Assembly: GCA_045627785.1 (NCBI GenBank)
Contig: JAZQOF010000004.1
Span: 117,948-181,947, forward strand
DNA: 64,000 bases
Reading direction: 5' to 3'
Origin: Bacteroidales bacterium
GTDB taxonomy: Bacteria > Bacteroidota > Bacteroidia > Bacteroidales > UBA3663
The position numbers and the translations under genes were made by a program. The notes below the pieces were generated by a model that saw only the letters and a list, made by a program, of their open reading frames with translations, made no database searches and had not been told where the DNA came from. Below, one piece after another: positions 1 through 64,000 of the stretch (positions within the stretch are counted from its first letter, which is position 1; the number at the start of each line of letters is the position of its first letter).

Positions 1-88
1 GGTTGCGGATAATTGCTTCCTGGTTACCTTTGAAATTGTCGAAGCCGAAATGAAGTTTCAGGCTTTGTTGCAAATTTTTATCTGCCAT
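1..88 (-). CDS. recQ: ATP-dependent DNA helicase RecQ, N-terminal fragment (gene runs off the window start)
   Basis: Hand translation of the minus strand from the ATG at 88 gives MADKNLQQSLKLHFGFDNFKGNQEAIIRN. This resembles the conserved RecQ N-terminus (L..xFGxxxFRxxQ..xI). Only 29 codons are visible. Confidence 0.45.
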   Translation of the reverse strand, partial: MADKNLQQSLKLHFGFDNFKGNQEAIIRN

Positions 89-248
89 TTATATCTTTAT
101 ATGAATCTTTCAAATTTGGGTTTGTTAGGCAAATATAAGAATACTCAAATATAATTCCAAATATTTATACTGAAAAATATGCTTTAAACATAAAAAAGCA
201 CGAAATTATGATAGATTTCGTGCTTGTATTACTTAAATATTATGCTTT

Positions 249-2189
249 TTAAAGCATTTCAAGTTCTTCTGACGCTAACATCCAAGACTCAGAAACTTCA
301 TCAAGCTTTTGTTTTAACTCTCCATGTTTGATGTAAAGTGACTGATCGGAACTGCCTTTTGGTGTTGCCATTTTCGCTTCGAGTTCGGCAATCTGTTTCT
401 CAATTTCGGCAATCTGCTGTTCGCAATTCTTGACTTGTTTTTCGAGCTGATTTCTCTTTCTCTTTACTTCTTTCTGTTCCTCGAAGGAAAGAGGTTCATT
501 GGCAGATATTGTCGATACTTTTTCTTCTTTTATCTGATTTGTTTGAACCGTTTTGTCTTTCTTTTCTAGTTCTTGCAGAGAATCTATGTTTTTCTTCTCT
601 AGATATTCATAGATTCCGCCAAGATGTTCTTTTACCTGTTGATTTCCAAACTCATAAACCTTCGAAACTAAACCATCCAAGAAATCTCGGTCGTGACTTA
701 CGATGATTGCAGTTCCGTCGAATGCTTTTATTGCTTCTTTCAAGACATTCTTGCTCGAAATATCCAAATGGTTTGTAGGCTCATCGAGAATGAGAAGATT
801 TACAGGTTCAAGAAGAAGTCTGATCATTGCCAATCTCGATCTTTCTCCACCAGAAAGAACTTTGACTTTCTTGTCAATATTCTCTCCGCCAAACATAAAT
901 GCTCCGAGAATATCCTTTATTCTAGTTCGGATATCGCCAACAGCAACTCTGTCTATTGTGTCAAATACTGTATATTCCTCGTCTAGCAATTGTGCTTGGT
1001 TCTGAGCAAAATAACCGATTTTTACGCCGTATCCTATCTTTAGTTCTCCATCGAAAGGAATCTGGTTCATAATACATTTTACGAGAGTTGATTTTCCCTC
1101 GCCGTTTCTTCCGACGAAAGCAACTTTCTCTCCTCGACGAACCATAAACTCTGCATCTTTGAAAATCAGATGATCACCATAAGATTTTGAAACATTGTTG
1201 CAGATTACTGGAAAATCTCCCGAACGTGGAGCAGGAGGAAATTTGAGATTGAGATGAGAATTATCAACCTCGTCAATCTCTATAGGAACGATCTTCTCAA
1301 GCTGTTTGATTCGGCTCTGAACCTGAATAGCTTTAGTTGCCTGATAACGGAAACGTTCGATGAAATCTCTCGTTTCCTGAATCATTTTCTGTTGGTTCTC
1401 GTAAGCTCTTCGTTGCTGTTCAATTCGTTCAGCATGCAACACTACATATTTACTATAGTTTACATTGTAATCGTGAATTGTGCCGCAAGTAATCTCGATA
1501 GTTCTGTTTGTGACATTGTCGAGGAAAGCTCTATCGTGACTGATAAGAAGAACCGTTGCGTTGCTCGATGCAAGGAACTTCTCAAGCCATTGAATTGATT
1601 CAATATCAAGGTGATTGGTCGGCTCGTCAAGAAGCAGAAGATCTGGATGTTGAAGGAGAATCTTTGCCAATTCGATTCGCATTCGCCATCCTCCAGAAAA
1701 TTCGGATGTAGGTCGATCAAAGTCTTTTCTTTCAAAACCTAATCCTAAAAGAGTCTTCTCAATTTCAGCATCTCTGTTGTTGGAATTTATCATCGTGAGC
1801 TGTTCATTGAGGTTTGTCATTTCCTCAATAAGTTCCTGATATTCCTGACTCTCGTAATCTGTTCTTTCTGCAAGTTCCTGATTTAAAGTGTCGAGATGTT
1901 TTTCGAGAGTTATAGTGTCTGCAAAAGCCTTTTCAGTTTCTTCTCTAACTGTAAGAGAATCTGTGAGATTCATTACCTGTGGAAGGTAGCCAATAGATAG
2001 TTCTTTTGGTTTGCTGACTCTTCCTTGAGTCGGATTCTGTAGACCTGCAATAATCTTAAGCATGGTACTTTTTCCAGCACCATTCTTTCCGACTAATGCA
2101 ATTCTGTCGTGACGGTTTATAACATATGAAACATCGGTGAAAAGAGGTTTGACGCCAAATTCCACCGATAGATTGTCTATTGAAATCAT
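249..2189 (-). CDS. ABC-F family ATPase (two ABC cassettes, no membrane domain)
   Basis: 646 aa. Two Walker A motifs (GKNGAGKST, GRNGEGKST), two ABC signatures (LSGGWRMR, LSGGERSR) and two Walker B motifs (LLLLDEPTNHLD, LLILDEPTNHLD). C-terminal coiled coil (EKQVKNCEQQIAEIEKQIAELEAK). Confidence 0.9.
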   Translation of the reverse strand: MISIDNLSVEFGVKPLFTDVSYVINRHDRIALVGKNGAGKSTMLKIIAGLQNPTQGRVSKPKELSIGYLPQVMNLTDSLTVREETEKAFADTITLEKHLDTLNQELAERTDYESQEYQELIEEMTNLNEQLTMINSNNRDAEIEKTLLGLGFERKDFDRPTSEFSGGWRMRIELAKILLQHPDLLLLDEPTNHLDIESIQWLEKFLASSNATVLLISHDRAFLDNVTNRTIEITCGTIHDYNVNYSKYVVLHAERIEQQRRAYENQQKMIQETRDFIERFRYQATKAIQVQSRIKQLEKIVPIEIDEVDNSHLNLKFPPAPRSGDFPVICNNVSKSYGDHLIFKDAEFMVRRGEKVAFVGRNGEGKSTLVKCIMNQIPFDGELKIGYGVKIGYFAQNQAQLLDEEYTVFDTIDRVAVGDIRTRIKDILGAFMFGGENIDKKVKVLSGGERSRLAMIRLLLEPVNLLILDEPTNHLDISSKNVLKEAIKAFDGTAIIVSHDRDFLDGLVSKVYEFGNQQVKEHLGGIYEYLEKKNIDSLQELEKKDKTVQTNQIKEEKVSTISANEPLSFEEQKEVKRKRNQLEKQVKNCEQQIAEIEKQIAELEAKMATPKGSSDQSLYIKHGELKQKLDEVSESWMLASEELEML

Positions 2190-2205
2190 TTATGATATCT
2201 TATCA

Positions 2206-4101
2206 TTATTTAGACATTGCGTTTAAGAGCAACTCCTTGTTATTCTTTGTGTTAAGAAGAAGTTTTTGCAACTCTTCCATAGCTTCGATAGGAGTGTGCT
2301 CTGCAAGGTGACGACGAAGAATCCACATACGGCGCGAGAATGCATCATCGAGAAGAAGATCATCACGACGAGTACTTGATGCAAGAAGATCGACTGCAGG
2401 GAATACTCGTTTGTTGGCAATCTTTCTGTCGAGAACCAATTCCATGTTACCTGTTCCCTTGAATTCCTCGAAGATTACTTCATCCATCTTTGATCCTGTT
2501 TCAATCAAAGCTGTTGCAATGATTGTCAACGAACCACCATTTTCAATGTTTCGTGCAGCACCGAAGAAGCGCTTTGGTTTCTGAAGAGCATTTGCTTCAA
2601 CACCTCCGGAAAGTACTTTGCCCGATGAAGGAGAAACAGTATTATATGCTCGCGCAAGACGTGTGATAGAGTCGAGCAAAATAACAACATCATGTCCGCA
2701 TTCTGTCAATCTCTTTGCCTTTTCGATAACCATGTCGGCAACTTTCACATGACGATCTGCAGGTTCATCGAAAGTTGAAGCAATGACTTCTGCATTAACG
2801 CTTCTCTGCATGTCTGTTACTTCTTCCGGACGTTCGTCAACAAGAAGAATAATCATGTAAACTTCTGGGTGATTAGCGCTGATTGCGTTTGCTATCTCTT
2901 TGAGAAGTACTGTCTTACCTGCTTTTGGAGGAGCTACGATCAAAGCACGTTGACCTTTTCCGATAGGTGCGAACATATCTATTACACGACATGAATCGCT
3001 ATCGTTCTCGTCATTGCAGAGCTTGAATTTCTCGTCTGGGAAAAGAGGAGTGAGGTGTTCGAACGGAATTCTGTCTCGCACAAAATCCACTGTTCGTCCA
3101 TTGATCTTATTGATGCCTGTCAAAGGATAATTGTGCTCTCCGACTTTTGGTGGACGGATTGGACCTTCGATCACATCTCCTTGTTTGAGATTATTCTGCT
3201 TGATCTGAGCTTGTGATACATAAATATCGTCTGGCGAAGCGAAATAATTGTAGTCACTAGAACGGAGGAATCCGAAACCATCGGACATAATTTCAAGAAC
3301 GCCTGAACCAATCAATACACCATCAAATTCTTCCGGTTTTGCAGGAATAACTGATGGCTGTTTTTCTTCAATTGTTGCTGGCTTAGTTTCAACAACAACT
3401 TCCTGCTTTGGTTTTGCAACCTCAGAATTCTTTGAATCTCTTGCAGGATTGTTATTATTATTGTTATTGTTGTTCTTCGCCTTATCTTTTTTCTTCTGCT
3501 GATTATTGTTCTGCTTGTCCTTCTTGTAATTATTCTTACTTGGATTGCCAAAAAGATCAGCGAAAGCATTCTTATTCTTCTCGATCAATTCTTTTGCCGA
3601 TTCTTCCGGAGAAACATTTTCTACATAAGGTTCTGGCTCTTCAAAAGAATCTCCTTCAGCCATAAATTGCTCTTCTTCAGGAATGTATTCGTCGTTTTCT
3701 GGTGCATATTCTCCTTCAGGATTGTAATCTTCCTCGGGATTATATTCACCTTCTGGATTTTCATATTGTTCATAACGATATTCTTCCTGAGGCAATTCTT
3801 CTGTTTGCTCAGAATAATTGTCTTCAAATATTTTGCCTTCGTTTGGAGTAGCAGTATTTGCATATTTAGCAACTGTATCTTCAACAATTGCCATAAGTTC
3901 TTCTGCCTCAGCCACACTCTTTGATTTTCTGCCTCTTCCACGAGGTGCAGCAAGTGTGTCTTCAAGATCCTGAATGCGTTGATAAATCTGCTGCACAAAA
4001 TGGTTTTGGTCAGCATGATCAGGATTGTTTACTTTAATAGAATCTGCTAGTTTACACAACTCCACAATGTCGATGGAGTTCAATGCTTCGAATGAAAACA
4101 T
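2206..4101 (-). CDS. rho: Transcription termination factor Rho with a long low-complexity N-terminal insertion
   Basis: 631 aa. The C-terminal two thirds are canonical Rho: an RNA-binding OB region ([14 protein letters not shown]), Walker A (APPKAGKT) and [15 protein letters not shown]. Residues about 85-255 are acidic repeats, a K-rich patch and a poly-N run. Confidence 0.95.
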
Positions 4102-4184
4102 GTTTGGAAATGATAACTAAAATTTGGAGATTTGCAAAACAAAACTGTAGAATGAGAAATTTGGTATTATTCTGTTTTGCGGTG

Positions 4185-4192
4185 CAAAGATA
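4185..4192 (-). promoter_or_regulatory. Bacteroidetes -7 promoter box (TATCTTTG) upstream of rho
   Basis: The minus-strand sequence TATCTTTG matches the TAnnTTTG consensus. It lies about 84 nt upstream of the rho ATG. Confidence 0.45.
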
Positions 4193-4257
4193 CTTTATAA
4201 ATTTATAAAAAGCAAATTTTTTTATTAAAAAACACACTTCGTGCAAAAAACAATCAA

Positions 4258-7200
4258 TTATTTATCTTTTTTGAAAGTCTTTGGTCTCCAGAAATACAAA
4301 TCCTTGAGAGTTTTGAAATCTTTTCGCATGATAAAACCAATACCTTGAGTTGTCAAAGCATTGTTGATCGAATAATCTCTTTCATTATAATGGCTATAAG
4401 CTTTTGCGCGCAATGTTCCTGTCCTGTTGATCATGTATTCAACATCAAAGTCGCCAATGAAAGAGTTTGTGCTACTTCTCAAACCAACACGATTTGATGG
4501 ATCTCGATAACCTAAGTTACCGTTCAGTATTAATCGGTCGTTAAATAGGGTTGTGGAAAGAGAAACATCAACGTCGACATCCGAGAAATCGCCTTTGTCT
4601 GAATGGAAGTTTGTTCCCAAGGTGAAATTGTCGCTAATACTAGCAAGGATATTATTCAATTGAGATGTGAGTGAAGCACTAGCGAATGACGACAATTCGG
4701 AACCGGAATTGTTCTGAGAAGAGTTAGCATAATCAGGCGTGTAGAACTTGCTGAATAATAGGAGATAGAATACCTCTTGATTGAGCATGTCAGGCGTACC
4801 TATTATATTATGTACAAGTGCTTGAACATCGTCGCTTGTGTTCTTTATTTCAAGGTCAAAACCAACTTGTGGCGCAGAAATTTGTCCAGTTACAGATAGC
4901 TTACAATCAACAGGGAATGTCGTTCTGTTCAAACTTGCTAAAGTCGTAAAGCTTTCGTCGAGATCTTTCAGGTTTACAGATGGGATGCTGTAGTTTGCGT
5001 TCAAAGTCAGCTCAGCATCGCTGAAATTACCTGGGAATACAATTTTACTTCCGTTTTGAATCTTGAACTCTTTATTCAAAAGGTCGCCTTTCATTGTCAC
5101 AAGATAACCTCCGCTTGTCATGTTATATTCTCCGCTTATGGTTACGTTGCCTTTCGGATCGTAATGAATAGCTACATCACCATTACCTTTGCACAACAAA
5201 CGGTCTTCTGCCAATGGATCCATCTGAACATAAACCTGACAATTCTCAGTGATTTGTGTTCTGAGTTCCAGATCTACACTTTGAGTTTTTGATTTGGTAT
5301 TAGCCGTTTCTATGAAGTCGAAGTTATGATGTGAATAGTCTAAGTTTTCTGATTCAAGGAACTTCTTCTTGTCTCTGAATGTCAAGAAACTATATCCTTT
5401 ATCCGAATAACTCTCTTCGCCTGGCGAAAGATTCAGTTGTGACTTTCCTCTTGTCTGACAGAATATCTTAATATCGTGTTTGTTTCCTCTTCCTTGGAAT
5501 GTTATATTTCCCGAACCGAAGATTTGTCCCCAATACATTTCATTGTTATAATGTGTAGGTTGATCAAATACCAGGAATCCGTTAGGACTAGGAAGATCAA
5601 TTCTTACATCATAATTGAAATGATTGAAATGTCTGTGATCTACTAAAGCATTCAGTACTGCTTCGTTGCCGAATCGATCAAAGAGTTTTGCGTTTTCCAG
5701 TTCTATATGAGAATTGTCAGAATCCTCGTCTTTATATAATGAAATATAGTCTTTTAAGTAGAAACGGGAACCTGACATGTGATGAGTGAATGAAGCTTCT
5801 GTATAAGGTTCGCCAATAAGTTTCAATCTCTTTCCAGGTCCATAAAGATGCAATAATCCTGTTATGTCTCCATGAAAGTCTTCCAGGAATCCGCCAACCC
5901 AAATCTTTATGAAGTCAAGATTGAGTTTATTGGCATCAAAATGAAGATCGAGAGAGTCTTGTGCTCCACAATTCACATATCCTTCGATAATGGATGTATG
6001 GTTGTCTGCGCATTCAATGTCTGCTCTGATTTTCAGTTCGTCGGTCGTTAAGTCGTAATTTGCCTTTACGTCTGTATCTCCAAGATTACCATTCAGATAA
6101 GAGAAATCTTTGACGAACAGGTTCTCGGAGTTGATATACATTGTAGAGTCGTAGACAAACGCAATATCTCCAGTTGCTGTACCTCCAAACATCACATATT
6201 CATTATCCAGGAATGTGAAGAGAGTATCCATCTTCAGTTGTTCGACTTTCGCAAGAAGATCGAACTTTGAGTTTTCTGTTATTATGCCAGAAACATCTAT
6301 TTTTTGTTCGTCGAGTGCAAGCTTCAACTTTGTAAGATCGAAGTTATTATCTTCTCTTTGTTCGACCTTTATTCCATCACATTTAATCAGATCTTTGTTA
6401 AGTTGGATTGTACAAGGATCTACTTCCAAAGACAAAGGATTTGCTGTTGTCGATGCTCGGAGTTTGGTGGAAATATTATTGTTGTCAATTTTGTACTTTA
6501 AATTTAAGTTGTGAACGAGTTTTTCTTCCTTTTTCTCTGATAATAGTTCGACGAAGAAGTTATTGTCTTTATATTGTACGTTTGGTGCAAAGATTTTTGC
6601 ATTTTCGATTGCTTGTAAATCAAATTTCAGTTTGGATTTTTCATTTTCCGATTCTTGGAAACCCAATCGTAGATTTACATTTGCATTTTCGTTGATCGAG
6701 AATGGCAATTGTAAAAATTCAGAGAGACTTCTGGATTCCGGGAAATCCGCTAAAACCTCGGCAAAATCATTTTCGAGAACAAAGTTGCCCGATAAAATTG
6801 GAGAGCTGACATTTGCGAGATATGTTTCGTCCGATAAGAGAGCTTCGGCAATAATTTCAGGAATAAAATAGTTTTCCTGACTTTTGGAGAGCTTCAAAGA
6901 ATCAATCTTGATTTTACCTACAGGCCTTTTGATTTTGTTCAAATTCAAATCACCGTCGATTTCGGCAGAGAATTGAACATCTTCAAGATTCTTCAATTTG
7001 GTCAAGTTGAGTGCGAATGGCTCGAAGTTTATAATGTAGGCTATTACATCTGCTTTCTTTAGCTTGTCCTTATAATAGAATGTTACATTTGCATCTACAT
7101 CACAATTAGGGTCATCAATTGAAAAATTTGCGTCAAATTTCTCATTATTTACTCTGCCTACAAACGATAGGTTTCCGTATTTGTATTTGTTGAGTTCGAT

Positions 7201-8373
7201 ATTATTAGCAAATCCTTCCAAGACGATATTGACTGGATTTTCCTTGTTATAAATGCCGTTTACATTCAATTCTGAAGAGAGTGTTCCGAATGTCTCGATA
7301 TTGGCATTGTATTCGAAATACTGACTTGATCCTTCAACTTCGGCATTAAGGTTAATGTCGCTGATTTCGTCTAAATAACGTTGCGCAGATTCAGTATTCG
7401 ACGAACTGAATTTGTCTATGAAATATGATACAATATTTGATGATACGAAGAACTTGTCTACGTTGGCATAGAACTTCTCGTTTCCGCTTCTCAAGACATC
7501 TTCGCCATTTGCAGAGATGTGAATATCAACAAGATTTGGTGTCTTAAGGTCCAAAGATACTAACGAAAAGTTAAGACTATCTTTGTTCAGTGATGCGAAT
7601 CCGACCAGGTTAGAATCTATTTCGTATTTCTTGTTAAGCGTTTGAGTACAAGTGATGTTTATGTCATTAATATTCAGTTCATCGGCATCAGAATCCAAGA
7701 GAATTATTGATGATGCTTTCTTGATTGATAAACCCGATTTTTCGTCAAATGAAATACGCTTTAACCTGATGTATAAACCTTCATCTAGCGAAGAGGAAAT
7801 CTTCAAGCTGGCGCTGACATTATCCAAGAACAAGTGATTTGGATCAAAGAAATCGTCATTTCTCTTTTTTGTGTAATTGTCATAGGCAATAGTTCCACTT
7901 CTCAGGAAGATTGAGTTGATGTTGAAATTGTCTATGATTTGTCGATTATTATCCTGATCTTTTGGTGCAATAATGTCCAGGATGAACTGAAAATTTGAAT
8001 CTGAAAGAGAATCCTTTTGATTGAGATTGAGATCAAAGTCGATCAATGAAAGTGTGTGAATCTGAAGTTTCTTCTGGATAAGAGGCAAAAGGTCGAAAGA
8101 CACCATTGCTCGACGAGCATAGAAAAGAGTGTCTTTCTGGAGGTCTTTGATCAAGAGATTATCGAGAGTGACTTGATTGAAAATGTCAACAGTTGCATTT
8201 TCTAAGGAAACCTCTGTGCCTAAAAGTTTTGATAAGTCTTCGGTGAAAAGTTTCTTGGTGAGAAGACCATTCAGATTAAATTGAGCAGAAACATACATAG
8301 CTACAATGAGAATTGCCACAATCGCGCCGATTGTGTGAAGGGAATTCTTCAAGTAGTGTATGAGTTTTCTCAT
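4258..8373 (-). CDS. TamB/AsmA-like translocation and assembly module protein (giant inner-membrane-anchored periplasm-spanning protein)
   Basis: 1371 aa with a single N-terminal TM anchor (IGAIVAILIVAMYVSAQ). The body is long, beta-rich and N/S/D-rich. The conserved C-terminal region and overall size are typical of Bacteroidetes TamB (DUF490) proteins. Confidence 0.65.
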   Translation of the reverse strand: MRKLIHYLKNSLHTIGAIVAILIVAMYVSAQFNLNGLLTKKLFTEDLSKLLGTEVSLENATVDIFNQVTLDNLLIKDLQKDTLFYARRAMVSFDLLPLIQKKLQIHTLSLIDFDLNLNQKDSLSDSNFQFILDIIAPKDQDNNRQIIDNFNINSIFLRSGTIAYDNYTKKRNDDFFDPNHLFLDNVSASLKISSSLDEGLYIRLKRISFDEKSGLSIKKASSIILLDSDADELNINDINITCTQTLNKKYEIDSNLVGFASLNKDSLNFSLVSLDLKTPNLVDIHISANGEDVLRSGNEKFYANVDKFFVSSNIVSYFIDKFSSSNTESAQRYLDEISDINLNAEVEGSSQYFEYNANIETFGTLSSELNVNGIYNKENPVNIVLEGFANNIELNKYKYGNLSFVGRVNNEKFDANFSIDDPNCDVDANVTFYYKDKLKKADVIAYIINFEPFALNLTKLKNLEDVQFSAEIDGDLNLNKIKRPVGKIKIDSLKLSKSQENYFIPEIIAEALLSDETYLANVSSPILSGNFVLENDFAEVLADFPESRSLSEFLQLPFSINENANVNLRLGFQESENEKSKLKFDLQAIENAKIFAPNVQYKDNNFFVELLSEKKEEKLVHNLNLKYKIDNNNISTKLRASTTANPLSLEVDPCTIQLNKDLIKCDGIKVEQREDNNFDLTKLKLALDEQKIDVSGIITENSKFDLLAKVEQLKMDTLFTFLDNEYVMFGGTATGDIAFVYDSTMYINSENLFVKDFSYLNGNLGDTDVKANYDLTTDELKIRADIECADNHTSIIEGYVNCGAQDSLDLHFDANKLNLDFIKIWVGGFLEDFHGDITGLLHLYGPGKRLKLIGEPYTEASFTHHMSGSRFYLKDYISLYKDEDSDNSHIELENAKLFDRFGNEAVLNALVDHRHFNHFNYDVRIDLPSPNGFLVFDQPTHYNNEMYWGQIFGSGNITFQGRGNKHDIKIFCQTRGKSQLNLSPGEESYSDKGYSFLTFRDKKKFLESENLDYSHHNFDFIETANTKSKTQSVDLELRTQITENCQVYVQMDPLAEDRLLCKGNGDVAIHYDPKGNVTISGEYNMTSGGYLVTMKGDLLNKEFKIQNGSKIVFPGNFSDAELTLNANYSIPSVNLKDLDESFTTLASLNRTTFPVDCKLSVTGQISAPQVGFDLEIKNTSDDVQALVHNIIGTPDMLNQEVFYLLLFSKFYTPDYANSSQNNSGSELSSFASASLTSQLNNILASISDNFTLGTNFHSDKGDFSDVDVDVSLSTTLFNDRLILNGNLGYRDPSNRVGLRSSTNSFIGDFDVEYMINRTGTLRAKAYSHYNERDYSINNALTTQGIGFIMRKDFKTLKDLYFWRPKTFKKDK

Positions 8374-9527
8374 TTATATAATAAATAGTTTTCTCGAATT
8401 TTCTTATATTCTGTCAAATCTTTCTGCCAACTGCTTCTGATTTGTTTTTCTGTCATTCCTGAAAGTATTTGCTTGCGTAGTTTGTCTGTTCCTGCAAGTC
8501 GGTCAAAGAAGCTTGTAGAAGTGATGAATGATGCTCCAAGCTGTTTGTAGGCATTCAAGACAAAAGATAGATTGAAACCTTTGATCTGTTCAATATTTCT
8601 TAAATCCTCGCCTTTGCATGCTTTCCCATTCTGAAGAGGATTCTTGTTTGATTTTGAAGGCTTTGGAGTAAAAACAAAAGATCCTTTCATGTTTGGATGC
8701 CCATAGCATTCAAATGGATGAACGGTTCCTCGTCCGACGCTTACACTTGTACCTTCAAACAGACAAAGACTTGGATAGATGTTGATGGCATGAGCATTCG
8801 GAAGATTTGGAGAAGGAGCAATCGGACAATCATATTTGTCACCATGTTTCCAATTGTTGCATGGCACAACAATAAGATTCTCAGTAATATTTGCCCAACC
8901 TTCGCCTACCATCATTTTGGCAAGTTCTCCAAGAGTACATCCATGAAGCAGAGGAATAGGAATTATTCCGACAAATGATTTGAATTTTGGATCAAGAATC
9001 GGACCATCAATTGCGTCGTTTGGATTTGGACGGTCAAGAATCAATAGCTCTTTATGATTCTCTCCGCAAGCTTCCATCACATAAAATAGTGTTGATAGAT
9101 AAGTATAGAAACGAGCACCGACATCCTGCATGTCAAATATCAGAATGTCAATGTCTTCCATCCATTCTTTCTGAGGCTTCTTAGTGTTCCCGTAAAGAGA
9201 ATAGATCTTCAAACCAGTTTCCTCGTCTTTGGCATTCTTGAGATGTTCTCCTGCTTCAGCAACGCCTTTGTATCCATGTTCAGGTGCCATAATACATTTG
9301 ACGTTTACGCCTCTTGCAATCAATGAATCAGGCAAAGCTTTATAAGTTCCGTCGGTGGATGAAATCACGCTTGTGTGATTGACCACAAGTCCGACTCTTT
9401 TGTCTTTGATTATCGGCAAATATTCCTCGATTCGATCTGCTCCAGTTTGTATTTTTTGAGCATACAAATCGATATTGAAGAGAAAAAGACAAAATAGTAT
9501 GATTGGAATTGAATAAAACTTATTCAT
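8370..9527 (-). CDS. DUF1343 family protein (NamZ/YbbC-like exo-beta-N-acetylmuramidase)
   Basis: 385 aa with a signal peptide. Family motifs are present: GLVVNHTSV, APEHGY and FDMQDVGARFYTY. Its stop overlaps the TamB-like start (ATGA). Confidence 0.8.
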   Translation of the reverse strand: MNKFYSIPIILFCLFLFNIDLYAQKIQTGADRIEEYLPIIKDKRVGLVVNHTSVISSTDGTYKALPDSLIARGVNVKCIMAPEHGYKGVAEAGEHLKNAKDEETGLKIYSLYGNTKKPQKEWMEDIDILIFDMQDVGARFYTYLSTLFYVMEACGENHKELLILDRPNPNDAIDGPILDPKFKSFVGIIPIPLLHGCTLGELAKMMVGEGWANITENLIVVPCNNWKHGDKYDCPIAPSPNLPNAHAINIYPSLCLFEGTSVSVGRGTVHPFECYGHPNMKGSFVFTPKPSKSNKNPLQNGKACKGEDLRNIEQIKGFNLSFVLNAYKQLGASFITSTSFFDRLAGTDKLRKQILSGMTEKQIRSSWQKDLTEYKKIRENYLLYK

Positions 9528-9583
9528 TAATTGTTTTTATTGGAAAAATCTCTTATTTTTGCGTGCAAATATAAAATAATAGT

Positions 9584-10177
9584 TTGAACAAACAAATAAT
9601 TCGCAAAAAAATGTTGAATGAATTATCTATCATTGGCCATTTCTATCCAGAAAACACAATGTTGAGAAAAATGTTGGTGAGACATAGTATGCAAGTGAGG
9701 TTGAAAGCTCTTGAAATTGCTGAGATGCCTGAGAACAAATCGCTCAACATTGACTTGGATGTCGTTTCTGCTGGCGCATTGCTTCATGATATTGGAATTA
9801 AGGAGTGTGATGCACCTTCGATTCTCTGTAATGGCTCAAATCATTATTTGTGCCATGGAATTATCGGCGCAGAAATGTTACGTGACTATGGTAAGGAATT
9901 CAATGTTGATCTTGAGAAATATGCTCGAATTTGTGAACGGCATACAGGAAGCGGATTGACGGCAAAAGAGATCGAACAACAAGGTCTGCCTTTGCCTCAT
10001 AAGGATTTCCTTCCAGAGACGATAGAAGAGAAACTTGTTTGCTTTGCAGATTCTTTTTTCTCTAAGTCAGGAAGGATGGAAGAGAAATCTGTAGATAAGA
10101 TTAGGAAATCCATGATGAAATTTGGGATTGACACATTGGAGAGATTTGACGCAATGTGTGAACTTTTTCATGTGTAA
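9584..10177 (+). CDS. HD-domain phosphohydrolase
   Basis: 197 aa with an HD motif (ALLHDIGI) and downstream His and Asp residues. The track start is TTG; an ATG at 9611 is an alternative start. A TATTTTTG -7 box lies about 25 nt upstream. Confidence 0.7.
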   Translation: MNKQIIRKKMLNELSIIGHFYPENTMLRKMLVRHSMQVRLKALEIAEMPENKSLNIDLDVVSAGALLHDIGIKECDAPSILCNGSNHYLCHGIIGAEMLRDYGKEFNVDLEKYARICERHTGSGLTAKEIEQQGLPLPHKDFLPETIEEKLVCFADSFFSKSGRMEEKSVDKIRKSMMKFGIDTLERFDAMCELFHV

Positions 10178-10272
10178 CTTTTGGAATTCTCATTATTATA
10201 ATTATATTTGCGCGTAATTTTTATACTAAACAGATACAGATAAAAAGCAAATACGCTTAGAATTCCAGAAAT

Positions 10273-11400
10273 ATGGAAAAACAGGATTATTATGAGGTGT
10301 TGGGCGTTGAAAAAAATGCTACCGACGATCAGATAAAAAAAGCATATAGAAAATTAGCTGTCAAATATCATCCAGATAAGAATCCAGGAGATAAGAATGC
10401 CGAGGAAATGTTTAAGAAAGTCGCTGAAGCTTATGAAGTGCTTTCTGATCCTCAACGCAGACAAAACTACGATCAGTTCGGATTTGATGGACCACAAGGC
10501 GCTGGATTCGGTGGAGCAGGTTTCAACCCATTTGATATTTTCGAATCTTTCTTCGGACGTGGAGGAGGAAGTGGATTCAGCGGATTCGGCTTCGATGATG
10601 AAGGTCCTGCTACAAGAGGCTCAAATATCAGAGTTCGTGTCAAGGTAAATCTCCAGGATGTCGCAAATGGTGTCGAAAAGCATATTAAGATTAAGAAATA
10701 TGTAGAATGCGAACACTGTAAAGGAACTGGTGCTAAAGATGGTACAGACTTCGAGACTTGTCCAAAGTGTAAGGGTAGAGGTCGTGTGATTCAGGTAGTG
10801 AATAGTCTTTTCGGACGAATGCAGACAGAAGCTGTTTGTCCGGATTGTCACGGAACTGGAAAGAAGATTAAGACTCGTTGCTCTCATTGTAACGGCGAAG
10901 GCGTAACAATGGGCGAAGAGGTAATCGATATCAAGATTCCTGCAGGTGTAGAAGACGGAATGCAGCTTACAATGCAAGGTTATGGTAATGCTGCTCGTCA
11001 AGGTGGACGTCCAGGTGATCTTTATATTCTTATCGAAGAGGAAAAACAAGATCAGTTTATTCGTGTAGAGAATAATCTCGTTTATAATCTTCTTCTTGAT
11101 TTCCCGACTGCCGCTCTTGGTGGAGAGATTGAGGTTCCACTCGTTGAAGGAACTCAAACTGTCAAGATTCCTGCAGGTACACAGCCAAATACTCAGATCC
11201 GTCTGAATGGAAAAGGTCTTCCTTCGGTAAACAGATATGGAAGAGGTGATATTATTGTCAATATCTCAATCTATGTTCCAGAATCTCTTGACAAAGAAGA
11301 AAAGAAGATCATTGAGTCTTTGAAGGGACATACAAACTTCGGTGCGAACAAGACAGCTTTCCAGAAGTTTGTGGATAAGATTAAGAACAAATTTTCTTAA
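10273..11400 (+). CDS. dnaJ: Molecular chaperone DnaJ
   Basis: J domain with HPDKNP, a G/F-rich linker, four CxxCxGxG zinc-finger repeats and a C-terminal substrate-binding domain. Confidence 0.97.
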
Positions 11401-11457
11401 TGTTTATAGGAATTTTAGTTTGAAAATATTAATAACAATTATAAAACGCCAACTATT

Positions 11458-12978
11458 ATGTTAAAGAAAATCCGAGTTGCATTAGCTGCAATCTTTTTGT
11501 TAGGATTGACATGGTTGTTCCTTGACTTTACAGGAACAGCACAAGCTTGGTTCGGTTGGATGGCAAAGTTGCAGTTTCTTCCTGCGGTTCTTGCTGTCAA
11601 TGTAGGTGTTGTGGTGCTTCTTGTAGCGCTGACAATCATCTTTGGCCGAATCTATTGTAGTGTTATTTGTCCGTTGGGAGTTTTCCAGGATGTTGTTTCC
11701 TGGATCAGTGCGAAAGCTCACAGGAAGCAGAAGGCTGGAAGATTCAGCTACAGCCCAAATCACAAGATCCTTCGCAATGTAATCTTCGTCATTTTTGTTG
11801 GATCATTACTTGCTGGTTTGGGATCGGTCGTTCAGATCCTTGCTCCTTATAGTGCTTTCGGACGAATGGTGACAATGTTGCTTCAACCTGTTTATCAGCT
11901 TTGCAATAATGCTCTCGCAGGTGTAGCTGAACATTATCAGAGTTATGCATTCTATTCGGTTGACGTTTGGATGCGTTCTCTTCCAGTCTTGATTATTGCA
12001 AGTGTTACATTTGTTGTTCTCGTTATCTTGGCTTGGATGCATGGCCGTACATATTGTAATAACATCTGTCCTGTTGGTACTTTCCTCGGTTTGTTGTCAG
12101 AACGTTCTGTTTTTGCAATTAATATCGATGCAACAAAGTGTAACGGTTGTAGCATGTGTTCCCGCAATTGTAAGGCAGCTGCTATCGACTTCAAGAATCA
12201 TAAGGTAGATTATTCACGTTGTGTTGATTGTTTCGACTGTATTGATAAATGTAAGAAAGGTGCCATCTCTTACGGTACTGCAAAGAAAAATGCAACAACT
12301 ACTCCAACTGATGGAGAAGGCGATAAGACTCAACCAACACGTCGTGCTTTCCTTACTGCTACTGCTGCAGTAACAGTTGGTGCTGCACTTAAGGCTCAGG
12401 AAAAGACTACTGATGGCGGATTTGCTACTATTCTCGATAAGAAAGCTCCAAAACGTGAGACTAAGATCGTCCCTCCAGGAGCAGTTTCAATGAAGAATAT
12501 TGCTCAACACTGTACTGGTTGTCAGCTTTGTGTCTCTGAATGTCCAAATGGCGTTCTTCGTCCTTCTGGAGATTTGATGAATATGATGATGCCGGTTTCT
12601 TCTTATGAAAGAGGTTATTGTCGTCCGGAATGTACTCGTTGTTCGGATGTTTGTCCTGCTGGTGCAATTAAGCCATTTGCTGCTGATCACGAAGAAGCTA
12701 AGGCAATCAAGGCAAGCACAAAGATCGGTCGTGTAGTTTGGGTAAAGGAAAATTGTATTCCACTCACAGATGGTGTATCTTGTGGAAACTGTTCACGTCA
12801 TTGTCCTTCAGGTGCTATTACAATGGTTCCATCTGATCCAAATGACGAGAAATCTCTCAAGATTCCTGTTATCGATGATGAGAAATGTATCGGTTGTGGT
12901 GCATGTGAAAATCTTTGCCCATCTCGTCCATTCTCTGCAATTTATGTTGAAGGTATCGAAGTGCAGCGCACTCTCTAA
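11458..12978 (+). CDS. Membrane-bound polyferredoxin (NapH/MauN-like 4Fe-4S binding protein)
   Basis: 506 aa. N-terminal TM helices carry CxxxCP(L/V)G motifs (CSVICPLG, CNNICPVG). Several CxxCxxCxxxCP ferredoxin motifs follow. Confidence 0.75.
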   Translation: MLKKIRVALAAIFLLGLTWLFLDFTGTAQAWFGWMAKLQFLPAVLAVNVGVVVLLVALTIIFGRIYCSVICPLGVFQDVVSWISAKAHRKQKAGRFSYSPNHKILRNVIFVIFVGSLLAGLGSVVQILAPYSAFGRMVTMLLQPVYQLCNNALAGVAEHYQSYAFYSVDVWMRSLPVLIIASVTFVVLVILAWMHGRTYCNNICPVGTFLGLLSERSVFAINIDATKCNGCSMCSRNCKAAAIDFKNHKVDYSRCVDCFDCIDKCKKGAISYGTAKKNATTTPTDGEGDKTQPTRRAFLTATAAVTVGAALKAQEKTTDGGFATILDKKAPKRETKIVPPGAVSMKNIAQHCTGCQLCVSECPNGVLRPSGDLMNMMMPVSSYERGYCRPECTRCSDVCPAGAIKPFAADHEEAKAIKASTKIGRVVWVKENCIPLTDGVSCGNCSRHCPSGAITMVPSDPNDEKSLKIPVIDDEKCIGCGACENLCPSRPFSAIYVEGIEVQRTL

Positions 12979-13009
12979 TTCAATCACCAATTTTTAATTT
13001 GATTCTATT

Positions 13010-14383
13010 ATGAAAAAAGAAATAGACAGAAGAGAGTTTCTCAAAAGAATGGGAGCAGGTGCTGCTGTAATTGGAGCTACATCTGCACTTAATAGCTGTA
13101 CAGGTGGTGCTGGTTCTGCAATCACAGAAAACTTCGATCCTTCAGGTACAGTTAAGACTGATCTCGGAGAAATGACTTATCGCACTAATCCAAATAACGG
13201 AGATAAGATTTCTATTCTCGGTTACGGATGTATGCGTTGGCCTAATGATCCTGTTACTGGTGAAATCGATCAGGAAATGGTCAATAAGCTTGTTGACAAG
13301 GCAATTGAACATGGTGTAAATTACTTTGATACGTCGCCGGCTTATCTTCGTGGTCTTTCAGAGCGTGCAACAGGTATTGCTTTGAAGCGTTATCCTCGCG
13401 AGTCTTATTACATTGCAACTAAACTTTCAAACTTTGCACCTCAACAGCAAACCTTTGAAGAATCTGTAGCTTTGTATAAGAAGTCTTTTGTTGAGATGCA
13501 GACTGACTATATCGATTACCTTCTCCTTCACAGCATTGGTAGTAGTATGGAGAATTTCGAGGTTCGTTATCTCAATAATGGTATTCTCGACTATCTTGTA
13601 GAAGAGAAGAAGAAAGGTCACATCCGTAATCTCGGATTCTCTTATCATGGCGGAAATGAGGTCTTCGATCGTGCTATGAAGATGCATGACGATGGCGAAT
13701 ATCATTGGGACTTTGTTCAGATCCAGATGAACTATGTTGACTGGACAACAGGTAACTGCCGTTATCTTTATGAAGAGCTTACAAAGCGCAATATTCCAGT
13801 TGTAATTATGGAGCCATTGCTCGGCGGACGTCTCTCAAAGCTTCCTAACCATGTTATTGCTCACCTTAAGGCTCGTCGTCCTGAAGATAGTGCAGCATCT
13901 TGGGCATTCCGATTCCTCGGAACATTCCCGAATATTATGTGTGTGCTTTCTGGTATGACATACATGGAACATCTTGATGACAACCTTAAGACTTATTGTC
14001 CGCTTGAGGAGTTGACAGATGAGGAATTCAAGTATCTTGAGGAGACTGCAGAGTTGATTCGCAAGTATCCAACAATTCCATGTAACGATTGTAAGTATTG
14101 TATGCCTTGTCCTTATGGTCTCGATATTCCTGGTATATTCCTCCACTATAATAAAATTGTGAATGCAGGTACGATGCCAAATAATCCGGAACAAAAGGAA
14201 TATGCAGAATTGCGCCGTAACTATCTGATCGATTATAATCGTACGATACCAACCCTTCGTCAGGCAGATCATTGTATCAATTGTAATCAGTGTTCATCTC
14301 ATTGTCCACAGAATATTCGTATTCCTCAGGAATTGAATAAGATTGCTGATAAGATTGAGGCATTGAAGCGTGAAGGTAAATAA
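13010..14383 (+). CDS. TAT-exported aldo/keto reductase with C-terminal 4Fe-4S ferredoxin domain
   Basis: 457 aa. Twin-arginine leader (DRREFLKRMGAGAAVIGA). AKR core (GVNYFDTSPAYLRG, DYLLLHS). C-terminal Cys clusters (CNDCKYCMPCP, CINCNQCSSHCP). Confidence 0.8.
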   Translation: MKKEIDRREFLKRMGAGAAVIGATSALNSCTGGAGSAITENFDPSGTVKTDLGEMTYRTNPNNGDKISILGYGCMRWPNDPVTGEIDQEMVNKLVDKAIEHGVNYFDTSPAYLRGLSERATGIALKRYPRESYYIATKLSNFAPQQQTFEESVALYKKSFVEMQTDYIDYLLLHSIGSSMENFEVRYLNNGILDYLVEEKKKGHIRNLGFSYHGGNEVFDRAMKMHDDGEYHWDFVQIQMNYVDWTTGNCRYLYEELTKRNIPVVIMEPLLGGRLSKLPNHVIAHLKARRPEDSAASWAFRFLGTFPNIMCVLSGMTYMEHLDDNLKTYCPLEELTDEEFKYLEETAELIRKYPTIPCNDCKYCMPCPYGLDIPGIFLHYNKIVNAGTMPNNPEQKEYAELRRNYLIDYNRTIPTLRQADHCINCNQCSSHCPQNIRIPQELNKIADKIEALKREGK

Positions 14384-14394
14384 TATTTATAAAA

Positions 14395-15234
14395 ATGTTT
14401 ATTGAAGTCAAAAATGTAAGCAAGCAGTATTCTGGCCATGTGGCTTTGAATAACGTAAGTCTTGAGGTCCCTGAAGGTTCTATTTACGGACTTTTAGGAC
14501 CTAATGGAGCAGGTAAGACCAGCCTCATTCGAATCATTAACCGAATCACACATGCCGATAGTGGTGAGGTTTTGATGCAAGGCGTGCCAATGACTGATTC
14601 CGATGTTTCTAAGATCGGATATCTGCCAGAGGAACGAGGTCTTTACAAGAAGATGAAAGTAGGAGAACAGATTGTCTATCTCGGTCGTTTGCACGGCATG
14701 AGCAAATGGGATGCTAAGACAAAGATGAAGGAATGGCTTGAGCGTTTCGATCTTACAGAGTGGGAGAATAAAAAACTCGAAGCTCTGTCAAAAGGTATGG
14801 CTCAGAAAGTTCAGTTCATTGCAACAGTAATTCATCGTCCTCCACTTTTGATTTTTGATGAACCATTTTCTGGTTTCGATCCGGTTAATGCTGATATTCT
14901 GAAACAGGAAATTCTTCGACTTAAGAATGATGGCGCTGTAGTGTTGTTCTCTACTCACAACATGTCGTCGGTTGAAGAAGTCTGTGAAGAGATTTCCTTG
15001 ATTAATCATTCGGAGATTGTACTTCAGGGTAAGGTTAAAGATATCCGTAATCAATATAAGAAAGGTATCTTTGAAGTTAACTTGACAGATGGTACTAGCT
15101 TCGAATACAAGGTTCCGGAAGGAATGAGCAATCATGATGCTATCGCTCAGCTTAATGAGAAGTATGATCTCTTCGGATTCCATGAGGTTTTGCCTACAAT
15201 GCATGAGATTTTTGTACAAACAGTAAAAGAGTAA
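14395..15234 (+). CDS. ABC transporter ATP-binding protein (ABC-2/NatA type)
   Basis: Walker A GPNGAGKTS, signature LSKGMAQK and Walker B LLIFDEPFSGFD. The gene is followed 5 nt later by the permease gene. Confidence 0.9.
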   Translation: MFIEVKNVSKQYSGHVALNNVSLEVPEGSIYGLLGPNGAGKTSLIRIINRITHADSGEVLMQGVPMTDSDVSKIGYLPEERGLYKKMKVGEQIVYLGRLHGMSKWDAKTKMKEWLERFDLTEWENKKLEALSKGMAQKVQFIATVIHRPPLLIFDEPFSGFDPVNADILKQEILRLKNDGAVVLFSTHNMSSVEEVCEEISLINHSEIVLQGKVKDIRNQYKKGIFEVNLTDGTSFEYKVPEGMSNHDAIAQLNEKYDLFGFHEVLPTMHEIFVQTVKE

Positions 15235-15238
15235 TAAT

Positions 15239-16591
15239 ATGTCAAGACTTGGGTTAATAATTCAGCGAGAATATCTCTCAATTGTAGCAAAGAAGTCTTT
15301 CATCTTTACTACTTTATTACTTCCTATTCTTATGATTGCTCTTTGTGGCGTTTTGCCTGTTTTGTTGGCGAATGTTAAGAGTGATCAGAAGAAAGTTGTT
15401 GCTGTTGTCGATCAGGATCCATCACAGAAATTTGCATCCTTGTTCACAGAGACTGATGATTTCGTGTTCTTCAATGTTCAGGATAGATTGGAGAGTAACA
15501 CATTATATAATTATTATGAAGAAAACAAGGATGCAAAAAGTCTTTATGCAATTGTTCAGATTCCAGACAGCCTTTCTTCAAAGTGTCAGTTCTTTGTCTA
15601 TTCAGATCAGTCAATCAATGCTAATCTCGAAAGAGATGTGACTCGAATCCTTCGTCCTGTCTTAGAGAAAGAAAAGATTGAGTCATTCGGTATAGATAGC
15701 CTTGAAACTATTATGCAACAATGCAAGGTAGATATCAAATCAAAGAATATCAAATGGGGCGATACAGGCGAAGAGAAGCTTTCTTCTGCTGAAATCGGAA
15801 TGATCATTGGTGTTATTCTTTCTTTCCTTACATATTTCTTCGTGCTTATGTATGGTGCAATGATCATGAACGGAGTAATAGAGGAGAAGACAAACCGTAT
15901 TGTAGAAGTTATCGTATCTTCCTGCAAACCTATGGAGCTGATGCTTGGTAAGATCATTGGCGTTGCTCTTGTCGGTTTCACTCAGATCATTATCTGGGCT
16001 GTAATGATTGGCGTTGGAGGTACAATACTGGGAATCGGTGCTGGTGTTATATTCGGAGGTCCTGATCCTGCTGCATTATCAGCTGCAATGGGACAAAACC
16101 CTGAAGCAATGGCTGCTCTTGAACAAGCACAGAATACAAGCGAATTCAAAGAAATCGTTCAGATGATTCTTAGTGTCAACTATGTTCAGATCCTTGTATT
16201 CTTCATTCTTTACTTTATTGGTGGATATTTGCTTTATGCTTCGCTCTTTGCTGCATTCGGCAGCGCTGTTGACCAACCAAGCGATGCGTCACAGTTTATG
16301 TCGCCAATCATGATTATCATGATATTTGCATTCTATGCAGGTATGTTCAGTATCGAAAACCCGGACGGACCTCTCTGTTGGTGGTGTAGTATTATTCCTT
16401 TCACTTCACCAATTGTAATGATGATTCGTTTGCCATACGATGTGCCATTCTGGGAAATGCTTCTCAGCGTTGGGCTTCTCTATGGTTGCGCTTTCGGTAT
16501 TCTTTATATTGCAGGTAAGATTTATCGTACAGGTATTCTTATGTACGGCAAGAAAGTCGGAATTAAGGATATCTTGAAATGGATTAAGTAA
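15239..16591 (+). CDS. ABC-2 type transporter permease (NatB-like)
   Basis: 450 aa. An N-terminal TM is followed by a large extracytoplasmic loop and then five or six C-terminal TM helices. It is adjacent to the ABC ATPase gene. Confidence 0.75.
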   Translation: MSRLGLIIQREYLSIVAKKSFIFTTLLLPILMIALCGVLPVLLANVKSDQKKVVAVVDQDPSQKFASLFTETDDFVFFNVQDRLESNTLYNYYEENKDAKSLYAIVQIPDSLSSKCQFFVYSDQSINANLERDVTRILRPVLEKEKIESFGIDSLETIMQQCKVDIKSKNIKWGDTGEEKLSSAEIGMIIGVILSFLTYFFVLMYGAMIMNGVIEEKTNRIVEVIVSSCKPMELMLGKIIGVALVGFTQIIIWAVMIGVGGTILGIGAGVIFGGPDPAALSAAMGQNPEAMAALEQAQNTSEFKEIVQMILSVNYVQILVFFILYFIGGYLLYASLFAAFGSAVDQPSDASQFMSPIMIIMIFAFYAGMFSIENPDGPLCWWCSIIPFTSPIVMMIRLPYDVPFWEMLLSVGLLYGCAFGILYIAGKIYRTGILMYGKKVGIKDILKWIK

Positions 16592-16625
16592 TTTGGAATG
16601 CGGGCAAGTTTGCCCGCTTCCAAAT
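16592..16625 (+). terminator. Stem-loop terminator after the ABC-2 permease
   Basis: The sequence is TTTGGAATGCGGGCA AGTT TGCCCGCTTCCAAA. It forms a GC-rich inner stem with an outer AT extension. Confidence 0.6.
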
Positions 16626-16671
16626 CCTATATATTGCCACATTAAGTTCATTATCTTAAATAATTTATTAA

Positions 16672-19227
16672 ATGAAAAAAGCCACTTTATTGAGCATGTT
16701 TGGTTTGTTGTTGTCTGCATGCTCTTCCGGACCAACTTCCAATCCGGATTTGGTTCTCAATGACCTTGAATATTTCGAGGGTACAGGTGTAAATGTATTG
16801 GTTTACAGTAACACATTCAATGGAGGATTCAACGATGAGAAGAATTCTGGTATTGAAGTAATTCATCATGGTGTAAGAACTGTTCAGGGCGGAGCCGTAC
16901 GTCTTAACAAAACTCCAGAACAATGGGATTTAGTTCCTACTACAACCGATCGTCGTGTTGATCGTGAGAACAATACTATTGAGGTAGATCTTCGTTATGA
17001 GGATTATGATTTCGATTCAAGACTTGTAGTAACAAGCAAAGGCAAGGCAGTAGAGATCTCTGTTGTTCTTGACAAGCCTGTTCCTTCTGCACTTGAAGGT
17101 AAAGCAGGTTTCAACCTTGAGTTTATTCCTTCTCAGTATTGGCAGAAGACTTTCATCATGGATGGACAGATCGGTCGTCTGTCACGTTATACTGCAAGCG
17201 AAACTGTAACTGTTCCTAATAGCGAAAAGCCAAAGCAGTATAAGGGCTTTAAGACTTATGACGATCGTGGTACAGATAAGTTCGTTGATGCTATTCCTCT
17301 TTCAACAGGTCACAATATCATCATGGCATCTGATACACCAGAACGCATGATTACTGTTTCTTCTGAAGATGCTGTTATTGAACTTTATGACGGACGCGTG
17401 CTTGCACAAAATGGTTGGTACGTCCTTCGCAGCGAATTGCCCGCTGGCAAGACTGGTAAAGTATTGACTTGGACAGTTAAACCAAACGATATTCCAGGAT
17501 GGGTTCGCGAACCTAACATCGGTTTCTCACAGGTAGGTTACATTCCTTCTCAGCCAAAGGTTGCAGTAATCGAGCTTGACAAGAATGATAAGGTTCAGTC
17601 TTCGGCTTCACTCTATAAGATTAATGCTGATGGTACTTCTTCAAAGGCATTCAGCGGTGTAACAAAAGAATGGGGTCGTTACTATAAGTATAACTATGTA
17701 CACTTCGACTTCTCTTCTGTTACAGAACCTGGTATCTACTATATTCAGTATGGCGATACTAAGACCAATAACTTTATCATCGATAATTCAGTTTATGATA
17801 AGATTACAGATGCTACAAGTGATGTTTGGATTCCTATTCATATGAATCACATGGCAGTAAACGAAGGATATCGAATGTGGCATGGTGAACCGTTTAAGGA
17901 AGGTTATCTACAGGCTCCAGAAAGCAATCACTTCGATCTTCATTTCCAAGGTCCTATTACTACTAAATATAAAGCATACGAACTCATTCCAGGTCTTAAT
18001 GTTGGTGGTTTCTTCGATGCAGGCGATTACGATATTGAGACTGGTTCTAACATCAGTGTAGTTCAGAATCTTATTCGCGCTTGGCGTTTATTCCGTTCTG
18101 ATCGTGATGAGACATTCGTGAGTGAGGAACAGCGTTATGTTGATCTCCACCGTCCAGATGGTACTCCAGATATTCTTCAGTATATCGAACACGGTACACT
18201 CAACCTTGTTGCTCAGTCGGAGAAGATTGGTTGGATGGCTTCTACACTTTCAAATGGTGTACTTGATAACTATCATCATCTTGGAGATATTTCTGCTATT
18301 ACAGATGGCCTTCACTATGATCGTAGCCTTAAGCCATACACTAAGTCTGCTGATGGTAAGTCAAGTGGCGTGAATGATGACCTTTGGGCATTCACAACTC
18401 GTAATCCTTATACTGACAGTCAAGCTGCTACTGTATTTGCTGCTGCTAGTAAGGTACTTGCTGACTATGATCCAAATCTTGCAAAGCGTGCATTGTCTGA
18501 GTCAAAGCGTCTTATGGCGGAATCAGAAGTATTGATGAAGGAAATGGCTGCAAATCGTCCTCAAGGTCAGACAGGTCAGAATTTCGGCATGGCTCGTGGT
18601 ATGGGTAATGTTGCTACAAATCTTGAACTTTATGCTGCAACAGGAGAGAATTCTTATCTAGATTCGTTCAAGGAGAAAATCTTCCCAATGCTTGAGCGTA
18701 ATGTTAATATGTCTATTCAAACAGCACTTGATGCAGTTCCATATCTTGATGAAGATTACAAGAACCAGCTTCGTCCTTATGTAGAAAAGTATAAGGAATA
18801 TATCGATAGTCTTTCGCTTGATAATCCTTACGGCGTGCCTATCGGACTTGGTAACTGGGCTGGTAGTGGTCAGGTTTCTTCTTTCGGTACTACTGTATGT
18901 TACGCTCACGAGTTCTTCCCAGAAATCGTTCCTATGGATTGCGCATATAAGGCTGCAGGATTCCTTTTCGGATGTCATCCATATCACAACTACTCATTGG
19001 TAGCAGCTGTAGGTGCTTCTCGTCCAAAGGCTGTTTTCTATGGAAACAACCGCGCCGACTTCTCATTCATTCCAGGTAATGTTGCTCCTGGCGTTCTCTT
19101 CCGTCATCCAGATCATTTTGAGAATTATGATGATTGGCCGTTCCTCTGGGGACAGAACGAAGGTACAATTGCTGGTAATGTAGGTTATCTTATCTTCGGT
19201 TCTGCTTTCAAGAACCTTGCTAAGTAA
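16672..19227 (+). CDS. Glycoside hydrolase family 9 lipoprotein with N-terminal Ig-like domain
   Basis: 851 aa with a lipobox (LLSAC). GH9 motifs are GGFFDAGDYD and a C-terminal WGQNEG. The size is consistent with a CelD_N domain plus an (alpha/alpha)6 barrel. Confidence 0.7.
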   Translation: MKKATLLSMFGLLLSACSSGPTSNPDLVLNDLEYFEGTGVNVLVYSNTFNGGFNDEKNSGIEVIHHGVRTVQGGAVRLNKTPEQWDLVPTTTDRRVDRENNTIEVDLRYEDYDFDSRLVVTSKGKAVEISVVLDKPVPSALEGKAGFNLEFIPSQYWQKTFIMDGQIGRLSRYTASETVTVPNSEKPKQYKGFKTYDDRGTDKFVDAIPLSTGHNIIMASDTPERMITVSSEDAVIELYDGRVLAQNGWYVLRSELPAGKTGKVLTWTVKPNDIPGWVREPNIGFSQVGYIPSQPKVAVIELDKNDKVQSSASLYKINADGTSSKAFSGVTKEWGRYYKYNYVHFDFSSVTEPGIYYIQYGDTKTNNFIIDNSVYDKITDATSDVWIPIHMNHMAVNEGYRMWHGEPFKEGYLQAPESNHFDLHFQGPITTKYKAYELIPGLNVGGFFDAGDYDIETGSNISVVQNLIRAWRLFRSDRDETFVSEEQRYVDLHRPDGTPDILQYIEHGTLNLVAQSEKIGWMASTLSNGVLDNYHHLGDISAITDGLHYDRSLKPYTKSADGKSSGVNDDLWAFTTRNPYTDSQAATVFAAASKVLADYDPNLAKRALSESKRLMAESEVLMKEMAANRPQGQTGQNFGMARGMGNVATNLELYAATGENSYLDSFKEKIFPMLERNVNMSIQTALDAVPYLDEDYKNQLRPYVEKYKEYIDSLSLDNPYGVPIGLGNWAGSGQVSSFGTTVCYAHEFFPEIVPMDCAYKAAGFLFGCHPYHNYSLVAAVGASRPKAVFYGNNRADFSFIPGNVAPGVLFRHPDHFENYDDWPFLWGQNEGTIAGNVGYLIFGSAFKNLAK

Positions 19228-19283
19228 TATGCTTATAGAAGTGTGAATAAAATCTCTTAGCTTTAATCTATATAAAAATAGTA

Positions 19284-19318
19284 ATCCCCCAATGAAAGAT
19301 TCTTTCAGTTGGGGGATT
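19284..19318. terminator. Bidirectional hairpin terminator between convergent GH9 and carbonic anhydrase genes
   Basis: The sequence is AATCCCCCAATGAAAG ATT CTTTCAGTTGGGGGATT, flanked by A/T runs on both sides. Confidence 0.65.
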
Positions 19319-19369
19319 TATTTTATAAATCTAATAAATATTGTTTGCTGTAGTAGATTGAAAGGATGT

Positions 19370-20074
19370 TTATTCTACGAAGTCAACTTTTCCTGTGTGA
19401 ACATTGTAGTACGCACCAACTACTGAAAGTTCTCCCTTTTCAACCTTTTCCTTTACTTCTGGGTTAGCAAGGATTCTTTCAACCTGCTTGCTTGCGTTCA
19501 TGCGGATGGCATCATCAAGTTTGTCTGCCTGACCGTAGAAGTCACGTACATCTTCGCGGATAGTAGCGAGAAGTTCGTCAATCTTGCTGTTCTCAACTTC
19601 CTCCTCAGGTTCTGTGATTGCACCAGTAACACCACCACAAGACTCATGGCCCATAACGATTACAGACTTAACCTTGAGGTGCTCGATAGCATAATCAACA
19701 CTACCCATTACGAGATCACCATTAACAGAGTTTCCTGCTGTGCGGATTACAAAGATGTCTCCGATGCCCTGATCGAAGATATGTTCTACAGGAACACGAG
19801 AGTCTGAACAAGCAACAACTGCGCAGAAAGGAGCCTGATGAGGAGCTGTCTCATTAAGACGCTGACTGTTGTCGTGTGGATTTACTGCTTGATCTGAAGA
19901 ATAACGAGCGTTACCTTCCTTAAGTCTCTCGATTGCCTCTGCAGGAGTAGTTACTTCCTTGAGTTCTACAACTGCTTCTGTTGCTGCATTGTCTTCTGTT
20001 GCCTGCTGCTTGTTTGAGCAAGATGCCATCGTCATTGCCACTGCTGCGATAGCTGTAAAATAGATTGTTTTCAT
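19370..20074 (-). CDS. Beta-class carbonic anhydrase, exported (lipoprotein signal)
   Basis: 234 aa. Lipobox MTMASC. Zinc ligand motifs are CSDSRVP and HESCGG. Confidence 0.9.
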   Translation of the reverse strand: MKTIYFTAIAAVAMTMASCSNKQQATEDNAATEAVVELKEVTTPAEAIERLKEGNARYSSDQAVNPHDNSQRLNETAPHQAPFCAVVACSDSRVPVEHIFDQGIGDIFVIRTAGNSVNGDLVMGSVDYAIEHLKVKSVIVMGHESCGGVTGAITEPEEEVENSKIDELLATIREDVRDFYGQADKLDDAIRMNASKQVERILANPEVKEKVEKGELSVVGAYYNVHTGKVDFVE

Positions 20075-20221
20075 AATACCTTAAATATGTTTTAGTCAAT
20101 TTTTCGGCTGCAAAAATATCTAATAGTTCAATATTGTATTCATAATATATATTATTAATGTATATTTCTTGTCTTTATCAGTCATAATTGCTATATTTGC
20201 TCGACATTACTTTTAATACTT

Positions 20222-22786
20222 ATGAATGTATATCTTAGAAATTCATTGTTTGGAATAATAGGCTTTTCTTTGGTTTATTTTCCTGCATCTTATCTTATTT
20301 CAAAATATGTTGATATTGAGATAAAGATTAATTCGGCTAAAGAAATAGAATATAATAGCGGAAAACTATTGTTTACTCCAATTGCAGAGAATGCTGTTAG
20401 GGTTCAATATGTCAAAGAACATAAATACGATTTGCCGGATGAATGGTTGTATCCAGAGTTGAATGTTGTAAAAAGCAATGTGGCTGTAAAGATTGATAAA
20501 GAAACTGGTAAGGTAAAGTTTATTTATAAGGATCAAGTTGCTGAAGTGTTGCTTCATGAATTGGAAGAGACAACAGTTCAGGATAAAGATGCTTATAAAG
20601 CAAAGATAGTTCTCAATTCTGACGAAGATGAATACTTAACTGGTCTTGGTCAGTTCCAGGACGGAATTGGAAACTTGCGTGGCGTAACGCGTCGATTGAC
20701 ACAAGTCAATACTCAGATTTCTATTCCATTCCTTCTTTCCAATAAAGGATATGGATTGTTATGGAATAATTATGGACTTGTAGACTTTAATCCTTCGACC
20801 GATTCAATAAAGATGATAAGGGTCGATGAAGAGGGGGTGAAGCAGGTAGTTAATGTCACTTCAACTGAAGGAACTAAAAAAGAGTTGCGTCAAAGCAATA
20901 AGTTCAGCACTGAAATCAATATAGAAGAAGAGGGAGAATATGCAATACTTCTTGATGTCGGACAGAGTATGGCACGTCGTCATAATCTTTCTATTGATGG
21001 AAATGAGATTGTAGATGTTCGAAATGTATGGCTTCCACCTACAACATCAGTAAATGTTAATTTGACAGCAGGCTCTCATACGTTTGTGTCAGAACTTAGC
21101 AATGGCGACGAGCCTGTAATATATTATAGAAGGGTTGATGGTAGTACGACGTTGTCTTCTCCTGTAGCCGATAAGGTAGATTATACATTGTTCTTCGGTA
21201 ATGCTGATGAGATCATATCTTCATATCGTAATGTCACAGGAAACTCTCCAATGATGCCTATTTGGGCGTTAGGATATACTCATTGCCGTGAACGATATCA
21301 TTCATCTGCTGAGATTATTGAGAATGTAAAAATCTTCCGCGAAAAAGAAATGCCAATCGATGTCATCGTTCAGGACTGGCAATGGTGGGGTAAGTATGGA
21401 TGGAATGCTATGAAGTTCGATGAGGAGTTTTATCCGGATCCTTCTGCTTTGACTTCCGAATTACATGATTCCCTCAATATGCGTCTTATGTTATCTGTTT
21501 GGTCTAAGATTGATGATAACTCAGATCTTGGTAAACAGATGCAGAAAGATGGATATTATATACCTGGAACTACATGGATAGATTTCTTTAATCCAAATGC
21601 AGCACAGGCTTATTGGAAGAATTTCAGCGAGAAACTGCTTGTTCACAATGTTGATGCTTGGTGGCAAGATGCAACTGATCCGGAAAATGATGATCTTGTT
21701 GGCAGAAAAGTTGCTGATGGTGCTTATGCAGGAGAATTGGTTCGTAATGTCTATCCTTTGTTAGTTAGTAAGACTGTTTATGAAGGTTTGCGCAAAGATG
21801 ATCCTGAACGTCGAGCTATGATATTGACGAGAAGTGGTTTCCCTGGTATTCAACGATATGGATCTACACTATGGTCAGGAGATGTCGGAAATGATTGGGA
21901 GACACTACGCAGACAGATTGTAGGTGGTCTAGGTCTTATGGCAGCAGGACATCCTTGGTGGACATACGATGCTGGTGGATTCTTCCGTCCTTGGGAAAAT
22001 CAATATCAGGATAAGGATTATATAGAACGATTGATACGCTGGGTTGAATGTGCGACATTCCTTCCTTTGATGCGTATTCACGGTTATATGAGTGATACTG
22101 AACCATGGCGTTATGGTAATGAGGCTGAGCGAATTATTAAGTCTCAATTGGAGCTTCGCTATCGTCTTCTTCCCTATATCTATAGTGCTGCTTCCGAAGT
22201 TACTCGTAACGGTAGTACATTGATGCGTCCTCTTGTCTTCGATTTTCCACAGGATGCTGAAGCATTAACCTGTGATACACAGTTTATGTTTGGTAAGTCT
22301 TTCCTTGTTTGTCCTGTTACTTGTAGTTTGAACGAATCTTCCAAGCAATATCTGCCTGTGTCAGATCCTGGTTGGTATGATTTCTATACCAATAAGTTCT
22401 ATAGTGGAGGACAGACTATTTCATCCGAAAGTTCAATTGAGACTATTCCAGTCTTCGTAAAAGCAGGTGGCATCGTTCCTATGGGTCCTGTAAAGCAATA
22501 TGCAATGCAGAAGTCTGAGGAACCTCTTGAAATCAGAATTTATTCTGGTGCAGATGCGACTTATACACTTTACGAAGATGAAGGAGATAACTACAACTGT
22601 GAAAACGGAGCTTTCTCTCTGATTAAATTCTCATGGAATGAAAAGGATCATAAACTTACTATTTCCGATAGAGAAGGTAAATTTGATGGAATGCTGGACA
22701 CTCGTCAGTTTAAGGTTATAGTCATTGGCAACGGCGACATAGTAACAAAGGATGTGGATTATAACGGTGAGAAGATAATCATTTGA
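20222..22786 (+). CDS. Glycoside hydrolase family 31 (alpha-xylosidase/alpha-glucosidase type)
   Basis: 854 aa. GH31 catalytic region with VDAWWQDATDPE and RSGFPGIQRYGSTLWSGDV. N-terminal signal anchor. Confidence 0.85.
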   Translation: MNVYLRNSLFGIIGFSLVYFPASYLISKYVDIEIKINSAKEIEYNSGKLLFTPIAENAVRVQYVKEHKYDLPDEWLYPELNVVKSNVAVKIDKETGKVKFIYKDQVAEVLLHELEETTVQDKDAYKAKIVLNSDEDEYLTGLGQFQDGIGNLRGVTRRLTQVNTQISIPFLLSNKGYGLLWNNYGLVDFNPSTDSIKMIRVDEEGVKQVVNVTSTEGTKKELRQSNKFSTEINIEEEGEYAILLDVGQSMARRHNLSIDGNEIVDVRNVWLPPTTSVNVNLTAGSHTFVSELSNGDEPVIYYRRVDGSTTLSSPVADKVDYTLFFGNADEIISSYRNVTGNSPMMPIWALGYTHCRERYHSSAEIIENVKIFREKEMPIDVIVQDWQWWGKYGWNAMKFDEEFYPDPSALTSELHDSLNMRLMLSVWSKIDDNSDLGKQMQKDGYYIPGTTWIDFFNPNAAQAYWKNFSEKLLVHNVDAWWQDATDPENDDLVGRKVADGAYAGELVRNVYPLLVSKTVYEGLRKDDPERRAMILTRSGFPGIQRYGSTLWSGDVGNDWETLRRQIVGGLGLMAAGHPWWTYDAGGFFRPWENQYQDKDYIERLIRWVECATFLPLMRIHGYMSDTEPWRYGNEAERIIKSQLELRYRLLPYIYSAASEVTRNGSTLMRPLVFDFPQDAEALTCDTQFMFGKSFLVCPVTCSLNESSKQYLPVSDPGWYDFYTNKFYSGGQTISSESSIETIPVFVKAGGIVPMGPVKQYAMQKSEEPLEIRIYSGADATYTLYEDEGDNYNCENGAFSLIKFSWNEKDHKLTISDREGKFDGMLDTRQFKVIVIGNGDIVTKDVDYNGEKIII

Positions 22787-22814
22787 TTGTCTTCCCGTTA
22801 ATAAGCATATGCTT

Positions 22815-23729
22815 TTATTTTCCTTTGTTGATTATATAAATTCCAAGCGTAGCTAATCCTCCTGCTATTACGTATTTCCAATAGAATGTTTCGTTAAGGC
22901 AGAGGCAAGATGTTACAGCACCTACTACAGGTATAAGTGAGTTGTATATTGTTATCTTGCCCACAGGATTACATGTCAACAATTTATTATAAAGCGTAAA
23001 GCCTATAGTTGATATACTGATCAGGCAAAGAAGAATAATACATCCGACGAATGTAATGTTTGGCAATGTTCCTCCTGCCATTAAGCCGGGAATGATAAGC
23101 AAAGCACCTCCAATTGCTAGACTATAACCGGTACCAACAAAGACATTGATTCGTTTGTTGAGTCCTCTGGTCATAAGTGATGCAAGTGCCGAACTTAAAG
23201 CGTTGAGTATTATCATACCATCGCCAAGCCAAGTGAATTGTCCGCTTTCTGCTCCTCCAAGATTAAGTGCGAGGATTCCTGTAAAGCCTAAGATTACACC
23301 AACTATCTTGTTGATTGTCATCTTGTCACTCTTGAAGAAAAGACAAGCAAGGATAACAACAGAAAAGACGCTTAGCGAATTGAGGATTGCTGCTCTCGAT
23401 CCTTCGCTGTGAGATAGTCCGAAATAGAAAAAGGCATAGTGAAAAGTGGTATTGAAAAGTGCAAAGATAAGGATGTACCACCAGTCGGAAGTCTTTCTAA
23501 CAGCAAATGAACGCTTGGAGTGTAGCGCTACAGAAAGTATTATGATTCCTGAAAAGAAAAATCTGATTCCGGCAAACAGCATTTTGCTTCCAGTCATTTC
23601 TGGTGTAATGCCGAATTCCGCGAATCCGAGTTTTATGAAAGGATATGCCCATCCCCAGAGGATTGCTGCCGTTAGTGCAAATATTGAAACCCAAACGGGA
23701 CGCTGAAATATACTAGTCTTTTGCTCCAT
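22815..23729 (-). CDS. DMT superfamily (EamA-like) transporter
   Basis: About ten TM helices in two EamA-like halves. I trimmed the track ORF (22815..23921) to the internal Met MEQKTSIF at 23729. The longer form would overlap the GH43 start and cover its own TATCTTTG -7 box. Confidence 0.8.
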   Translation of the reverse strand: MEQKTSIFQRPVWVSIFALTAAILWGWAYPFIKLGFAEFGITPEMTGSKMLFAGIRFFFSGIIILSVALHSKRSFAVRKTSDWWYILIFALFNTTFHYAFFYFGLSHSEGSRAAILNSLSVFSVVILACLFFKSDKMTINKIVGVILGFTGILALNLGGAESGQFTWLGDGMIILNALSSALASLMTRGLNKRINVFVGTGYSLAIGGALLIIPGLMAGGTLPNITFVGCIILLCLISISTIGFTLYNKLLTCNPVGKITIYNSLIPVVGAVTSCLCLNETFYWKYVIAGGLATLGIYIINKGK

Positions 23730-23805
23730 GTTTTCTATAATTGTTGCAAAGATAGCAAAAACATAGGAATTAATATCATTTATAATAACTAATAATTTTG
23801 AAAAT

Positions 23806-25515
23806 ATGAGGAAACTAACACTTTTACTTCTGTTTTTGTCAGTCTCTTTTGGCATCCGTGCAGTTGAGACATACAGAAATCCTGTAATCAATGCTGATGT
23901 GCCGGATATCAGTGTGTGCAAGGTTGCTGATACATATTATATGATCAGTACAACAATGCATCTTATGCCTGGTGCACCAATTATGAAGTCGAAGGATATG
24001 ATTAATTGGGAAGTTATCAGCTATGTCTTTGATAGAATCGACGATGGTCCACGTTACAATCTTGAAGGCGATGCTACCGTTTATGGTCAAGGTCAATGGG
24101 CTTCGAGCATAAGATATCATATGGGTAAATTCTATGTGTGGTTTACTGCGAATGGTGCTCCTGGTAAGGGATTTGTGTATACAGCTGATAGGGCAGAAGG
24201 CCCTTGGACTCTTGTTGCACGTCCTCCTCACATGCACGATGGTTCGATTTTCTTTGATGAAGACGGTAAGATTTATATGTTCGCAGACTATGATAGGTTG
24301 CGTGAATTGGATCGTAATACATTCCTGCCTATTGAAGGAACTGAGGTCAAACTTTTCGAACGTGACGAATCTGAGATTGGAGCTTTGCTCGAAGGAATGT
24401 CGGTAATTAAGCATAATGGCAAATATTATATCTGTATGATTTCCATGAAATGGGGCGTTCCTGGACGTGTTCGTCGTGAGGTATGTTATCGTGCAGATAA
24501 TATCGCAGGTCCTTATGAGAAACATGTGATTCTTGAGACTCCATTCGAAAGCTATGGCGGCGTAGGTCAAGGTAGCTTGGTCGGAGATGATCAGAGTGAT
24601 AAGAACTGGTGGGCATTGATCTTCCAGGATCGTGGAGGTATAGGTCGTGTTCCTTGTGCAATGCCTGTTACCTGGATTGATGGTTGGCCAATGTGCGGAG
24701 AATTGAATGATGGGGTAGATCCTAATGATACGGAAGCATGTCTGAATCCAAAGAATTATCATATTCCTAATGACTTGTCAAAGAAACATCCTTCTTTGAG
24801 AGGTTTGATTAATAGTGACGATTTTGATCTTCCTGTTTCTGCTCTGAATAAGATGAACAAAGGCACATATCATGCAAACACTGGACTGAAACTCTACTGG
24901 CAGTGGAATCACAATCCAATTGATGAAGCATGGAGTCTTACCGAACGTGCTGGATACCTTCGTCTTAAGACCGCTAAAGTCGTTGATAATATAAATCTTG
25001 CACCAAATACTCTTACTCAGCGTATGGGTGGTCCTGAATGTACAGGAACTGTTTGTATCGATGTGGCAAATATGAAGGATGGCGATCATGCTGGACTTGC
25101 AGCCTATAATGGAGATAGTGGAGTGCTTCAAGTTGTCAGGAAAGGCGGAAAACTTGTTCTTCAACTTACCGAGGAGAAATCGGTTTTCAAAAGACCTCGT
25201 AATATCGAAAGGGTAGATGTGGAAGTTCTTGAAGAGGTTGCTTTGAATCTCAAGAGCAAGAAAGCAGCTGATACCAGGAAACCTCAACAGCTTATCTGGC
25301 TTAGAGTTCATGGAGACTTTAACGAAAACCGTGATATGGCTTCATTCTCATATAGTACAGATGGCGAGAATTTTGTATCTATAGGAAGAGAGGTGAAAAT
25401 GGTTTTCGACTATCAGCGTCACTTTATGGGAACAAAATTCGCTATCTTCAACTACGCTACAAAAAAGACTGGTGGATATGTTGATGTCGATTCTTTCAAG
25501 TACGATGAGTTCTAA
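23806..25515 (+). CDS. Glycoside hydrolase family 43 (beta-xylosidase/alpha-L-arabinofuranosidase) with C-terminal beta-sandwich domain
   Basis: 569 aa with a signal peptide. N-terminal GH43 propeller motif (YRNPVINADVPDISVCKVADTYYMISTT). C-terminal lectin-like domain. Confidence 0.85.
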   Translation: MRKLTLLLLFLSVSFGIRAVETYRNPVINADVPDISVCKVADTYYMISTTMHLMPGAPIMKSKDMINWEVISYVFDRIDDGPRYNLEGDATVYGQGQWASSIRYHMGKFYVWFTANGAPGKGFVYTADRAEGPWTLVARPPHMHDGSIFFDEDGKIYMFADYDRLRELDRNTFLPIEGTEVKLFERDESEIGALLEGMSVIKHNGKYYICMISMKWGVPGRVRREVCYRADNIAGPYEKHVILETPFESYGGVGQGSLVGDDQSDKNWWALIFQDRGGIGRVPCAMPVTWIDGWPMCGELNDGVDPNDTEACLNPKNYHIPNDLSKKHPSLRGLINSDDFDLPVSALNKMNKGTYHANTGLKLYWQWNHNPIDEAWSLTERAGYLRLKTAKVVDNINLAPNTLTQRMGGPECTGTVCIDVANMKDGDHAGLAAYNGDSGVLQVVRKGGKLVLQLTEEKSVFKRPRNIERVDVEVLEEVALNLKSKKAADTRKPQQLIWLRVHGDFNENRDMASFSYSTDGENFVSIGREVKMVFDYQRHFMGTKFAIFNYATKKTGGYVDVDSFKYDEF

Positions 25516-25640
25516 GGAATCGCTCTTGAATTGGTTGTCGGTTGCTATTTACATTTGTCATTATAACAAATATTGCGCTTCTATAACAGATTAATCTGAT
25601 ATTTGCAGACAAAGCATTTGGAGCAATGCGCATAAACATA

Positions 25641-25648
25641 TATCTTTG
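25641..25648 (+). promoter_or_regulatory. -7 promoter box (TATCTTTG) for tRNA-Asn
   Basis: It matches TAnnTTTG and lies 18 nt upstream of the mature tRNA 5' end. Confidence 0.55.
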
Positions 25649-25665
25649 CGCTTGGTTAATAACCT

Positions 25666-25739
25666 GCTCCAATAGCTCAGTTGGTTAGAGCACATGACTG
25701 TTAATCATGGGGTCGTTGGTTCAAGCCCATCTTGGAGCG
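25666..25739 (+). tRNA. tRNA-Asn (anticodon GTT)
   Basis: Hand-folded cloverleaf. The acceptor stem GCTCCAA pairs with TTGGAGC. The D arm is TAGCTCAGTTGGTTAGAGC. The anticodon stem CATGA/TCATG has loop CTGTTAA. The T arm is GGTTCAAGCCC and the discriminator is G. No CCA is encoded. Confidence 0.92.
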
Positions 25740-25744
25740 CTGAT

Positions 25745-25778
25745 AGAGAGTTACGATTTCGTAGCTCTCTTTTCTTTT
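25745..25778 (+). terminator. Hairpin plus T-tract terminator after tRNA-Asn
   Basis: The sequence is AGAGAGTTACG ATTT CGTAGCTCTCT followed by TTTCTTTTG. Confidence 0.6.
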
Positions 25779-25937
25779 GTGTCTATGCTTGTTTGTTTGA
25801 TTAGACATAGTTAATGTTATTCTGCAAATAGCAAAAACTTATTACTTATGTAATAAAGTATTATTTTCCCTATAATTTAACGGTGTAATTTGTGTATTCG
25901 TTAATTATTGTTTATTTTTGCACGTTAAATTGCATGA

Positions 25938-26675
25938 ATGATGAGATATTTATATCATAAAATAGGAACATATTATGCTTTTGCATTATTCTTCTTTGCA
26001 ATAATGCTATTTGCATGGCCGATGGTTTTCTTCTACAAGACTGTTTGGCCTAACGATGAAAGTAAAAAGCTGCGTTGTCATAATTTTGTCTGCAAGTTCT
26101 TCCGTTGGCTCATAAAACGTGTTCCATTTGCAAAAGTAGAAGCAGATCTTTCAGGAAATGCATTTAAGAAACCTGCTATTGTTATATCGAATCATCAGTC
26201 ACAGATCGACCTTTTGTCTATTCTGATGCTTTCTCCGAAGATTGTAGCTGTTACTAATTCATGGGTTTGGAATTTCCCTGTATATAAGCCTATTCTCAGT
26301 TATCTCGAGTTCTATCCAAATGGAGGAGGCGTAGATAATATGGAAGAGAAATTTGATTCTCTTATTAAACGTGGATATAGTATTCTTATTTTTCCTGAAG
26401 GTACTCGTTCGGCAGATTGTAAGGTGCTAAAATTCCATCGTGGGGCATTTTATCTTGCAGAGAAGTTGCATGCTGATATCTTACCTATTTATCTTGATGG
26501 AGCTGGTAAGGCATTACCTAAGGGTGGTGTTATGCAACGAGAGACTGTTCATGTCAGAATCGGTAATCGAGTTTCTTCGGATGATACATCAATGGGATCA
26601 AATTACCGTGAAATGACAAGAGCTTGGCACAAGCATTATATTGCATACGAAAATAAGGAAATAGACACATTATAA
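25938..26675 (+). CDS. Lysophospholipid (1-acyl-sn-glycerol-3-phosphate type) acyltransferase
   Basis: 245 aa with an N-terminal TM. Acyltransferase motifs are NHQSQIDL (HxxxxD) and FPEGTRS. Confidence 0.8.
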   Translation: MMRYLYHKIGTYYAFALFFFAIMLFAWPMVFFYKTVWPNDESKKLRCHNFVCKFFRWLIKRVPFAKVEADLSGNAFKKPAIVISNHQSQIDLLSILMLSPKIVAVTNSWVWNFPVYKPILSYLEFYPNGGGVDNMEEKFDSLIKRGYSILIFPEGTRSADCKVLKFHRGAFYLAEKLHADILPIYLDGAGKALPKGGVMQRETVHVRIGNRVSSDDTSMGSNYREMTRAWHKHYIAYENKEIDTL

Positions 26676-26678
26676 TAT

Positions 26679-27173
26679 ATGTCAAAAACTTTCTCTGTTG
26701 ATAACCTTATCCTGGATCTTATATCACGCAATCTCTCTATAACATCAATGGAGAGTTGTACATCGGGTATGATAGCATCCATGATTACCGATACACCAGG
26801 TGCTTCGGCGATATTCAAAGGAGGATATGTGACATATAGCAATGAAGCAAAGATTGCAGCAGGTGTACCATCAGAGATCATTTCGACCTATGGAGTATAT
26901 TCTCCTGAATGTGCACAGGCAATGGCAAAGACGGTTCAGGAGAAATTCAATTCTGATATAGCTATTGGTATAACAGGAAACACTGGAAATGTTGATCCTA
27001 ACAATCCTGAAGGTGTTGTCGGAGAGGTGTATTTCTGTATCATATATTCCGGTCAGTCGCATTCATATCATTATTCCTGCGATGTTACCGATAAATCACG
27101 CCACAATATTAAAAAAGAATATTCTATTTACGTTTTCCAACAATTACACAAATTAATTACTTACACTAAATGA
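26679..27173 (+). CDS. CinA C-terminal domain / nicotinamide-nucleotide amidohydrolase (PncC-like)
   Basis: 164 aa with the ESCTSG motif and GGYVTYSNEAK, both typical of the CinA_C family. Confidence 0.8.
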   Translation: MSKTFSVDNLILDLISRNLSITSMESCTSGMIASMITDTPGASAIFKGGYVTYSNEAKIAAGVPSEIISTYGVYSPECAQAMAKTVQEKFNSDIAIGITGNTGNVDPNNPEGVVGEVYFCIIYSGQSHSYHYSCDVTDKSRHNIKKEYSIYVFQQLHKLITYTK

Positions 27174-29392
27174 AAACTCAACTTTTTTATTCGGCTTTGT
27201 TTGCTGTTGCATTGAGTTTTACCGGTTGTGCAGATAAAGGTGCAGAAACAACGGTAAATCCACTTCTCGCAAACGAAGACAAAATCACAGAGATCATCTC
27301 AGGCATGACACTCGAGGAGAAGATCAACATGCTTCATGGAAAGAACATGTTCTCTTCTGCTGGTATTGAGCGTCTTGGCATTGCAGATATCGAGTATGCC
27401 GATGGTCCTTTCGGTATTCGCGAAGAGATGGAGCCTCACAGCTGGAATTCTCTTGGTCTTTCTACTGACTCTGCTACATTCTTCCCAACAGGTTCTGCAT
27501 TGGCTGCAACTTGGAGTCCGGAAATGGCTTATCTTTACGGAAAAGGCATGGCTATCGAAGCTCGACTTCGTGGTAAGGACATGATTCTTGGCCCTGCAAT
27601 GAATATTCAGCGTATCCCAACTGGTGGTCGTACATATGAATATATGAGTGAGGATCCAATGCTCACAGGAGAACTCGCTACTCAATATACTTTAGGTGCA
27701 CAGAATAATGAAGCTGCTGTTTGTCTCAAGCATTATGCCTTGAACAATCAGGAGAACATGCGTGGCTTCGTCAATGTCAATGTTTCTGATCGTGTGATGC
27801 GTGAGATCTATCTGAAGCCATTCGAAGAGGCTGTGCGTCGTGCAAATGCCTATGGTGTTATGGCTGCATATAATAAGGTAGGTGGTTTCTGGTGTTCTGA
27901 GAATGATCTCCTACAGAATAAGATTCTTCGTGATGAATGGGGATTCCGTGGTATTATCATCTCTGACTGGGGTGGAACACATTCTACGGTAGGTGCTGCA
28001 ATGGGTGGTCTTGACGTAGAAATGCCAGGCAATCAATATATGGGTCAGGCTCTTCTCGATTCTGTCAATGCAGGTGTTGTCCCAATGGAAGTTATCGATG
28101 CAAAGGTTCGTAATCTCTTGCGCGTTCGTTTCGCTATTCCTGCCGTTCCTGATTCTTTGAAGAATGTTGTTATGACTTCTCAGCCTGAACAGCAGAAGAT
28201 TGCTTACGAGGTTGCTTCGCGCAGTGTTGTTCTCTTGAAGAATGAAGGTCTTCTTCCAATCTCAAAGGATATTAAGAAGATTGCCGTCATCGGTGATAAT
28301 GCTACTTGCAAGATGGCTAATGGAGGTGTAGGTGCAGGTGTTAAGACTCTCTACGAAGTTACTCCACTTGAAGGTCTTCAGAAGGCATTTGCAGGTACTG
28401 ATGTAGAGATCTGTTTTGCTCAAGGTTATAACCCTGTTATGGCGCGTCCTTGGGGCCCACAGCCGGACTTTAAGGCTGAGGCTAAGAAATATGAGGCTAT
28501 GGCAAAAGAAGCGCTTGAGATCGCTAAGAATGCCGATCTCGTGCTCTTTATCGGTGGTGATAACCGTTGGGTAGAGACAGAAGGTTCTGATCGTGTAGAT
28601 ATGAATTTGAAGTTCGATCAGGAAGGTCTTATCAAGTCTATTGCTGCTGTCAATCCAAATATCGTAACAGTGATTGTTGCTGGTGCTCCTGTTGATCTTC
28701 AGGTCGTTAATCAGGTTTCAAAGAGCCTTGTTTATTCTTGGTTCAATGGTTCAGAAGGAGGAAATGCTCTTACTGACATCCTTACAGGTAAGTTGTCTCC
28801 TTCTGGCAAGCTTCCATTCACTCTCCCTATCAGGCTTGAGGATTCTCCAGCTTATGCTCTTGGTAACTATCCTCAGAAGGTTGAAGATTCTGCAGGCGAC
28901 GTGTTCGTTGATCTTGTAAACAAAGATAAGTTCCGTGCACAGCAGAAGGCTGATGCTGAATACTCGGAAGGTTTGTTTGTCGGATATCGTTGGTTCACAT
29001 CTAAGGATCTTCCTACAATGTATCCATTCGGCTTTGGTTTGTCTTATGCTGACTTCAAGTATTCTGATGTTGCAGCTACAGTTGCAAAGAATGAAATCAA
29101 GGTTACATTTACTTTGGAGAATGCTTCAGATATTGCTGCCGAAGAAGTTGCTCAGGTTTATGTAGGTCGTCCTGCTACTGCTATCGAACGTCCTAAGTAT
29201 GAACTCAAAGGCTTTCAGCGCGTAGCTTTGGCTGGTGGCGAGAAGAAAGCAATGTCAATCTCTATTCCTGTCGAATCACTTCGTCACTGGGACGAAACCA
29301 ACAATGGATGGGCTTTGGAGAAAGGTGCAGTTACAATTTACGTCGGAAATTCTTCAGTAGATCTTCCTTTGACTGCTGATGTAGAAATCTGA
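27170..29392 (+). CDS. Glycoside hydrolase family 3 beta-glucosidase (BglX-like) lipoprotein
   Basis: 740 aa with a lipobox (SFTGC). GH3 motifs are KHYALNNQE and the ISDWGG nucleophile region. A C-terminal Fn3-like domain is present. Confidence 0.9.
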   Translation: MKTQLFYSALFAVALSFTGCADKGAETTVNPLLANEDKITEIISGMTLEEKINMLHGKNMFSSAGIERLGIADIEYADGPFGIREEMEPHSWNSLGLSTDSATFFPTGSALAATWSPEMAYLYGKGMAIEARLRGKDMILGPAMNIQRIPTGGRTYEYMSEDPMLTGELATQYTLGAQNNEAAVCLKHYALNNQENMRGFVNVNVSDRVMREIYLKPFEEAVRRANAYGVMAAYNKVGGFWCSENDLLQNKILRDEWGFRGIIISDWGGTHSTVGAAMGGLDVEMPGNQYMGQALLDSVNAGVVPMEVIDAKVRNLLRVRFAIPAVPDSLKNVVMTSQPEQQKIAYEVASRSVVLLKNEGLLPISKDIKKIAVIGDNATCKMANGGVGAGVKTLYEVTPLEGLQKAFAGTDVEICFAQGYNPVMARPWGPQPDFKAEAKKYEAMAKEALEIAKNADLVLFIGGDNRWVETEGSDRVDMNLKFDQEGLIKSIAAVNPNIVTVIVAGAPVDLQVVNQVSKSLVYSWFNGSEGGNALTDILTGKLSPSGKLPFTLPIRLEDSPAYALGNYPQKVEDSAGDVFVDLVNKDKFRAQQKADAEYSEGLFVGYRWFTSKDLPTMYPFGFGLSYADFKYSDVAATVAKNEIKVTFTLENASDIAAEEVAQVYVGRPATAIERPKYELKGFQRVALAGGEKKAMSISIPVESLRHWDETNNGWALEKGAVTIYVGNSSVDLPLTADVEI

Positions 29393-29395
29393 TTT

Positions 29396-29433
29396 CAGTT
29401 TCTCTCATCGTAGTTCTACGATGAGAGAAACTG
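29396..29433. terminator. Perfect 17-bp hairpin between convergent GH3 and PP2C genes
   Basis: The sequence is CAGTTTCTCTCATCGTA GTTC TACGATGAGAGAAACTG. It starts 4 nt after the GH3 stop. Confidence 0.7.
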
Positions 29434-29610
29434 AGTCTGGGAGTTTCGATCGTTGGGATACGAAGAGTCCTCGGAAAATCCCGAGGACTGATTGACGACC
29501 GTCGAAGAGACTTCCGGACTTCCGTTGGTCTGATCGACGGTTGTCGACATCAACACTTTGTACATTGTGTTGATTCCGACGCGCGTCGATTGGAACAAAG
29601 AGTATTATTA

Positions 29611-31275
29611 TTAGTGGTTGATGCAAACCATTGTTATGTCATCGCTTTGTTCCGCATCTTTTACGAATTCACTTATTGATTCGATGACTTTCCCGGTAAT
29701 CTGGTCTGAGTTTAATCTTGACAATGACTTGGTTAAGCTTATCAATCGTTCTTCTCCGTACAGTGCCTTAGCATCGTTTGTAGCTTCTGTTACGCCGTCA
29801 GTATAGAGCAGCAAGGATTCTCCTTCGTTCAGTTTCATCTGCATGTCGGTATATGGATATCCTTCGAAAATTCCCGCAGGAACACCAACTGGGAGTTCTA
29901 TGAACTTTGAATTACCATTCTCTATCAATACAGGAGGATTATGTCCGGCATTAGAATATGTGAGTACATGGCTTTCAAGGTCAAGAATACCGACAATCAT
30001 TGTTATGAATGTACACTTTGTTTCGTACGAAGAAAGTGTGTTGTTCATTCTCGATAATATCTCAGAAGGAGAGTCTTCGTGTGATGCCAGTACCTTGAAT
30101 GCACTCATTGCAGCAGTCATGTAGAGAGATGCAGGAAGTCCTTTGCCGCTTACGTCGCCGATGCAGAACACCAGTTTGTTGTCACGACAGAAATAAGCGT
30201 ACAAGTCTCCACCTACAATCTTCGCAGGTTTCTGCCAACCGAATATATTGTACGATCCGAAGGTCTCTGCATTGTCGGCTTTAGGCATCATTCCCTTCTG
30301 TATGAGTTCTGCCGTCTGCAGGTCGTGTTCTGTCTTATGTTGCTCGATAATGGATCCTAAGAGCTTTTCCTGACTCTTCCTTAGTTTATGTGCGATAAAG
30401 AGAAGTACGGCGAAAAGAAATATGAGACCTGTAAAGAAAAGGAGTATAAGTCTCCATGAATCTGATGTAGTACGGAAATAGTTCTTTCCGTCACAGAACA
30501 AGTGTATATTCCAGTCGGTCGCAATAATGTCATCACTGAAATGCATGTATTCCTTGCCGAAATAAGGACAATCTGATTCCGAGAGTTTCTGCTTATTCCA
30601 TTTCTCTTCAGGTGAAGAGATTATAGTACCTTCACTATTAACAATGAAAGCTTTTAAATATTCTGACTGAATAGATTTATTTACAATGGTTTGTAATGAA
30701 CTGGAAAGGAAATTAAAAGAGATAATTCCGTATGGAATCGTATCCTGGTAATACATCGGACGAGCAATGGATATCACGTTCTCGCCTGTTGTCTGGCTTA
30801 TATGTGGCTCGATGACGGTAACTACACCATTAGCTATGGTTTTCTTCCAGAAATCTCTTTTTGTGTAGTCTCCTGTAACTTCTGTGTCGTGAATGTTGCC
30901 AATGGAGTCTCTGTATGATAAAAAGGAAATGTTGTTCTGATTCTTTATAAAAATCGGATTGAATGTAATGATTACAGAATGTACGGCATTGATTTCCTTT
31001 ACAAGTCCGTGAGTGATGCCGATAAGTGAATCAGGATAGTGAAGAGCATATTCCTTCACACCCCATTCCGCAGCAGTCAATGCACCCGAAACTCTAAGAA
31101 AATTATCTTCGTAATGTCTCTTGAGATTCGATAATTCTACTCTGATATCATCCTCATATTCTTCCTTGTTTTCCTGATGAATATGGTTGATAAATCCAAT
31201 TCCGATAATGACGAAGATTAAAGCAATTATCGATAAAATATGTAATAGAAAACGAGATATTGGACTCTGTTTCAT
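29611..31275 (-). CDS. Sensor PP2C (SpoIIE/RsbU-type) protein phosphatase with periplasmic Cache-like domain
   Basis: 554 aa. The order is TM, a roughly 250 aa extracytoplasmic domain, a second TM, then a PP2C/SpoIIE domain (GDVSGKGLPASLYM, LLLYTDGVTEA). Confidence 0.8.
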   Translation of the reverse strand: MKQSPISRFLLHILSIIALIFVIIGIGFINHIHQENKEEYEDDIRVELSNLKRHYEDNFLRVSGALTAAEWGVKEYALHYPDSLIGITHGLVKEINAVHSVIITFNPIFIKNQNNISFLSYRDSIGNIHDTEVTGDYTKRDFWKKTIANGVVTVIEPHISQTTGENVISIARPMYYQDTIPYGIISFNFLSSSLQTIVNKSIQSEYLKAFIVNSEGTIISSPEEKWNKQKLSESDCPYFGKEYMHFSDDIIATDWNIHLFCDGKNYFRTTSDSWRLILLFFTGLIFLFAVLLFIAHKLRKSQEKLLGSIIEQHKTEHDLQTAELIQKGMMPKADNAETFGSYNIFGWQKPAKIVGGDLYAYFCRDNKLVFCIGDVSGKGLPASLYMTAAMSAFKVLASHEDSPSEILSRMNNTLSSYETKCTFITMIVGILDLESHVLTYSNAGHNPPVLIENGNSKFIELPVGVPAGIFEGYPYTDMQMKLNEGESLLLYTDGVTEATNDAKALYGEERLISLTKSLSRLNSDQITGKVIESISEFVKDAEQSDDITMVCINH

Positions 31276-31434
31276 TTAAGTTGCAACTTTCCTTGTTACT
31301 ATACAATAATATTATATGTTGCAAATTTATGAAAAATAGGATAATGAACAATTGTTAGTCATAATTTTTTATGCTTCTCGCATATTATTTCTTCAAATTT
31401 TCTTATATTTGCACATAATTTAATTATTAAATAT

Positions 31435-31707
31435 ATGGATCGAGTAATTATTACCGTTGTAGGTAAGGATACTGTAGGTATCATTGCAGCTGTCTGCACT
31501 TACCTTGCATCAAAGAACATCAACATTCTTGACATCTCTCAAACTATCGTACAGGAATATTTCAATATGATGATGATTGTAAATGTTCAGGATAGTGCTG
31601 TGCCTTTTGGTGAGCTGTTAAATGCTATGAATAAGATCGGTGAAGAGAAGGGCGTTCAGATCAAATGTCAGCGCGAAGATATCTTCGATAAGATGCACCG
31701 TATTTAA
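31435..31707 (+). CDS. ACT domain protein (UPF0237 family)
   Basis: 90 aa. The sequence MDRVIITVVGKDTVGIIAAVCTYLA is typical of UPF0237. It sits upstream of a UPF0210 gene, which is the conserved pairing. Confidence 0.85.
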   Translation: MDRVIITVVGKDTVGIIAAVCTYLASKNINILDISQTIVQEYFNMMMIVNVQDSAVPFGELLNAMNKIGEEKGVQIKCQREDIFDKMHRI

Positions 31708-31806
31708 GAAATTATAAATTAAAAAGGAAAAATTAAAAATATAAGACTAGTGTTTATACAACTCTATTAATTTTTCATTTTTAATTTTTCATTATTAATT
31801 CATTGT

Positions 31807-33171
31807 ATGATTAATATTTCTGAGGTCATTGAGACCAATAAAATGATCGAGCAGGAGAATCTCGATGTCCGTACCATCACAATGGGTATAAGCCTGTTGG
31901 ATTGCGCTACAGATGATCTTGATAAGACTTGCGAGAATATATATAATAAGATCACTCGTCTTGCCAGAAACCTTGTTTCGACAGGTGAGGAGATTGCTCA
32001 TGAATTTGGTATTCCTATCGTCAATAAGCGTATTTCCGTTACGCCTATTGCGATTGTCGGTAGCAGCTGCTGTAAGACTTCACATGACTATGTTCAGATT
32101 TGTAAGACTCTCGATAAGATTGCTCACGAAGTAGGGGTGAACTTTATCGGTGGTTATTCTGCTATCGTATCTAAGGGTATGACTCACAGCGACGAATTGC
32201 TGATTCGTTCTATTCCTGAGGCAATGGCTTGTACAGAAAGAATCTGTTCGTCAATCAATGTCGGTTCTACAAAAACTGGTATCAATATGGATGCTGTCCG
32301 TTTGCTTGGTGATATCATCAAGGAGACAGCCGAGATGACAAAGGAACAGGATTCTCTTGGATGCGCTAAGCTTGTGGTACTTTGTAATGCTCCTGACGAT
32401 AATCCGTTTATGGCAGGTGCGTTCCATGGAGTCAGTGAGGCTGATGCTATTATCAATGTCGGTGTTTCTGGTCCTGGTGTTGTGAAATATGCTCTCGAAC
32501 AGATTCCTGATGCCAACTTTGAGGTTCTTTGTGAGACTATCAAGAAGACTGCATTCAAGATTACTCGTGTCGGCCAGCTCGTTGCTCAGGAAGCAAGTCG
32601 TCGTCTAGGTGTTCCTTTCGGCATCATCGACCTTTCTCTTGCACCAACACCTGCTATCGGCGATTCTGTAGCCGATATTCTCGAACGTATTGGTCTTGAG
32701 AGAACAGGTGCTCCTGGTACTACAGCTGCTCTTGCATTGCTTAACGATCAGGTTAAGAAGGGTGGTGTGATGGCAAGTTCCTACGTAGGTGGATTGAGCG
32801 GTGCATTCATTCCGGTGTCAGAGGATCAGGGTATGATCGATGCTGTTAATGCTGGTGCATTGACTATCGAGAAGCTTGAGGCAATGACTTGTGTATGTTC
32901 TGTAGGTCTCGATATGATTGCTATTCCAGGTGACACAAAACCGACTACAATCGCAGGTATCATTGCCGATGAAAGTGCTATCGGTATGGTGAATCAGAAG
33001 ACAACTGCTGTGCGTATAATTCCTGTAATAGGTAAGGGTGTAGGCGAGAATGTTGAGTTCGGAGGACTCTTAGGACATGCTCCAATCATGCCGGTCAATA
33101 ACTTCGACTGCTCTGTGTTTGTGAATAGAGGCGGACGAATCCCTGCTCCTATACATAGTTTCAAGAACTAA
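31807..33171 (+). CDS. UPF0210 (DUF711, PFL-like) family protein
   Basis: 454 aa. The N-terminus [20 protein letters not shown] is characteristic of UPF0210. Confidence 0.85.
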
Positions 33172-33210
33172 GGATTATAAAAGATTTAAGGATATACAGA
33201 CAAAACAAAA

Positions 33211-33233
33211 CCCAGAGGCATTGAACCTCTGGG
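33211..33233. terminator. Bidirectional hairpin terminator between UPF0210 gene and rpoD
   Basis: The sequence is CCCAGAGG CATTGAA CCTCTGGG, with an A-run upstream and TTATTTATTT downstream. Confidence 0.65.
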
Positions 33234-33265
33234 TTATTTATTTACCTTTTACTGTTTGCCATCTT

Positions 33266-34126
33266 TTACAGATAAGCTAAAAGAAGCTTAGCATTAGGGC
33301 TTCTGCGGATCTTGAGCAATGCTCTTTCGCGGATCTGTCGAACACGTTCACGAGTAAGACCAAGTTCCTGACTGACTTCTTCCTGAGATTTCTCTGGGCA
33401 GTCGATACCGAATGTCTGCTTGATGATCAAAGCCTCACGTTCCTTGAGGATGCTGTTGAGCAATGCGTCAAGTTCGATACGGAGAGATTCATTAGTCAAA
33501 CCATTATCGGTTGCTTCGAGCTTAGTGTCAGGAGTAACATCGAGCAATGTGCCGTCTTCGTCATCCTGAAGAGGAGAGTCAAGACTCACACCACGGCTGT
33601 TTGCAGCCATTGTCTCGCGGATCTTCTCAACTGTTACTTCGAGTTCTTCAGCGATTTCATCGAGAGTTGCAGGACGGTTTTCTTCTTGTTCGAAGCGGTT
33701 CTGAACAACACGGATCTGACGGATGAGGTTGTTCTGGTTACCCGGAAGTCTTACCATACGAGCCTGTTCAGAGAGAGCCTGCATGATGCTTTGACGAATC
33801 CACCACACTGCGTATGAGATGAATTTGAAGCCTCGTGTCTCATCGAATTTCTCAGCTGCCTTTACGAGGCCCACATTTCCTTCGCTGATAAGGTCGGAGA
33901 GACTTAAACCCTGATTCTGATACAATTTAGCTACAGATACCACGAAACGAAGATTTGCGCGAACCAATCGATCCAATGCCACGTGATCTCCCTTATGAAT
34001 TCTCTGAGCAAGTTCCACCTCTTCGTCTGGTGTAATCATGTGCTCCTTTGAGATCGCTGTAAGGTAGGATTCAATCGACTCTTCTGTTCTTCGAGTGATG
34101 TTCTGGGTGATTTTAATTTGTCTCAT
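33266..34126 (-). CDS. rpoD: Primary RNA polymerase sigma factor (Bacteroidetes short sigma-A)
   Basis: 286 aa. Region 2 is ANLRFVVSVAKLYQNQGLSLSDLISEGNVGL. Region 3 is present. The region 4 HTH is EEVSQELGLTRERVRQIRERAL. Confidence 0.92.
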   Translation of the reverse strand: MRQIKITQNITRRTEESIESYLTAISKEHMITPDEEVELAQRIHKGDHVALDRLVRANLRFVVSVAKLYQNQGLSLSDLISEGNVGLVKAAEKFDETRGFKFISYAVWWIRQSIMQALSEQARMVRLPGNQNNLIRQIRVVQNRFEQEENRPATLDEIAEELEVTVEKIRETMAANSRGVSLDSPLQDDEDGTLLDVTPDTKLEATDNGLTNESLRIELDALLNSILKEREALIIKQTFGIDCPEKSQEEVSQELGLTRERVRQIRERALLKIRRSPNAKLLLAYL

Positions 34127-34260
34127 ATATAAATAGAGTGTATCTATACATTGTTTAAAATAAAACGCGCAAAGTTACTCCAAAGTAAACTCTATTCCAA
34201 AAAAATATATGAAAATATAGTCGTTTTGTTGCCAAAATGTATTTTTGTCAACTTTAACTG

Positions 34261-35271
34261 TCACTTTTCTGCAAGTTTCAAAAGCATGATAAGCTTAAGT
34301 GAAAGGTCGAAGAGAATCATCTTTTCGTTGACATTCTGAGTAACATCTTTCTCGGCTTTCTCAAGTTCTGCCATAATTCCTTCCACGTTCTTCTCATTGA
34401 CGAAAGAATAGAATCTCGAAGAGAATTTTGCTTCATCTTCATTCATGAAGTTCAGTTCCTGACAATGGAAGTTCATAATGAAATTCTCTCTGATCATGTT
34501 CTGTGCGTATTGGAAATAGGCTTTGAGTTTATCTCTGCTCAATGCCGACATCTCATCGCTCCAGTCTTTCATCTCAAAGAGCTTCTTGGCATAGCTCAAG
34601 CGCATCATCTGACAGAACTTCTCGAAGAAGAATGTCCTGTCGTCTTCATTGATTGTGACAAATCCGTCTTGAAGCGGTGGGAGGTTGATGCGTTGCAGAC
34701 GGCTCAGTATAGTTCCGATTATTGCTTCAGGATTGTTGCTTACGAAGAAGAAATGAGTTTTCTCGTAAGGTTCTTCTATTATCTTCAACAGTTTGTTTGC
34801 TGCATCGACACGCATCATCTCTGGTAACCAGATGATCATGACTCTGTAGTCCGATTCGTATGGCTTGGTCGATAGCTCTTTGATTATATAGTTGGCATCA
34901 TTTACGAAGATATGTGCCTGTTTGTTTTCTCCGCCGAAGTTCCTGATCCATTCGTTGAATGTCAGATACTGGTTGTTCAGGAAAGAGTCACGCCATTCAT
35001 TCAGATAGTCGGTAGAGTTGGCGTCTTTGTCGGCAATTGGATATACGAAATGTAGATCAGGATGCTGAAGCTTTTGTATCTGAATGCATTGCGGACATTC
35101 CTGGCAGGCTTCTCCGTTTCTCTTTTCCGGACACATCAGGTATTGCGCAGCAGCGTAGGCCAACGACAAACCACCCGTTCCTTCACTGCCTGCAATGAGC
35201 AGGGCATGTGGCAGACGGTTGTTGTCAATAGCTGTCTTTATGCTTTCAAATACTGCTTGCTGTGCTACCAT
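34261..35271 (-). CDS. holB: DNA polymerase III subunit delta' (clamp-loader)
   Basis: 336 aa. It has PHALLIAGSEGTGG, a zinc-module-like region CPEKRNGEACQECPQC, HPDLHFV and SRLQ (sensor) motifs. Confidence 0.7.
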   Translation of the reverse strand: MVAQQAVFESIKTAIDNNRLPHALLIAGSEGTGGLSLAYAAAQYLMCPEKRNGEACQECPQCIQIQKLQHPDLHFVYPIADKDANSTDYLNEWRDSFLNNQYLTFNEWIRNFGGENKQAHIFVNDANYIIKELSTKPYESDYRVMIIWLPEMMRVDAANKLLKIIEEPYEKTHFFFVSNNPEAIIGTILSRLQRINLPPLQDGFVTINEDDRTFFFEKFCQMMRLSYAKKLFEMKDWSDEMSALSRDKLKAYFQYAQNMIRENFIMNFHCQELNFMNEDEAKFSSRFYSFVNEKNVEGIMAELEKAEKDVTQNVNEKMILFDLSLKLIMLLKLAEK

Positions 35272-35288
35272 TATTTTTACGTGCTATA

Positions 35289-37265
35289 TTATCTCTTCTC
35301 TTTGATTAAACCGTGTCTGTAGGCCATCAGAAGCTTCTGCAGGTCTTCTATCTGATTTGCTATCTCTTGTCCTTGGTCAGTGTCTCTTACGAGCATTCTG
35401 TGGTTCTTGAACTCTTCCAGAGCGACGCGGCTGTGGATGTCAGTCCCGTTCTTCAATGCTTCTTGTATCGACACGAACGATTCGTGTTCTACGAGCTGAA
35501 TACCATGACTGTTGTAGATCAATGTATATCCTGCGATACCTGTTGTCTTCTGATAAGGCTTTGAGAAACCTCCGTCGATCACAAGACGAAGGCCTTCTGC
35601 ACGTACAGGAGATTCACCCTTGAGAGTTCTTACAGGCACGTGTCCGTTGATGATACGGGATTTCGATGGATCTAGACCGAACTCCTTGAGGATATTCTTG
35701 CAAGTCTCTTTCTGGTTTGCGAGAACGAAATAAGAGCCCTTGACTTCCTTGTAAACATCCTTGTCGTCAACGAAATAACGCTCGAAGGTAGTCATCTTGT
35801 CCTTGTTGTATAGAGGCGAATCCTGACCGCACCATAGATACCACATGTAGTCAAGTGAGTCGTTGCGCTGCACAGATCCGACAGGAGCGAAGTATGCCTG
35901 ACGAATGATCCTGTCGATGCGCTTCATCAGTTCCTTACCCTTAACTGTCTTACCTGCTACCTCTACCTCTTTGAAGCTGCCGTCTTCGTTCAATGGAATA
36001 GCAGCATGGTAAAGCAGGCAGTTGTTCTGTACGAGGAAGAGTGATCCTCTCTGGTACAGACAACGCAGATGTTTCTGGAGCTTCTCGCTATGACGGAACG
36101 AATGCATCAGCTGTTCCATCACAAGCTGTTCGCCAGGACAGAGTTTATATGGGTCATTCCAGTCGATCGATGGGAGATAGGTGTCGAGCAAAGGATATTC
36201 CTTGTCCCCGATCTTGATGGTTCCAGTTTCCGGATTGATCTTATCCAAAAGCAAACGGTCTTCCATGTGATATTCCGGATGACGTTTGATGATCTGTCCT
36301 TCAAGTTTGAACTGTATGATCGATATTGCCTTGTGCATTCTTGCCATCAGCATTGCTGACCGGGTCAGACGTGGATTGTTCTCAAAGTCGTTTGTGAGGA
36401 ACTGTGTACAAGGATCGTTGCCGTAAGTGTCGATAGCAAGATTAGCAAGTGGAAGAAGGTTGATTGAATAGTCTTCTTCGAGTGTCTCGACATTGGCGTA
36501 TCGGATAGAGACGCGCAATACCGTTGCTATCAATGCTGCGTTTCCTGCAGCTGCACCCATCCATTCGATATCGTGGTTACCCCATTGAATGTCGAAGTCG
36601 TGGTAGTCGCAGAGCATTTCCATGATACGGCCTGCTCCAGGTCCTCGGTCATAGATATCGCCTACGATGTGCAGCTTGTCGATTACGAGGCTGTGTATGA
36701 GGTTGCAGATAGCTATGATAAGTTCTTCCGATCTGTTGATCTTGACGATCGAATTGATTACTGCATTGTAGTATTCATGACGGTCTGCTTCTGTCACCGA
36801 TTCGTGCAGAAGTTCCTCAATCACATATGCAAAGTCAGGAGGAAGGAGTTTTCTTACCTTCGAACGGGTGTATTTCACCGACACTACACGAGCCACGGCT
36901 ACTATCTGATGGATGGTGATGCGATACCAGTCGTCGAGGTCTGTCTCTTTCTCCTTGATGAGTTGCAGTTTCTCTTCAGGGTAATAGATCAGCGAACAGA
37001 GTTCGTTCTTGTCAGCTTCACGCATTGACATTCCGAATACCTCATCGACCTTTCTGCGTATCACACCCGAAGCATTCTTCAGCACATGCTTGAATGCCTT
37101 TGATTCTCCATGAAGGTCCGAAAGGAAGTGTTCAGTGCCTTTTGGCAAACTCAATATTGCCTCAAGGTTTATTATTTCTGTGGCAGCTTGCGATATCGAA
37201 GGGAATTTCTCTGACAATAGCTTCAGGTATCTGTCGTCTGCCTTTACATCTTCTAGACTAATCAT
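35289..37265 (-). CDS. fbp: Fructose-1,6-bisphosphatase class 3
   Basis: 658 aa. The N-terminus YLKLLSEKFPSISQAATEIINLEAILSLPKGTEHFLSDLHGE is diagnostic of FBPase class III. Confidence 0.92.
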   Translation of the reverse strand: MISLEDVKADDRYLKLLSEKFPSISQAATEIINLEAILSLPKGTEHFLSDLHGESKAFKHVLKNASGVIRRKVDEVFGMSMREADKNELCSLIYYPEEKLQLIKEKETDLDDWYRITIHQIVAVARVVSVKYTRSKVRKLLPPDFAYVIEELLHESVTEADRHEYYNAVINSIVKINRSEELIIAICNLIHSLVIDKLHIVGDIYDRGPGAGRIMEMLCDYHDFDIQWGNHDIEWMGAAAGNAALIATVLRVSIRYANVETLEEDYSINLLPLANLAIDTYGNDPCTQFLTNDFENNPRLTRSAMLMARMHKAISIIQFKLEGQIIKRHPEYHMEDRLLLDKINPETGTIKIGDKEYPLLDTYLPSIDWNDPYKLCPGEQLVMEQLMHSFRHSEKLQKHLRCLYQRGSLFLVQNNCLLYHAAIPLNEDGSFKEVEVAGKTVKGKELMKRIDRIIRQAYFAPVGSVQRNDSLDYMWYLWCGQDSPLYNKDKMTTFERYFVDDKDVYKEVKGSYFVLANQKETCKNILKEFGLDPSKSRIINGHVPVRTLKGESPVRAEGLRLVIDGGFSKPYQKTTGIAGYTLIYNSHGIQLVEHESFVSIQEALKNGTDIHSRVALEEFKNHRMLVRDTDQGQEIANQIEDLQKLLMAYRHGLIKEKR

Positions 37266-37355
37266 TGTGTTCGTTTTCTTTTAACGCACAAATATAAGCA
37301 ATATCCGGTAAAATGGACAAATTATCCACGAATTTCAATAATTCGTGTGAGTATT

Positions 37356-38678
37356 TTACAGAATTTCGCCTAAAACCTCACAAACTATGAAGTTACTGCC
37401 ACCCACAAAGGTTGTTCCTCCGTCGTTTCTAGCAGCGTGGTATGCGTCGAGTACAGATGGGTATACATCTCCCTTTAGCCAGTATTCTGCCGACATGGAT
37501 TGAAGCTCTGCAGCAGGCAATGCACGCGATGTAGGGGCGTTGCAGAAGAAGTATCTTGCATCTGTTGGAAGAAGCTTCAGTACAGCCGAGATGTCTTTGT
37601 CCCTTACCATGCCGAATACTATGTTCAACCTGCCTTCTTTCTCTACAATTTGCTTCAGCTGTTTGCCGATGTACTGGAAGCATCCCTCATTGTGTCCTGT
37701 ATCGAGAATTACAGGGTTCTGGTTGCTTTGTCCGACAGGGAGTTTATCTGCTGTCACAACCTGCCATCTGCCCATCAGATGAGTGTTGTCGATGACGTTC
37801 CTGAATCCTCTCTGTAGCACGTCGTCAGGAATCGAGAATCCATTGAGGTTAAGCTGGTGTACGGCAGCAAGGATGGTGTTGGCATTCTTTGGCTGACAGG
37901 CACCCATCAGCGGACTTTCTATCATTCCGTTGTTGATGGTTTCGTATTCGTTGTGCATGTCGTTTCCGAAGATCTGTCTTACCCAGATTATCTGTGGATA
38001 GTCGGAAGCGAAAGTGAGTTTTGATACGCCTCTGCGTTCGGCATTCTGTTCATATACTCCGCGTACAGCATCATCGTCACATTCGCCTATCACACAAGGC
38101 GTTCCTGCTTTCATTATTCCTGCTTTCTCTGCAGCTATCTGCGGTAGTGTAGTACCGAGGAACTGAGTGTGGTCGAACGAGATGTTTGTGATTACCGAAA
38201 GCACAGGAGAGATGATATTCGTACTGTCGAGACGTCCGCCTAGACCTACTTCAATCACTGCAATATCGACGCCTTTCTTTGCGAAATAGCAGAATCCCAT
38301 CATCGTGGCGAGTTCGAAGAAACTTGGCTGCAGATGCTTGATCTTATCGTAGTTCTCTGCAGTCCATTCCACCACGAAATCATGTTCGCATGGAACTCCG
38401 TTCACACGTATTCTCTCGTTGAAGTCCAGGAGGTGCGGTGAGGTGAAAAGACCTACCTTCATACCTGCTTCTTGTAGTATTGATGCGAGCGTGTGCGAAC
38501 AGGTTCCTTTTCCGTTGGTTCCTGCTACGTGAATTGTCTTGAATCTGGTATGCGGATGACCAAGTATTTCGTCCATCTCGATCATACGTTCCAGACCGGG
38601 TTTATAGGCGTGTGCTCCGACGTTCTCAAACACCGGAAGCTGGCTATATAAAAAGTCTAATGTTTCCTTGTAGTTCAT
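37356..38678 (-). CDS. folC: Bifunctional folylpolyglutamate synthase / dihydrofolate synthase
   Basis: 440 aa. Mur-ligase P-loop HVAGTNGKGT, then EVGLGGRLDSTN and a C-terminal ligase domain. Confidence 0.9.
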   Translation of the reverse strand: MNYKETLDFLYSQLPVFENVGAHAYKPGLERMIEMDEILGHPHTRFKTIHVAGTNGKGTCSHTLASILQEAGMKVGLFTSPHLLDFNERIRVNGVPCEHDFVVEWTAENYDKIKHLQPSFFELATMMGFCYFAKKGVDIAVIEVGLGGRLDSTNIISPVLSVITNISFDHTQFLGTTLPQIAAEKAGIMKAGTPCVIGECDDDAVRGVYEQNAERRGVSKLTFASDYPQIIWVRQIFGNDMHNEYETINNGMIESPLMGACQPKNANTILAAVHQLNLNGFSIPDDVLQRGFRNVIDNTHLMGRWQVVTADKLPVGQSNQNPVILDTGHNEGCFQYIGKQLKQIVEKEGRLNIVFGMVRDKDISAVLKLLPTDARYFFCNAPTSRALPAAELQSMSAEYWLKGDVYPSVLDAYHAARNDGGTTFVGGSNFIVCEVLGEIL

Positions 38679-38682
38679 GATG

Positions 38683-38690
38683 CAAATATA
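38683..38690 (-). promoter_or_regulatory. -7 box (TATATTTG) abutting the folC start codon
   Basis: The minus strand reads TATATTTGCATCATG. The box ends 4 nt before the ATG at 38678. Confidence 0.4.
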
Positions 38691-38838
38691 GCGAAATCTT
38701 TCTAAACTTATTTAAAAGCTGTCTGCTAACGTGTAGTTTTTTTATCGACAGGGGGCCGAAAATGACGAGAAGTGCGCTAAAAACGCCCTTAAAATGCGAA
38801 ATTCGGCAATATTGTTTGCTTATATTATATATAATATG

Positions 38839-38846
38839 TATATTTG
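38839..38846 (+). promoter_or_regulatory. -7 box (TATATTTG) upstream of gyrA
   Basis: It matches TAnnTTTG and lies about 70 nt upstream of the gyrA ATG. Confidence 0.45.
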
Positions 38847-38915
38847 CATGTTTATGTGAGAAGCGAAATCTCGCATCAGACAACAGAAAATATATTAGCA
38901 AAACAAATATAATTA

Positions 38916-41690
38916 ATGGAAGAAAACAACTTGAAAAATGATCGTATTGTAAAGGTGAACATTGAAGAAGAAATGCGTTCATCTTACATCGATTATTCAA
39001 TGTCGGTCATCGTTGCCCGTGCGCTTCCAGATGTGCGCGATGGTTTCAAGCCTGTTCACCGCCGTGTGCTTTACGGAATGAACGAGCTTGGCAATACCTA
39101 CGACAAGCCGACAAAGAAATGTGCCCGTATCGTTGGTGAGGTACTCGGTAAGTACCATCCACACGGCGACAGCTCTGTATATGGAGCGCTCGTTCGTATG
39201 GCTCAGCCATGGGCATTGCGTTATCTGCAGGTAGATGGTCAGGGTAACTTCGGTTCGGTGGACGGTGATGGTGCAGCAGCAATGCGTTACACCGAAGCTC
39301 GTCTCTCAAAGATCTCTCAGGAGATGTTGCGCGATATCGACAAGGATACAGTCGATATGATGCCAAACTTCTCTAACGATCATCTTGAGCCAAAAGTACT
39401 TCCTACACGTATCCCTACATTGCTCGTAAATGGTGGTAACGGTATCGCTGTAGGTATGGCAACCAATATGCCGACTCACAACCTCTCAGAGGTCATCGAC
39501 GGTATCTGTGCATATATCGACAATCGTGATATCACTACTGAAGAGCTCATGCAGTATATCAAGGCTCCTGATTTCCCTACAGGTGGTATCATTTATGGTG
39601 TCGATGGTGTGCGTGACGCTTACGAGACAGGCCGTGGACGCGTTGTAGTGCGTGCTAAGACAGAGATCGAGATCGAAGGTAACAACGAGCGTATCGTGGC
39701 TACAGAGATCCCTTACGGCGTAAATAAGGCAGAACTTATCAAGCATATTGCACAGCTCTCAGACGACAAGAAGATCGAAGGCATTGCCAATGTCAACGAT
39801 GAGTCTGACCGTCAGGGTATGCGTATCGTGATCGATGTCAAGAAGGGCACCAATGCAAATGTATTGCTCAACAAGCTCTTCAAGATGACTGAGCTTCAGT
39901 CGAACTTCAGCGTCAACAACATCGCTCTCGTTCCTATTCCAGGTCATCCTTCAGCACTCGGTATGCCGAAGCTTCTCAACCTCAAGGAGCTCATCTCTTA
40001 TTTCGTAGAGCACCGTCACGAGGTTGTCATCCGTCGTACTAAGTTCGAACTCGCAGAGGCAGAGCGTCGTGCTCACATCCTCGAAGGTTTGATCATCGCT
40101 TGCGATAACATCGACGAGGTAATCAAGATCATCCGTGCAAGCCGTACTCCAGCTGATGCTCAGCGTGCTCTCGAAGCTCGTTTCGAGATCGATGATATCC
40201 AGTCTAAGGCTATCGTCGATATGCGTCTCTCACAGCTCACAGGCCTTAAGATCGAAGACCTCCATAAGGAGTATGACGAGCTCATGGCTCATATCGCTTA
40301 CTTGAAGTCTATCCTTGCCGACGACGTGCTTTGTATGAAGGTCGTACGTGACGAGATGGTAGAGATCAAGGAGAAGTATGGTGACGAACGTCGCACAGAG
40401 ATCAACTACTTCGGTGGTACATTCAACGAAGAGGATCTTATCCCTAACGACGATGTGGTCATCACAATCTCGCACATGGGTTATATCAAGCGCACTAAGC
40501 TCTCTGACTTCAAGGCACAGGGCCGTGGTGGCGTAGGAAGCAAGGGTAGCGGTACACGCGACTCTGACTTCATCGAGTATATGTATAGTGCAAAGAACCA
40601 TAACTGGCTTATGTTCTTCACTGCTTCAGGTCGTGCGTTCTGGATGAAGGTTTACGAGATTCCGGAGTATGCAAAGAACCAGAAGGGTCGTGCTATCCAG
40701 AACATGCTTAACATCACAGAAGACGATAAGGTTACAGCATTCCTCAAGATCGAGTCGTTCAAGGATGCTGACTTCAATAACCAGCATTATCTCGTATTTG
40801 CTACCAAGCGTGGTATCGTCAAGAAGACTAAGCTCGCAGCTTATGCTCGTCCACGTGCCAATGGTATCAATGCTATCAACCTCCAGGAAGGCGACTCTGT
40901 AGTTGCTGTTACATTGACCGACGGATGGAAGCACATCGTTATGGCAAACCGCAATGGTCGTGCTATCACATTCCCTGAGTCTAATGTACGCACAATGGGT
41001 CGTGTTGCTACAGGTGTTCGTGGTCTCAAGCTCGACGACGAGGAAGATGAGGTAATCGGCATGATCTCTATCCATTATCCAGGTACTCTCAACGACGGTC
41101 CTGTTGCCGAGGTTGAAGAAGAGGTAATGGAGCAGGAAGAGACAATTGCAGAGCCTACAGACTCACTCTTCGGCGATGCAGACTTCGCAGATGAGGAAGA
41201 GGCAGGCGAGGAGACAGTTGTCAACGATGATGCTCGTGTATCTATCGATCAGCTCGATCTCTCAGATACTCAGAAGTCGGTACTCGTAGTCAGTGAGAAC
41301 GGTTACGGTAAGCGTTCGGCAATCGAAGACTATCGTATCACTAATCGTGGTGGTAAGGGTGTCAAGACATTGCAGATCACCGATAAGACAGGTGCTCTCA
41401 TCGCTCTCAAGGCTGTTACCGATGACGACGATCTCATGATCATCAATAAGTCTGGTATCACCATCCGTATGCACCTCGATACTCTCCGTATCATGGGTCG
41501 TGCAACACAGGGCGTTAAGCTTATCGACCTCACAAAGAAGAACGATAAGATCGCATCTGTATGCCGCGTAGACAAGGAAGAGGATGCTCCTGAGGAATTG
41601 CTCGATGGTACAGCAGAAAATGCACCAGAGGGCTCAGAAAACGTTTCTGAAGGCGCAGAATTAAACCCTGAGGCAACTCCGGAGTCTTAA
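38916..41690 (+). CDS. gyrA: DNA gyrase subunit A, with acidic insertion in the C-terminal domain and acidic tail
   Basis: 924 aa. It has the [16 protein letters not shown] motif, a QRDR ([16 protein letters not shown]), the active-site region [11 protein letters not shown] and C-terminal beta-pinwheel repeats. Confidence 0.97.
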
Positions 41691-41736
41691 TGACAGAAAA
41701 CAAACATTATTATATTACACACTAATTTAATTTATT

Positions 41737-43104
41737 ATGAAAAAACTTTTAATTTCCGCTCTTGCACTTTGCCTCTGTGGCAATGTAATGGCACAGGATC
41801 CAAAGGAAGTAAAGGCTCAGCAGAAGGTTATCTCAACTCTCTTGAAGGAAGCTGAGAAGGCTGGTAAGGTTGCAGAAGATGCAATGGGTCAGGTTGATAC
41901 ATCAAAGGTGCCTGATTTCGCTGCTGCTATGGCTAAGATCGCTGAGGCTAATGCTAATCAGTATGCTAACACTATGGCTGGTGATATCGCTCGTACTGCT
42001 GGTGATATTCAGTCTAACATCGTTAAGTTCTCTACTCCAGGTGCTGGTCAGGGTGATCAGACAGCTTTGAAGGATTATCTCATGGCTTGTGGTGCTGGTT
42101 ACAAGTACTATCAGCAGGCTTGGGACGCTTACAAGGTGCCAGATGAGAAGGGTAAGGCTAATACTAAGTTCAACGACAAGCTCGCTGCAGCTGCTGCTAA
42201 CCTCTTCATCAACTCTTCTGGTCTTTACAACAGCGCCCTCATCGCTTACCAGAACGAAGATTGGATGAACTCAGCTGAGTATTTCGACCTCGCTGCTGAT
42301 GCAGTAGGTAGCGAAATCCTTGAGTACGCTAAGTCTAAGAACCCACTTCTCGCTGCTAACATGGTAGAGTTCGAAAGCGACAGCGCTAAGTATAAGAACA
42401 AGCTCTTCGCTGCTTCTACTTACAAGAACGCTGATCCTGAGAAGGCTCTCGAGGCTTACAAGGCTCTCGTTGGTTCTAAGGCTCCACAGTTCGATGTTTT
42501 CTCTGGTATCGTAACTATCTACTCTGAGAAGGCTGATACTACTAACATGGTAGAATGGCTCCAGAAGGGTATGGAAGTTATGCCTGAGGATGGTCGTTTC
42601 GCTACATCACTCTTCTACATCTATCTTGACAAGGGTGACTACGAAGGCGCTATCAGCTCACTCAAGGCTTCTAACCCAGCTCAGGACAACGTAGGTATCG
42701 TTACACTCATCGCTCGTCTCTACACTCAGCAGGGTCAGTTCGCTGAAGCTACTCCTTACTACCAGAAGGCTCTCTCTCTCGATGCTAACAACCTCGATGC
42801 TAACCTCTACTACGGTCTCAACTACCTCTCTGAAATGGAAGCTGGTGAAAGCGAGATGTTGAAGAACCACGCTCGTGAGGCTGAGATGGATGCTTACTCT
42901 AACAAGATGATCGAAGAGGCTCTTCCTTACCTCCGCAAGGCTTACTCTCTCGATGCTAACCACGAGAACAGCGACATCGCTACTCTCTTGATGCAGGTTC
43001 TCTATCGTAAGTTCTCTCCATCTAACGCTCAGAACCGTGCAGCTCTTATCTCTGAATACAACGAGGTAGCTGACGCTTATGGTCGTCCAACTTACAACCG
43101 TTAA
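41737..43104 (+). CDS. Exported tetratricopeptide-repeat protein
   Basis: 455 aa with a signal peptide. It is Ala-rich and helical, with TPR-like units (for example QGQFAEATPYYQKALSLDANNLDANLYYGL). Confidence 0.55.
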   Translation: MKKLLISALALCLCGNVMAQDPKEVKAQQKVISTLLKEAEKAGKVAEDAMGQVDTSKVPDFAAAMAKIAEANANQYANTMAGDIARTAGDIQSNIVKFSTPGAGQGDQTALKDYLMACGAGYKYYQQAWDAYKVPDEKGKANTKFNDKLAAAAANLFINSSGLYNSALIAYQNEDWMNSAEYFDLAADAVGSEILEYAKSKNPLLAANMVEFESDSAKYKNKLFAASTYKNADPEKALEAYKALVGSKAPQFDVFSGIVTIYSEKADTTNMVEWLQKGMEVMPEDGRFATSLFYIYLDKGDYEGAISSLKASNPAQDNVGIVTLIARLYTQQGQFAEATPYYQKALSLDANNLDANLYYGLNYLSEMEAGESEMLKNHAREAEMDAYSNKMIEEALPYLRKAYSLDANHENSDIATLLMQVLYRKFSPSNAQNRAALISEYNEVADAYGRPTYNR

Positions 43105-43128
43105 TCATTCTATTAATATATAAATCGG

Positions 43129-43166
43129 AAGGTCGTATCGCTTGTCGATACGGCCTTTCTTGTTTT
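43129..43166 (+). terminator. Rho-independent terminator after the TPR gene
   Basis: The sequence is AAGGTCGTATCG CTTGT CGATACGGCCTT followed by TCTTGTTTT. Confidence 0.7.
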
Positions 43167-43291
43167 AAATCATAATTGATAATTCATAATTATGCTGACG
43201 CCAATCAATTTTTAACTTTTAACTTTTAATTTTTCATTTAAATTTCTGCCTTATAATTTTTTATTTTTTAATTATTTACTTTGTATTACCT

Positions 43292-43334
43292 TGCAAAACG
43301 TCCAGAAAAAAGGGTGAAAAATTTGCAAAACGTC
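43292..43334 (+). promoter_or_regulatory. Tandem TGCAAAACGTC elements (32 bp apart), candidate upstream activator site
   Basis: Exact 11-mers start at 43292 and 43324. The proximal copy starts 72 bp upstream of the -7 box at 43396. Confidence 0.5.
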
Positions 43335-43395
43335 CAAAATTTGATACTGAGCGTAAAAAGTTCATTTTTTAATGTTCTATTTCATTTGTTATCAT

Positions 43396-43403
43396 TATAT
43401 TTG
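43396..43403 (+). promoter_or_regulatory. -7 box (TATATTTG) for the 43433 gene
   Basis: It matches TAnnTTTG and ends 30 nt upstream of the ATG. Confidence 0.5.
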
Positions 43404-43432
43404 CAAAGTTTTAAAAGAATAACAATACTTAT

Positions 43433-44497
43433 ATGAAAAAACTCATTTTATTAATTATTTGCCTGATGACTTCGGTCATGGCCAATGCACAGTATAAGGT
43501 AAGTTCTGTTGACAAGCAGGATTCACCTAATATCACACTTCACCAGGTGCTCGAAACAGAGAATAGCGTGCTGGTGTATTGTACATTAACAAGTGTTGAA
43601 GATAAATTTCATAGTTTAAGCATTAACCGTACCACAAAGGCTGAGAAGAATAACGCTGGCTACAAGCTTCTTAATTCAATCAACCTTCCAATAAAGGATG
43701 AGGCAGAGCCAAGATATTTGCTTACACGCAAACTTGGCGAGAAAGTGAACTTTGTGCTTGAATTTGGGAAGTTTGATCTTAACGGTACTTTCGATATCGT
43801 GGAGGATGATACAAAGCATGAACCTGGAATGTTGAATTTCTATGGCATTCATCTTGAGCCAATCGACATAAAGGATGCAATTGACACAGAACGATTCCTC
43901 GACTGTAGTCATGTTATCTATGGATATTATAAGGTCAATGGACACACACATGCATACTACATCAAGGATAATCTCATGTTTATGTTTCGCAATAGCTGGT
44001 ATGGCAAAGACTTCCTCATCCACCTCGAGATCACAAACAATTCCGATCATGGTGTGATGTTAGACCTTTCAAAGATTCGTACTGAGGGTACAGATGCAAA
44101 CGGAAAACCAGTCGAAGTTTTACGCTATACTCCAGACACCTACGATGCACGTATTGAAAGTGACCGCTATGCTACAGCCCGTGCAAATACTACCGACGAT
44201 GTTTCAAGAGCCACAGAGAGCCTTATTTTCCACGAACGTATCACTACAAAGAACGAATGGGGTAAGCTCGGCTTCCTGGCCCTCGAACAGGCTTACAAGC
44301 AGTCTCAGGAGAATCGTATTCAGGAGTACCTTAAGGAGCATCCTAACACTGAACCTAAGGCTATTCGATCTAACGGTATCAAGGCAGGGGAGAGCATCAT
44401 CGGCTTCATTCCTTTCAAGGTAAAGAATAAATGTAAGAATGTCAAGATCTACATCCCTATGGATGACTATGAGTTCCTGATCAACTACAATATATAA
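43433..44497 (+). CDS. Hypothetical secreted protein
   Basis: 354 aa with a signal peptide (LMTSVMANAQ). I recognise no family motif. Confidence 0.5.
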   Translation: MKKLILLIICLMTSVMANAQYKVSSVDKQDSPNITLHQVLETENSVLVYCTLTSVEDKFHSLSINRTTKAEKNNAGYKLLNSINLPIKDEAEPRYLLTRKLGEKVNFVLEFGKFDLNGTFDIVEDDTKHEPGMLNFYGIHLEPIDIKDAIDTERFLDCSHVIYGYYKVNGHTHAYYIKDNLMFMFRNSWYGKDFLIHLEITNNSDHGVMLDLSKIRTEGTDANGKPVEVLRYTPDTYDARIESDRYATARANTTDDVSRATESLIFHERITTKNEWGKLGFLALEQAYKQSQENRIQEYLKEHPNTEPKAIRSNGIKAGESIIGFIPFKVKNKCKNVKIYIPMDDYEFLINYNI

Positions 44498-44524
44498 AAA
44501 GATATTACCACTAAAAAAATCTAT

Positions 44525-46411
44525 ATGAAACACTTTAATTCGCTTCTCGTGGCTGCGCTCACAATGCTGCTTTCCGTCGGTTCGCTCACTGCCGGCAACA
44601 ACTACAAGAGCTTCAAGGTCTCGATCTATACCCGTGCCTACGAGGTAGAGAAGATGAAAGACCCGCACTGGCTTGACTCTACATGGAACATCATCTCGCA
44701 GCAGCTCACTGTCGATAAGATCTATCTTGAGACTCACCGTGACTTGCTCATCGTGCCTGACGAGACTCTCGAACAGGCTAAGCGTTTCTTCCAGCAGCGT
44801 GGCATCGAGGTGGCTGGTGGTATCACATACACCATCGACGAGTCAAACAATTTCGAGACATTCAGCTACTCTGATCCAGAGCATCGCAAGAAGGTGCAGG
44901 AGATAGCCGAACATACAGCAAAGCACTTCGACGAGTTCATCCTCGACGATTTCTTTTTCACAAGCGCAAAGACCGACGTGGAGATTGCTACTAAGGGCGA
45001 TCGTTCGTGGACTGACTACCGTCTCGAACTGATGACCGAAGCTGGTCGTAACCTTGTGATCAACCCTGCCAAGAAGGTCAATCCGAATGTCAAGGTGATC
45101 ATCAAATACCCTAATTGGTACGATCATTTCCAGGGTCTTGGCTTCAACCTTGAGAAGGGTCCGTTCCTCTTCGACGGTATCTGGACAGGAACAGAGACAC
45201 GTGATCCAGGCAGCGCACAGCACCTTCAGAATTATCTCAGCTATAATATCATCCGTTACTTCGAGAACCTCAATCCTGGTCACAACGGTGGCGGTTGGGT
45301 TGACAGCGGTGGCATCAACATGAGCATGGACCGTTATGCCGAACAGCTTCATCTCACTATGTTGGCAAAGGCTCGTGAGATAGCTCTCTTTGCCTATAAC
45401 CAGCTGCTCGACGTGAAGCTTCAGGACTCGTATCGCGGTGCATGGCAGAATCAGCAGACAAGCTGGAACTACGATGCTATGCGTGCTCCTTTCCGTGGCA
45501 AGGACGGCAAGAAGGTGACACCTACCACTATGGCCCGTATCGTCGATGTGGTGCTTCATCAGACCGACGAACTCACTCAGAAGCTCGGCAATCCTGTAGG
45601 TATCAAGTCATACAAGCGTTACCACTCGCGTGGCGAGGCATTCCTTCAGAACTACCTCGGTATGATCGGCTTGCCTATGGACGAACATCCTGTGATGGCA
45701 GAGGATCAGAAGGCTCTCTTGCTCACAGCACAGGCAGCAGGCGATCCGGAACTCATCACAAAGATCCGTCGTCAGCTTCAGGACGGTCGTGACGTCATCA
45801 TCACTACAGGTCTTCTCAAGCTCGAACAGGAGCGTCTTGCCGACATCGTGGAGCTTCAGTGCGGCTATCTCAAGGCACTTGTCAACGACTTCGGTCGTCA
45901 TGGACAGAGCTCACGCGACATCCTCATCCCTCAGGTGCTCTATTACACAAACGACTCATGGGAGGTAGTCAGCGCAGGTCGTCCTCTCTCTGGCGGTGTA
46001 TCCGGATATACGATCCTCCATCGTGCCATCTACTCTAAGGGTAACCTCTATGTGCTCACCATCCCTGATGACTTCGGTCAGCTCTACGATTACCCACAGG
46101 GTGCACTCAAGGAGATCCGTCGTACATTGAGCAAGGACCTCGATGCATATCTCGATGCTCCATCCAAGGTAAGTCTCTTCCTCTATGACAACAAGACTCT
46201 CGTGGTCGAGAACTTCAACGACGAACCGGTCGAGATCAGCATCATGATGAATGAGAAACAGATGCAGATCAAGGATCTCCTCACAGGTGAGACTATCAAT
46301 GCCATCGTGCCAAAGGTTCCTCAGGACCGCTGGGCTCGCCGATATTTCTCATCCGACAATGCATTCAAGCTCACGCTCAAGCCTCATTCTTACCGTGCTT
46401 TCAGCTATTGA
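44525..46411 (+). CDS. Hypothetical secreted protein (N-terminal region possibly TIM-barrel glycosidase-like)
   Basis: 628 aa with a signal peptide (SVGSLTAG). Codon usage is coherent. The glycosidase-like idea rests only on an alternating beta/alpha pattern and a DEFILDDFFF motif, so it is weak. Confidence 0.5.
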   Translation: MKHFNSLLVAALTMLLSVGSLTAGNNYKSFKVSIYTRAYEVEKMKDPHWLDSTWNIISQQLTVDKIYLETHRDLLIVPDETLEQAKRFFQQRGIEVAGGITYTIDESNNFETFSYSDPEHRKKVQEIAEHTAKHFDEFILDDFFFTSAKTDVEIATKGDRSWTDYRLELMTEAGRNLVINPAKKVNPNVKVIIKYPNWYDHFQGLGFNLEKGPFLFDGIWTGTETRDPGSAQHLQNYLSYNIIRYFENLNPGHNGGGWVDSGGINMSMDRYAEQLHLTMLAKAREIALFAYNQLLDVKLQDSYRGAWQNQQTSWNYDAMRAPFRGKDGKKVTPTTMARIVDVVLHQTDELTQKLGNPVGIKSYKRYHSRGEAFLQNYLGMIGLPMDEHPVMAEDQKALLLTAQAAGDPELITKIRRQLQDGRDVIITTGLLKLEQERLADIVELQCGYLKALVNDFGRHGQSSRDILIPQVLYYTNDSWEVVSAGRPLSGGVSGYTILHRAIYSKGNLYVLTIPDDFGQLYDYPQGALKEIRRTLSKDLDAYLDAPSKVSLFLYDNKTLVVENFNDEPVEISIMMNEKQMQIKDLLTGETINAIVPKVPQDRWARRYFSSDNAFKLTLKPHSYRAFSY

Positions 46412-46498
46412 TTACATTTTTTTATAAAAAAATTAAATTTATATATAGGAAAAAAGGCGTCCTTTTGGTTCCTTTTTTTATTTTACGAATGAAAAATA

Positions 46499-46541
46499 TG
46501 CAAAACGTCCAGAAAAAGAGGTCAAAAATATGCAAAACGTC
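46499..46541 (+). promoter_or_regulatory. Tandem TGCAAAACGTC elements (32 bp apart)
   Basis: Exact 11-mers start at 46499 and 46531. The proximal copy starts 72 bp upstream of the -7 box at 46603. Confidence 0.5.
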
Positions 46542-46602
46542 TTGAATTTATGATTTCGCGAAAAAAAGTGCAAAATTTATGATGTAATAATAATTTATTC
46601 CT

Positions 46603-46610
46603 TAACTTTG
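46603..46610 (+). promoter_or_regulatory. -7 box (TAACTTTG) for cassette 1
   Basis: It matches TAnnTTTG and ends 42 nt before the ATG at 46652. Confidence 0.5.
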
Positions 46611-46651
46611 TGCATATTTTAATATACATCAATTTTTAATTTTTTACTAAA

Positions 46652-47185
46652 ATGAAGAAATTCTTTTCTATTTTCAGTGTTATGGCATTAGTGGTTGCGG
46701 CTATGTCATTCGTATCTTGCAGCAAGGACAGTGATCCTGTTGTTGAAGAACCAACAAAGCCAGTAGATAATAGTAAGTCTGCGTATTACTCTTTGACTGT
46801 AAATGAATCATATTTTGAGTATGGAGATGTTATTCTTACCCTAAATAAAGACGGCGAGGAAAAAGATTATTCTTTCCTCGAAAAAGCAGAGAAGTTGAGT
46901 GATTCTGACTTAAGTGATTGGTTTGGAGGTGTAAAGACTCCAGCACGTGTAGGTGAAGGTAAAATTTTTTACGAGAAATCAGCAAAATTTACTGTAAATT
47001 TTGTCTTGTCAGACGAAGGTAAGAAGAAAATCGAAGCTGCTCCTGATGAACCTTTTGGATTAGGAACTATAGTTGCATTTGATGGTCGAACCACTGGCGG
47101 CATGCAAGAAATGCTTCTTAAGGAACTCGAAGGGTGCTTAGGTAACATAAATAAAGAAGGTGTTTACAATCGCACAGCAAATTAA
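46652..47185 (+). CDS. Small lipoprotein, paralog 1 of 3 (unknown family, cassette partner of C10 protease)
   Basis: 177 aa with a lipobox (MSFVSC followed by SKDSD). It is paralogous to the genes at 49887 and 60359. The three share the signal peptide and an FVL(S/T)DEGKK..EA motif. Confidence 0.75.
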   Translation: MKKFFSIFSVMALVVAAMSFVSCSKDSDPVVEEPTKPVDNSKSAYYSLTVNESYFEYGDVILTLNKDGEEKDYSFLEKAEKLSDSDLSDWFGGVKTPARVGEGKIFYEKSAKFTVNFVLSDEGKKKIEAAPDEPFGLGTIVAFDGRTTGGMQEMLLKELEGCLGNINKEGVYNRTAN

Positions 47186-47209
47186 ATAAATAACAAAAAG
47201 TATTAGTTC

Positions 47210-47248
47210 ATGAGGGCGGGGGACAGTGATGTTCCTCGTCTTTTGTAA
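47210..47248 (+). pseudogene. Remnant of the 5' end of the 5'-nucleotidase lipoprotein gene (deletion scar)
   Basis: GTTCATGAGGGCGGGGGA aligns with GTTCATGAAGGCGGGGAG at the start of the 50447 gene. Here the frame stops after 12 codons. Confidence 0.45.
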
Positions 47249-47252
47249 TGTA

Positions 47253-55678: not shown

Positions 55679-57061
55679 TCAGCCTACAAGAAAGCCCATC
55701 GCCACAAAACCTATGGTGGCAATGGCGGCACCAATCAGCGCATACGGCAACTGAGTCATGGCGTGATCGATATTATCAACGTCACAGGTTGAACTTGAGA
55801 GTACCGTCGCATCGGCATAGAAACAAGCATGACTGCCAAATACACCACCAGACACCACAGCTCCTAGGACGAGCAGGACGTTGGCCCCCACGGCAATGGC
55901 AAGCGGCACGACGATAGAGATGGCTATTATTTCAATGCCCCAGAAAGAACTGGTCACGAATGTCAATGCAGCAATGACGATGAAGGTAATCGCAGCAATC
56001 AGATGCGCATCCATCAGCGGCTCCACCAGCGAGATGACGTACTCTGGCATCATCATATCGCTCGACACACGCTTGGTCATAAAGCAGGCCAACAGGATAC
56101 CCAGCACTGGCAGCATATCTTTGTACCCATCCCAGAAAAGTTCGACAAATCGGGTGAATGACATCTTCTTACGTGGCAGATAGAGCAACATACAGCTTGC
56201 CAATGTGCTGACGATGGCTATAAACATATCGGAGGTATAGACAGTGACGCTGATCAATACCGCCATCGGAGCCAGAAAGTCAAAGATATTTCCATCTTCC
56301 TTCTTGGCATTGAGTTCCGAATATGCACAGACATCCGACTTCTGCGCCTCCTCAATGATCTGACGCGCCTTCACCTTACTCTCAGCCATGCGCTCGTAAG
56401 CCTTCTTCATCGGCCCGATCTTCGGTAGCCAACCCATCGCAAAGAGGAACACCACGATCAATGCAGCAAACGGATAGAACATAAACGGTACGGCCTGATA
56501 ATACACATCCAAGCCCGACGTAAAGCCTACATCCATGAGTGAAGGATCCTGACCGAACATACCCGAGTAGAACACCACCCAGGTCGAGAGTGGCAGGATG
56601 GCACAGACAGGCGCACCCGTCGAGTCGATGATGTATGCCAGTGCCTCACGTGGCAGTCGCTTCTTGTCGAAGAGCCCCTTCATGCAAGTACCCACGGTCA
56701 TGACATTCAGATAGTCATCCACAAAGATCACAATACCCATCAGCAACGACATCAGCATGATCGAGCGTTCACTCCGGCAGTAACGGCTGATGAAGTTGGA
56801 GAATCCCAACGTGCCCCTTACTTCTCGCAGCAGGAAGATCAGGCCTCCGAACATGCCGCAGAGCAGCAGGATATATAAGTTGTCGCGATTGCTGCACTCT
56901 TCAATCAGCATCTCACACCACGGCACCAGGAACCCTGCACCATGCATGAGAATATATCCTACCAATGTACCTAAGATCAGCGCCTCAAACGACTTCTTGG
57001 TCTTCAACGCAAACACAAGCATCACCAGCGGCGGCACCAACGATATTATACCGTACTCCAT
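55679..57061 (-). CDS. nhaC: NhaC family Na+/H+ (or substrate/cation) antiporter
   Basis: 460 aa with about 11-12 TM helices. The N-terminus MEYGIISLVPPLVMLVFALKTKKSFEALILG is typical of the NhaC family. Confidence 0.8.
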   Translation of the reverse strand: MEYGIISLVPPLVMLVFALKTKKSFEALILGTLVGYILMHGAGFLVPWCEMLIEECSNRDNLYILLLCGMFGGLIFLLREVRGTLGFSNFISRYCRSERSIMLMSLLMGIVIFVDDYLNVMTVGTCMKGLFDKKRLPREALAYIIDSTGAPVCAILPLSTWVVFYSGMFGQDPSLMDVGFTSGLDVYYQAVPFMFYPFAALIVVFLFAMGWLPKIGPMKKAYERMAESKVKARQIIEEAQKSDVCAYSELNAKKEDGNIFDFLAPMAVLISVTVYTSDMFIAIVSTLASCMLLYLPRKKMSFTRFVELFWDGYKDMLPVLGILLACFMTKRVSSDMMMPEYVISLVEPLMDAHLIAAITFIVIAALTFVTSSFWGIEIIAISIVVPLAIAVGANVLLVLGAVVSGGVFGSHACFYADATVLSSSTCDVDNIDHAMTQLPYALIGAAIATIGFVAMGFLVG

Positions 57062-57121
57062 TATTTCATTGTTAGTTATTTAGTCCATTGGACGGATATG
57101 AATTTATAGAAATTTTCAATG

Positions 57122-57129
57122 CAAATATA
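57122..57129 (-). promoter_or_regulatory. -7 box (TATATTTG) for nhaC
   Basis: The minus-strand sequence matches TAnnTTTG and lies about 61 nt upstream of the nhaC ATG. Confidence 0.45.
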
Positions 57130-57152
57130 CTCATTTTTCATAAAAATATACT

Positions 57153-57163
57153 TGCAAAACGTC
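57153..57163 (+). promoter_or_regulatory. Single TGCAAAACGTC element in the nhaC / PSD-like divergent promoter region
   Basis: An exact 11-mer starts 71 bp upstream of the -7 box at 57224. An inverted partial copy (GTTTTGCA) lies at about 57194. Confidence 0.45.
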
Positions 57164-57223
57164 TAAAAATTAGGTGTTAAATAAAAAAACTATGTTTTGC
57201 AGGTGTTTTCCCATGTAAAATTA

Positions 57224-57231
57224 TTAACTTT
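57224..57231 (+). promoter_or_regulatory. -7 box (TAACTTTG) for the PSD-like operon
   Basis: It matches TAnnTTTG and ends 33 nt before the ATG at 57264. Confidence 0.5.
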
Positions 57232-57263
57232 GGGCGCATTTTTAAGTTATAATATTATAAAAT

Positions 57264-58532
57264 ATGAAATTGAAAACATTCTGGGCAAGCGCCCTTGCCC
57301 TCTGTATTGTCTTTTTTTCTTCGTGCGAAAAGGATAGCAATATCGAGCCTGAAAAGCAATACTCAGCGTTTACCGAATCTTTTATCTCGATGGTCAATAA
57401 CAATAGTGAGCTGAAGAGTCTGCTGACCGAGAGCATCGAACTGTGTCGCAAGCAAAACCCTGACAAGGAGAGCAATCCGGTGCAGAGTCTCAGCGACTAC
57501 TACGACCTGGTGGAGTGGAGTATAAAGTGCATGCCTTGGGAGATCTTCCCACAGCCAGCCGGACGTGATCTCTTTAACCGTATCGACCAGAGTCTTAATT
57601 ATTTTTACTGGCTCGTCGATCAGGATCTCGATGCACTAAAGGATAAGGATTACTACCATCCATCTCTTCAGTATCATGAGCCATTCCGCACCTGGCTGGT
57701 TGACTATACCAAGGAGTGGGGTCGCTACCTCTCTACTCCTGACAGCTGGAATGCAGATTATCTCAAGATAGTCAAAGATAACGAGAAATTCGGTCTCGGC
57801 CAAGGTTGGTACGAAGATCCAAGCCAGTGGAACAGCTTCAACGATTTCTTTGCCCGCCGTCTCTCTTCGCCTTCGGTACGTCCGATATCCGATCCTTCTG
57901 ACCCTTCGGTAGTAGCAAGCCCTGCTGACAGTGAGCCTCAGGGCATCTGGGCCATCGATAGTGAAGGCCTGATGGTGCAGAAGGAGGGTGTTGTTATCAA
58001 GTCACGCCGTTACCGTTCGACCGAAGAACTGATGGCCAACAGCCAATATCGCTCAGACTTCAAGAATGGTACAATGACACATACGTTCCTCAACGTTCAC
58101 GACTACCATCGCTACCATTTCCCGATGAGTGGCAAGATCCTCGAGATCATAGATATACCTGGCGATGAAGCCATCGGTGGCGATGTAGTGTATGATGATG
58201 CTACCAAGACCTATATCATAGAGTGTGAAGTACCTCAGTGGCAGGCTATCGAGACACGACAGCTCGTAGTGCTGGAAACAGAGTTTGGCAAGGTGGCAGT
58301 CATGCCTATCGGTATGTCTCAGATCTGCTCTTGCAACTGGACTCCAGGCCTGAAGGTCGGTGACGAGGTGAAGAAGGGTGATCAGATGGGATATTTCCTC
58401 TTTGGCGGCTCAGACATCGTGCTTCTGTTCCAGTCAGATGTCGAAGTGACCATGGCCTGCCCAGAGAATAAGAATGGCGGATTTGAACATGTGCTGATGG
58501 GAGAGAAGCTCTGTGTACTGAAGCATAAGTAA
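57264..58532 (+). CDS. Exported (lipoprotein) phosphatidylserine-decarboxylase-family / PsiD-like pyruvoyl-dependent decarboxylase
   Basis: 422 aa with a lipobox (VFFSSC followed by EKD). The C-terminal PSD fold has FFARRL..RPI and the self-cleavage-type motif GYFLFGGSDIVLLF. A roughly 180 aa N-terminal extra domain resembles the long PSD/PsiD-like forms. Confidence 0.7.
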   Translation: MKLKTFWASALALCIVFFSSCEKDSNIEPEKQYSAFTESFISMVNNNSELKSLLTESIELCRKQNPDKESNPVQSLSDYYDLVEWSIKCMPWEIFPQPAGRDLFNRIDQSLNYFYWLVDQDLDALKDKDYYHPSLQYHEPFRTWLVDYTKEWGRYLSTPDSWNADYLKIVKDNEKFGLGQGWYEDPSQWNSFNDFFARRLSSPSVRPISDPSDPSVVASPADSEPQGIWAIDSEGLMVQKEGVVIKSRRYRSTEELMANSQYRSDFKNGTMTHTFLNVHDYHRYHFPMSGKILEIIDIPGDEAIGGDVVYDDATKTYIIECEVPQWQAIETRQLVVLETEFGKVAVMPIGMSQICSCNWTPGLKVGDEVKKGDQMGYFLFGGSDIVLLFQSDVEVTMACPENKNGGFEHVLMGEKLCVLKHK

Positions 58533-58624
58533 TATCTTATTCTCCACCTGGGCGGCATGCAGGGGCATTACACATTTTACTGAAAGCTATAAGTTTTACA
58601 GTAAGAAATAAAATTCTTAAATTC

Positions 58625-60265
58625 GTGAAAAGAATAATAACCCTTATCTCGTTAGCGTTAGCAATGACAATGCAGGTCATCGCTCAGGACTGGCGTGATG
58701 AGCTCCTTTCAAGTAATGCAGGTGTCATCGACTCGATTACATCGGTGCAGGATACCTCGTATGTGTCGGATAACTTCAGATCATATATGATCTATTACAA
58801 GCAGCCGCTGAATCATGATGTTCCGGAAGAAGGGACCATTTCTCTTCGAGCACTTTTTATCACAAACCTCATGGGCGGCAATTTCGTCGACAATATGATA
58901 CAGATGTCAATAGGAGGATATGAGTTAGATAAAAGTATCGTAAAATCTCCTGATTCCTGGGCAGAGTATAGTGGCTTTACAAAGTCTATGGGTGAGCTTA
59001 TCGGAAACTTCGGACATCTTCTCATGCCAGAACATCGTTTCTACGGAGAGTCTTGTCCCAAAGACTTTGCTCAATACCTGAGTCACTGCAATGCCAAGGA
59101 GGCAGCAGCTGACTTTCATGCACTGGCTGAGGCAATGAAGAAAGTCTTCCATGGAAAATGGTTGATGTCGGGTGTCAGCAAAGGTGGTATGGCTACTGCT
59201 ATTCAGCATGCATATTACCCTGATGATGCAGACTGCTACGTTTGCTATGTCGCACCTTTCATTGACGGTACCAACGACTTGCGTCCACAGGAATACTGGC
59301 TCACAAAGAGCTGGACTCCAGAACTGCGTGATCATGCATTACACATACAGAAAGAGATACTTAATCGTCCGACAGTCAAGGAGTATGTCATAAATAATGT
59401 TCTTTTTCATCTCGATCCGGATGAAATACGTGATCAATGTGAATTCCTGCAAAATACCGTTTGTCTGCTGGATGCCTATTCTCATCAATATACTGATCGC
59501 GACTCAATTGAGGATATCTTCAGCAGCAATAAGAAGATACTTGAGGAACGTGGTCTCTCTGACTATTCAGACGAGATGCTTGAATACATGGTCAATAATC
59601 ACAGCTATGCCCTTGACAGCGGTTTTGTAAAATTTGAAAAATTTGAAAATCTGAATGATGAGGACGAAAATGAATCTACAACACGTAGTGATAGTGCGCC
59701 TAGTGATTTTAAACAAGACGATGTCTTTTCCTATCAGTGTGTGACTGAACTCGGATATTTCGGCATTAATTGGGATTACTACTATAACACAAAGGCTGAG
59801 GCTGATTCTGTAGCCGACATGTGGAATAGCTATCTCCCGAACAGCCTTTGCCTGAATTCAAGTGAATACTTGCGTACACTTGAGTATGATCCTTCGGTAA
59901 TGAACTTTGTAAAGCAGAAGATTACCGAAACAAAGAAGCCAATTCTCTTTCTCTATGGTGAGGATGATCCTTGGACAGGAGCTGCCATTGACGATGAGTA
60001 TGTCAACGGTGACAATGTCCGCAAGTTTATCCTTCCAGCACAATGCCACACTGCAAGTCTGTTTAAGATATTGCCAAGTGACAGTGCGTTGTCTGATGAA
60101 ATACACAGCTTTATCGACAAAGCATTATCCACTCAAGCCTCAGCTATCAGCAGCATCAGTGCAGATGAAACCAACTCTGACATATATGACCTCAATGGTC
60201 GTCGTATGAATGGTGTGCCTGAGCGTGGCATCTTCGTGCAAAAGGGCAAGAAAGTGATTAAGTAA
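58625..60265 (+). CDS. S28/S37-like alpha/beta-hydrolase serine peptidase with T9SS sorting domain
   Basis: 546 aa with a GTG start, which is needed for the signal peptide MKRIITLISLALAMTMQVIAQ. It has PEHRFYGES (S28-like) and the nucleophile elbow GVSKGGMA (S37-like). The Por tail is DIYDLNGRRMNGVPERGIFVQKGKKVI. Confidence 0.65.
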   Translation: MKRIITLISLALAMTMQVIAQDWRDELLSSNAGVIDSITSVQDTSYVSDNFRSYMIYYKQPLNHDVPEEGTISLRALFITNLMGGNFVDNMIQMSIGGYELDKSIVKSPDSWAEYSGFTKSMGELIGNFGHLLMPEHRFYGESCPKDFAQYLSHCNAKEAAADFHALAEAMKKVFHGKWLMSGVSKGGMATAIQHAYYPDDADCYVCYVAPFIDGTNDLRPQEYWLTKSWTPELRDHALHIQKEILNRPTVKEYVINNVLFHLDPDEIRDQCEFLQNTVCLLDAYSHQYTDRDSIEDIFSSNKKILEERGLSDYSDEMLEYMVNNHSYALDSGFVKFEKFENLNDEDENESTTRSDSAPSDFKQDDVFSYQCVTELGYFGINWDYYYNTKAEADSVADMWNSYLPNSLCLNSSEYLRTLEYDPSVMNFVKQKITETKKPILFLYGEDDPWTGAAIDDEYVNGDNVRKFILPAQCHTASLFKILPSDSALSDEIHSFIDKALSTQASAISSISADETNSDIYDLNGRRMNGVPERGIFVQKGKKVIK

Positions 60266-60307
60266 CAGCCTTTGTGAAATTATATGATATAATAATTAAT
60301 TATTAAT

Positions 60308-60315
60308 TAACTTTG
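60308..60315 (+). promoter_or_regulatory. -7 box (TAACTTTG) for small lipoprotein paralog 3
   Basis: It matches TAnnTTTG. The surrounding roughly 90 bp is nearly identical to the promoter of paralog 2. Confidence 0.45.
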
Positions 60316-60358
60316 CATTGATATAATAATATAAAAATTAATTTTCAATCTTACAAAA

Positions 60359-60889
60359 ATGAAGAAATTCTTTTCAATTTTCAGTGTTATGGCAGTAGTT
60401 ATTGCTGCTATGTCGTTTGTATCTTGCAGCAAGGACAGTGATGATCCTATTGTTGATGAACCAAAGCCAGAGATTTTTAAGGGTGTTAACTATTTTCTAA
60501 TAGTTAATGAAGATTTTTTCAAATATGGTGATGTAGAAGTAACAGTTACCACTGACGGTATGGAAGAAGTTTATTCTTTCCTTCAAGTTGCTAAAAAGGA
60601 AACTCTTGATATATGGTATGCTGAAAAGACTGAAAAAAATGCCCCAATTCGTAAAATTGATGCAAATTTTCCATACAAGAAAAATATCAAGATTTCTGCT
60701 AAGTTTATTTTAACAGATGAAGGCAAGAAGCTTGTTGAAGCAGCTTCTGATGAAGAAGACTTTGATTTCTTTGCTGAAGATTCTTTTGATGGAGCAAGTA
60801 ATTATCTTTCAAATACAAGTGCTTATGTTAAAACTCTTGAAGGGTATTTATCTATTATGAATGAATATGCTACTCATTCAGCTAATTAA
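60359..60889 (+). CDS. Small lipoprotein, paralog 3 of 3 (orphan: no protease downstream)
   Basis: 176 aa with a lipobox (MSFVSC followed by SKDSDD). The promoter and signal-peptide DNA are almost identical to the 49887 copy. Confidence 0.75.
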   Translation: MKKFFSIFSVMAVVIAAMSFVSCSKDSDDPIVDEPKPEIFKGVNYFLIVNEDFFKYGDVEVTVTTDGMEEVYSFLQVAKKETLDIWYAEKTEKNAPIRKIDANFPYKKNIKISAKFILTDEGKKLVEAASDEEDFDFFAEDSFDGASNYLSNTSAYVKTLEGYLSIMNEYATHSAN

Positions 60890-60892
60890 ATA

Positions 60893-60925
60893 TAAAAAAC
60901 AACTTGTTCATGATGGCGAGGATAA
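60893..60925 (+). pseudogene. Second deletion scar: start of the nucleotidase gene fused to the terminator repeat
   Basis: AACTTGTTCATGATGGCGAGGA aligns with the 50436-50458 region. It is joined directly to ATAACAAATACAGCC, which in cassette 2 lies downstream of the C10 stop (54613). Confidence 0.45.
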
Positions 60926-60960
60926 CAAATACAGCCGAGAGAAAATCTTCTTTCGGCTGT
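60921..60960. repeat. Hairpin-containing intergenic repeat, copy C
   Basis: The sequence is GATAACAAATACAGCCGAGAG AAAATCT TCTTTCGGCTGT. The right flank ATCACTTTTAAATGTTGCAGCT is shared with copy B. Confidence 0.75.
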
Positions 60961-60980
60961 ATTCTTTTAATCAATCACTT

Positions 60981-61118
60981 TTAAATGTTGCAGCTCTGTA
61001 CGCCGAACACTGTAGCTACGGCAGTGAGGATCGTAGTGACGAGCTTGAGCAGCCACCACCACTTGTTGTGTCTATTCGGCTGCATCTCTTCGATTTCATC
61101 AAATTCTCTTAATGACAT
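60981..61118 (-). CDS. Unannotated small membrane peptide (45 aa; 34 aa from the internal Met), resembling the Bacteroidales 'smalltalk'-type peptides
   Basis: Hand translation gives MSLREFDEIEEMQPNRHNKWWWLLKLVTTILTAVATVFGVQSCNI. It has one TM helix followed by a C-terminal Cys motif. It lies downstream of the amidase and hypothetical genes on the same strand. It is absent from the ORF track because it is under 60 aa. Confidence 0.45.
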   Translation of the reverse strand: MSLREFDEIEEMQPNRHNKWWWLLKLVTTILTAVATVFGVQSCNI

Positions 61119-61188
61119 AATTTTAGAAGTTTTGAACACAAATTAGGATTTTTATTGAACGTGAATTAGGAGTTTTTTTTGGAACATA

Positions 61189-61289
61189 AATTAGGAACGA
61201 ATTAGGAAAAAATTATATTGACGGAAAGATTTACGAAAGATTAATGGTGATTGACGTTTAAAAAATTCATTCCTAATTCGTTCCTAATT
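61189..61289. repeat. 101-bp element with perfect 20-bp terminal inverted repeats (MITE-like or invertible segment)
   Basis: AATTAGGAACGAATTAGGAA at 61189-61208 and its exact reverse complement at 61270-61289 flank a 61-bp core. Extra AATTAGGA copies lie at about 61141 and 61164. Confidence 0.65.
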
Positions 61290-61300
61290 CGTGTTTATAT

Positions 61301-62110
61301 TTATAAGTTTTCGTTTTCGTTTTCGTTTTCGTTATCGTTTTCGTTATCACTATCCGGATCGACATCTGGAGATGATGTAGAATACTTCCACTTGAATTCC
61401 TTCACCGCCTGATTGATCTGATCAAGACACAAGCCGCACTCAGAGATCTGAAGTTGCGCAGACTCATCGACAGAGTCGTCGATGAACTCATTGGCACGTC
61501 CACCGATGTAATAGACGCACTGCATGTAGATTGCCTCACACTTCTGACGGCAGTCATCTGCCTTGACATCCTGGGCACGTTCGCCAAGACGACCGATGTA
61601 GGCCTGCTCGAACAGCTTATTTGCCTTGTCGAGCTCCAGCACATCCTGCTTGATGCCGATCTCCTCGACATACTCCTTGATGTATCGGTCGATGTCAGCA
61701 ACGAAGCCGGCGATCTTAGCCGATTCGACCTGAGCGGCGTCTGAGATGATCGAGATAGGATAGACGTTAAGGAGACGAGTCTCGATGGTCTTCAACACAT
61801 CGCTTGTCAAACCGCCTGTTGTGTGTGTCTCATAGAGCAATGCACGGAGCTTATAGATCACAGCGCGGAAGTAGTTGTCACGCTTGATGTCGTTGGCTTC
61901 GAGTTCCTTGGTGTACTCAGACGCACGTGTGCGTGACACGATGAGCTGTTCCTCTGACACAGCTTTTGTGAAGCTCTCAAAGAGACCTTCCTTCATACCC
62001 ATACGCTCAGTGCCGTGTTCGTTGATGATTGCCACGATAGTGTTCATGTACGAGACATGAAGTGCGTTGGAAAGTTTTCCAAAACTGATTTTTGATATTG
62101 TCTTAATCAT
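61301..62110 (-). CDS. Hypothetical protein with acidic (NE)n C-terminus; alternative upstream start at 62236
   Basis: The helical body starts at MIKTISKISFGKLSNALHVSY (Met 79 of the track ORF). An upstream in-frame ATG at 62236 overlaps the amidase stop (ATGA) but lies within tandem repeats. The 62344 start would overlap the amidase gene by about 110 nt. Confidence 0.55.
   Translation of the reverse strand: MIKTISKISFGKLSNALHVSYMNTIVAIINEHGTERMGMKEGLFESFTKAVSEEQLIVSRTRASEYTKELEANDIKRDNYFRAVIYKLRALLYETHTTGGLTSDVLKTIETRLLNVYPISIISDAAQVESAKIAGFVADIDRYIKEYVEEIGIKQDVLELDKANKLFEQAYIGRLGERAQDVKADDCRQKCEAIYMQCVYYIGGRANEFIDDSVDESAQLQISECGLCLDQINQAVKEFKWKYSTSSPDVDPDSDNENDNENENENENL
61307..61348. repeat. 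Hexanucleotide tandem repeat (GTTTTC/GTTATC) x7 encoding the (NE/ND)n tail
   Basis: Direct reading gives GTTTTC x4, GTTATC, GTTTTC, GTTATC. Confidence 0.85.
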
Positions 62111-62115
62111 ATTCT

Positions 62116-62147
62116 TAATTGATAATTGATAATTGATAATTGATAAT
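62116..62147. repeat. Heptanucleotide tandem repeat (AATTGAT) x4.5
   Basis: The sequence is AATTGATAATTGATAATTGATAATTGATAATAAC. It lies immediately upstream (gene sense) of the 62110 start codon. Coordinates are accurate to within 1 nt. Confidence 0.85.
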
Positions 62148-62150
62148 AAC

Positions 62151-62276
62151 GTTTCCGAGTTCTCAAAAGTCCGATTTCCATTCGGAGATTTCATTTCCGA
62201 GTTCTCGGAAGTCCGATCTCCGTTTGGAGATTTCATTTTTGACTTCTCGGAAGTCCATTCTCCAAATAGGAATAGT
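62151..62276. repeat. 42-bp tandem repeat, about 3 units, each with an internal hairpin/palindrome
   Basis: The unit is TTTCCGAGTTCTCGGAAGTCCGATCTCCGTTTGGAGATTTCA. Units 1 and 2 are near-identical. Unit 3 is diverged and encodes the amidase C-terminus. Coordinates are accurate to within 1 nt. Confidence 0.8.

Positions 62277-64000: not shown

Follow-up and report, generated by a model that had tools for sequence, protein, structure and literature searches.

Does a lipoprotein-like member of the phosphatidylserine decarboxylase (PSD) superfamily, encoded in a Bacteroidales genome between a transporter and a secreted peptidase, act on a lipid or on a soluble substrate, and do its neighbors take part in the reaction? 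The window, that is, the whole stretch of DNA that was analyzed, comprises 64 kb of a 184-kb contig. The open reading frames of interest lie where the original prediction placed them, flanked by two copies of a repeated hairpin:

55399-55436, plus strand: terminator-like hairpin, repeated, copy 2 of 3, left of the nhaC/PSD-like/peptidase block
55679-57061, minus strand: NhaC-family (PF03553, 2.2e-24) transporter, 460 aa, divergent from the PSD-like gene
57264-58532, plus strand: putative PSD/PsiD-like pyruvoyl decarboxylase proenzyme, 422 aa (PF02666, 1e-39)
58625-60265, plus strand: secreted S28/S37-like serine peptidase, 546 aa, GTG start (PF05576 and PF05577)
60359-60889, plus strand: lipoprotein paralogue 3, 176 aa, with direct repeats in common with units at 46.6 and 49.9 kb
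60928-60963, plus strand: terminator-like hairpin, repeated, copy 3 of 3, right of lipoprotein 3

The reading that we favor, at a probability of roughly 0.55, is that the 422-aa protein is an exported, self-processing pyruvoyl decarboxylase of a soluble substrate, encoded by a stand-alone gene to which rearrangement has joined its present neighbors.

A putative proenzyme with an intact self-cleavage triad

The 422-aa protein scores 136.7 bits with PF02666 (cut-off 22), and the match takes in its residues 192-416 and positions 1-196 of the 198-position profile. Its Asp222/His285/Ser383 self-cleavage triad is intact and aligns with D90, H147 and S254 of E. coli Psd. The motif FLFGGSDIV, taken originally for the pyruvoyl-forming region, does align with the GG|S cleavage sites of the fungal enzymes Ao-ADC1 and PsiD (where the beta chain ends in FHFGG), so that G382|S383 falls on G402|S403 of PsiD. 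Residues D222, H282, H285, G381, G382, S383 and D384 are the same in all 63 family sequences compared, and among the 120 top homologues FGGS[DS] is found in 110 and GMS[QE][VI] in 118. The AF2 model of the protein has a pLDDT of 90.1. Within the gene, the following features were located:

57264-57326, plus strand: predicted lipoprotein signal peptide, residues 1-21, lipobox FSS-C21, read from the sequence
57351-57833, plus strand: N-terminal helical domain, residues ~30-190 (DSSP helices on the AF2 model)
58410-58412, plus strand: codon of Ser383, predicted self-cleavage site G382|S383 and pyruvoyl precursor, aligned with PsiD and Ao-ADC1

Following export, the proenzyme would cleave itself between Gly382 and Ser383 by means of the triad, yielding a beta chain of ~361 aa (residues 22-382) and an alpha chain of 40 aa, the N-terminal serine of which would become the pyruvoyl cofactor. 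This cofactor would form a Schiff base with the substrate's free amino group, the alpha-carboxyl group would be removed, and the product would be an amine.

The extra N-terminal domain that had been proposed is present and is helical. Over its last ~60 aa it shows homology to the N-terminal helices of the E. coli enzyme, residues 131-200 pairing at low identity with E. coli residues 5-71 in a profile HMM alignment; relative to E. coli Psd, the family has ~100 additional N-terminal residues. The match to the PSDC/PsiD-like N-terminal domain PF12588 stayed below threshold: it spans just 13 residues and scores 13.4 bits (E=0.084), where 23.4 are required.

Export signals are a property of the family

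The lipoprotein signal first read from this gene holds up: the N-terminus is MKLKTFWASALALCIVFFSSC|EKD, with the lipobox cysteine at position 21, and Bacteroidota homologues carry a cysteine at the same place. The protein is thus predicted to be lipid-anchored via Cys21 in this Bacteroidales genome. Such an anchor would hold the enzyme beside the membrane, a point that speaks against a soluble substrate. Hydrophobic N-termini are found in 118 and lipobox-like cysteines in 55 of the 120 top homologues, and N-terminal signal peptides in at least 70 of 78 GTDB loci. In these loci, the type of signal follows the phylum, with lipoboxes in Bacteroidota, Clostridia and Coriobacteriia, and SPI sites in members from Chlorobi, Desulfobacterota and Negativicutes. 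No hydrophobic stretch was found in the 422-aa protein beyond the signal peptide.

These signals bear on the simplest explanation of the gene, in which it would encode a common housekeeping Psd, anchored in the membrane by a hydrophobic N-terminus that is not cleaved off. Databases do name family members “phosphatidylserine decarboxylase”, and no other PF02666-like sequence occurs in the window, but as the window is 64 kb of a 184-kb contig, the missing second psd there says nothing. Against this explanation, a lipobox cysteine or an AxA cleavage site is conserved after the hydrophobic segment in every phylum, whereas E. coli Psd lacks a signal peptide and lies on the cytoplasmic side of the membrane. 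Scored against the NCBIfam equivalog cut-offs, the protein stays far under all four Psd models (NF001941, 100.4 against 371; TIGR00163, 74.5 against 111.75; NF002853, 70.9 against 307; NF003685, 30.8 against 183). Furthermore, members of the cluster at 90% identity or more lie in unrelated genomic contexts, and one genome has tandem copies, neither of which is expected of a core lipid gene. The gene is therefore unlikely to encode the housekeeping inner-membrane Psd, an explanation to which we give hardly any weight. The family-wide signal peptide, the Psd scores below cut-off and an architecture like that of PsiD and Ao-ADC1 instead bear out the original view of the protein as an exported paralogue in the PSD/PsiD superfamily.

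Lipid or soluble substrate

PsiD, the L-tryptophan decarboxylase of Psilocybe cubensis (PDB 8X4Q, 8ZIA), and Ao-ADC1, the pyruvoyl-dependent arginine decarboxylase of Aspergillus oryzae (PDB 9JER, 9JF5), are to our knowledge the sole two members of PF02666 known to use free amino acids as substrates. Both are long-form enzymes with N-terminal helices ahead of the PF02666 domain and a GGS self-cleavage site, as in the 422-aa protein. In a Foldseek comparison the best match was PsiD (E 2e-16, ~395 columns), with 422-430 columns for Ao-ADC1 and 391-430 across the four structures, compared with ~263 for E. coli PSD. PsiD is the best match in sequence as well as in fold, at ~19% identity over the structural alignment and a TM of 0.54-0.65. 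When the family profile was used to score the known enzymes, PsiD gave 1.4e-21, Ao-ADC1 5e-17 and E. coli PSD 7e-17, and as the scores to PsiD and E. coli PSD are of similar order, they do not prove that the family is phylogenetically allied to the amino-acid decarboxylases.

The pocket of PsiD includes an FLNV loop and Tyr338 (PMC11929908); the loop is identical in the 422-aa protein, and the tyrosine corresponds to Tyr317. Both proteins also have an IGM(T/S)(E/Q)I(S/C) loop, which reads PIGMSQ(I/V)S here, IGMTEIS and VGMSEVS in the two fungal enzymes, and VGATIVGS in E. coli PSD. Since GM(S/T) is found in a tryptophan as well as an arginine enzyme, this loop is without predictive value for specificity. 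Among the differences, PsiD is a cytosolic fungal enzyme encoded in a biosynthetic cluster and lacking a signal peptide, and Ao-ADC1, the substrate of which is a free amino acid (PMC12904898), is fungal and intracellular, has FLSADSYHCWN as its loop 2 and shows 17% identity.

The principal alternative is that the protein is an exported phospholipid decarboxylase, acting on phosphatidylserine, lyso-phosphatidylserine or another serine-headed lipid, whether in the inner membrane (outer leaflet), in outer membrane or vesicles, or on host membranes. PF02666 is primarily the family of phosphatidylserine decarboxylases, and E. coli Psd (PDB 6L06, 7CNW-7CNZ) shares with the 422-aa protein not only the Pfam family and the Asp-His-Ser triad but also the DYHR(V/Y)H and FN(D/E)FF motifs and, through residues 131-200, its N-terminal helices. 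Placement at the membrane by the lipoprotein anchor would likewise suit a lipid substrate, as would a Phospholipase-B-like gene found 16 nt downstream of the family gene in one locus (L009) and within 1.7 kb in two others (L003, L025). However, the cleavage motif of E. coli Psd is LGST rather than GGS, and the residues that hold the lipid are not retained. In E. coli PSD, Tyr137 is a phosphate ligand, and Leu13, Phe41 and Leu252 make acyl contacts (PMC7952604); in the HMM alignment, Tyr137 is replaced by an invariant Phe275, and the three acyl contacts by Glu139 (invariant), Lys171 and Gly381 (invariant). The segment that matches the E. coli membrane helices is polar and net acidic, with a GRAVY of −1.04 compared with −0.09 in E. 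coli. Moreover, the many members with cleavable SPI signals would be soluble periplasmic proteins, and the top structural matches are soluble amino-acid decarboxylases. A phospholipid substrate thus appears unlikely, although it keeps an appreciable share of the probability. With architecture and active-site loops nearer to PsiD and Ao-ADC1 than to Psd, the likeliest substrate would be a soluble amino acid, or a head group resembling one, encountered in the periplasm or on the cell surface.

A large family of probably extracytoplasmic enzymes

More than 3271 homologues of the PSD-like protein were found, with at least 536 confirmed family stretches in the GTDB set (one genome per species) and 304 cluster representatives at 50% identity (E<=1e-30). 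The hosts are mostly anaerobes and belong to many phyla. Full-text literature searches found no characterized member of this bacterial family, so that we infer both its activity and its substrate. The 422-aa protein belongs to a large uncharacterized family of extracytoplasmic long-form PF02666 enzymes, mainly of anaerobes, and the database name given to these proteins stands against the evidence that they are exported and built like PsiD and Ao-ADC1.

If their substrates are indeed amino acids, decarboxylated outside the cell, then gut and rumen communities would have a source of amines that needs no PLP and has been overlooked. The PF02666 fold went unconsidered in a 2025 survey of amino-acid decarboxylases of the gut, which noted as a gap those Bacteroidales amine producers that lack annotated aromatic amino-acid decarboxylases (PMC12484125). 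We tentatively raise the possibility, which we would not yet bet on, that hundreds of gut, rumen and sediment anaerobes share a class of PsiD-like pyruvoyl amino-acid decarboxylases, extracytoplasmic and so far undescribed, that make biogenic amines without PLP outside the cell, and that this class could supply the missing enzyme for amine production by Bacteroidales.

The neighboring transporter and peptidase

The original prediction joined the three genes into one unit, in which the S28-like peptidase would free residues from host peptides, the decarboxylase would convert them to an amine at the surface, and the NhaC-family antiporter would balance substrate, product or ions. The component genes are partly what they were taken for. 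By its sequence, the transporter is a member of the PF03553 family (86.7 bits against 23), but it scored 33.8 against 370, far below cut-off, with the NhaC equivalog TIGR00931; the Tet(35) and ArcD equivalogs were likewise not reached (88.6 against 750 and 30.9 against 650). Its nearest named relatives are from Clostridia, at ~55-62% identity.

The peptidase passes the thresholds of both S37 (PF05576, 63.8 bits against 27) and S28 (PF05577, 43.5 against 25), in keeping with the serine peptidase that had been proposed. Its signal peptide ends VIA|QD, its nucleophile motif is GVSKGG (residues 183-188), and GEDDPW at 445 and QCH at 473-475 follow. The GxSxGG motif is common to S28 (PRCP/DPP7) and S37 (the Streptomyces PS-10 tripeptidyl aminopeptidase), but only the N-terminal ~215 residues of the 546-aa protein align with these families. 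It has no sequence match in the PDB and no NCBIfam model, and its family is small, with 67 detectable members, apparently restricted to Bacteroidales. The Por tail ascribed to it was not recovered, as neither PF18962 nor TIGR04183 matched at E<=5 in the last 89 aa or in the whole protein; the same holds for the C-termini of the C10 proteases. Instead, the peptidase, its homologues and both C10 proteases share a terminal motif (IYDLNGRRMNGVPERGIFVQKGKKVIK) which, at ~27 aa, is too short for the canonical CTD of ~70 aa.

Several observations could support a three-gene unit. The genes lie side by side in the window, as they do in one further contig (L087), the spacer between the PSD-like and peptidase genes is indeed 92 nt and has no predicted terminator, and the block of nhaC and the PSD-like gene is 98.5-98.8% identical in three other contigs (L081, L092, L095). 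The linkage does not extend further, however. Contigs that are 98-99% identical in DNA, and so probably of the same species as the window, keep nhaC beside the PSD-like gene, but in five of the six that reach beyond the stop codon of the latter (L081, L092-L095) other minus-strand genes replace the peptidase, usually a radical-SAM/PqqD/ScmC (RiPP-like) cluster. Relatives of the PSD-like protein in or near the 90% cluster (L082-L084, L091), a peptidase relative at 73% (L088) and NhaC relatives at 88-90% (L089, L090) are all unlinked, and in 80 distant GTDB loci neither an NhaC nor an S28 homologue was found within 10 kb. In these loci no neighbor family is conserved, the largest neighbor cluster being present in 5 loci. 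The original prediction had named a lack of linkage in other genomes as grounds for its rejection, and this is essentially what was observed. The peptidase family, moreover, is far smaller than the >3000 homologues of the decarboxylase, and for a decarboxylase acting outside the cytoplasm, an antiporter would be mechanistically superfluous.

The nhaC gene adjoins the PSD-like gene only in near-identical contigs, probably of one species, and the peptidase only in some of these; both adjacencies probably arose by rearrangement. The peptidase and transporter are recent companions of the decarboxylase and not its functional partners, and an operon of all three, attractive as it was, is unsupported, quite improbable and corrected here. 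A weaker form of the peptidase-decarboxylase idea survives without the S28 partner. C69 is the most frequent Pfam family among 142 flanking ORFs (n=5), and in four loci of unrelated lineages (L034, L038, L049, L065) the family gene shares an operon with a secreted C69 dipeptidase, another secreted peptidase, an arrangement that would suit an amino-acid substrate.

Some Geobacter-type loci have the Phospholipase-B-like neighbor, which could point to a lipid substrate.

Composition and upstream elements

As had been noticed, nhaC and the PSD-like gene are GC-rich (51.0% and 49.1%, with a GC3 of 0.64 for nhaC) compared with the window (41.3%) and with lipoprotein 3 (31.8%). The latter, for which no Pfam family matched, is, as proposed, a paralogue of the genes at 46652 and 49887, and carries the direct repeats D2, D3, D6 and D10 in common with the 46.6- and 49.9-kb units. 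The region is best read as repeat-rich, variable and recombination-prone.

Two elements lie between nhaC and the PSD-like gene:

57153-57163, plus strand: TGCAAAACGTC element upstream of the PSD-like gene, repeated in the window
57225-57232, plus strand: TAACTTTG, which fits the Bacteroidota −7 promoter motif TAnnTTTG, in a conserved TTAAnTTTG block

The first, which the original prediction had placed in the shared promoter region, has six exact copies in the window, all on the plus strand and all intergenic. Allowing up to one mismatch gives nine matches, again all on the plus strand, against 1.48 expected by chance, and paired copies sit upstream of lipoprotein paralogue genes. The TTAAnTTTG columns are conserved in an alignment of five upstream regions, and TAnnTTTG is the −7 consensus of Bacteroides promoters.

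Gene Layout and Predicted Export

The locus comprises four open reading frames (ORFs), which lie at exactly the positions originally predicted for them and leave, likewise as predicted, a 92-nt gap between the PSD-like gene and the peptidase gene.

Genes at the locus
55679-57061, minus strand: PF03553 (NhaC-family) transporter, 460 aa, Pfam match
57264-58532, plus strand: PF02666 protein (PSD-like protein), 422 aa, Pfam match
58625-60265, plus strand: Peptidase_S37 and Peptidase_S28 protein, 546 aa, above both Pfam thresholds
60359-60889, plus strand: lipoprotein (lipoprotein 3), 176 aa, ORF

The lipoprotein signal ascribed to the decarboxylase-family protein is present, with the N-terminus MKLKTFWASALALCIVFFSSC-EKD and the cysteine at position 21. 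A hydrophobic N-terminus is found in 118 of the best 120 of more than 3271 homologues. Lipoboxes occur in family members from Bacteroidota, Clostridia, and Coriobacteriia, and AxA-type cleavage sites in members from Chlorobi, Desulfobacterota, and Negativicutes. Because signal peptides occur across the family, export is, judging by sequence, a defining feature of it.

The TGCAAAACGTC element reported in the promoter region shared by the transporter and PSD-like genes was found at 57153-57163. The whole window holds six exact copies, all intergenic, and nine with at most one mismatch (chance expectation at this setting, about 1.5), all on the plus strand; copies other than that at 57153-57163 are paired and upstream of lipoprotein-paralogue genes. 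About 60 nt 3' of the element, at 57225-57232, lies TAACTTTG, a fit to the Bacteroidota -7 promoter motif.

A Widespread Family Distinct from Canonical Psd

The PSD-like protein matches PF02666 with 136.7 bits, and fails all curated Psd equivalog models by a wide margin (at best 100 bits, where 371 are required). These profiles place it within PF02666 and outside canonical Psd, and it is very improbable that its gene fills the housekeeping Psd role. The gene itself is real. Among 5.8 billion proteins searched there are more than 3271 homologues, the best 120 of which are all 413-461 aa long and 49-99% identical; cluster representatives matching at E<=1e-30 stand for 304 clusters. Similarly, at least 536 stretches with a gene for a relative were confirmed in a GTDB set holding one genome for each species, the closest among the matches listed having 53% identity. 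The PSD-like protein is not peculiar to its source genome. The best 80 of these loci belong to Bacteroidales, Chlorobiaceae, Desulfobacterota/Geobacter, Spirochaetes/Treponema, Clostridia, Negativicutes, Coriobacteriia, and Planctomycetes, mainly anaerobic groups. Cultivable carriers include Phocaeicola barnesiae DSM 18169 and Anaerovibrio lipolyticus DSM 3074. Full-text literature searches turned up no exported bacterial PF02666 enzyme that has been characterised. A survey of amino-acid decarboxylases of the gut, published in 2025, leaves out the PF02666-type fold and remarks that Bacteroides produce amines in a way not yet explained (PMC12484125).

Structure, Active Site, and Probable Substrate

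A confident AlphaFold2 model built from 63 sequences (pLDDT 90.1, pTM 0.84) is helical in its N-terminal half and rich in beta structure in its C-terminal half. PsiD, the tryptophan decarboxylase of Psilocybe, is the top Foldseek match in the PDB (E 2e-16, ~395 aligned columns); the alignment spans 422-430 columns for Ao-ADC1, an arginine decarboxylase from Aspergillus oryzae, and just ~263 for E. coli PSD, also among the top matches. Family profile E-values are 1.4e-21 for PsiD and about 6e-17 for both Ao-ADC1 and E. coli PSD. Asp222, His285, and Ser383, which form the self-cleavage triad, are invariant, as is the GGS site. The proenzyme would cleave itself at Gly382|Ser383, with predicted products of 361 aa (beta chain, ~41 kDa) and 40 aa (alpha chain, ~4.5 kDa). 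The GGS cleavage site is shared with PsiD and Ao-ADC1, whereas E. coli PSD has LGST. The same holds for the loop PIGMSQ(I/V)S of the family, which reads IGMTEIS in PsiD and VGMSEVS in Ao-ADC1 but VGATIVGS in E. coli PSD. The sequence FLNV is identical to the PsiD pocket loop, and Tyr317 is the equivalent of PsiD Tyr338 (residue roles from PMC11929908); neither is shared with E. coli PSD.

In E. coli PSD, Tyr137 is a phosphate ligand, and Leu13, Phe41, and Leu252 make acyl contacts (PMC7952604). The family has an invariant Phe275 in place of Tyr137, and Glu139 (invariant), Lys171, and Gly381 (invariant) in place of the three acyl-contacting residues. E. coli PSD associates with the membrane through three N-terminal helices. 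Residues ~131-200 of the family are homologous to these helices but have a polar, net acidic composition (GRAVY -1.04 versus -0.09 in E. coli PSD), and a scan of the mature protein past the signal peptide found no hydrophobic stretch. In architecture and motifs, the PSD-like protein goes with PsiD and Ao-ADC1; it differs in that its first ~100 residues are specific to the family and fall short of the PF12588 threshold, and, fundamentally, in being exported and bacterial. Invariant positions in the N-terminal part are NPD..NP, MPW, E139, and WYE182-184. By analogy, it probably works in the manner of these two enzymes.

The PSD-like protein would be a pyruvoyl decarboxylase that works outside the cytoplasm and stands alone, held by a lipid anchor in the source organism and soluble in the periplasm of others, acting on a substrate with a free alpha-amino acid moiety. 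A soluble amino acid is the favoured substrate (probability roughly 0.55), because the architecture and loops are PsiD/Ao-ADC1-like, the lipid-binding residues are lost, the helices are polar, and in at least three independent lineages (GTDB loci L034/L038/L065 and L049; C69 linkage also occurs in L031) the gene is immediately preceded by a co-oriented gene for a secreted C69 dipeptidase. In all of these loci, the catalytic Cys of the dipeptidase immediately follows the signal peptide. A lipid substrate is a less likely possibility, to which the lipid anchor and, in Geobacter-type loci, a neighbouring Phospholipase-B-like gene could point. In the Desulfocapsa locus (L031:9860-12546), two tandem PSD-like genes are followed by the secreted C69 peptidase.

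Gene Neighbourhood

The exported PSD-like family merits biochemical study, but the hypothesis that motivated the analysis, in which peptidase, decarboxylase, and antiporter form one amine-producing module, is not supported. Neither an NhaC-family nor an S28-like homologue lies within 10 kb in the best 80 of at least 536 GTDB loci. When these 80 loci were searched by tblastn with the NhaC, S28-like, lipoprotein, C10, and 5'-nucleotidase proteins of the window, the 5'-nucleotidase alone was matched (two loci) and the other four were not. All-vs-all clustering of 1029 ORFs found no dominant partner and no neighbour cluster in more than five loci, and neither did a Pfam census of the 142 immediately flanking ORFs find a dominant partner (commonest families C69, five; M15_4, four; MatE, three). 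Upstream of an 86%-identity PSD-like relative is an ADP-ribosylglycohydrolase/phosphatase gene, and a 90%-cluster member from another NCBI assembly sits between nitroreductase/MFS and DUF2200/esterase genes. A 73% relative of the peptidase adjoins a C11 peptidase, and 88-90% relatives of NhaC adjoin AraC/ABC-F or PspC genes. The peptidase family has 67 detectable members versus more than 3000 for the decarboxylase family. PDB sequence searches with the transporter and the peptidase gave no match.

Sharing of the linkage is confined to contigs 98-99% identical in DNA, probably from the same species. In three of these (L081, L092, L095), the match to the window covers nhaC and the PSD-like gene (55677-58535 or 55677-58532), with adjacent flanks unmatched. 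Among six near-identical contigs reaching past the PSD-like stop codon, only L087 keeps the peptidase and lipoprotein of the window; in the other five (L081, L092-L095), a minus-strand gene set comes next, which in the longer-reaching L081, L093, and L094 is a ~165-aa/ScmC/PqqD(/radical-SAM) cluster. This set lies directly 3' of the PSD-like gene (L081:3254-4934, L093:1553-4593, L094:1561-4477), replaces the peptidase and lipoprotein 3, contains a 42-aa ORF in L093 and L094, and from its gene content looks like a RiPP cluster.

As originally noted, nhaC and the PSD-like gene are GC-richer (51.0% and 49.1%) than lipoprotein 3 (31.8%); the window average is 41.3%. Their high GC3 (0.64, the highest in the window, and 0.58), the resemblance of nhaC to genes from Clostridia (nearest named relatives at 55-62% identity), and the end of identity with sister contigs at the gene ends are consistent with horizontal transfer of the pair as a cassette. 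The transfer is only a hypothesis, because ~84-86% PSD-like relatives occur without nhaC (L082-L084 by amino-acid, L091 by DNA identity) and mobility genes are absent from the flanks of the block. The NhaC-family gene itself may have been acquired horizontally.

Peptidase C-Terminus

The peptidase had been credited with a Por tail, yet the T9SS CTD HMMs PF18962 and TIGR04183 gave no match, even at E<=5, to the C-terminal tails of the peptidase or the C10 proteases. A ~27-aa terminal motif is common to the S28-like peptidase, both C10 proteases encoded in the window, and peptidase homologues, and may be a shortened sorting signal. Its pattern, (I/Y)YDLNGR..G(I/F)x(V/I)xxGK(K)V.., ends the proteins encoded at 58625-60265, 47226-49691, and 52125-54560. 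An N-terminal Gln after signal cleavage is predicted for the same set of proteins.

Repeat-Rich Surroundings

The region 43200-60960 consists of repeated units arranged in an array. In every unit, a promoter bearing two TGCAAAACGTC copies (spacing ~32 nt) is accompanied by genes for a ~177-aa lipoprotein paralogue and for a secreted enzyme; these enzymes are two Spi-inhibitor/C10 proteases, a 5'-nucleotidase, and a 628-aa protein without a Pfam match. A terminator hairpin occurs in three copies (54620, 55401, 60929), and after lipoprotein 3 there is a remnant of the start of the 5'-nucleotidase gene (60874-60922, resembling 50411-50459). The repeated units, triple hairpin, and remnant together indicate that 43-61 kb is a recombination-prone variable region.

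Within it, two minus-strand genes encode a YafQ/ParE-type toxin (54721-54993) and an RHH antitoxin (54990-55250); they are flanked by two copies, 85% identical, of a 72-nt repeat ending in a strong hairpin (54580-54651 and 55361-55432). The segment 54580-55432 looks like a toxin-antitoxin cassette whose insertion duplicated the C10 protease terminator.

A sharp composition step is seen in 1-43000, where GC3 is 0.30-0.40 for genes at 0-33 kb and about 0.5 for those at 34-43 kb (holB, FBPase, Mur ligase, GyrA, and a TPR gene); it could reflect natural heterogeneity or a chimeric MAG contig. At 62152-62235, two copies (88% identical) of a 42-nt tandem repeat in the 5' part of a DUF6261 ORF encode a repeated peptide.
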